This document shows positions 1-8,277 of a stretch of DNA of 8,277 nucleotides, one piece after another. The notes beneath the pieces were generated by a model. The model was not told where the DNA came from and did no database searches. It saw only the letters and a list, made by a program, of their open reading frames with translations. This stretch comes from a virus (lineage: Duplodnaviria > Heunggongvirae > Uroviricota > Caudoviricetes): IMG/VR virus record IMGVR_UViG_2534681993_000039, positions 1 through 8,277 of that record. One strand, 5' to 3'. The translations under genes were made by a program, and so were the position numbers. Within the stretch, counting starts at the first letter, position 1. The number at the start of each line of letters is the position of its first letter.

Positions 1-240
1 TCAAACTTTTTTTGAGCTGATTTGTGTCACAGGTAACATCTCATCATCAGCCCATGCGGCCAGTCGGTAAGCCTCTGCCGGATTCATTTTCAGAAGTGCC
101 AGCCCGGCCAGAAAAGCCACGCGTTGGCCGCTTTTGCGGGCTTCCGGTGTAAGGCTGTCCAGCCAGGCGCATGCTTCGCTTTCGTTCTTGACGGCCGCAG
201 GCTTCAGATAGAAACTTATCCGTCTGGTTGGAGTCGTCAT
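1..240 (-). CDS. ParR-like ribbon-helix-helix centromere-binding protein, short form (79 aa)
   Basis: ATG at 240..238 preceded by AAGGAG (rc of 248-253), 7 nt spacing; stop TGA is rc of 1-3. The N-terminal 55 aa (RRISFYLKP...LDSLTPEARKSGQRVAFLAGLALL) resemble my recollection of plasmid R1 ParR (RRTIAFKLNP...LDSIPQGERSRLNRAALTAGLALY). Sits 4 nt after the parM stop, the usual parM-parR arrangement. The 124-aa ORF-track version from 375 overlaps parM and has no homology in the extra part. Confidence 0.6.
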   Translation of the reverse strand: MTTPTRRISFYLKPAAVKNESEACAWLDSLTPEARKSGQRVAFLAGLALLKMNPAEAYRLAAWADDEMLPVTQISSKKV

Positions 241-244
241 TGGT

Positions 245-1204
245 TTACTCCTTGTCCATTGCGTACAGCCCATTAACCAGAGCAAACTGTGGCACCCCGT
301 CCGCGATGAAAGTCGCATTAACTCCGCAGGCTTCGCGGATAGCGGGTGCCACAATCTCCGCCCCTCCACCGACAACCATCACCCGCCCGTAACCCGAAAA
401 ACCCGCCAGCGCGCGGATCACGCGTTGTTTCAGTGTTTCTTCCTTTTCACGAATTACCGCCATCAGGCTGGCGTAATGCGCGTCATTGTGGATGTGCTGG
501 CGCAGCCAGGCTTCATCATGGCGATGTTCGATAATGGTATTGGCGATGTGGTGACTGGTGCGCATACCGTTAGTGGCCATCACCGACAGTACGGCATCGG
601 CCATCAGAGAAACGCCCACGTGTGGATCGCAAAACACCTGGCTGATACCTGCCAGTTGCCCCTGAACCTTTGCCACATCCAGCGTGGTTCCGCCCAAATC
701 CACAATCAGCAGGGATTCAAACGGACTCATGTCAGCCAGTGCCTTAAAGCCAGCCGGAATGGATTCAGGCATAACCCGTACGTTACGGATAGTGAATGCT
801 TCGCCGTTCTGGTACTCCACCGGGCGCATGACGTTCGCTTTTTTGCGGTTGATGTTGGCCATGTCCGGCTGTGCGTTTGTATCGAAATACTCGCTCAGTG
901 GCAGGGTGACAACCACATCCACTTCCTGTGGTGTGATGCCTGATTTGACCAGCGCGTGATGAATGGCAATTATATTCACATCGCTGTACTGGTATTGCGT
1001 GTCGGTCGTCTGGACAAAGCGATCGCTGACCGGATCAAAACCATAGCGCACGCCATCAAGCATGTAGTTCGCGGGCTGCGTGCCACCGAACGGCGCAGAC
1101 CATTCCGACTTGAAGCTGTTCGGGCTGATGGCGTTGCGGCGTTCGCCGTTCTCAGTCCATGCCAGCTTGATGTTGGTGGAGCCGTCGTCGATACAAATTT
1201 TCAT
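245..1204 (-). CDS. parM: ParM/StbA-family actin-like segregation ATPase (319 aa)
   Basis: Full-length ORF; ATG at 1204..1202 with AAGGA 8 nt upstream on the - strand. N-terminus MKICIDDGSTNIKLAW, internal VMPESIPAG and LLIVDLGGTTLDV, and C-terminal VMVVGGGAE match the actin-fold phosphate/adenosine motifs and align along the whole length with plasmid R1 ParM as I recall it. Confidence 0.85.
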   Translation of the reverse strand: MKICIDDGSTNIKLAWTENGERRNAISPNSFKSEWSAPFGGTQPANYMLDGVRYGFDPVSDRFVQTTDTQYQYSDVNIIAIHHALVKSGITPQEVDVVVTLPLSEYFDTNAQPDMANINRKKANVMRPVEYQNGEAFTIRNVRVMPESIPAGFKALADMSPFESLLIVDLGGTTLDVAKVQGQLAGISQVFCDPHVGVSLMADAVLSVMATNGMRTSHHIANTIIEHRHDEAWLRQHIHNDAHYASLMAVIREKEETLKQRVIRALAGFSGYGRVMVVGGGAEIVAPAIREACGVNATFIADGVPQFALVNGLYAMDKE

Positions 1205-1222
1205 GTCGCTTTTCCTTATGTT

Positions 1223-1256
1223 GATTAATTAATCGGTTACAGGATTTTTAAATCCC
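1223..1256. promoter_or_regulatory. palindromic elements in the 76-bp A-parM spacer
   Basis: Perfect 12-bp palindrome GATTAATTAATC at 1223-1234; inverted repeat GGATTT/AAATCC at 1242-1255. They lie 10-30 bp upstream of the parM ribosome-binding site. Confidence 0.3.
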
Positions 1257-1280
1257 GCTTTTGCCTGTTTTGTGCGCGCT

Positions 1281-4103
1281 TCATATATCGCGGCACGTTT
1301 TTTGCTCATTTACGGGATTTGTGAGTCCCGTTTCTGTCTGTTTTTTGTTTCCACTGGTCAGGCTACCCCGCAGCAGGTCTGCTTTGCGGTGGGCGCGTTC
1401 AGTGGTTTCACTGATTCTCTGTGCGTGCTCTGCGTCACGGATGGCGCGCAGCATGTCAGAAAGCACGGTAACGGGGGTTTTCATGGTGTTCTGGTCCTGC
1501 TGAAGTGTGGATGCCAGGTGTGCGGCGGCTTCGGGGTCTGATGCCCCCAGCTGTTCCAGATAGCTGGCGACCGGGTTATGGCGGATCTCCGTGCTGCTTA
1601 CGCCGTGATTACGGCTCAGGCGCTGCCAGAGTTGCGTGATTCGGCTGTCCGGGCGGGTATCTGGTTTGCGTACAATTTCAAATCCCTGCGGTGCAATGAT
1701 GCTGCCGTCAACGTACAGACTGCCGCCCCGTAACAGGTGCTGCATCTGCTGTTCACCGATATGCAGGCCGAGAGATTCAGCAGACTCCCGCCATTCTTTA
1801 GCGAGTAACTCGTGGTTATCAGGCAAAGGCCGTGGCTGTTTGCGGCTCTGTGTCCAGTTCTGCATTTCATCACTGCTGTTTTTTGCCTGTTTGTCACGCA
1901 GCGAACGCATCAGCGCCCGGCGTTCGTGCCGTTTCAGTGAGCGCATCCATTCGTTCACTTCAACGCCGTCAGGGAGTTGCGGCCACGGTGTTGTCCGTTC
2001 TTCCGGCTGTTCTGTCCCGTTGTTGTTCGTTTCCTGTACACGGGGACAGTTATTGCCACGAGTCCAAGGGGCGGCAGGGCCGCCCTGAAGGTCAAAACCA
2101 TTTTCGCGGGCGCTGTCTTCCGCTTCCGGTTTACGTCTTATCAGCTTCCAGTTATCCGGATGTGTGCACACACGGGAAGACTCCCCGATGAGTGGTGACC
2201 AGATCCCGTAAATCTGTACATTCTGTTCGCCGTAATCGTTCGGCTCATCTGCGAGGTCGTAGGCGGTGCGAATCAGGTAGTCTTTGCGTGGAACAAGTAC
2301 GCCGCCCTGTTTTTCAATGTAGGAGGCAAAACACCCGGCATCAGCGGCAGCGAGCACTGCATCCATTGCGTCATCCTTCAGCCGTTGCGGGCCTTCCTGG
2401 TTGCGTGCCATCTGGTTGGCAAGGCGGCGCAGTTCACGCCACACCTGACGGGAGGGGATGCCAAAGAACTGGAACTGGCGGACCCGGTGAAGGCGCGCCC
2501 AGCCGATGGCGCGCTCCACGCTCTCGGCCATTGATTTTCCGGTTTCGTGGTCAACGCGTGGCTTGCCCGTTTTCGGGTCGATACCATCCACGGCGCGGCT
2601 GTCCAGGTTCTTTCCGATGTAGGTGGCGATGTAGCTGGTTGGCGTGCCTTTTGAGCCGTCGACATACTCCACCTTAAAGCGCGGAGTAATATCATTGCCC
2701 AGCTCGTGGCGGTCTTCCTGAATGGCAATATCGCGGGTATGGGACACAATGGTGTCGATTTCTTCCGGATGTGCAAAGACCATCATATGCCAGTGCACGG
2801 TGCCGTCATGATGAGGCTCCACCGTGCGGATGCCATACCAGCGCAGGCCGTCGCGGTTCAGTTTTTTGCGGACCGCCGCAAAAAACGTGTTAACCAGGTA
2901 ATCGCTGGAGTCGCGCATTGTGGCCCCGTTCCATTTGGGATTTGGATGACCGTTCTCCGTTGTGGCGTGGTATTTTGACGGGCAGGTGACAGTCAGAAAC
3001 ACCGCTTTGTCGCCACGGGCTTCGGCCAGAAGTTCCAGCCCCTTCATGGTGGCCATCATTTCTGCCTTACGGTGAACCGGGTTACTTACTCCCGCGTAAT
3101 ACACCGTCTCGAGATCAATCGTGAACCCGTCTTCATTTTCCAGCATGAAACTTTTCAGGAAATCGCGTGTTTTCTCGCGCTGTGCGCGAAACTCGCTTAA
3201 CGCGTCCTGGCTCAGATAGGGTGATGTTTTTCTGGAAACCAGACAGGCGGCGCGGAGTTGTTCTTCCCGCCACTCGCAACGTAACAGCCATAGTTTGCGT
3301 TTCCACCATTCCGCACAGGTCAGGCGAAGGATTGCGCCCGGCAGCAGCTCCGTGTCCGGTTCGTTCCTCCGGTCTTTGTCTGTTGTCAGAGCGTCATAAT
3401 GTGGAGGCATGGCGTGCAGGTGTAACGCCATGCGGGCCAGCATCTGATACGCCTTCAGCGTTACATCCATGGTCAGCTCGCCATCGGTCGCGCCAAAGCC
3501 ATCGCAGAGTTTTTCAAAAGTGCCACTGAACATCGCCGCCGTCATGGTGGCCAGCGTCTGTATCTGGTGTTTGTTGAGCTGCGGCAGGTAAAGCAAATCG
3601 TCCAGGCGTTCGCGTCCGGCAAGGGAGCGATAACCCGGTGTCAGCCAGCGGTGATCGGTGCGCTCCAGACGTTCGAATATTTTGCGCAGGGTCCCACGCG
3701 CATAGCGTTCTGCCTGCCTGGCGTTTTTTCCTTTCTGACGATCGGCTTCCTGTTTTTTGCGCAGGAAGGAGAGGTGGCGAATAAGCGGATCGCGCAGATA
3801 GGACGGCAGCAGGCGCAGCGAGGCCATGGCTTCATCCACCGCGCAGCGTGCCTGTTTTCTGGCGTCTCCTGCCAGTGTGATGGTTTTGTCCTGTTTTTCC
3901 TGTGCGTCCAGGCTTTTATTAATCAGGTTGCCCAGCGGCGTGGCGGAGAACGCCGCATCAGCCATTTCCTGGCGGCGCTCGTTCTCTGCCCGGTAGGCAT
4001 CCAGCCAGGAGGAAAGCGCGGATTCAGGAGCGGGGATCCCCGTTCCTTCACGCCCCACTGCGTGGCGCGGTTGTTGCCAGTCCCTGATGTACTCTGCCGT
4101 CAT
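1281..4103 (-). CDS. GpA-family (P2 A / phiX174 A superfamily) rolling-circle replication initiator endonuclease, 940 aa
   Basis: Single 2.8-kb ORF. HUH motif VEPHHDGTVHWHMMVF (HWH codons at 2795..2787) and tyrosine pair YIATYIGKNLD (Y codons at 2633..2631 and 2621..2619) as in phiX174 A and P2 A; also FLTVTCPSKYH upstream. Start ATG 4103..4101 lies 6 nt after the stop of the upstream gene. Confidence 0.9.
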   Translation of the reverse strand: MTAEYIRDWQQPRHAVGREGTGIPAPESALSSWLDAYRAENERRQEMADAAFSATPLGNLINKSLDAQEKQDKTITLAGDARKQARCAVDEAMASLRLLPSYLRDPLIRHLSFLRKKQEADRQKGKNARQAERYARGTLRKIFERLERTDHRWLTPGYRSLAGRERLDDLLYLPQLNKHQIQTLATMTAAMFSGTFEKLCDGFGATDGELTMDVTLKAYQMLARMALHLHAMPPHYDALTTDKDRRNEPDTELLPGAILRLTCAEWWKRKLWLLRCEWREEQLRAACLVSRKTSPYLSQDALSEFRAQREKTRDFLKSFMLENEDGFTIDLETVYYAGVSNPVHRKAEMMATMKGLELLAEARGDKAVFLTVTCPSKYHATTENGHPNPKWNGATMRDSSDYLVNTFFAAVRKKLNRDGLRWYGIRTVEPHHDGTVHWHMMVFAHPEEIDTIVSHTRDIAIQEDRHELGNDITPRFKVEYVDGSKGTPTSYIATYIGKNLDSRAVDGIDPKTGKPRVDHETGKSMAESVERAIGWARLHRVRQFQFFGIPSRQVWRELRRLANQMARNQEGPQRLKDDAMDAVLAAADAGCFASYIEKQGGVLVPRKDYLIRTAYDLADEPNDYGEQNVQIYGIWSPLIGESSRVCTHPDNWKLIRRKPEAEDSARENGFDLQGGPAAPWTRGNNCPRVQETNNNGTEQPEERTTPWPQLPDGVEVNEWMRSLKRHERRALMRSLRDKQAKNSSDEMQNWTQSRKQPRPLPDNHELLAKEWRESAESLGLHIGEQQMQHLLRGGSLYVDGSIIAPQGFEIVRKPDTRPDSRITQLWQRLSRNHGVSSTEIRHNPVASYLEQLGASDPEAAAHLASTLQQDQNTMKTPVTVLSDMLRAIRDAEHAQRISETTERAHRKADLLRGSLTSGNKKQTETGLTNPVNEQKTCRDI

Positions 4104-4109
4104 AGTGAT

Positions 4110-4475
4110 TTACTTCGTCATGCCATTCAGGGTGTCGCGGCAGACTGTAGCCAGCCGCTGAATTTCCAGCACGGTGTCTTCTGTGTCGGCATGGCGATGT
4201 GTGATGCGGATGCTGTCGGCAATCACATCGACGATTGCAGAGGATGGGCGCTGGTAAATGCCAACAACGGACGGGGTGCCACCTTCAATGCGGTAAAGCC
4301 TGTAATTTCCCTCGTGGCTGTCAATCATGTAGCGACCATCAATAACAATCTTTCCGTCAGCGAGCTGCGGTACAGGCAGGGATTTCAGGTACATGTCATA
4401 ACGTTCCCGCACGCGAACGGCAAGATCACGCTCTGTGTTGAGCAGGTATTCAAGAAAGTCGTTGGCGAGAATCAT
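4110..4475 (-). CDS. hypothetical early protein (121 aa), translationally coupled to the replication gene
   Basis: ATG 4475..4473 with AAGAGGA 8 nt upstream (rc of 4476-4492); stop TAA 6 nt before the A start. No family recognised. Confidence 0.6.
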   Translation of the reverse strand: MILANDFLEYLLNTERDLAVRVRERYDMYLKSLPVPQLADGKIVIDGRYMIDSHEGNYRLYRIEGGTPSVVGIYQRPSSAIVDVIADSIRITHRHADTEDTVLEIQRLATVCRDTLNGMTK

Positions 4476-4616
4476 TGCGGCAATCCTCTTGTTACAGATG
4501 TGCGAAGGCCTCCCGCCACAAGGTGCAGGAAAGGCCCGGAACAGGAATTAATGGAGTTTGTTTTGCTGCCGGATGAGCTGCTGAAGCCCGACGTGGTTTC
4601 CGGCAGTTGGAGGTGC

Positions 4617-4862
4617 TCATGCTCTGATTTCCCTCAGTAGCTGGTTGAACATCTGGGTTAGTGGGTTGCTACACCCAAACGGCATCGGGTTTACCTGATA
4701 AGAAAAGCGACCGCCTGTTTTGCGCTCTTTTCTTATGACTGAACCGCTGCGCCAGAGACGGCGTAGCTCCACATTAATGGTTGTGGTTGGTGTATTCAGT
4801 GCTGCGGCGATTTCTCCACCGCTACAACCCGGATTGGCAGCGATGTAGTCCAGAATGGTCAT
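4617..4862 (-). CDS. small putative winged-helix DNA-binding protein (81 aa)
   Basis: ATG 4862..4860 overlaps the upstream stop (ATGA). ILDYIAANPGCSGGEIAAALN...INVELRRLWRSGSVIRKERKTGGRFSYQ looks like a helix-turn-helix followed by a beta-hairpin wing; fold-level inference only. Confidence 0.5.
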   Translation of the reverse strand: MTILDYIAANPGCSGGEIAAALNTPTTTINVELRRLWRSGSVIRKERKTGGRFSYQVNPMPFGCSNPLTQMFNQLLREIRA

Positions 4863-5062
4863 CTGCGTGATTCCTGTACCTGTCTGATAAGATTCACCTG
4901 CACCACGTTGGTGGCGCAGAAGTAAGTGCCGTCAGTGAGATAGATGTGATGTGCATCCTTTTCTGAACTGTGTTTGTCGATTGTGGTAATCAGGCGTTCG
5001 TCAACTTCGTATTCACGTCCTCTGGAGGTGAAACGAACGACAGGAAAATGCTTAATTGCCAT
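4859..5062 (-). CDS. hypothetical protein (67 aa)
   Basis: ATG 5062..5060 preceded by a strong AAGGAGG (rc of 5063-5078); the ORF-track 84-aa form starts further upstream without a ribosome-binding site. Overlaps the downstream gene start by 4 nt. Confidence 0.5.
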   Translation of the reverse strand: MAIKHFPVVRFTSRGREYEVDERLITTIDKHSSEKDAHHIYLTDGTYFCATNVVQVNLIRQVQESRR

Positions 5063-5156
5063 TACGCCTCCTTGGCGTGTGCGAATACCTCCGCGAATGC
5101 GGATTGTTTTCACATTTTCTTATTTAACCTGGGGGCTTATTTGCGCGGTTATTCTT

Positions 5157-5186
5157 CAGTGAAAAAGCGTTCAATCTTTTTTACTG
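5157..5186. repeat. A/T-rich inverted repeat in the 195-bp intergenic gap
   Basis: CAGTGAAAAAG (5157-5167), 8-nt spacer, CTTTTTTACTG (5176-5186); arms match 10 of 11. Confidence 0.35.
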
Positions 5187-5258
5187 AATTAATAATTCGC
5201 ATAATCCCAATGGCGCAGACCACCGAAATAATCAGAACAAGCCATGAGATAAATATAC

Positions 5259-5501
5259 TCATGCGATATTTCCCAGCTTATACGGTTCAATATGTTCCCC
5301 GCATTCTGCGGCACAGATCAGCTCGGAAAGTTCGTTAAGTGCATCCAGGTCATCAGCGTAAAAAGCCACGTCATACAGACTTCGGATTGCTCTGGTCAAT
5401 GAGTCACGGGCCGCACGTTCAGCATGAGCGCCTGATGCACTTAAGCGAAAATAAAAACGCTCAAGTGCTTTGTTAATGAGAGTTTTATATTCTTTGCCCA
5501 T
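5259..5501 (-). CDS. hypothetical protein (80 aa)
   Basis: ATG 5501..5499 (the ORF-track first codon is GTG one codon upstream); AGGG 8 nt upstream; begins 11 nt after the stop of the preceding gene. No family recognised. Confidence 0.45.
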   Translation of the reverse strand: MGKEYKTLINKALERFYFRLSASGAHAERAARDSLTRAIRSLYDVAFYADDLDALNELSELICAAECGEHIEPYKLGNIA

Positions 5502-5512
5502 CACAACGCCCT

Positions 5513-5800
5513 TTAATCTGCTTTCTGTATTTCAGCTTCTGAATCCATACAAATAATTTCGATATAGGGTTCATCGCCATTAACCTGGCGTGCCTTTTCA
5601 GCTTCGCTAATGATTTCTCGTACGGTCTGGTACGGAAGTTCCACAAGCAGTCGCGTGCCGTTCAGATAAACGTAAGTGGCTTCGTCGGCTCCGTTTTTAC
5701 CCGCCGGAGTCACTCCGTCAATAGCGGATGCACGTAATAACAGTTCACCGCGACAATCAATAAAACGGATAAATACACCTTGTGCATGGTCTTTGGTCAT
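5513..5800 (-). CDS. hypothetical protein (95 aa)
   Basis: Internal ATG 5800..5798 with AGGTG ribosome-binding site (rc of 5801-5815) chosen over the ORF-track start at 5914, which would overlap the upstream gene by about 100 nt. No family recognised. Confidence 0.5.
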   Translation of the reverse strand: MTKDHAQGVFIRFIDCRGELLLRASAIDGVTPAGKNGADEATYVYLNGTRLLVELPYQTVREIISEAEKARQVNGDEPYIEIICMDSEAEIQKAD

Positions 5801-5810
5801 AAAGCACCTG

Positions 5811-6149
5811 TTATAAATCAGCCTGTTTAATAAAACTTTGCCCGCGAAGCAGACGATCAACCGTGCGAAGTGCTTCGTATAATGTGAAATCCTGCCCGAA
5901 CTGATTGTCACCACAGCTCAATGCAAAAATGCGGTTTCCGGTAAACGGATTGCGTGGGCATTTGTGGATCACGATTCCAGCTTTCTCAATCAGCCAGGCG
6001 TGCTCGCCGATTTGTTTTACTGGGTAGCCATCCGGCGTTGCGTGTGTATCACTCAGGCTGTAGCGGATGTTGCTGCGTGATGCACTGGTAGTGAAACGGT
6101 TAGCGTGGCGTTCTGTTCCGGTACGAAAATTACGGCGTTGCTTCAGCAT
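5811..6149 (-). CDS. hypothetical early protein (112 aa)
   Basis: ATG 6149..6147 with GAGGTG 7 nt upstream; lies immediately downstream of the cox-like gene. No family recognised. Confidence 0.55.
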   Translation of the reverse strand: MLKQRRNFRTGTERHANRFTTSASRSNIRYSLSDTHATPDGYPVKQIGEHAWLIEKAGIVIHKCPRNPFTGNRIFALSCGDNQFGQDFTLYEALRTVDRLLRGQSFIKQADL

Positions 6150-6163
6150 AAAATGACACCTCG

Positions 6164-6442
6164 TTATTTTGTCATCTGCACGTATTTTTCTGCGCTCCTG
6201 ATTGTTTTCAGGAAAAGAGCGAAGAGATTTACTGTGCGTCTTGAGTTCTTTTCATCCTGGTTGATGGGAATTGAACCTCTGTCAGCCTGTCTTTTCACTG
6301 TGTTAACAGCTTGGTTGGTACGCTTTGCGTAATCTTTCAGGCTTTCTTCAAGTACTGGTAACCCATGCTCATCGCGGTAGGGATAGAACGCTGCTAAACG
6401 CTCAAAGTCTGCCTGTTCGTGTGTGTTCAGGACTTTTGCCAT
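6164..6442 (-). CDS. small DNA-binding protein in the Cox/Apl position (putative lytic-switch regulator or excisionase), 92 aa
   Basis: First gene of the - strand operon, divergent from the repressor gene. DYAKRTNQAVNTVKRQADRGSIP resembles a helix-turn-helix. No clear similarity to P2 Cox as I recall it, so the call rests on position and size. Confidence 0.5.
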   Translation of the reverse strand: MAKVLNTHEQADFERLAAFYPYRDEHGLPVLEESLKDYAKRTNQAVNTVKRQADRGSIPINQDEKNSRRTVNLFALFLKTIRSAEKYVQMTK

Positions 6443-6538
6443 GTGTGATAACCTGCGCTATCTGTGGTTGTTTGTGACTCGGTGTACTTATAAGTACACC
6501 TTGTGCGCAAGCTTAGTGTACTTATAGGAACACTGTCA
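6443..6538. promoter_or_regulatory. divergent switch/operator region between the cox-like and C-like genes
   Basis: 96-bp intergenic region. Perfect 20-bp palindrome GGTGTACTTATAAGTACACC at 6481-6500; related imperfect palindrome AGTGTACTTATAGGAACACT at 6515-6534; both share the direct repeat GTGTACTTATA, centres about 34 bp apart. Candidate - strand promoter: -35 TTGACA (rc of 6534-6539), -10 TAAGCT (rc of 6510-6515). Candidate + strand promoter: -35 TTGTGC 6501-6506, -10 TATAGG 6523-6528. Confidence 0.5.
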
Positions 6539-6847
6539 ATGCTTATCGGTGAAAAAATTAGAGTGATTCGTGAATCAGAGGATTTAACGCGCGAAGAATT
6601 TTGCGGCCTGATTGATGTGCCTATCGGCACTTTGCGTCGTTATGAAACGGGGCGGATTGAAAACATAGGGGGCGAAGTGCTTATCAAGATTGTTAATCAC
6701 CCTCGCTTTTTTAAGTACATGAATTGGCTTATGACGGGAAAAACAAATGAGGCTGCTGGGCAGATCAGTCCGTCTCTCTCCCCTGATGGGCCAAAAAGCA
6801 CATCGCCTTCTCAAAAATCCCGCAAGACTGGTACACAGCCCGGCTAA
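6539..6847 (+). CDS. P2 C-like immunity repressor (102 aa)
   Basis: GEKIRVIRESEDLTREEFCGLIDVPIGTLRRYETGR...PRFFKYMNWLMTGKT...GQISPSL parallels P2 C as I recall it (GEKI, VP.GTL..YE.GR, KY..W.MT, GQI.P.L). ATG 6539 chosen; the in-frame GTG at 6503 is an alternative. Followed by int on the same strand, as in P2. Confidence 0.7.
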   Translation: MLIGEKIRVIRESEDLTREEFCGLIDVPIGTLRRYETGRIENIGGEVLIKIVNHPRFFKYMNWLMTGKTNEAAGQISPSLSPDGPKSTSPSQKSRKTGTQPG

Positions 6848-6853
6848 TCATGG

Positions 6854-6888
6854 AACGCTGGGGGCATGGTGGTCTTGTAACGCTGGGG
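6854..6888 (+). repeat. 10-bp direct repeat AACGCTGGGG x2 in the C-int spacer
   Basis: Exact copies at 6854-6863 and 6879-6888; the second ends 8 nt before the int ATG and may supply its ribosome-binding site. Confidence 0.4.
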
Positions 6889-6896
6889 TTTCACGA

Positions 6897-7871
6897 ATGA
6901 GCATAAAATCAATTCCGGGAGGGTATCTTCTTGACATGCGCCCTGAGGGGCGTAAAGGCAAACGCATTCGCAAAAAATTTAAAACGAAATCGGATGCAGT
7001 TTTATATGAGCGGTGGGTGCTGGCGCAACAGCATAACAATGAGTGGAAAGGAAACTCCATTGATCGCCGTCCGCTGTCAGTGCTTATTGACTTGTGGTGG
7101 AAATACCACGGCCAGCTAATGAAGTCAGGGCATAACATGCGCCTTAAATTGCTGCGCTTGAGTGAGGCAATGGATGACCCGTGCGTGCATAAACTTAATA
7201 CAACGATGCTCACCGAGCTACGTGTGTCCAGGATAGAGCAGGGGATACAGCCCAGCACCATAAATCGAGAGATTGGGGCGTTAAGCGCGATGTTTACCGC
7301 ACTCATCTCATCCGGCCATTTTCTTAACGATAACCCCGTTCAAGGCCTTAAAGGAATGAAGGTTAACGAGCGCGAAATGGGATATCTGAGTAAGTCTGAA
7401 TGTGTTCAGTTGCTGGATGCACTGGCTGAAAATCCCGATGAACGGCTGGCTGTCGAAATCCTTCTGTCGACCGGGGCGCGATGGGGCGAGGTAGCGGCAC
7501 TGGAGCAGCGCCGTGTTCTTCATTGTCGAATCACTTTTTCAAAAACGAAGAACAGCAAAAACCGTACCGTTCCTATTTCTGAAAGCCTGTTTGAAAAGAT
7601 CAAAAAACGGGGCGGGAAACTGGTGTTTCCGACGCTGGATTATCCATTGGTTCGCGATGTCATCAAAACGGTCGCACCAGATGTTCCTGACGGCCAGGCT
7701 GTTCATGCGCTGCGCCACACCTTCGCCAGTCATTTCATGATGAACGGCGGCAATATTCTGACGCTCCAGAAAATTCTGGGGCACGCAAAGATTCAGACAA
7801 CGATGATTTATGCCCATCTTGCGCCGGATTACTTGCAGGATGCGGTGAGATTTAATCCTATTGCTGGGTAA
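6897..7871 (+). CDS. int: P2-like tyrosine integrase (325 aa)
   Basis: N-terminus MSIKSIPGGYLLDMRPEGRKGKRIRKKF and C-terminal catalytic region HALRHTFASHFMMNGGNILTLQKILGHAKIQTTMIYAHL (R, H-x-x-R, H, Y) follow P2 Int closely as I recall it. Start set at ATG 6897; the ORF-track start at 6747 overlaps the C gene and precedes the region of homology. Confidence 0.9.
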   Translation: MSIKSIPGGYLLDMRPEGRKGKRIRKKFKTKSDAVLYERWVLAQQHNNEWKGNSIDRRPLSVLIDLWWKYHGQLMKSGHNMRLKLLRLSEAMDDPCVHKLNTTMLTELRVSRIEQGIQPSTINREIGALSAMFTALISSGHFLNDNPVQGLKGMKVNEREMGYLSKSECVQLLDALAENPDERLAVEILLSTGARWGEVAALEQRRVLHCRITFSKTKNSKNRTVPISESLFEKIKKRGGKLVFPTLDYPLVRDVIKTVAPDVPDGQAVHALRHTFASHFMMNGGNILTLQKILGHAKIQTTMIYAHLAPDYLQDAVRFNPIAG

Positions 7872-7881
7872 GGAGGATGTT

Positions 7882-8277
7882 GTGGAAAAAACAGTTAATA
7901 GCGATTTGCATTTAGGTCAGTACTGGAGAATAGACATTGTATGCGATCCAGAACTTCGAGATGAGGTTGAGCAATATTTTTCTCTACACGATGTTGGTTT
8001 TAGCAAAATTGAAGTTTTTTCCGTCGAAAATCCATATAAACTTGCTCTGTTCTTTGATTTCGCGAAGAAGGGTGTGGAGGTTGCAAAAGCCATTATGGGA
8101 CTCTTAGACCGAAATGATATTGAAATAACGATGTATCGTGCTACGGACAGTAGCCCGCAGTCTGTAAAAAGCATCAAATTGCGTAAGTCTGAAGACGTAG
8201 AGAAATGTAAAGATTTGCTTAGTACGTGTGTCGCAATTGGCGTTCAACGAAATAAGGAAAAAGAGGGGAGCGAATGA
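7882..8277 (+). CDS. hypothetical AT-rich protein (131 aa) translationally coupled to int
   Basis: AGGAGG at 7871-7876 overlaps the int stop codon (TAA 7869-7871); GTG start at 7882, 5 nt downstream, in frame with the ORF-track reading. GC about 40% by hand count against 55-65% in int and A. No family recognised. Confidence 0.55.
   Translation: MEKTVNSDLHLGQYWRIDIVCDPELRDEVEQYFSLHDVGFSKIEVFSVENPYKLALFFDFAKKGVEVAKAIMGLLDRNDIEITMYRATDSSPQSVKSIKLRKSEDVEKCKDLLSTCVAIGVQRNKEKEGSE

Follow-up and report, generated by a model that had tools for sequence, protein, structure and literature searches.

The stretch of DNA analysed here, an 8,277-nt window, covers the early region of a P88-like (Xuanwuvirus, Peduoviridae) prophage of the P2 family, a type that is very common in E. 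coli, and the ParMR pair at the end of its early operon is a conserved backbone component of P88-like phages. Two palindromic repeats upstream of parM were recognised from their sequence as a candidate centromere (parC). On balance, we think it probable, if only just, that parM, parR and the repeats make up an entire type II (ParMRC-type) cassette maintained by selection, which, during expression of the early operon, would segregate the phage circle in its transient extrachromosomal state. The module itself has been reported before, in P88 with plasmid maintenance or an extrachromosomal phase proposed as its role (Pfeifer 2021), and in roughly one in four E. coli P2-like phages, again with plasmid maintenance proposed (Rousset 2022, PMC9122126). 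The extrachromosomal phase, which a first reading of the window made from the sequence alone (the sequence-only reading) had put forward, was thus already in print, and since both the feature and the hypothesis are published, the present finding adds little to them. The new points are that parMR belongs to the backbone and not to the cargo, that a candidate centromere is present, and that the 79-aa length of ParR in the window is a probable artefact.

Identity and gene organisation of the window

P88 and P884B11 showed 95.7-97.3% nucleotide identity to the window over 73% of its length. Positions 17-6115 showed 92-97% DNA identity to P88 and the P88-like relatives compared (Citrobacter phiSM, P884B11, 520873, the E2348/69 prophage and P2-like prophages of O157:H7 strains), with an identical gene order including gpA, parM and parR, and ParM of these relatives was 95.6-100% identical to ParM of the window. 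P88 differs from the window in the immunity/integrase end (about 6115-8277 in the window) and in the cargo located 3′ of parR, while parR of the window differs from that of the P88-like relatives by one base in a homopolymer. Both P88 and phiSM can be induced and form plaques. The copy in the window is integrated, with btuC adjoining, and the flanking prophage of E. coli DEC9B carries portal, terminase, capsid and tail genes of P2 type.

All genes from position 6442 down to 1 lie on one strand with short gaps, and gpA is located directly upstream of parM in the same predicted operon (Table 1). The coordinates of parM, parR and gpA and the 76-nt gap between gpA and parM were all confirmed. GC content was 0.53-0.56 across positions 1-1200 and 0.52-0.60 in gpA, and this closeness to the gpA backbone agrees with the earlier statement that the module is not a recent insertion. 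Known RNA families gave no match in the window.

Table 1. Features of the 8,277-nt window
Feature	Position	Strand	Remarks
parR, ribbon-helix-helix-type centromere-binding adaptor (predicted)	1..240	-	Plasmid_stab_B (PF10784), E=6e-24
7-A run (6 in finished genome)	7..13	-	shifts the parR frame to TGA at 3-1; comparison with DEC9B chromosome
parM, actin-like segregation ATPase, 319 aa	245..1204	-	StbA_N E=4e-82, ParM_N E=1e-68 (Pfam); PHROG 691 'partition protein'
gpA-parM intergenic region, 76 nt	1205..1280	-	parM RBS AAGGA at 1213-1217; no promoter- or terminator-like site predicted on this strand
Candidate parC repeat 2, gpA-parM intergenic region	1237..1274	-	A-rich tract + palindrome GCGGGATTTAAAAATCCTGT (1239-1258)
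gpA, rolling-circle replication endonuclease, 940 aa	1281..4103	-	Phage_GPA (Pfam) E=2e-130, residues 179-503; PHROG 91 'nicking at origin of replication'
Candidate parC repeat 1, within last gpA codons	1310..1347	-	A-rich tract + palindrome ACGGGACTCACAAATCCCGT (1312-1331); direct-repeat family D1
Other early-operon genes, including MarR-type wHTH protein, DUF4754, DUF4761	4110..6442	-	one strand, short gaps
Divergent lysogeny module	6539..7871	+	adjoins btuC attachment site
HTH repressor, lysogeny module	6539-6847	+	
Tyrosine integrase, lysogeny module	6897-7871	+	

ParM and ParR are homologues of the R1 partition proteins

The R1 ParM structures 1mwk/4a62 matched the window ParM over its full length (E=1e-92), and the two proteins are 46% identical. 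The phosphate-1, connect, phosphate-2 and adenosine motifs of the actin-fold ATPase are all present in the window ParM, and the R1 ParM residues D6, G8, S9, T10, E148, D170, GGTT, E284 and Q308 are all kept (the conserved positions are also listed as D6, G8, S9, T10, E147, D169, G171-T174, E283 and Q306). Together with the Pfam matches, the alignments with the R1 proteins bear out the sequence-only reading in that a genuine R1-type (type II) ParM/ParR pair closes the early/replication operon of a P2-family element. The dN/dS of parM was about 0.05 (69 alleles) versus 0.15 for the C-terminal part of gpA, values that point to strong purifying selection on parM.

The parR gene starts with ATG at position 240, 4 nt past the parM stop codon, and is preceded by AAGGAG. 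Its product had been taken as 79 aa long, but this is a truncated reading. The finished chromosome of E. coli DEC9B contains six A residues at window positions 7-13 and is otherwise identical, and every E. coli genome match spanning these positions is a single base shorter than the window. With six A residues, the reading frame of parR continues for 72 nt past the window's left edge and gives a 103-aa product. The 79-aa product is recorded solely for AJVW01000523.1, the draft contig of origin, and the remaining complete ParR copies examined are 103-104 aa long (81/81). The extra A at 7-13 is probably a homopolymer error of the draft assembly, and it is because of this frameshift, most likely a sequencing error, that ParR as written in the window lacks its C-terminal tail.

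Full-length ParR aligned with positions 1-103 of PHROG 2515, whose profile is 103 positions long, while a PDB sequence search with ParR gave no match. An alignment with R1 ParR, whose reference sequence was confirmed by its presence at 100% identity in over 1000 plasmids, showed conservation of the N-terminal DNA-binding domain and of the C-terminal tail around a hypervariable linker. ParR of the full-length relatives invariably ends in K/R-x-N-I/A-x-x-L/F-F-P, which aligns with ...KKNAMKLIN of R1 ParR; the C-terminal tail of the R1 protein reportedly binds ParM (Gayathri et al. 2012). ParR of E. coli prophages falls into two allele classes, A and B, which are about 55% identical to each other. 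Incompatibility-driven diversification of ParR was considered and set aside, as the three genomes with two prophage copies were uninformative (ParR class differed in one pair and was the same in two).

A candidate centromere upstream of parM

The two repeats upstream of parM, which belong to direct-repeat family D1, are spaced 73 bp apart. In most relatives, the palindrome of repeat 2 is a perfect ACGGGAT-N6-ATCCCGT, and across 56 distinct upstream sequences the palindrome arms are conserved and the loop is variable. The palindrome is absent elsewhere in the 35.8-kb P88 genome and is thus specific to this locus. An equivalent two-repeat layout is found in a Plesiomonas prophage, with CGGGA-N8-ACCCG units 72 bp apart, and in an Enterobacter prophage the repeats stay beside parM despite the presence of two genes between parM and gpA. 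Within E. coli, no covariation of ParR class with the upstream repeats was detected, classes A and B sharing the same repeats. The palindromes were rejected as terminators, given that no T-run follows them and that the first lies inside gpA.

The consensus scan found no promoter belonging to parM itself; as this insensitive scan missed the early promoter too, a lysogen-active parM promoter may be present. The finding that neither a terminator nor a promoter is predicted between gpA and parM is compatible with their presumed co-transcription.

parMR is conserved and lies outside the variable hotspot

Of the 5426 complete E. coli genomes, 1303 (24%) contained the parMR module, which was present and intact, with a full-length parM, in all 84 P88-like loci examined. 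The order gpA-parM-parR-cargo-portal also occurs in P2-like prophages of Plesiomonas, Serratia and Enterobacter, whose ParM proteins are 54-62% identical. The combination of an integrase with ParMR, described as unusual in the sequence-only reading, is therefore widespread. The novelty claim of the same reading was to fall if ParMR belonged to the conserved core of a known phage-plasmid lineage with documented partition function; the module did prove to belong to the core of a known lineage, but one in which partition is a predicted function.

That the module is an inert, functionless relic left by an earlier recombination with a plasmid is hardly credible. The window parR, frameshifted as written, would fit such a relic, but the frameshift is missing from the finished DEC9B genome, parR is intact in all 81 other complete copies as parM is in 84/84 loci, the dN/dS of parM is 0.05, and synteny is kept across four genera.

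The interval between gene A and the portal gene (gpA-gpQ) is a known hotspot for anti-phage cargo in P2-like phages (Rousset 2022, PMC9122126), and ParMR had been assigned to this variable cargo locus. The interval is indeed the hotspot, but its variable part begins after parR. The segment following parR contained 28 cargo types in 55 loci, and some downstream cargo proteins matched AbiL, RmrA, PDC-M11A and PDC-M04A in PADLOC, whereas the presence of parMR does not vary, parM being found at every locus and parR in all complete copies. Because the variable hotspot starts downstream of parR, parMR is backbone and not hotspot cargo of the tin/old type. Location within the gpA-portal interval and adjoining cargo with matches to defence systems would nevertheless suit a repurposed module, with ParMR serving exclusion, defence or plasmid incompatibility, for instance against incoming phage or plasmid DNA. 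This we regard as very unlikely, as no PADLOC defence model matched ParM, ParR or gpA, the module is invariant next to genuinely variable cargo, it is under strong purifying selection with cis repeats of its own, and dependence on the early promoter, if it exists, would probably leave it silent in a lysogen. Cross-talk with plasmids is also unlikely, since the identity of plasmid ParMs does not exceed 53% and the phage repeats bear no relation to the iterons of plasmid parC. Defence as the leading idea was dropped, a PADLOC scan of ParM, ParR, gpA and their neighbours having returned nothing.

P88-like elements are almost always integrated

In the 5426 complete E. coli genomes, parMR occupied 1449 chromosomal and 2 plasmid places, so that more than 99% were in the integrated form. 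Phage-type ParM was found in 6 of 72,556 plasmid records, five of them replicons of 228 kb to 1.4 Mb; among these records there was one phage-sized replicon with a phage-type ParM. A complete P88-like genome is present as a 34.5-kb circular replicon in one finished assembly (NZ_CP148288.1, strain Z1323PEC0009).

These counts bear on the hypothesis published for P88 (Pfeifer 2021) and for P2-like phages (Rousset 2022, PMC9122126), which we take up here as a facultative phage-plasmid, with an alternative lysogeny, beside the integrated state, as a stable circular plasmid of low copy number for which GpA would provide replication and ParMRC partition. We consider it unlikely. The 34.5-kb circular replicon is in line with it, but this lone circular contig may also stem from spontaneous induction in the sequenced culture, and the distribution over chromosomes and plasmids, the scarcity of phage-type ParM among plasmid records and the presence of an integrase and an attachment site adjoining btuC all speak against it. 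GpA-type rolling-circle replication is not known to sustain copy-controlled plasmid maintenance, which also counts against a plasmid lysogeny. The plasmid prophages P1, N15, SSU5 and D6 resemble P88-like phages in being tailed temperate phages with plasmid partition genes, and D6 lends the hypothesis some support by carrying an StbA/ParM-type system whose ParM homologue is 47.5% identical to the window ParM. However, these four are plasmids without chromosomal integration, unlike the integrase-bearing P88-like elements.

Comparison with known segregation systems

The phage module shares with ParMRC (parA/stb) of R1/R100, the type II paradigm, the order repeats-parM-parR, a ParR of the same Pfam family and a cis element upstream of parM made up of two repeat blocks. 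The blocks of R1 parC are 94 bp apart and comprise 2 x 5 tandem 11-bp iterons flanking the system's own promoter, whereas the phage counterpart consists of two units of ~40 nt with one 7-bp-arm palindrome each, one of them inside gpA, and has no recognisable promoter. ParR is 103 aa long in the phage and 117 aa in R1, and the phage replicon is an integrating, rolling-circle one whereas R1 is a theta-replicating low-copy plasmid.

A partition system on an integrating element is not unprecedented, contrary to the initial impression, tested cases being SrpMRC of SXT/R391 and AlpAC of CGP3. In SXT/R391 ICEs, the type II partition system SrpMRC stabilises the excised, relaxase-replicated circle and reduces its loss (Carraro et al. 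2015, PMC4489591). Like the P88-like element, the ICE is normally integrated and forms a transient circle replicated by a rolling-circle enzyme, and SrpMRC is the best functional counterpart of the role proposed here. The two differ in that the SrpMRC element is conjugative while the P88-like element is a phage, and in that SrpM/SrpR are described as only distantly related to R1 ParMR (PMC4489591) while ParM of the phage is closely homologous to the R1 type. In the CGP3 prophage of Corynebacterium glutamicum, efficient replication of the viral DNA requires the actin-like AlpC and its adaptor AlpA (Donovan et al. 2015, PMC4446434; PMC5539076). AlpAC/alpS is similar in that an actin-like filament former and a DNA-binding adaptor, encoded by an integrated prophage, act on induced viral DNA, but it belongs to a different actin-like family, its host is an Actinobacterium, and the role demonstrated for it concerns DNA transport and the efficiency of replication rather than partition.

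The AlpAC precedent, together with the position of parMR in the early operon directly after gpA, would be compatible with an organiser of the lytic cycle only, in which ParM filaments position or disperse the replicating circles for replication or packaging without contributing to inheritance. Monomeric circles are what P2-type packaging uses, and separation of circles could thus matter. Such a restricted function seems rather improbable to us, as the full plasmid-partition architecture is kept and the known output of that architecture is the bipolar separation of pairs; this explanation overlaps with segregation of the transient circle and differs from it in the payoff alone.

A proposed role during the extrachromosomal phase

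Under the favoured explanation, segregation of a transient phage circle, parM and parR as the last genes of the early operon would be made alongside the rolling-circle initiator GpA, at the time, following infection or induction, at which the phage DNA replicates as a free circle. ParR dimers would bind the two palindrome-bearing repeats that straddle the gpA stop codon, and the conserved C-terminal tail of ParR would capture ParM-ATP filaments, the growth of which would drive sister phage circles apart. Non-integrated genome copies would in this way be dispersed in the cell, with both daughters inheriting one before integration or lysis, and a further payoff may be that replication and packaging templates stay apart. 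Stable plasmid maintenance is a less likely payoff, and a transient rather than a permanent plasmid role is suggested because the element is almost always integrated (1449 versus 2).

Points against this explanation are that the candidate centromere, to which ParR binding is predicted, lacks the ten-iteron (11-bp) array of R1, that ParR classes A and B go with common upstream repeats instead of covarying with them, that a parM promoter active in the lysogen may have escaped the promoter scan, that ParR as written in the window has lost the ParM-binding tail, most likely through a sequencing error, and that the gain from separating circles in a short lytic cycle is not obvious. Literature searches for functional tests of ParMR in P88, CP-933T or P2-like phages gave annotations and hypotheses only. 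A more specific version, which we put forward tentatively and hold to be possible rather than probable, is that ParMRC of P88-like phages is a replication-coupled, early-operon segregator of rolling-circle monomers, with a minimal two-palindrome centromere overlapping the end of gpA, and not a plasmid-maintenance device. If this version is true, a large family of integrating P2-like phages would be transiently plasmid-like after infection or induction, with lysogenisation or yield raised, and the repeats would represent a parC of a new, compact kind.

An active module would mean that about one in four P2-like prophages of E. coli are actively partitioned episomes for part of their cycle, and the line between integrating phages and phage-plasmids would be blurred, as it is for the SXT/R391 ICEs. 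Such activity would also have effects on the efficiency of lysogenisation, on prophage stability and on the spread of the defence cargo carried downstream.

Early region of a P88-like prophage

The window comes from a P2-family prophage integrated next to btuC and comprises its early and lysogeny region. Over the 8277 nt it is identical to the finished E. coli DEC9B chromosome except at one base; in that chromosome P2-type portal, terminase, capsid, tail and lysis genes lie to the left of this segment. Positions 17-6115 are 92-97% identical to Escherichia phage P88, Xuanwuvirus P884B11, Citrobacter phage phiSM and related phages, and P88 has the same gpA-parM-parR order. The immunity/integrase module at about 6115-8277 is unlike that of P88 and most relatives; 182 genomes covered 80% or more of the whole window, and 1278 covered 80% or more of the parMR segment. 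Between the MarR-like gene and the gene upstream of gpA, the interval that here holds the ash family pseudogene, P88 carries additional genes (Ead/Ea22-like, SPFH/lipoprotein). The terminal ORF, of 131-138 aa and about 41% GC, generated no match in NCBIfam or PADLOC and resembles a moron sitting at the end of the prophage.

On the minus strand, a single long series of tightly packed genes runs from 6442 to 1 and ends with gpA, parM and the parR-like gene. The gap between gpA and parM is 76 nt, with AAGGA preceding the parM ATG, and parR, preceded by AAGGAG, starts 4 nt past the parM stop. The sequence-only reading had placed this pair behind gpA with a GC content similar to the backbone, and the gene coordinates, gaps, Pfam matches and GC content, which is the same as in the adjoining genes, bear it out. 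The Pfam GPA domain is confined to residues 179-503 of GpA, leaving the C-terminal ~430 aa without any Pfam domain; GpA length ranges from 785 to 940 aa across ParMR-bearing relatives.

Features of the window (positions in nt)
Feature	Position	Strand	Description
Candidate parC repeat 1	1310-1347		within last gpA codons
Candidate parC repeat 2	1237-1274		gpA-parM intergenic region
gpA	1281-4103	minus	940 aa; Pfam Phage_GPA E=2e-130
parM	245-1204	minus	319 aa; Pfam StbA_N E=4e-82, ParM_N E=1e-68
parR-like gene	start 240	minus	Pfam Plasmid_stab_B E=6e-24
Truncated pseudogene	4472-4591		'ash family protein' (RefSeq); between MarR-like gene and gene upstream of gpA
First early gene	6164-6442		no Pfam match; Cox-family protein at the P88 counterpart position
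Terminal ORF	7861-8277		between integrase and btuC junction; PHROG 14142 (unknown function)

The parMR module is real and already known. Its products are annotated as partition proteins in RefSeq, P88 and PHROGs, Magaziner 2019 listed the module for phiSM, and Pfeifer 2021 singled out P88 for carrying partition genes though integrated, suggesting episomal and integrative states. No functional test of the module was found in the literature searched.

ParM and the full-length ParR

The window ParM aligned over its full length with the R1 ParM of solved structure (E=1e-92, 46% identity) and conserves R1 residues D6, G8, S9, T10, E148, D170, G172-T175, E284 and Q308; judged by its sequence, it is a close R1-type homologue. 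The parM gene keeps its full 319 codons in all 84 loci compared (the window, DEC9B, P88, the circular copy NZ_CP148288.1 and 80 IMG/VR contigs). The median pairwise dN/dS of 69 parM alleles was 0.05, versus 0.15 for the 3'-terminal 399 codons of gpA. That the pair is an inert relic is the least credible explanation considered.

The parR-like gene had been read as encoding 79 aa. Positions 7-13 of the window contain a run of seven A on the minus strand, and the stop follows after 79 codons; DEC9B has six A there, giving 103 codons. The 79-aa form is on record solely for the draft contig AJVW01000523.1 (GCA_000264015.1), the source of the window, all other complete copies among the 84 loci are 103 or 104 aa, and the full-length form matches all 103 positions of the PHROG profile for the family. 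The truncation is most likely a homopolymer error of the draft assembly. It matters because the 24 missing residues include the conserved tail K/R-x-N-I/A-x-x-L/F-F-P, which is kept in all alleles and across genera and aligns with the R1 ParR C-terminus (...KKNAMKLIN; the R1 query was 100% identical to a gene adjoining parM on >1000 plasmids). The R1 tail is said, from work by Gayathri et al. in 2012, to be the ParM-binding element. Between the conserved N-terminal domain and this tail, residues 66-92 form a hypervariable linker. The gene is a mosaic: at position 186 (~codon 18) it loses DNA homology to many relatives, O157:H7 prophages among them, two allele classes in E. coli are about 55% identical beyond residue 18, and dS over the first 65 parR codons is ~0.58 versus 0.08 for parM.

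Candidate centromere upstream of parM

Upstream of parM lie two direct repeats of about 40 nt each, 73 bp apart, each consisting of an A-rich tract followed by a palindrome with the consensus ACGGGAY-N6-ATCCCGT. A comparison of 56 distinct upstream sequences showed conserved arms and variable loops in the palindromes. The palindrome occurs at the two parM-upstream sites only, both in the whole of P88 (35.8 kb) and in the 48 kb surrounding the DEC9B prophage, a result of uniqueness rather than enrichment, the pattern having been taken from the sites themselves. A Plesiomonas prophage has a like layout (CGGGA-N8-ACCCG, repeats 72 bp apart, the first also inside gpA). An Enterobacter prophage carries two 25-nt repeats 93 bp apart, with 20-nt inverted arms, directly upstream of parM; as two genes separate gpA from parM there, the repeats track parM rather than gpA. 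The parC of R1, as read from an R1-type locus, has its 11-bp A-rich/CCC iterons in two blocks that flank the promoter and lie 94 bp apart, so that position and two-block layout are alike but unit structure differs. We infer that ParR would bind the phage repeats. Both E. coli ParR classes share the same repeats, giving no covariation support for the pairing; this sharing fits their identical N-terminal strand (TRRISFYLKP).

Backbone and cargo

The segment from the parR stop to the portal gene occurs in 28 types in 55 loci, and several of its cargo proteins matched PADLOC models (AbiLi/AbiLii, RmrA, PDC-M11A, PDC-M04A), whereas a PADLOC search with ParM, ParR and GpA gave no match. The gpA-gpQ interval of P2-like phages is a defence hotspot (Rousset 2022). 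Since parM is constant and the segment past parR is variable with defence matches, parMR is backbone rather than cargo, and the hotspot starts after parR in the P88-like lineage. The earlier description of the post-gpA region as a variable anti-phage locus holds for the segment after parR and fails for parMR. Repurposing of the module for exclusion or incompatibility is very unlikely, and a defence role finds no support, as neither protein matched PADLOC and the variable cargo begins only after parR. In DEC9B the sole content of the cargo segment (18808-19927 of the locus) is an 89-aa Cys-rich ORF (19294-19563), which had no match in PADLOC; it comes with a promoter-like site of its own, an inverted repeat resembling an operator and a strong terminator.

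Distribution and plasmid carriage

Of 5426 complete E. coli genomes, 1303 contain the parMR segment, E2348/69 and O157:H7 strains among them; it sits at 1449 sites on chromosomes and 2 on plasmids. Within the phage collection, this ParM is confined to the P88-like group (next best, plasmid prophage D6, 47.5%), and it occurs in 6 of 72,556 plasmid-collection records, the next best plasmid ParM being 53% identical. One of these, NZ_CP148288.1, was deposited as a circular 'plasmid' of E. coli Z1323PEC0009; its 34,461 bp make up an entire P88-like phage, with integrase, structural genes and parMR, and may represent a maintained episome or an induced circle. The other five range in size from 228 kb to 1.4 Mb. 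P88-like early regions with parMR lie inside the large plasmid records NZ_MK439959.1 (228 kb), NZ_CP110658.1 (Salmonella, 272 kb) and NZ_CP114132.1 (439 kb), suggesting prophages inserted into plasmids or mislabelled chromosomal pieces. A permanent plasmid state is unlikely as the main use of parMR because the element is nearly always integrated. A facultative plasmid-prophage state, which the circular record would suit, is doubtful given this rarity of stable plasmid carriage.

The gpA-parM-parR-cargo-portal order also occurs in P2-like prophages of Plesiomonas shigelloides (ParM 62% identical), Serratia (58%, cargo HicAB) and Enterobacter ludwigii (54%, cargo KAP NTPase), so ParMR on an integrating element, earlier called unusual, is not special to the window. 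The remaining genes are mosaic, the Serratia and Enterobacter phages sharing 86% identity in portal and 31% in gpA, and their ParMs are about equally close to R1 ParM (55%) and to the E. coli phage ParM; the gpA-parMR association is therefore old or repeatedly assembled. The Plesiomonas contig WEKF01000002.1 (32,167 bp) consists entirely of a ParMR-bearing P2-like phage and ends 141 bp past the integrase gene; it could represent an extrachromosomal form, or the assembly may have broken at the att site.

Proposed role of parMR

A crude scan, which also missed the early promoter, predicted neither a promoter-like nor a terminator-like site between gpA and parM on the minus strand. The cargo gene downstream of parR has a promoter-like site of its own and is followed by the first strong predicted terminator. 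The empty gap and the gene packing suggest a place for parMR at the distal end of the early operon. The P2-type early operon is repressed in the lysogen and switched on after infection or induction. A role for parMR as a purely lytic organiser is unlikely.

Beyond what was known, the analysis places parMR in the backbone with the hotspot after it, proposes two palindromic repeats as candidate parC, finds stable plasmid carriage rare and attributes the 79-aa ParR to an artefact. The ParMRC-like cassette is complete and under selection, and the element that carries it is nearly always found integrated. The nearest tested analogues of the proposed role are SrpMRC of SXT/R391 ICEs (PMC4489591) and AlpAC of prophage CGP3 (PMC4446434). 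On balance we lean towards a role for ParR and ParM on the free phage circles that GpA replicates, during the time when the early operon is active. The two proteins would then separate sister circles, so that both daughter cells receive the genome ahead of integration or lysis, or templates are kept apart.

What the first reader, a model, noticed from the sequence alone, without database searches (positions are those of the whole stretch)
1..240. ParR-like partner is about one third shorter than canonical ParR
Seen: homology to ParR begins at the ATG at 240 and the protein ends after 79 aa. Established, as I recall: R1 ParR is about 117 aa and its C-terminal tail contacts the ParM filament. 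Inference: this protein keeps the ribbon-helix-helix DNA-binding part but has a shortened or different C-terminal tail (AEAYRLAAWADDEMLPVTQISSKKV), so it may act mainly as a DNA-binding regulator or adaptor, or couple to ParM differently.
Basis: partly seen in the sequence, partly recalled or inferred. Interest (0 to 1): 0.4.

Follow-up and report, generated by a model that had tools for sequence, protein, structure and literature searches.

The report
Frameshift-truncated prophage ParR gene
The "short ParR" is an ordinary 103-residue prophage partition adaptor cut to 79 residues by one extra A in a run of A's; the missing ParM-binding tail is still encoded just past the window edge, so this is not a new kind of ParR.

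Summary
Window 240..1 (-) is a 79-codon ORF ending at a TGA at 3..1. It matches Pfam PF10784 (StbB/ParR) at E=6e-24 and lies 4 nt downstream of an R1-type parM.

The shortness is not a property of the protein family. The window has A7 (coding strand, window 13..7) where every other copy examined has A6. With A6 the gene encodes 103 aa (WP_000211277.1). The source contig (E. coli O26:H11 CVM9942, AJVW01000523.1) still carries the lost tail, FEAQSAPVAKITSQMAGNIRALFPE*, intact in the +1 frame.

The exact 79-aa protein occurs on one contig in a 15-billion-protein collection; the 103-aa form occurs on at least 1000. No complete E. coli genome and no IMG/VR contig has A7.

The lost tail holds the family-wide C-terminal motif (T-[RK]-x-N-A-x-x-[LM]-F). 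In R1 ParR (ETKKNAMKLIN) this motif lies within the 17-residue peptide crystallised in ParM.

So the window shows a frameshifted copy of a known P88-like (Xuanwuvirus) prophage ParR. It is either a homopolymer sequencing error 84-90 nt from a contig end (favoured, about 60%) or a strain-specific knockout. Low interest.

The parts
1..240 (-). parR ORF as written in the window: 79 codons plus TGA. Residues 1-78 are identical to the 103-aa P88-type prophage ParR (WP_000211277.1). Residue 79 (V) and the stop result from the frameshift.
7..13 (-). Homopolymer run of A7 on the coding strand (T7 on +), in codons 76-78 (TCA AAA AAA). All other copies have A6 (TCA AAA AAG TTT GAA...). It is the only run of 7 or more in the window.
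1..3 (-). Premature TGA created by the +1 base. In the A6 allele these bases belong to codons 79/80 (TTT GAA).
245..1204 (-). parM, 319 aa. Full-length homologue of R1 ParM (Pfam StbA_N + ParM C-terminal domain; PDB 1mwk/4a62, E about 1e-92 over residues 2-316).
248..252 (-). AGGAG ribosome-binding site for parR, overlapping the end of parM (parM stop TAA at 247..245).
   Evidence: read directly from the sequence
1239..1257 (-). Candidate parC/operator site 1: imperfect palindrome CGGGATTTAAAAATCCTGT, in the gpA-parM intergenic region. It lies inside the 38-nt direct repeat 1237-1274. Function is inferred, not tested.
1312..1330 (-). Candidate parC/operator site 2: CGGGACTCACAAATCCCGT, inside the last codons of the gpA-like gene and inside the 38-nt direct repeat 1310-1347. 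It lies 73 nt from site 1. Function is inferred.

Best explanation
Window 240..1 (-) is a copy of the 103-residue ParR (StbB-family centromere-binding adaptor) of a P88-like, P2-family (Xuanwuvirus) prophage integrated next to btuC. One extra A in an A6 run shifts the frame after Lys78 and gives Val79-stop. The intact protein has three parts. The first is an N-terminal ribbon-helix-helix-type DNA-binding and dimerisation domain (about residues 6-60). The second is a variable, disordered linker (about 61-86). The third is a C-terminal amphipathic helix (87-100) carrying the family motif ...N-I-R-A-L-F-P-E. By homology with R1 ParR, this helix inserts into the hydrophobic cleft of ParM and couples parC-bound ParR to the growing filament end. 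The 24 lost codons are still present, unmutated, in the +1 frame immediately beyond window position 1. The short length is therefore a single-base lesion in one deposited assembly, not a ParR variant with a different design. I cannot decide whether the extra A is a base-calling or assembly error (favoured, about 60%: homopolymer, 84-90 nt from a contig end, unique among thousands of copies) or a real strain-specific mutation (about 40%). The confidence given here is for the core claim that this is a frameshifted copy of a normal 103-aa ParR. Shown: the indel, the intact out-of-frame tail, its uniqueness, and conservation of the motif and its alignment with the R1 ParM-binding peptide. Inferred: that the P88-type tail actually binds this ParM, and that the two palindromes are parC.
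For: A6 versus A7. H1 (NZ_CP027591) differs from window 1-2140 only by the extra base, and its gene is annotated as 103 aa. DEC9B differs from the whole 8277-nt window by 3 SNPs plus this one indel. The source contig AJVW01000523.1 encodes FEAQSAPVAKITSQMAGNIRALFPE* in the +1 frame directly after the run. Uniqueness. The exact 79-aa protein occurs on 1 contig (EIL32858.1, CVM9942), the exact 103-aa protein on at least 1000. Of 167 complete genomes matching an 87-nt A7 probe, none has A7. No complete genome matches window 1-400 perfectly, and every row spanning the run covers 399 nt. In IMG/VR the A7 33-mer gives 0 hits and the A6 32-mer 34 hits. Phage P88 gp18 is 103 aa. All P88-type clusters are 101-107 aa. 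Tail function. The AF2 model gives helices 14-29, 32-52 and 54-60, low confidence at 67-85, and a helix at 87-100. In a 16-member family alignment NIRALFPE is in register with R1 NAMKLIN and with TRxNAxxLFP of other members, and N96 is invariant. The motif is found in the last 30 residues of 27 of 41 family representatives, against 1.8 +/- 1.3 in shuffled tails. R1 ParR's C-terminal 17 residues were crystallised in ParM between subdomains IA and IIA (PMC3794156). The conserved ParR tails mediate ParM binding (PMC5016525). Deleting the C-terminal helix of CorR abolishes CorM recruitment (bioRxiv 10.1101/2025.06.27.661541). The partner ParM is a full-length R1-type ParM.
Against: No raw reads were available, so error and real mutation cannot be separated. 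The 10.3 kb of the contig that I could read has no other indel against close relatives, so the assembly is not visibly riddled with homopolymer errors. Binding of the P88-type tail to its ParM was not tested; the tools offer no complex prediction. The AF2 monomer model is of modest quality (mean pLDDT 66.6, pTM 0.40) and gave no significant PDB fold match. A first alignment placed the P88-type C-terminus on an internal R1 helix (NILRSLFPK). That placement was overturned only after more diverse family members were added.
Confidence: 0.93

Rival explanations
1. The extra A is a genuine mutation in strain CVM9942 (slipped-strand insertion in the A6 run). This is nested within the core claim and is the alternative to the sequencing-error branch. 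The prophage then makes a 79-aa ParR that still dimerises, binds parC and represses the parMR promoter, but cannot recruit ParM. The partition system would be dead, which costs an integrated prophage nothing.
For: The indel sits in a mutational hot-spot type of sequence. The window also carries 3 real-looking SNPs against its closest complete relative, so some divergence exists. There are no other indels in 10.3 kb of the contig, so the assembly looks clean. Other frameshifted or truncated variants of this gene exist in databases (P0019, P0022, P0027, P0058). C-terminally truncated ParR homologues lose motor binding but keep their other activity (CorR).
Against: It is seen in one draft assembly only, against at least 1000 contigs with the intact form. 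None of the complete genomes has it. It lies 84-90 nt from a contig end, where consensus quality is usually lowest. The downstream tail shows no secondary decay, although little time may have passed.
Confidence: 0.37
2. One reading: this is a naturally short ParR class that keeps the RHH domain but has a different or shortened tail. It would act mainly as a DNA-binding regulator, or couple to ParM in another way.
For: The ORF as written is 79 aa and lacks the C-terminal motif. The genuine P88-type protein (103 aa) is also shorter than R1 ParR (117 aa) and the family median (126 aa), because it lacks the internal alpha4 helix of the cap.
Against: All relatives are 101-107 aa and end in the conserved N-I-x-x-[LF]-F-P-E motif. 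The 79-aa form is unique to one contig. It differs from the 103-aa form only by a 1-nt homopolymer indel, with the tail intact out of frame.
Confidence: 0.02
3. The A7 run is a programmed recoding site. Transcriptional slippage or a +1 ribosomal frameshift would yield both a 79-aa repressor-only form and a full-length adaptor from one gene.
For: Runs of A are known slippage sites, and the tail is intact in the +1 frame.
Against: A7 is absent from every other copy. A programmed site would be conserved. A run of 7 A is short for efficient transcriptional slippage (my own knowledge, not tested here).
Confidence: 0.01

Closest known systems
ParR of Escherichia phage P88 / Xuanwuvirus prophages (P88 gp18 YP_009113061.1; RefSeq WP_000211277.1 'plasmid partitioning/stability family protein')
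   Same: Residues 1-78 are identical to WP_000211277.1. The gene order is the same: gpA-like replication endonuclease, parM, parR, then variable cargo and the portal gene. The upstream palindromes are the same.
   Different: The window copy has A7 instead of A6. It therefore ends at residue 79 and lacks the last 25 residues of the 103-aa protein.
ParR (StbB) of plasmid R1/NR1, 117 aa, type II ParMRC partition system
   Same: Same Pfam family (PF10784). It is 33% identical over the N-terminal 61 residues. It sits downstream of a closely related ParM (E about 1e-92). The C-terminal motif ETKK-NAMKLI-N is homologous to P88-type xxxx-NIRALF-PE.
   Different: R1 ParR has an extra internal helix (TFSDIVNILRSLFP, residues 68-82) that the P88 type lacks. 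R1 parC is ten 11-bp iterons (PMC3794156 Fig. 1 legend), whereas here only two 19-nt palindromes were found. R1 is a plasmid; this system is almost always chromosomal, inside a prophage (1449 of 1451 places).
pB171 / pSK41 ParR (solved structures; RHH + helical cap + conserved disordered tail)
   Same: General architecture as described in the review PMC5016525: N-terminal RHH dimer, with C-terminal tails that bind ParM.
   Different: There is no detectable sequence match to any PDB chain and no significant Foldseek match for the monomer model. The relation is by architecture only.
CorR of Anabaena (chromosomal ParR homologue)
   Same: A C-terminal alpha-helix is required to recruit the actin-like partner, and deleting it (residues 150-162) abolishes recruitment. 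This is an experimental analogue of what the frameshift would do.
   Different: CorR binds membranes through an N-terminal amphipathic helix and controls cell shape rather than DNA segregation. It is not a close sequence relative.

Membership tests
ParR/StbB, Pfam PF10784 (Plasmid_stab_B) | Sequence match to the family profile above the curated threshold | tested here: met
   84.1 bits against a cut-off of 25, E=6.2e-24, residues 6-71 on profile positions 1-66 of 72.
ParR of a type II (ParMRC) partition system | Encoded directly downstream of, and co-oriented with, an actin-like ParM | tested here: met
   parM lies at 1204..245 (-) and parR starts at 240, with its RBS overlapping the parM stop. 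ParM matches R1 ParM at E about 1e-92 over its full length.
ParR of a type II (ParMRC) partition system | N-terminal ribbon-helix-helix DNA-binding dimer | tested here: inconclusive
   Homology to the R1 ParR N-terminus is clear (33% identity, E=8e-9). The AF2 monomer model gives helices 14-29, 32-52 and 54-60 but no strand, as expected without the dimer partner. Foldseek against the PDB found nothing significant.
ParR of a type II (ParMRC) partition system | Conserved C-terminal peptide or helix that binds ParM | tested here: not met
   The motif is absent from the 79-aa ORF as written. It is met by the A6 allele and is present in the +1 frame on the source contig...TSQMAGNIRALFPE aligns with R1 ...ETKKNAMKLIN. 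Actual binding to ParM was not tested.
ParR of a type II (ParMRC) partition system | Repeated centromere (parC) upstream of parM that ParR binds and through which it autoregulates | tested here: inconclusive
   Two 19-nt palindromes lie 73 nt apart and flank the gpA stop/parM upstream region (2 matches against 0.01 expected). They are conserved in P88 and in a subtype with 52% ParR identity. No R1-like 11-bp iteron arrays were found. Binding cannot be tested here.
P88-type (Xuanwuvirus) prophage ParR, 101-107 aa | Near-identity to WP_000211277.1 and the prophage context gpA-parM-parR next to a P2-type morphogenesis module | tested here: met
   Residues 1-78 are identical. The window is 8277 nt against 8276 nt in DEC9B, with 3 SNPs and 1 indel. 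Context is shown.
Stand-alone short RHH regulator (naturally tail-less ParR-like protein) | Relatives share the short length and lack the C-terminal motor-binding motif | tested here: not met
   All full-length relatives are 101-149 aa, and most carry the C-terminal motif. The 79-aa form occurs on one contig only.

The most novel reading that the evidence does not exclude
Setting the frameshift aside, the intact 103-aa P88-type ParR is a naturally minimised ParR: RHH, one helix, a disordered linker and the ParM-binding motif, without the alpha4 cap helix present in R1 and most relatives. It appears to pair with two palindromic sites rather than iteron arrays. Its complete ParMRC module sits in an integrating P2-like prophage found on the chromosome of about a quarter of complete E. 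coli genomes. The module might segregate excised or replicating phage genomes, or support a plasmid-like carrier state. I found no study of this role in the literature I searched. If the A7 allele is real, it would be a natural ParM-uncoupled, repressor-only mutant of that system.
Probability: 0.25. Interest if true: 0.4.

Novelty: already known. Interest (0 to 1): 0.08.

Why it matters
The main value is as a caution. An apparently unusual domain architecture (a ParR without its motor-binding tail) came from one extra base in a homopolymer, 84-90 nt from a contig end of a 2012 draft assembly. The window boundary hid the out-of-frame tail. The gene itself is a routinely annotated member of a known family. 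There are two minor positive outcomes. First, the C-terminal ParM-binding motif of the StbB/ParR family (T-[RK]-x-N-A-x-x-[LM]-F) is conserved from R1 to P88-type prophage ParRs. Second, P88-like prophages carry a compact, conserved ParMRC module whose role in an integrating phage has apparently not been examined.

Tried and rejected
1. A 61-nt A7 probe against E. coli genomes found nothing, probably because no 28-nt seed remained on either side of the run. It was replaced by an 87-nt probe.
2. The first MAFFT alignments (A1 and A2) placed the P88-type C-terminus on R1's internal helix NILRSLFPK. That suggested even the 103-aa protein might lack an R1-like tail. I rejected this after a profile search of 1.84 billion representatives supplied members carrying both the internal helix and the C-terminal TRxNAxxLFP motif. 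The 16-member alignment A4 then put NIRALFPE in register with R1 NAMKLIN.
3. A sequence search of the PDB with the 103-aa protein gave only a chance hit, E=1.1.
4. Foldseek of the AF2 model against the PDB gave nothing below E=2.9.
5. NCBIfam has no model that the protein matches.
6. I tried to read more of the CVM9942 contig by looking up a neighbouring protein, to count other homopolymer indels. The protein is too common and a different genome was returned. The 1963 extra bases already held showed no indel.
7. The papers on CVM9942 gave no sequencing-platform information.
8. Moller-Jensen 2007 and Gayathri 2012 are not held in the library. Their content is cited second-hand through PMC3794156 and PMC5016525.
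9. The long repetitive proteins P0150 and P0195 in the profile search are low-complexity false positives.
10. The promoter and terminator scan of 1-1500 gave nothing useful for the parM upstream region.

Full report
**What is in the window**

On the minus strand, an ATG at 240..238 is preceded by AGGAG at 252..248. It opens a 79-codon ORF that ends at a TGA at 3..1. Its product is MTTPTRRISFYLKPAAVKNESEACAWLDSLTPEARKSGQRVAFLAGLALLKMNPAEAYRLAAWADDEMLPVTQISSKKV.

The product matches Pfam PF10784 (Plasmid_stab_B, the StbB/ParR family) at 84.1 bits, E=6.2e-24, covering profile positions 1-66 of 72. It aligns with the N-terminal 61 residues of R1 ParR at 33% identity, E=8e-9.

Four bases upstream lies a 319-aa ParM (1204..245). 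It matches both Pfam ParM domains and the solved R1 ParM structures over its full length, E about 1e-92.

R1 ParR is 117 aa; I verified the sequence at 100% identity in more than 1000 plasmids. Its C-terminal 17 residues were crystallised bound to ParM between subdomains IA and IIA (PDB 4A62, as described in PMC3794156).

**Why the ORF is short**

A megablast of window 1-1300 finds the locus in 1303 of 5426 complete E. coli genomes, almost always on the chromosome. All 15 listed hits map 1300 query bases onto 1299 record bases.

In the best hit (NZ_CP027591) the gene is annotated as a 103-aa 'plasmid partitioning/stability family protein', WP_000211277.1. Reading both sequences shows a single difference:
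- The window has CAGCTC-AAAAAAA-GTTTGA, with A7 at window 13..7.
- The relative has CAGCTC-AAAAAA-GTTTGAAGC....

With A6 the frame runs TCA AAA AAG TTT GAA ... and ends 24 codons later, giving ...ISSKKFEAQSAPVAKITSQMAGNIRALFPE*. With A7 it reads TCA AAA AAA GTT TGA.

Window 1-2140 is otherwise identical to that genome. The complete genome of strain DEC9B differs from the whole 8277-nt window by only three SNPs and this one indel. The T7/A7 run is the only homopolymer of 7 or more in the window.

**The missing tail is just outside the window**

An exact-sequence look-up shows the 79-aa protein on a single contig among about 15 billion proteins. That record is EIL32858.1, E. coli O26:H11 str. 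CVM9942, contig AJVW01000523.1. The exact 103-aa protein is on at least 1000 contigs.

That contig (locus L002) extends 77 nt beyond the window's first base. In the +1 frame it encodes FEAQSAPVAKITSQMAGNIRALFPE followed by a stop, identical to the normal tail. The A7 run lies 84-90 nt from the end of the contig.

**How rare is A7**

- Of 167 complete genomes matching an 87-nt probe built with A7, none matches perfectly. All are at 98.9%, which is one gap.
- No complete genome matches window 1-400 perfectly, and every listed hit that spans the run covers 399 bases.
- In IMG/VR the A7 33-mer has 0 exact matches and the A6 32-mer has 34.
- Phage P88 itself has a 312-nt (103-aa) gene.
- All protein clusters of this subtype are 101-107 aa.

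**What the tail is**

AlphaFold2 on a 99%-identical 103-aa protein, with a 37-sequence alignment, gives the following:
- helices at 14-29, 32-52 and 54-60;
- a low-confidence stretch (pLDDT below 50 at 67-85);
- a C-terminal helix at 87-100 (pLDDT about 70).

The model overall is modest: mean pLDDT 66.6, pTM 0.40.

Across the subtype the N-terminal 65 residues and the last dozen residues (xQ[ML][AK]xNIxx[LF]FPE) are conserved, while the linker is hypervariable.

My first alignments placed this C-terminal motif on an internal R1 segment, NILRSLFPK. That would have meant even the 103-aa protein lacks an R1-type tail. A profile search of 1.84 billion representative proteins returned 64 relatives. 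The 41 representatives of 100-200 aa that I analysed have a median length of 126 aa. Their sequences show two separate conserved elements:
- an internal helix, TT[FI]xDIxxLLxSV[FL]P, which is R1 residues 68-82;
- an extreme C-terminal motif, [ET]-T-[RK]-x-N-A-x-x-[LM]-F-[PG].

R1's ETKKNAMKLIN is an instance of the second element.

With 16 diverse members, MAFFT puts P88-type NIRALFPE in register with R1 NAMKLIN, with an invariant Asn. It also shows that the P88 type simply lacks the internal helix. The core motif N-x3-[LMFIV]-[FLIM] occurs in the last 30 residues of 27 of 41 representatives. In 1000 shuffles of those tails the mean is 1.8 +/- 1.3 and the maximum is 7.

R1's last 17 residues are the crystallised ParM-binding peptide. 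ParR tails are described as conserved and as mediating ParM binding (PMC5016525). Removing the C-terminal helix of the ParR homologue CorR abolishes recruitment of its actin-like partner. The 24 residues lost here are therefore, by homology, the ParM-coupling element. Direct binding was not tested.

**Mechanism**

For the intact system I infer the standard ParMRC mechanism:
1. ParR dimers bind a centromere or operator upstream of parM and repress the operon.
2. Their flexible tails capture the growing end of ParM filaments.
3. The filaments push DNA copies apart.

The only repeated elements I found upstream of parM are two 19-nt imperfect palindromes, at 1239-1257 and 1312-1330 (2 matches against 0.01 expected by chance). 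Each lies inside a 38-nt direct repeat, and the two are 73 nt apart. One is in the intergenic region and the other is inside the last codons of the gpA-like gene. They are conserved in phage P88 and in a subtype whose ParR is only 52% identical. They are candidates for parC, not shown to be.

The 79-aa product would keep the DNA-binding and dimerisation part. If it is real, it should still bind and repress but be unable to recruit ParM, giving a partition-null, repressor-only protein.

**Error or mutation?**

I cannot decide this without reads.

For an artefact:
- the indel is a +1 in a homopolymer;
- it is unique among thousands of copies;
- it lies 84-90 nt from a contig end;
- it sits at the point where many relatives' alignments start to diverge (query position 17), and some O26 genomes carry two such prophages. 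This is a setting in which consensus errors are common.

For a real mutation:
- the other 10.3 kb of the contig that I could read has no indel against close relatives;
- three SNPs show some genuine divergence;
- other frameshifted variants of this gene exist in databases.

I put it at about 60:40 for an artefact.

**Context and comparison**

The window is the early/replication arm of a P2-family prophage of the genus Xuanwuvirus (P88-like), integrated next to btuC. It contains an integrase, a repressor region, a 940-aa gpA-like replication endonuclease, parM and parR. In relatives these are followed by variable cargo and the portal/terminase/capsid module.

The gene is routinely annotated, so nothing about it is new. 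The closest characterised relative is R1 ParR. They share the family, the partner and the C-terminal motif. The P88 type differs in lacking the alpha4 helix, in its candidate centromere, and in residing in an integrating phage rather than a plasmid.

**Verdict**

The cause, however, is a one-base frameshift in a single assembly.
- Novelty: already known.
- Interest: low.

Noticed in passing
window 1-8277; L001 (NZ_CP027591 2109707-2135005): The whole window is the early arm of a P88-like (Xuanwuvirus, P2-family) prophage integrated beside btuC. Its parM-parR module is present in 1303 of 5426 complete E. coli genomes, and 1449 of 1451 places are chromosomal. I found no paper on why an integrating P2-like phage keeps a complete R1-type plasmid-partition system.
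   Followed up: partly
window 1237-1347: There are two 38-nt direct repeats (79% identical), each containing a 19-nt imperfect palindrome (GGGAyT...AATCCy). They straddle the stop codon of the gpA-like gene, just upstream of parM. The half-sites are conserved while the central bases vary between prophage subtypes. They may be the parC/operator and are unlike the 11-bp iteron arrays of R1.
   Followed up: partly
window 1281-4103 (-): The replication endonuclease is 940 aa, but the Pfam Phage_GPA domain covers only residues 179-503. About 440 C-terminal residues have no family match, and the last codons overlap one of the candidate ParR sites.
   Followed up: no
P88-type ParR family (alignment A4): The intact 103-aa P88-type ParR lacks the internal helix (R1 residues 68-82, TT[FI]xDIxxLLxSV[FL]P) that most StbB-family members have. 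In its place is a hypervariable Pro/Gln/Thr-rich linker. It is a naturally minimised ParR that still ends in the ParM-binding motif.
   Followed up: partly
window 1 and 8277: Both window edges coincide with stop codons of annotated genes: the parR TGA at 1-3 and the stop of a 131-aa hypothetical protein at 8275-8277. Cutting at the called gene end is what hid the out-of-frame tail.
   Followed up: yes
window about 4471-4590 (-): Relatives annotate a truncated 'ash family protein' pseudogene here, between the 121-aa hypothetical gene and the MarR-like gene.
   Followed up: no
window positions 1-16 versus relatives: Many related prophages align to the window only from position 17 or 21 onward, so their sequences diverge in the bases that include the A run. 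The linker-coding part of parR is a recombination or variability boundary between prophage subtypes. Some O26 genomes carry two such prophages, which may explain why the draft contig ends 77 nt further on.
   Followed up: no
P0150 (2045 aa), P0195 (762 aa), P0201 (961 aa): Long, highly repetitive low-complexity proteins scored as multi-copy hits to the ParR profile (up to E=2e-30). On inspection they are tandem-repeat translations with chance similarity to ...SFYL.../...FLAGLAL..., so they are false positives.
   Followed up: yes

Follow-up and report, generated by a model that had tools for sequence, protein, structure and literature searches.

Two dyads at a fixed spacing as a putative parC-like site upstream of parM-parR in P88-like prophages

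The par cassette of P88-like prophages and its leader

The window analysed here is an 8,277-nt stretch of viral DNA (IMG/VR record IMGVR_UViG_2534681993_000039) that forms the early region of a P88-like (Xuanwuvirus, P2-family) E. coli prophage, in which the genes lie on the minus strand in the order A, leader, parM and parR. Gene A (1281–4103, minus strand) encodes a P2-type replication endonuclease of 940 amino acids (Pfam Phage_GPA, 2.3e-130), which shares 31% identity with P2 A across residues 92–689. Its stop codon occupies 1281–1283, and its final ~32 codons (1281–1380) run into the par leader. Downstream, parM (245–1204, minus strand) encodes an actin-like segregation ATPase of 319 amino acids (Pfam StbA_N, 3.7e-82; ParM C-terminal domain, 1.3e-68), which matches the R1 ParM structure 1MWK with E=1.2e-92, and parR/stbB (1–240, minus strand) encodes a ribbon-helix-helix adaptor, 79 amino acids long here (Pfam Plasmid_stab_B, PF10784, 6.2e-24), whose family profile matches the pB171 ParR structure 2JD3 (2e-14). 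Judged by these matches, ParM and ParR of the window can be taken as a genuine R1/pB171-type pair, made up of true homologues.

Read against NZ_CP027591, a 99.9%-identical genome, the parR of the window carries a +1 frameshift in a run of seven T (7–13), which leaves 79 amino acids where relatives have 101–107. The product is without the C-terminal ParM-binding tail, N-I/A-x-x-L-F-P, that is kept in relatives of all lineages; given that the tail is gone, this copy could do no more than bind DNA or repress. Truncations of parR are common. Across ParR alleles the N-terminal 14 residues are unchanged, and the remainder drops to as little as 41–63% identity.

About 25% of complete E. coli genomes carry a P88-like prophage with an A-parM-parR early region, and 1541 of the 1543 places at which the element occurs in E. 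coli are chromosomal; the element is almost always integrated. One complete phage genome has been deposited as a 34-kb circular plasmid, which hints at an episomal carrier state. A tblastn search of plasmids with ParR matched P88-like copies only, and ParM-based locus searches of genome and viral collections returned near-identical loci only, which were used for polymorphism and not for deep comparison. The ParM and ParR genes of P88-like prophages are routinely annotated; we found no description of a cis site or role for them in the searchable literature.

Protein and DNA alignment to P2 places the homologue of the P2 origin nick site within gene A but outside the par element, at 2037–2100 (minus strand). 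The P2 rep_origin (L002:4893) aligns there, with GCCGCCCCTTGGACTCGTGGCAATAACTGT in the window and GCCGCGCCTCGGAGTCCTGTCAATAACTGT in P2. A 60-nt block within this segment shows 100% identity when E. coli and Hafnia phages are compared and is, by megablast, the only stretch matched in distant P2-like phages. The origin predicted in this way lies about 750 bp from the repeats upstream of parM.

The par leader itself, for which we propose a parC-like role, measures ~176 bp (1205–1380, minus strand) and joins the last ~32 codons of A to the 76-bp A-parM spacer (1205–1280). A par-less relative, NZ_OW967003, has the same A gene followed by a Dam methylase and an AAA ATPase as cargo, and its homology to the window stops at ~1381. 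When the window is compared with Hafnia, the identity profile rises again at ~1345. By these comparisons, the leader moves with the parMR cassette and not with gene A. A separate observation is that the replication gene A gets C-terminal codons from the cargo cassette that adjoins it.

The leader holds a Shine-Dalgarno sequence of parM, AAGGA (1213–1217, minus strand), which was read from the sequence and is kept in all leaders, and an AT-rich box (1221–1234, minus strand). The initial annotation had singled out a palindrome in this box, GATTAATTAATC (1223–1234), and its twelve nucleotides are indeed perfectly palindromic. As a significant feature, however, the palindrome was rejected: the window contains four perfect 12-nt palindromes where 2.4 are expected, and three relatives (Hafnia L097, Hafnia L101 and Plesiomonas L102) do not keep the palindromy. 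The conserved part of the box is instead ATTAATCAA (1229–1221), which P88, Hafnia L101 and Plesiomonas L102 share at 22–30 nt upstream of the ATG and which might serve as a -10-like element or in some other way in the leader. A symmetric double change of the palindrome to GGTTAATTAACC, seen in six loci, is anecdotal.

Sigma-70 scans covered the window and the leaders of P88, Hafnia, Plesiomonas and others. A promoter scoring at least 9/12 was found in none of the leaders that belong to a ParR of the TRRISFYL type, which leaves any operator role without an identified promoter. Two candidates picked out by eye, ATGAGC-16-TATATG at 1309–1282 and the ATTAATCAA box, reach 7–8/12 only and are not claimed. 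In addition, an Rfam search of window positions 1–2200 gave no match at E<=5.

The A-tracts of the leader are helically phased, with a peak period of 10.75 bp and a power reached by 13 of 1000 shuffles, and in this phasing the leader ranks first among 406 sliding windows. The initial annotation had described type II centromeres as built of short iterated ParR-binding repeats. An architecture of this kind, as in R1, was not borne out, since autocorrelation revealed no 10–11-bp sequence periodicity in the leader, unlike plasmid parC regions. A hidden iteron array was accordingly rejected, as there is A-tract phasing only and no 10–11-bp lag. An iteron array elsewhere, which the annotation had named as a finding that would speak against this region, was sought in P88, and no second centromere or iteron array was found downstream of parR or anywhere else in that genome.

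Two dyads, their spacing and their conservation

The remaining motifs of the initial annotation are present as described: GGATTT-TT-AAATCC at 1242–1255, CGGGA-N8-TCCCG at 1313–1330 within the final codons of A, and GGGATTT in both orientations, at 1250–1256 (minus strand) and 1314–1320 (plus strand). Nevertheless, two copies of a 16–20-bp dyad describe the region better than a recurring GGGATTT unit does. The dyads belong to a direct repeat of two 38-nt units, identical at 30 of 38 positions and 73 nt apart. The proximal unit (1237–1274, minus strand) lies in the A-parM intergenic spacer, and the distal unit (1310–1347, minus strand) lies in the 3' end of the A ORF, where the minus strand reads an A-rich tract and then the dyad. 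Each unit contains one dyad of the form GGGAYT-N4-ARTCCY, 52 nt (proximal) and 125 nt (distal) upstream of the parM ATG. On the minus strand, the proximal core (1241–1256) is GGGATT-TAAA-AATCCT, for which relatives have the consensus GGGATT-TCAG-AATCCC, and the distal core (1314–1329) is GGGACT-CACA-AATCCC, with GGGATT-CACA-AATCCC as the consensus. In the consensus of 83 relatives, the 16–20-bp dyad reads ACGGGATT-N4-AATCCCGT.

Neither a 38-nt repeat this good nor two like-armed 6-4-6 dyads arose in dinucleotide-preserving shuffles of 1205–1380 (0/1000 in each case). With at most one mismatch, CGGGATT-N4-AATCCCG occurs at only two places in the whole window, which are the two dyads, and the 35.8-kb P88 genome has it at the two corresponding positions only, with none in the C/Cox control region. 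NZ_OW967003 is without any such dyad site, and the dyads accompany the par cassette into phages with strongly different A genes.

Within the P88 group, the dyads are 73 bp apart in 85 of 88 loci. Among 75 haplotypes, diversity is 0.047 in the distal arms and 0.039 in the proximal arms, compared with 0.07–0.11 at synonymous sites, and rises to 0.09 and 0.26 in the centres of the distal and proximal dyads, respectively. The excess conservation of the arms in this group is modest. ParM is very strongly conserved, with a diversity of 0.005–0.009 at codon positions 1 and 2 and 94% identity between E. coli and Hafnia, and this, together with the conserved ParR tail, argues that the ParM-ParR interaction is under selection. 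The arms show single-arm variants only, and no compensatory changes in the P88 group. Given this, a protein site and a hairpin cannot be separated within the group, and the deeper lineages decided between them.

For the deep comparison we used four lineages of P2-like prophages in which the beta-strand of ParR reads TRR(I/V)SFYL, namely the P88 type, Hafnia L097, Hafnia L101 and Plesiomonas L102, among which ParM falls to 62% identity and ParR to 37–39%. All four have exactly two GGG-N10-CCC elements with a spacing of 72–73 bp; relative to the parM ATG, the proximal element is at -51 to -59 and the distal element at -124 to -131. This two-element layout was reproduced in 0 of 200,000 shuffles per leader, and the rest of the leaders is at background identity. 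Thus, the dyad core, number, spacing and position are kept across deep divergence, in a manner that is linked to the cassette and beyond chance. In Serratia and Enterobacter cassettes, in which the ParR strand is NRKISFYL, the leader is different, with another inverted-repeat layout and no such two-site layout. At the level of the two ParR clades compared, this suggests that the layout co-varies with the ParR strand.

Readings of the two dyads

The initial annotation had offered three options, a centromere/operator for the ParMR module, the rolling-circle origin, or both, and the comparison favours the first: the leader is specific to the cassette and absent from the par-less relative, and the core and the 72–73-bp spacing are kept. 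From these comparisons, we consider that the dyads of 1205–1380 probably form a minimal, atypical parC-like ParR site, serving as centromere and operator of the ParM/ParR module. The site adjoins parM-parR on the upstream side, as a parC does, and its neighbour is a cognate actin-like ParM. However, an iterated repeat array is missing; there are two dyads, that is, four half-sites, which retain the principle of a repeated site. Given that plasmid relatives of the same ParR family do show iteron arrays with 10–11-bp periodicity, the layout departs from characterised relatives within its own family, which counts against a parC assignment.

That ParR is the binder is an inference, as are its stoichiometry, the activity as a centromere and the autoregulation, and the mechanism that we propose is as follows. 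The 1205–1380 segment would act in cis for a partition cassette of type II (ParMRC-type) in P88-like prophages. The ribbon-helix-helix protein ParR would bind each dyad, probably with one dimer on each GGGAYT half-site and thus as a dimer of dimers. Since 73 bp is about seven helical turns, both dyads face the same side of the double helix, and the two bound dyads would cooperate over the curved 73-bp spacer with its phased A-tracts. The ParR complex would then capture the ends of ParM filaments via the conserved C-terminal tail, so that ParM polymerisation would move excised or replicating phage circles, and it would also repress any transcription entering or starting in the leader. A ring or helix scaffold is known for the ParR of R1 and pSK41, the latter with a parC of four 20-bp repeats; two sites may not suffice for a scaffold of this kind.

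Because the element is an integrating prophage, its need for a centromere is not obvious. The fixed-spacing dyads make it a testable question why an integrating P2-like phage keeps a plasmid partition machine, and there are several possible answers: the phage may segregate its excised circles, position its DNA during replication in the manner of CGP3, or persist as an episome in a carrier state, among others. That P2-family phages use a two-site centromere with R1-type ParM/ParR to position or segregate excised or replicating circles is a rather doubtful proposition. If it is true, an integrating phage would gain a transient, plasmid-like state in which it is actively partitioned, and a ParR-family adaptor would build a working segrosome on four half-sites and not on an iteron array.

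An alternative, which we regard as unlikely, is that the dyads are ParR operators and nothing more, autoregulating or insulating parMR downstream of the early operon and having no centromere function, in a module that no longer segregates phage DNA or never did. The almost invariable integration of the element and the frequency of truncated ParR without the ParM-binding tail, the window included, would both fit such a role, and two dyad operators are typical of ribbon-helix-helix repressors of the Arc/Mnt/CopG type. However, ParM would hardly be expected to be so strongly conserved, nor the ParR tail to be conserved in all lineages, and no promoter has been identified on which the regulation would act.

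It is also quite improbable that another protein, either a host factor or a phage regulator (MarR-like winged-helix, Cox or C), binds the dyads. Although a 16–20-bp dyad would suit many dimeric HTH proteins and the AT-rich box resembles AT-rich host-factor sites, the distribution of the dyads speaks against such a binder: they are missing from the par-less relative with the same A gene, have no third copy in the P88 genome, the C/Cox control region included, follow the par cassette among differing A genes, and change their layout along with the ParR strand.

A role of the units as nucleic-acid hairpins, whether as intrinsic terminators of antisense transcripts or as stem-loops through which the parMR message is processed or stabilised in the sense mRNA, is more improbable still. 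The plus strand does present a terminator pattern, a stem with a T-rich tail, at site 2 only in the window and at both units in P88 and Hafnia L097; the unit stems are 6–8 bp long (-7 to -11 kcal/mol, z-scores -2 to -4), and conserved arms around a variable centre would be compatible with a stem-loop as well. However, Plesiomonas L102 and Hafnia L101 keep GGG-N10-CCC with stems of only 3–4 bp (between -3 and -5 kcal/mol, except for one of -8.2) and have lost the T-tails; no terminator-like site was scored in them, and folding of the window gives no antisense hairpin at the proximal unit (z=+0.88). Common arm variants disrupt pairing on one or the other strand without compensatory changes, searches turned up neither an antisense promoter nor an Rfam family, and the model gives the fixed 73-bp spacing no role. 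An intrinsic terminator combines a stable GC-rich stem with a U-tract on a transcribed strand, and would be expected to be conserved among relatives; on the sense strand a U-tract after the stem is absent, and neither hairpin strength nor T-tails are conserved.

Lastly, the origin explanation in the initial annotation, by which the A protein would nick a rolling-circle origin at or within 1205–1330, is almost certainly wrong: it was a tempting assignment, given that the P2-family origin sits within gene A and the distal dyad within the A ORF, but alignment of the P2 nick site, both as DNA and as the peptide it encodes, leads to 2037–2100, where we now place the origin, and NZ_OW967003, with the same A gene up to ~1381, dispenses with 1205–1380 altogether. 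An origin, being essential in cis, would be expected in every phage with that A gene.

Comparison with known systems

As a putative ParR-bound centromere and operator, the leader can be set beside several characterised sites. In layout it is like the operators of Arc/Mnt/CopG-type ribbon-helix-helix proteins, which are dyads of ~16–21 bp to which two dimers bind together, the centres of the half-sites being separated by roughly one turn of the helix. The dyad-symmetric sites are of similar size, although those of Arc, Mnt and CopG are simple repressor operators without coupling to a motor. With the P2 and 186 origins it shares only its location, as a cis site within the reading frame of A in a P2-family phage; the sequences are not similar, and phages that have the same A gene but no par genes also have no par leader.

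The closest parallel in lifestyle is the Corynebacterium prophage CGP3, in which the adaptor AlpA binds repeats (alpS) upstream of its own operon, which also encodes AlpC (PMC4446434). There, too, an integrated prophage combines an actin-like filament protein with a DNA-binding adaptor, and the system acts on excised, replicating phage DNA. In contrast to P88, the adaptor gene comes first in CGP3, the site consists of 24 short TTAAnnG repeats, and AlpC and AlpA fall outside the ParM(R1) and StbB families.

In the number of its repeats, the P88 site resembles srpC of the srpMRC locus of SXT/R391 ICEs, an experimentally bound centromere with four repeats in two pairs (PMC4489591). Both are type II partition loci on integrating elements, with few repeats in two pairs upstream of an actin-like gene. 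Half-sites of srpC alone gave no stable binding, and the proposed target of the system is the circle that exists transiently after excision (PMC4489591). However, SrpR has no detectable ParR/StbB homology, and the 13-bp repeats of srpC differ in sequence and arrangement; moreover, srpC belongs to an ICE and was tested experimentally, whereas the P88 site is known by sequence comparison.

By family, the nearest counterpart is the parC of R1/NR1 (StbA/StbB), which lies directly upstream of parM-parR and contains ten direct 11-bp iterons (PMC2241845). The position of the site is the same, the ParM proteins are close homologues of one structural family, and ParR belongs to PF10784 in both. The lengths are comparable (~176 bp here, 159 bp in R1), both layouts are bipartite, helically phased A-tracts, implying curved DNA, are shared with the parC regions of R1, IncF and IncL/M plasmids, and repeat lags of 72–73 bp are seen in R1-type and IncL/M parC as well. 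In R1, however, two blocks of five direct 11-bp iterons surround a clear promoter, whereas the P88 leader has two 16–20-bp dyads, no 10–11-bp periodicity and no recognisable sigma-70 promoter, and the replication gene upstream extends with its 3' end over half of the element. If the P88 dyads do act as a centromere, the range of type II centromeres in the R1/pB171 ParR family would be widened from long iteron arrays to an element of four half-sites.

Two repeat units in the par leader

The three motifs that the initial annotation had reported between 1205 and 1330 are all present where it placed them. The repeat search shows that the two GGGATT-type inverted repeats (dyad cores 1241-1256, proximal, and 1314-1329, distal) are not independent, since each is embedded in a copy of the same 38-nt direct repeat (proximal unit 1237-1274, distal unit 1310-1347; 30/38 identical, copies 73 nt apart). 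Read in the coding direction (minus strand), both units consist of an A-rich tract followed by the dyad: ACAAAAAACAGACAGAAAC-GGGACT-CACA-AATCCC-GTAA in the distal unit and CACAAAACAGGCAAAAGC-GGGATT-TAAA-AATCCT-GTAA in the proximal one. Among 1000 dinucleotide-preserving shuffles of 1205-1380, none produced an equally good repeat and none produced two separate matching-arm dyads; no further dyad copies were found elsewhere in the window or in the complete 35.8-kb P88 genome. Of the GGGATTT/AAATCCC heptamer the window contains 7 copies where 1.1 are expected (7 reached in 0/200 shuffles), and the five copies outside the par leader (1680-1686, 2937-2943, 4379-4385, 6815-6821 and 7430-7436) all lie outside dyads.

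The AT-rich palindrome at 1223-1234 is unremarkable alone, because the window holds 4 perfect 12-nt palindromes against 2.4 expected. A ATTAATCAA box is conserved 22-30 nt upstream of the ATG in three of four lineages; the palindrome is best described as holding the box, a possible -10-like element, with its palindromy incidental.

The par cassette and its ParR

The window belongs to a P88-like prophage (genus Xuanwuvirus, Peduoviridae, P2 family) and covers its early/replication region; positions 1-6115 are 92-97% identical to phages P88, P884B11, 520873 and others. Of 5426 complete E. coli genomes, 1372 carry the first 1.7 kb of the window, nearly always on the chromosome, plasmid records holding just 2 of 1543 E. 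coli places. One plasmid record (NZ_CP148288.1, 34,461 bp), entered as circular and non-mobilisable and coming from an E. coli isolate from a cat, is a complete P88-like phage genome that runs from integrase to tail genes and includes parM-parR; it could represent an episome, or else the assembly of an excised or induced form.

Three minus-strand genes are concerned here. Gene A (4103-1281) encodes the replication endonuclease (Pfam Phage_GPA, 2.3e-130), parM (1204-245) matches StbA_N (3.7e-82) and the ParM C-terminal domain (1.3e-68), and parR (240-1) is a small StbB/ParR gene matching Plasmid_stab_B (6.2e-24). The window ParM matches R1 ParM structures at E=1e-92, and the ParR family profile matches the pB171 ParR/StbB structure 2JD3 at 2e-14. 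The repeat region takes in the final codons of A, the 76 bp that separate A from parM, and the ribosome-binding site of parM. In the E. coli prophage NZ_OW967003 (652-3500) the same A gene is followed by a Dam methylase and an AAA ATPase in place of parM-parR; its homology to the window ends at about 1381, the C-terminal 32-33 residues of the two A proteins are unrelated, and the relative contains no copy of the dyad. In Hafnia, the stop codon of A closely follows the distal dyad instead of coming another 30 nt downstream, and the nucleotide sequence of both units is kept, so that their conservation there does not stem from A coding needs. Together, the end of homology in the par-less relative and the retention of the units in Hafnia indicate that 1205-1380 (~176 bp) is the leader of the par cassette itself and not of gene A. 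It is the downstream cargo cassette that provides the final ~32 codons of A, which makes the 3' end of A a cargo-exchange junction. As a separate observation, P88 8500-11400 contains 12 terminator-like hairpins against 4.2 expected, 9 of them antisense to the cargo genes A, parM and parR, an excess that may reflect A-rich sense-strand composition or protection from late P-Q operon read-through across cos.

Within the P88 group, identity between ParR alleles falls to 41-63%, with 14 N-terminal residues and a C-terminal tail, N-I/A-x-x-L-F-P, fixed. The alleles of P88-like prophages (window 1-240 and related loci) are mosaic, the last ~8 residues being fixed and the middle and linker varying down to 41% identity. 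In these prophages ParM is at least 95% identical, and the pattern suggests that the ParR core turns over by diversification or recombination. The C-terminal tail of R1 ParR is the ParM-binding peptide (compare PDB 4A62). In the window, a T7 run at 7-13, which is T6 in the 99.9%-identical genome NZ_CP027591, causes a +1 frameshift that leaves a ParR of 79 aa, compared with 101-107 aa in relatives, and removes the conserved tail. This could be a genuine pseudogenising mutation or a homopolymer sequencing error; if genuine, the prophage could keep DNA binding and lose coupling to ParM. Truncated ParRs (57-96 aa) are common in the protein database.

Conservation of the sites and their possible function

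The two units have a common consensus, AACGGGATT-N4-AATCCCGTAAA with 8-bp arms, across 83-88 related loci; each window copy carries one arm mismatch, and the dyad centres vary (CACA, CACG, TCAG, TAAA). Per-site diversity among 75 haplotypes is 0.039-0.047 in the arms, 0.09-0.26 in the centres and 0.07-0.11 at synonymous sites in parM and A. All par-bearing leaders carry two sites, never more or fewer, spaced 73 bp start to start in 85 of 88 loci, with the proximal site starting 52 nt upstream of the ATG (51 nt in four loci).

A ParM search returned intermediates at 54-62% identity, and all four looked up lie in P2-like prophages, downstream of gene A. In Plesiomonas and a second Hafnia lineage, ParR is 37-39% identical overall with the N-terminal strand TRR(I/V)SFYL kept, and the leaders align with that of P88 at background (~0.6, the same as unrelated leaders). 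Both leaders carry a single pair of GGG-N10-CCC elements, at -59/-131 from the ATG in Plesiomonas (72 bp apart) and at -55/-128 in the Hafnia lineage (73 bp apart), a pairing seen in 0 of 200,000 shuffles of either leader. Changes in the inner bases of the half-sites (GGGACA...AAACCC, GGGTTC...AATCCC) leave stems of just 3-4 bp (-3 to -5 kcal/mol), and the A-rich flanks, the T-tails of the antisense strand, are gone; no terminator-like site scored in either leader. The loss of stems and T-tails with retention of the elements argues that conservation concerns duplex sequence blocks and geometry, not hairpin stability.

Serratia and Enterobacter cassettes carry the ParR strand NRKISFYL, and GGG-N10-CCC is absent from their leaders, which instead have 14-20-nt inverted repeats (GGGAAC..ATAGAAAAAT / ATTTTTCTAT..GTTCCC) around 26-28 nt (L103, Serratia, 3380-3480; L104, Enterobacter, 3350-3470). 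Such leaders, in which extra direct repeats also occur, may represent another centromere architecture within this phage family. Leader architecture changes with ParR clade, a co-variation that spans just two clades.

The most economical reading, which we hold to be reasonably probable and for which we regard the deep conservation in these comparisons as the decisive evidence, is that the two dyads are putative ParR binding sites of the cassette. The centromere/operator reading, offered in the initial annotation, has comparative support: the two dyads would together make up a minimal parC-like centromere and probably double as operator. Both sites would lie on the same side of a curved spacer of 73 bp, and a dimer of dimers would probably occupy each of them, as at dyad RHH operators, a stoichiometry that we infer. 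Against a centromere, an integrating phage's need for partition is not evident, and the ParR sites might serve as operator only, which we think unlikely; no promoter was identified in the leader. An iteron array is rejected, because the leader lacks the 10-11-bp sequence periodicity of its plasmid relatives' parC; none was found elsewhere in P88, and Rfam recognised nothing in the searched region.

The suggestion that 1205-1330 is the rolling-circle origin fails because the homologue of the P2 nick site lies at 2037-2100. The annotated P2 site (record position 29892) is inside gene A at about codon 620; its peptide SGIAAPRSPVNNCGKL aligns to residues 674-689 of the window A protein (2037-2084), and the DNA aligns as GCCGCCCCTTGGACTCGTGGCAATAACTGT in the window and GCCGCGCCTCGGAGTCCTGTCAATAACTGT in P2. 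By megablast, the only part of the window matched in distant P2-like phages (Klebsiella, Salmonella, Yersinia) is this ~50-nt stretch, and in the identity profile of the window against Hafnia 2037-2100 shows 60 nt of unbroken 100% identity, in surroundings of 70-75%. Together these place the predicted replication origin at about 2037-2100, 700-800 bp from the par repeats.

Comparison with known type II centromeres

The leader is similar in size to the 159-bp parC of R1 (PMC2241845). Its A-tracts are phased at 10.75 bp (power reached by 13/1000 shuffles; leader-overlapping windows rank first among 406 sliding windows), much like R1-type, IncF and IncL/M parC regions, which peak at 10.25-10.5 bp. 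Repeat lags of 72-73 bp also occur in R1-type and IncL/M parC regions (autocorrelation 0.43-0.44), matching the 73 bp of the prophage dyads, and may reflect a shared geometric constraint. If the centromere reading holds, the par leader would represent a new architecture of type II centromere-type element. In the CGP3 prophage, an actin/adaptor/repeat system supports replication of excised DNA (PMC4446434). SXT/R391 ICEs have a type II centromere of just four repeats in two pairs, shown experimentally (PMC4489591), and the prophage leader resembles it in its few repeats arranged as two pairs.

Follow-up and report, generated by a model that had tools for sequence, protein, structure and literature searches.

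The stretch of DNA analysed here (the window, 8,277 nt in its full length) is 100% identical to a prophage of Escherichia coli DEC9B, which is inserted between btuC and ihfA. This prophage is intact, has a size of about 36 kb and belongs to the P2 family (P88-like). The left 6.1 kb of the window, containing ParM, a 940-aa replication endonuclease and small early genes, are 92–97% identical to P88-like phages (Xuanwuvirus); this similarity ends at approximately 6115–6128, within a DUF4761 gene. Further to the right, a 96-bp gap separates two genes of opposite orientation. On the plus strand, a C-type repressor gene stands first in the lysogenic operon and int is the next; on the minus strand they are opposed by a cox-type gene, the early genes and the replication endonuclease. 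A megablast search with the switch region gave no match in the phage collection. The region is present in more than 100 E. coli genomes, including O157:H7 and O55:H7. An E. coli-type switch with a 97% identical C was also seen in a 226-kb contig labelled with a Gram-positive genus (L009, Vagococcus sp. WN89Y, NZ_JBQPOM010000071.1), probably a contamination or a mislabelled assembly. The features of the locus are:

6164–6442, minus strand: Cox-like protein of 92 aa, first gene of the early (lytic) operon, from phrog_575 and its P2-like position
6446–6454, plus strand: candidate extended -10 of Pc, TGaTAACCT, with a start near 6461; low confidence, the sole plus-strand promoter-like candidate
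6481–6500, no strand: predicted distal operator, a perfect 20-bp palindrome with the arms GGTGTACTTA and TAAGTACACC, in the position equivalent to O2 of WPhi
6503 (plus or minus 2 bases), minus strand: predicted start of Pe, placed 7 bases downstream of the -10
6510–6515, minus strand: predicted -10 of Pe, TAAGCT, with an 18-bp spacer
6515–6534, no strand: predicted proximal operator with the arms AGTGTACTTA and TAGGAACACT, 8 of 10 pairs, in the position equivalent to O1 of WPhi
6526–6530, plus strand: Shine-Dalgarno sequence of C, AGGAA, read from the sequence, inside the right arm of the proximal operator
6534–6539, minus strand: predicted -35 of Pe, TTGACA (TGTCAA on the plus strand), overlapping the C start codon by one base
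6539–6847, plus strand: C-type immunity repressor of 102 aa with a helix-turn-helix, from PDB, phrog_147 and HTH_3 matches
6897–7871, plus strand: tyrosine integrase, second gene of the lysogenic operon, with Int_N and Phage_integrase domains and annotated as such in RefSeq

The gene at 6539–6847 is, from protein sequence comparison, a clear homologue of the P2 C repressor. A phmmer search matched it to the P2 C structures 2XCJ and 2L49 over residues 3–98 (E = 1.5e-15), phrog_147 was hit with E = 2.6e-30, and an HTH_3 domain was recognized. With approximately 100 aa, an N-terminal helix-turn-helix and a GQI(A/S)P-type tail motif it has the features of the family, and its invariant columns are common to P2 C and WPhi C. 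Amino acid identity is 46% to the C-family protein of phage L-413C, 39% to P2 C and 38% to WPhi C. By tblastn, C-family genes were found in 141 phage records. The opposing gene can be called Cox-like, on weaker evidence than that for C. Its sole usable match was phrog_575, 'Cox-like excisionase and repressor' (E = 1.1e-7); hhalign gave a weak alignment to the Cox proteins of P2 and WPhi over the helix-turn-helix region (probability 16%). No Pfam match and no significant PDB match (best E = 0.42) were obtained for this protein, and a pairwise similarity to WPhi Cox was not detectable.

Several other genes of this prophage deserve mention. Positions 1–1204 of the window hold ParM (245–1204) and a Plasmid_stab_B-like gene running off the left end, a pair shared with P88-like phages. 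The presence of a plasmid-type partition pair in an integrated P2-family prophage suggests a possible extrachromosomal phase or carrier state. Among the early genes, RefSeq lists a pseudogene fragment of an 'ash family protein' at 4472–4591 (4373–4492 in L001). Between int and the prophage end beside btuC there is an ORF of 131 aa, which starts at 7882 and runs off the right end of the window at 8277 (complete in L001, 7783–8178). It gave no Pfam or PADLOC match and may be a cargo gene. Outside the window, the DEC9B prophage (L172, 31900–35348) has genes for an 'ATP-binding protein' and a 'SIR2 family protein' between the tail genes and ogr, probably anti-phage defence cargo in a variable spot of P2-like phages.

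Within the 96-bp gap, two operator-like sites stand out. The initial annotation had described a perfect 20-bp palindrome at 6481–6500 and an imperfect copy at 6515–6534, and both descriptions hold in coordinates and sequence, with 10 of 10 and 8 of 10 pairs, respectively. The two sites have the 11-mer GTGTACTTATA in common, located at 6482–6492 and 6516–6526, with a start-to-start distance of 34 bp. In the output of a repeat finder the two sites appear once as a direct repeat (18 bases, 89% identity, spacing 34) and once more as an inverted repeat. The mixed palindromic and direct-repeat character, which had been noted as worth resolving, thus comes down to two dyad-symmetric sites arranged in direct repeat. 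When up to three mismatches were allowed in the 18-mer core, just these two occurrences were found in the window, and none out of 200 shuffles contained two matches. Two additional 11-mers with two mismatches (at 5768 and 6710) are within chance expectation. With the same core and threshold, no further operator copies were found in the 40 kb of DEC9B that hold the whole prophage.

Within a site, the elements TGTAC and GTACA have their centres 11 bp apart, as far as one major groove is from the next. In its right arm, the proximal site keeps G-ACAC but departs from symmetry at two positions, 6527 (G) and 6529 (A). These two bases change TAAGTA to TAGGAA and thereby provide the AGGAA ribosome-binding site 8 bases before the start codon of C. 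In the relatives, AGG or GGAG likewise occurs at the position of the C ribosome-binding site. The imperfection of the proximal site can therefore be explained by its right arm also having to hold the ribosome-binding site of C.

A leftward promoter, Pe, is predicted from a TTGACA -35 (6539–6534), an 18-bp spacer and a TAAGCT -10 (6515–6510), with transcription starting near 6503. The default promoter/terminator scan found nothing and left the TTGACA/TAAGCT pair unlisted, because TAAGCT is a weak -10 that agrees with TATAAT at only 3 of 6 positions. In a relaxed scan the same pair was the top-ranked minus-strand candidate within 200 bp (9/12, sigma-70-like). The assignment of Pe is mainly based on the register, which is common to WPhi, P2 and diverged relatives. 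TAAGCT aligns with the WPhi -10 TATATT, and at the same 18-bp spacing two diverged relatives have TAAGAT (L126) and TATTCT (L123), both of the form TAnnnT. The core of the proximal site fills the 18-bp spacer (6516–6533), and the distal site would lie at about +4 to +23.

The predicted promoter bears on several statements of the initial annotation. That the second site is located between a perfect -35 and a candidate -10 is borne out by the register shared with WPhi, P2, L123 and L126, and the first site indeed comes to lie just downstream of the presumed start. The C start codon does overlap the -35, as the ATG at 6539–6541 shares one base with TGTCAA at 6534–6539. This is, however, a general feature of the family: of 75 non-redundant related switches, 60 have TGTCAA or a variant with one mismatch at the start of C, and the overlap is annotated in P2. 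The genes are divergent, but the view of divergent promoters has to be given up. In the family, where C and Cox are mutual repressors, Pe and Pc face each other, with Pe at the C end reading towards cox and Pc at the cox side reading towards C; about 35 bases are common to both transcripts in P2, and 82 in WPhi. Likewise, the sites had been placed over both promoters, of which they cover only Pe.

Since Pe takes up all of the sequence as far as the C start codon, Pc must lie to the left of 6539. For Pc, the relaxed scan offered one weak plus-strand candidate spanning 6426–6454 and nothing else there. The bases of this candidate are the reverse complement of the ribosome-binding site of the Cox-like gene, and due to this overlap the conservation of its -10 is not diagnostic. 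The stretch 6444–6486 contains TGTG at 6444, 6463 and 6473 and GTGT at 6482, the last three about 10 bp apart, a series that went unreported by the repeat finder. In heteroimmune variants whose Cox-like proteins are similar (L003 and L004) the stretch is conserved, and it could hold binding sites for the Cox-like protein, Pc, or both.

The closest counterpart to this arrangement is found in phage WPhi. There, too, int comes after a C of approximately 100 aa, and TTGACA directly adjoins the start codon of C. Its Pe fragment, which was cloned for reporter and binding assays (PMC1904263, PMC1904268), reads TTGACA-GTAACC-TATTGGTGAC-T-TATATT...TATTGGTGAC; the corresponding strand of the window has TTGACA-GTGTTCC-TATAAGTACAC-TAAGCT...TATAAGTACAC. 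In both phages one operator sits between the -35 and -10 of Pe and another downstream of the start, with 34 bp from centre to centre. Both WPhi sites are needed for repression in vivo (PMC1904263, PMC1904268), and WPhi C binds a single site alone, as a full dimer site would allow. The two switches differ in the length of the intergenic region (152 bp in WPhi, 96 bp here) and in the site itself (TATTGGTGAC versus TATAAGTACAC). Furthermore, the WPhi sites have been described as non-palindromic 10-bp half-sites, in contrast to the 20-bp dyads here. Recounted from the sequence, the proximal WPhi site has a dyad of 7/9 and the distal one of 4/9, compared to 8/10 and 10/10 in the window.

The C/Cox switch of P2 itself reportedly goes back to Ljungquist in 1984. 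Our reference for P2 was NC_001895, because NC_041848 and L-413C carry another immunity type than true P2. P2 resembles the window in the fold family of the repressor, in gene order, in the overlap of the Pe -35 with the C start and in having Pe and Pc face to face. According to the annotation of NC_001895, the Pe -35 lies within the first codons of C, and O1 and O2 flank the -10. The P2 operators are 8-bp direct repeats 22 bp apart with no dyad, unlike the 20-bp dyads 34 bp apart here, and P2 C is unable to bind one site alone.

Dyad operators of 18–20 bp with half-site centres about 11 bp apart are familiar from P22 c2, 434 and lambda cI. These repressors belong to other protein families and switch layouts, the C protein of the window lacks a LexA-type cleavage domain, and there are two sites 34 bp apart here rather than the three adjacent ones of the classical repressor systems. 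In C.Esp1396I, two directly repeated palindromes each take one dimer, giving a tetramer, with the sites 15 bp apart instead of 34. Phage 186, likewise of the P2 family, also has face-to-face promoters and inverted-repeat operators. Its CI, however, is a two-domain protein of 196 aa from a different family, with three sites at pR and distal flanking sites, and has been described as probably of different origin. A switch of the 186 CI type, for which a two-domain CI of about 190 aa, a cII gene and distal flanking operators are characteristic, was rejected for the window: the repressor has 102 aa and is of the P2 C type, and in the 40 kb no remote operators as in 186, nor any further ones, were found.

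Which protein the sites belong to can be judged from their covariation with C and with the Cox-like protein. In the viral contig L126, C is 69% identical and its helix-3 region PIGTLRRYETGRIENIGG is the same as in the C of the window, while the left flank is unrelated and the Cox-like protein is only 34% identical over its full length (38% in a local BLASTP alignment). Nevertheless, 20 of 20 bases of the distal and 19 of 20 of the proximal operator are kept (39/40), compared to 8 of 14 bases between the operators. Similarly, 19/20 distal and 17/20 proximal bases are retained in L123 despite its diverged flanks. The reverse situation is met in three E. coli prophages of other immunity, L003 (O104:H4), L004 and L006. 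Their Cox-like proteins are 87, 78 and 52% identical, respectively, and the C tails 81–92%, but the DNA-binding half of C is only 41–47% identical and has another helix 3, and the operators have been completely replaced. Because the sites are kept together with the recognition helix and replaced when this helix changes, they track C and not Cox.

This comparison also bears on whether the Cox-like protein or a host factor, rather than C, might bind the sites, as Cox-type proteins act in the intergenic regions of P2 and 186 as well. The sites remain the same with a Cox-like protein of 34–38% identity (L126) and are changed with one of 78–87% (L003, L004). Moreover, Cox and Apl sites are, according to PMC7498355, short direct repeats one helical turn apart, not 20-bp dyads separated by 34 bp. 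We therefore regard binding by the Cox-like protein or a host factor instead of C as extremely improbable. The proposal that these are the operators of the C-like repressor gains support from the homology to P2 C, the register common to WPhi and P2, and the conservation and replacement of the sites along with the recognition helix.

Among the E. coli variants, the last third of C is 81–92% identical and the DNA-binding part 41–47%, which places a second mosaic breakpoint within C, at approximately 6735. Since the tails are alike and the DNA-binding parts diverged, the exchange of immunity seems to proceed by recombination within the repressor gene, at a point between the parts for DNA-binding domain and tail.

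Taken together, we consider it likely that the 96-bp gap is a P2-type (P88-like) immunity switch and that the two sites are the operators of the adjoining C. Bound at the proximal operator, which fills the Pe spacer, C should prevent RNA polymerase from occupying Pe. For the distal operator (about +4 to +23) the most likely role is that of a cooperative partner and second block, as in WPhi. From the dyad symmetry, each site would be occupied by one symmetric C dimer in the classical manner. Two such dimers, 34 bp apart, may cooperate on bent DNA. Against this reading stand the weak -10, the distance of 34 bp, which corresponds to 3.2 helical turns so that the sites do not face quite the same side of the helix, the single-base variants that a few strains have inside the sites, and the stable RNA hairpins formed by the same palindromes.

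How far does this symmetry agree with what is known for the family? The seven immunity classes and the WPhi switch were reportedly defined by Karlsson in 2006 and by Liu and Haggard-Ljungquist in 1999. In papers later than those that defined these classes, published members are described as reading non-palindromic direct repeats. The window has two directly repeated sequences flanking the Pe -10, namely the exact 11-mer at 34 bp on either side of TAAGCT. These repeats are palindromic, with 10/10 and 8/10 pairs and a dyad that recurs in the clade. Because non-palindromy is a described property and not a criterion of homology, palindromic sites mark a variant and do not exclude the switch from the family.

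To see how widespread such dyads are, C-homologue loci were collected, 80 from bacterial genomes and 80 from viral contigs. Averaged over 60 anchored loci, the dyad profile showed no more than weak peaks, as the loci differ in site sequence, in arm length and in spacing. It was replaced by shuffle tests for each locus and a clade-specific table. A dyad was significant in 12 of the 60 loci and hence is not universal in the family; the clades near P2 have plain direct repeats only. The anchored loci were then reduced to 34 representatives with less than 70% N-terminal identity. Nine of these have a dyad that beats 95% of the dinucleotide shuffles (1.7 expected, p = 3e-5), and in 14 the best dyad is centred 38.5–44.5 bp from TGTCAA (null 9.6%, p = 1e-6). 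Significant direct repeats, with a spacing of 29–34 or 20–24 bp, were present in 11 of the 34.

A single residue inserted after helix 3 (RIExIGx) distinguishes the C clade of the window. In this insertion clade a distal dyad with 6–9 of 9 pairs is found at -41 to -43, with different sequences at the same position, and the partner site is centred at -9, giving a spacing of 32–34 bp and a general form GGGTR...YACCC. Another example in the family is a UTI89 prophage, assigned to immunity class IX in an earlier study, with TTCACCATGTGGTGAA and a proximal TGGTGAA.

Two further records are of note in this respect. The distal site of NC_041848, 'Escherichia phage P2' (L168), is a perfect 18-bp dyad, GGAACCTATATAGGTTCC, and that of phage L-413C (L169) an 18-bp dyad with 8 of 9 pairs, GTAACCTATATAGGTTCC. 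Both are named or described as P2-like, but in neither is the C protein P2's own; with regard to immunity the name 'P2' on NC_041848 is misleading.

The recurrence of the dyad across this C clade suggests one dimer per palindrome. A different possibility is that C recognizes just the direct-repeat 11-mer GTGTACTTATA, with one monomer of a dimer on each copy, and that the palindromic extension is incidental or has another purpose. The exact 11-mer in both sites, the degenerate right arm of the proximal one, and the 10-bp half-sites of WPhi at the same 34-bp spacing would fit, and as the literature describes non-palindromic direct repeats in all classes studied, the right arms could be dispensable. 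However, L123 and L126 show no change in the distal right arm where the adjoining bases have diverged, and a dyad occurs at the same position throughout the clade with different sequences and is enriched in the family as a whole. In addition, G-ACAC is preserved in the right arm of the proximal site, where the ribosome-binding site accounts for both changes. Recognition of the 11-mer alone thus appears unlikely to us.

The palindromes might also act mainly at the level of RNA, either through a 5' hairpin that stabilizes the early transcript or through a long one in the Pc transcript, which would mask the C ribosome-binding site and limit translation of C. A folding energy of -18 kcal/mol (z = -4.3) was obtained for the Pe leader and one of -27.7 kcal/mol (z = -3.6) for plus-strand 6470–6550, with 6481–6499 pairing to 6516–6534 including AGGAA. 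Yet any palindrome folds as RNA, and a few strains have single-base variants within the sites, none of them with compensating changes; a credible Rfam match was likewise lacking. Lying upstream of the Pe start, the proximal copy is not part of the early transcript, and the layout is the same in heteroimmune relatives whose plain direct repeats could not form the hairpins. Hence RNA hairpins cannot explain this layout, and we rate a principal role in RNA as very improbable. In a Pc transcript starting to the left of 6481, a hairpin could be an added layer rather than an alternative to binding of the sites by C.

Returning to the sites as operators of C, what is new here is the dyad symmetry of these predicted operators, the type of switch as such being ordinary and known. 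Judged by its sequence, the switch of the window is a new immunity type of the P2-type switch, with the geometry of WPhi and true palindromes. It marks a distinct immunity specificity among the P88-like prophages, a group with defence cargo that is common in pathogenic E. coli, O157:H7 and O55:H7 among them.

P2 C is among the few cited cases of symmetric helix-turn-helix dimers acting on non-palindromic direct repeats. In the crystal structure, the dimer is symmetric, its shape matches two consecutive major grooves, and it can be superimposed on P22 c2 in complex with a palindromic operator (PMC2995052). Still in 2015, the binding of this symmetric dimer to non-palindromic direct repeats was called puzzling. 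A perfect 20-bp palindrome together with a near copy in the WPhi register is a clean test object for one dimer per site. Tentatively, and with somewhat more doubt than confidence, we suggest that the 'direct-repeat half-sites' of the whole family are degenerate versions of two dyad-symmetric dimer sites, and that this clade keeps the symmetric state. If true, each so-called half-site would be a full site for one symmetric C dimer, and overlap with the promoter spacer and with the C ribosome-binding site would have eroded the proximal one. This would answer how a symmetric C dimer reads an asymmetric operator, and the operator GGTGTACTTATAAGTACACC would be a natural perfect palindrome for a co-structure with the C dimer.

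Follow-up and report, generated by a model that had tools for sequence, protein, structure and literature searches.

The gene that follows the integrase gene int in the stretch of DNA analysed here (8,277 nt, hereafter the window) is cargo of an accessory slot between int and attP of a P2-like prophage. This gene, ORF131, lies inside the element, and the content of the slot differs between near-identical int and attP flanks. ORF131 is an uncharacterised occupant of a kind of locus that has already been described, and will not surprise specialists. The P2 int-att interval was reported as a minor defence hotspot with 3% of P2 systems (PMC13586616, NAR 2026), and a third P2 hotspot was placed between a tail gene and cI (bioRxiv 10.1101/2024.10.15.618418). 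The accessory region of these two reports has the same position, from int to att within the element, and its content likewise varies among near-identical prophages. However, both reports counted recognised defence systems, whereas ORF131 and the alternative occupants match no known defence model. Furthermore, in the ORF131 lineage the slot holds two module families and is filled in every locus examined, and is not broadly promiscuous.

Prophage context and attachment site

The window is 99.95% identical over all 8,277 bases to a P2-like prophage of E. coli DEC9B, which is inserted between ihfA and btuC. The gene content of this prophage is P2-like and includes the replication endonuclease, Cox-like protein, C, portal, terminase, P2-family capsid, sheath, tube, gpD and ogr. 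A 25-bp att core, GGCCGCTCTGCGGCCTTTTTTCTTT, occurs at each end of the prophage and as a single copy in K-12. This core is the rho-independent terminator of ihfA and lies 107 nt beyond the ORF131 stop (L001 10585-10609; L003 about 2000-2025). The Int arm repeats, TCCACAAAGTGACCACA (reverse complement TGTGGTCACTTTGTGGA), begin 1 nt after the same stop and form a TGTGG repeat pair spaced by 11 bp, as in the annotated P2 Int arm sites; a similar TGTGG pair is found on the ogr side of the core. The distance from arm to core is ~88 bp, again P2-like. Because both the core and the arm sites lie beyond ORF131, the gene is phage cargo between int and attP.

The first-pass annotation had stated that the attachment site of P2 lies directly beyond int, and the P2 sequence (AF063097) bears this out: the P' arm Int site reaches into the 3' end of int, no gene lies between them, and the core is about 80 bp away. 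The present prophage shares with P2 the order C, int, attP, the TGTGG arm repeats with their 11-bp spacing, the arm-to-core distance of ~88 bp and a Cox gene divergent from C. It differs in a 406-bp insert, made up of a Shine-Dalgarno (SD) sequence and ORF131, which fills the interval from the int stop to the outer edge of attP and which P2 lacks. The core and the integration site, here the ihfA terminator, differ as well.

A gene at the edge of a prophage could also be flanking host DNA or a chance reading frame. Only the position of ORF131 speaks for this very improbable reading. The btuC side was matched in all 5,426 complete E. coli genomes, whereas the int-ORF region was found in 299 of them, chromosomal in every case, and ORF131 is carried by 158 (~3%). 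The gene is absent from K-12 and from ~97% of the complete genomes, and in prophage-free genomes the homology sets in only at the core, 107 nt past its stop. The first-pass annotation had itself raised the possibility of host DNA; as K-12 homology starts only at the core, the cargo reading stands, and flanking host DNA was rejected. Its suggestion that ORF131 might open a larger system extending beyond 8277 fails, for ORF131 stops at 8277, with attP and then btuC downstream.

With the ihfA terminator as core, integration leaves one copy in place to terminate ihfA, and the second should end the putative operon of C, int and ORF131 immediately before the btuC promoter. An Rfam search of the ORF-attP region gave sub-threshold matches only, including one to STnc540, an sRNA of enterobacteria, which scored 22.5 bits (gathering score 38) and covers the att core together with the btuC leader (L001 10544-10667). 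In E. coli O111 genomes (H143-H151) the match begins at base 8 of int, with a DUF4761 gene annotated under the match. This pattern suggests a deletion of the repressor region in a degraded prophage that still keeps ORF131.

Coding evidence and conservation

ORF131 occupies positions 7882..8277 of the + strand (phrog_14142, WP_000416304.1), with a GTG start at 7882 and a TGA stop at 8275-8277. Since this stop forms the final three bases of the window, the gene is complete; the length of 131 aa given at first holds, but the frame closes at the window edge and does not run off it. The GC content of ORF131 is 0.396 (39.6%; GC3 0.356), compared to 0.493 (49.3%; GC3 0.538) for int and 0.519 for the whole window. 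ORF131 is thus more AT-rich than int, as had been noted, but with int at ~49% and not ~60% the contrast to the ~40% of ORF131 amounts to 10 points and not 20. A similar deficit of 8-11 GC points relative to the surroundings was seen in every lineage examined.

ORF131 is a genuine gene. The chance of 131 stop-free codons at its own base composition is ~4e-5, and between E. coli and Salmonella its dN/dS is 0.24 with a dS of 1.23, which indicates purifying selection. On these two figures a chance ORF was rejected. The corresponding values for int are 0.08 and 1.26; at non-synonymous sites, the rate of ORF131 is about threefold that of int. Salmonella prophages at ihfA/btuC show an identical C-int-ORF arrangement, again with a 10-nt gap, and their ORF131 is 60-63% identical; a 77% identical variant in E. 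coli is found in the same context. Given that the dS of ORF131 equals that of int, the two genes have diverged in step, and their association is old, with no recent arrival. The earlier view of ORF131 as horizontally acquired is therefore only partly upheld: AT-richness and cassette-like swapping fit it, but the equal dS values (1.23 and 1.26) show that the association with int is of long standing.

The int-ORF131 junction and transcription

The tyrosine integrase gene int (324 aa; 6897..7871, + strand) runs from an ATG at 6897 to a TAA stop at 7869-7871, and its translation matches Pfam Int_N (2.6e-28) and Phage_integrase (3.1e-20). No recognisable SD was seen when the sequence upstream of int was read. 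In front of ORF131, a perfect AGGAGG (7871..7876, + strand) overlaps the final base of the int stop and is separated by the 5-nt spacer ATGTT from the GTG at 7882, so that the ORF131 start is 10 nt past the int stop. The first-pass annotation had described this arrangement correctly, the overlap being a single base.

Translational coupling of the two genes had also been claimed. The 1-nt overlap of the SD with the int stop agrees with this claim, but the SD is perfect and is unpaired in the minimum-free-energy fold, and ORF131 is for this reason expected to initiate translation independently. With z = +0.6, the junction RNA does not exceed shuffled sequence in structure. Obligatory coupling via a masking hairpin was rejected for an unstructured junction of this kind.

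The putative lysogenic operon starts with the gene for a C-type immunity repressor (102 aa; 6539..6847, + strand; ATG at 6539), which matches Pfam HTH_3/HTH_31 and is annotated as a helix-turn-helix protein in DEC9B. Consensus scans, which were crude in that they also missed Pc, showed neither a promoter nor a terminator on the + strand from C to the end of ORF131; in the same kind of scan the first + strand terminator downstream of the operon start is the att core hairpin. The simplest reading on this basis places ORF131 at the end of the C-int operon. The earlier statement that ORF131 is cargo co-expressed with int is supported by the anatomy, and co-expression itself fits the outcome of these crude scans for + strand promoters and terminators.

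Directly upstream of the C start (window 6480-6535) are GTGTACTTATAAGTACAC and GTGTACTTATAGGAACAC, probably repressor operators. The O26 11368 relative has a different immunity region, with about 90% or no identity to the present one.

Alternative occupants of the slot

A prophage of F344 carries an int that is 98.9% identical in DNA to that of the window up to 6 nt before the stop, with identity returning where ORF131 stops in the window. Between these two points the F344 slot contains two unrelated genes of 127 and 99 aa. In other E. coli prophages the slot contains genes of 120 and 145 aa, genes of 166 and 145 aa, or an unannotated stretch followed by a gene of 145 aa. All alternative occupants point in the same direction as int, and the annotated ones start 2-11 nt past the int stop; the SD of the SE11 and O157 types is located within the last, divergent int codons. 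The clean cassette edges, at the last int codons on one side and the first Int arm site on the other, show that cargo can be swapped without disturbing the attP geometry.

All of them are versions of one diverged two-gene module that encodes a zinc-ribbon protein and a coiled-coil protein (L004 5325-6000; L006 1404-2203; L008 6804-7842; L052 3190-4005). The first gene product belongs to phrog_4293. The second belongs to phrog_9415/3556, has a CCDC90-like match below the Pfam threshold and is annotated as DUF1640 in O157:H7. A version of the module with 25% identity follows int in a circular Klebsiella P2-like genome. Searches with PADLOC assigned the pair to no known defence family, with weak coiled-coil-type matches only.

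We found the slot to be always filled and effectively binary among the loci examined. Among 49 IMG/VR loci with both the arm site and int, 18 carry ORF131 and 31 the zinc-ribbon/coiled-coil pair, while none is empty (0/49); no empty slot was seen either in a sample of 60 of the 306 E. coli genomes. The two occupants are mutually exclusive, and the cargo type tracks the int allele.

This constancy bears on the reading of ORF131 as a dedicated accessory factor of integration or lysogeny, as opposed to competitive cargo. Such a factor could modulate the activity or stability of Int, the attP architecture or the repressor, for instance by shielding C from a satellite antirepressor. What speaks most for a dedicated function is the always-filled slot with its two module families, the only ones seen across E. 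coli and Klebsiella. The link between cargo type and int allele points the same way, as does the position of ORF131 directly after int in both the E. coli and Salmonella lineages with a dS equal to that of int. However, an int allele with 98.9% DNA identity works with an entirely different module, and P2 itself has no such gene. The att core appears to separate distant homologues of ORF131 from int in the prophage (see below), a candidate recombination directionality factor (RDF) of the Cox-like type is encoded elsewhere in the prophage, and the predicted fold of ORF131 is ferredoxin-like and not HTH or winged-helix. Taken together, we regard a dedicated accessory role as quite unlikely.

The RDF alternative that had been raised for ORF131 in particular finds no support. 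A Cox-like excisionase/repressor candidate is located at the canonical position (6164..6442, - strand; E = 1.1e-7 to phrog_575, 'Cox-like excisionase and repressor') and, like its P2 counterpart, is divergent from C; near-identical int genes are followed by other cargo; and distant ORF131 homologues are not beside int. An RDF of the Cox/Apl/Xis type was rejected given the predicted ferredoxin-like fold, a pI of 5.15 and no Pfam or PHROG excisionase match.

Distant homologues across the attachment site

Homologues of ORF131 with 30-39% identity were found at the ogr end of other P2/HP1-like prophages (L049 1405-1806; L034 1-384; L041 5001-5387; L038 117-515). The order in these loci is a host gene (a fabB/fabF-type ketoacyl synthase gene or raiA), the homologue, and then ogr and gpD on the opposite strand. 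In L049 a TCCAC repeat pair, again 11 bp apart, is located between the host terminator and the homologue, which places the homologue inside the element. The L038 homologue adjoins an AAA_15/AAA_21 ATPase gene. On the circular map the distant homologue is still downstream of int and in the same orientation, but the crossover point would fall before and not after it. The ORF131 family as a whole appears from these arrangements to be att-proximal cargo that is not tied to int.

Protein family and predicted fold

ORF131 and the 34% identical distant member P0013 are members of phrog_14142 over their full length (E = 4e-70 and E = 1e-41, respectively). This family, which has no functional annotation, is the sole family match of ORF131. 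Scans of ORF131 against Pfam, NCBIfam and PADLOC gave nothing (PADLOC-DB 2.0: 0 families at E <= 10), and thus no significant match to a model of known anti-phage defence. A tblastn search of 50,697 phage records and 72,556 plasmids returned no match for either ORF131 or P0013. The word-indexed search of 5.8 billion protein clusters produced 11 clusters, and an exhaustive HMM search of 1.84 billion representative proteins produced 16 matches, 11 of them credible and the weakest being low-complexity noise in long proteins. A scan of species-representative genomes added a single degraded copy in Symbiopectobacterium. By these searches the family appears to be tiny and confined to P2-like prophages of enteric bacteria. 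A literature search for WP_000416304 and phrog_14142 found no papers.

No transmembrane segment or catalytic motif was seen in the ORF131 protein. The most conserved block of the family is A-x-x-IMGLL-x-R-x-DIEIE. The C-terminus had been described as Lys-rich but proved to be of mixed charge, with 6 K/R and 7 D/E among the last 30 aa. The pI of the whole protein is 5.15 and is not conserved, with homologues spanning 5.2-7.6.

A sequence-profile search of the PDB with ORF131 gave no match. The AlphaFold2 model (pLDDT 75, pTM 0.70) is a beta-alpha-beta-alpha-beta-beta-alpha-beta sandwich, for which matches to ferredoxin-like folds are weak (ACT, PII, CutA and the N-terminal domain of V-ATPase subunit I; sequence identity 3-17%). 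Foldseek searches of the PDB and BFVD returned nothing at E <= 0.001. ORF131 has no ligand-binding motif in common with the small ferredoxin-like domains of the ACT/PII/CutA type, to which its predicted fold bears a weak resemblance.

Possible functions of ORF131

The genes rexAB of phage lambda and old, tin and fun(Z) of P2 are AT-rich, non-essential genes that are expressed in the lysogen and exclude other phages; rexAB is co-transcribed with the immunity repressor gene cI. By analogy with these systems, namely the transcription of rexAB together with cI and the AT-richness of old, tin and fun, we tentatively propose that ORF131 is a lysogen-expressed factor in competition with phages or satellites, although we place this reading somewhat short of probable. 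The listing of the P2 int-att interval among minor defence hotspots favours such a role. No sequence or fold similarity links ORF131 to rexAB, old, tin or fun, the last three of which are located in other P2 slots, and exclusion by ORF131 is proposed by analogy. The first-pass suggestion of exclusion, abortive infection or anti-defence is likewise conjectural.

ORF131 is an accessory ('moron') gene of the P2-like prophage, in a fixed slot that extends from the int stop to the first Int arm repeat. According to the competition proposal, transcription in the lysogen would start from Pc, with ORF131 as the last gene of the repressor-int operon, and would end at the att core hairpin supplied by the ihfA terminator. 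The perfect and unstructured SD of ORF131 should then yield far more protein than is made from int, which has no SD. The product is predicted to be a 15-kDa soluble alpha/beta protein without catalytic motifs and would act by binding a target. What the lysogen gains may well be interference with competing phages or satellites, through exclusion or defence.

A bolder form of the competition proposal can be put forward, but it is rather doubtful. In this form, ORF131 would be the founder of a new type of single-protein exclusion or anti-satellite factor that is encoded by prophages, expressed from the immunity operon and interchangeable with the zinc-ribbon/coiled-coil pair. The int-attP interval would then be a dedicated, always-filled slot for lysogen protection. 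With the family straddling attP, integration itself could rewire expression.

The same features are open to a reading as counter-defence, in which ORF131 is produced soon after infection, while Pc is active, as well as in lysogens, and binds and neutralises an immunity protein of the host or of a resident prophage, aiding the establishment or maintenance of lysogeny. A small, soluble protein without enzymatic motif that evolves faster than int (dN/dS 0.24 against 0.08) and belongs to a narrow, phage-confined family would suit this role, and the cargo of P2-like hotspots includes some anti-defence genes (PMC13586616). However, only 28 P2 elements with anti-defence genes were reported in that study, and anti-defence genes are usually located in early lytic operons and not in a repressor-int operon. 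Moreover, ORF131 is no conserved acidic DNA mimic; that candidate was rejected on the variable pI (5.2-7.6). We therefore consider counter-defence unlikely.

We assign a similarly low probability to lysogenic conversion, with ORF131 acting on host physiology such as metabolism, stress or virulence. Expression in lysogens is expected here too, the carriers include the pathogenic lineages O26:H11, O111, O104:H4, O55:H7 and O127:H6, and the fold weakly resembles small-ligand-binding domains of the ACT/PII/CutA type.

Returning to the competition proposal, if ORF131 or the two-gene alternative blocks phages or satellites, it would represent a compact new protein family in prophage-encoded immunity, and the little-studied int-attP slot of P2-like phages would be a productive place to look for more. 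ORF131 itself is found in ~3% of complete E. coli genomes, with major pathogenic lineages among them.

Other features of the window and of related prophages

At the opposite end of the window, the minus strand encodes a ParM-type segregation ATPase (245-1204) and a partition/stability protein (1-240) between the replication and portal genes. This pair, which is unusual in an integrating phage, occupies the position of old and tin in P2.

Additional cargo was noted in a related prophage of E. coli O26:H11. A complete HxsABCD cluster (His-Xaa-Ser radical-SAM) is located between gpD and ogr (L002 21125-24522), and a Hok/Gef-family toxin gene is found between ogr and the att core (L002 25226-25366). 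With this gene beyond ogr, both att-flanking slots of the O26:H11 prophage carry cargo. A serine acetyltransferase gene follows the tail-fibre assembly gene of the same prophage, at the Z/fun position (L002 13385-13957), and is likely an O-antigen-modifying conversion gene.
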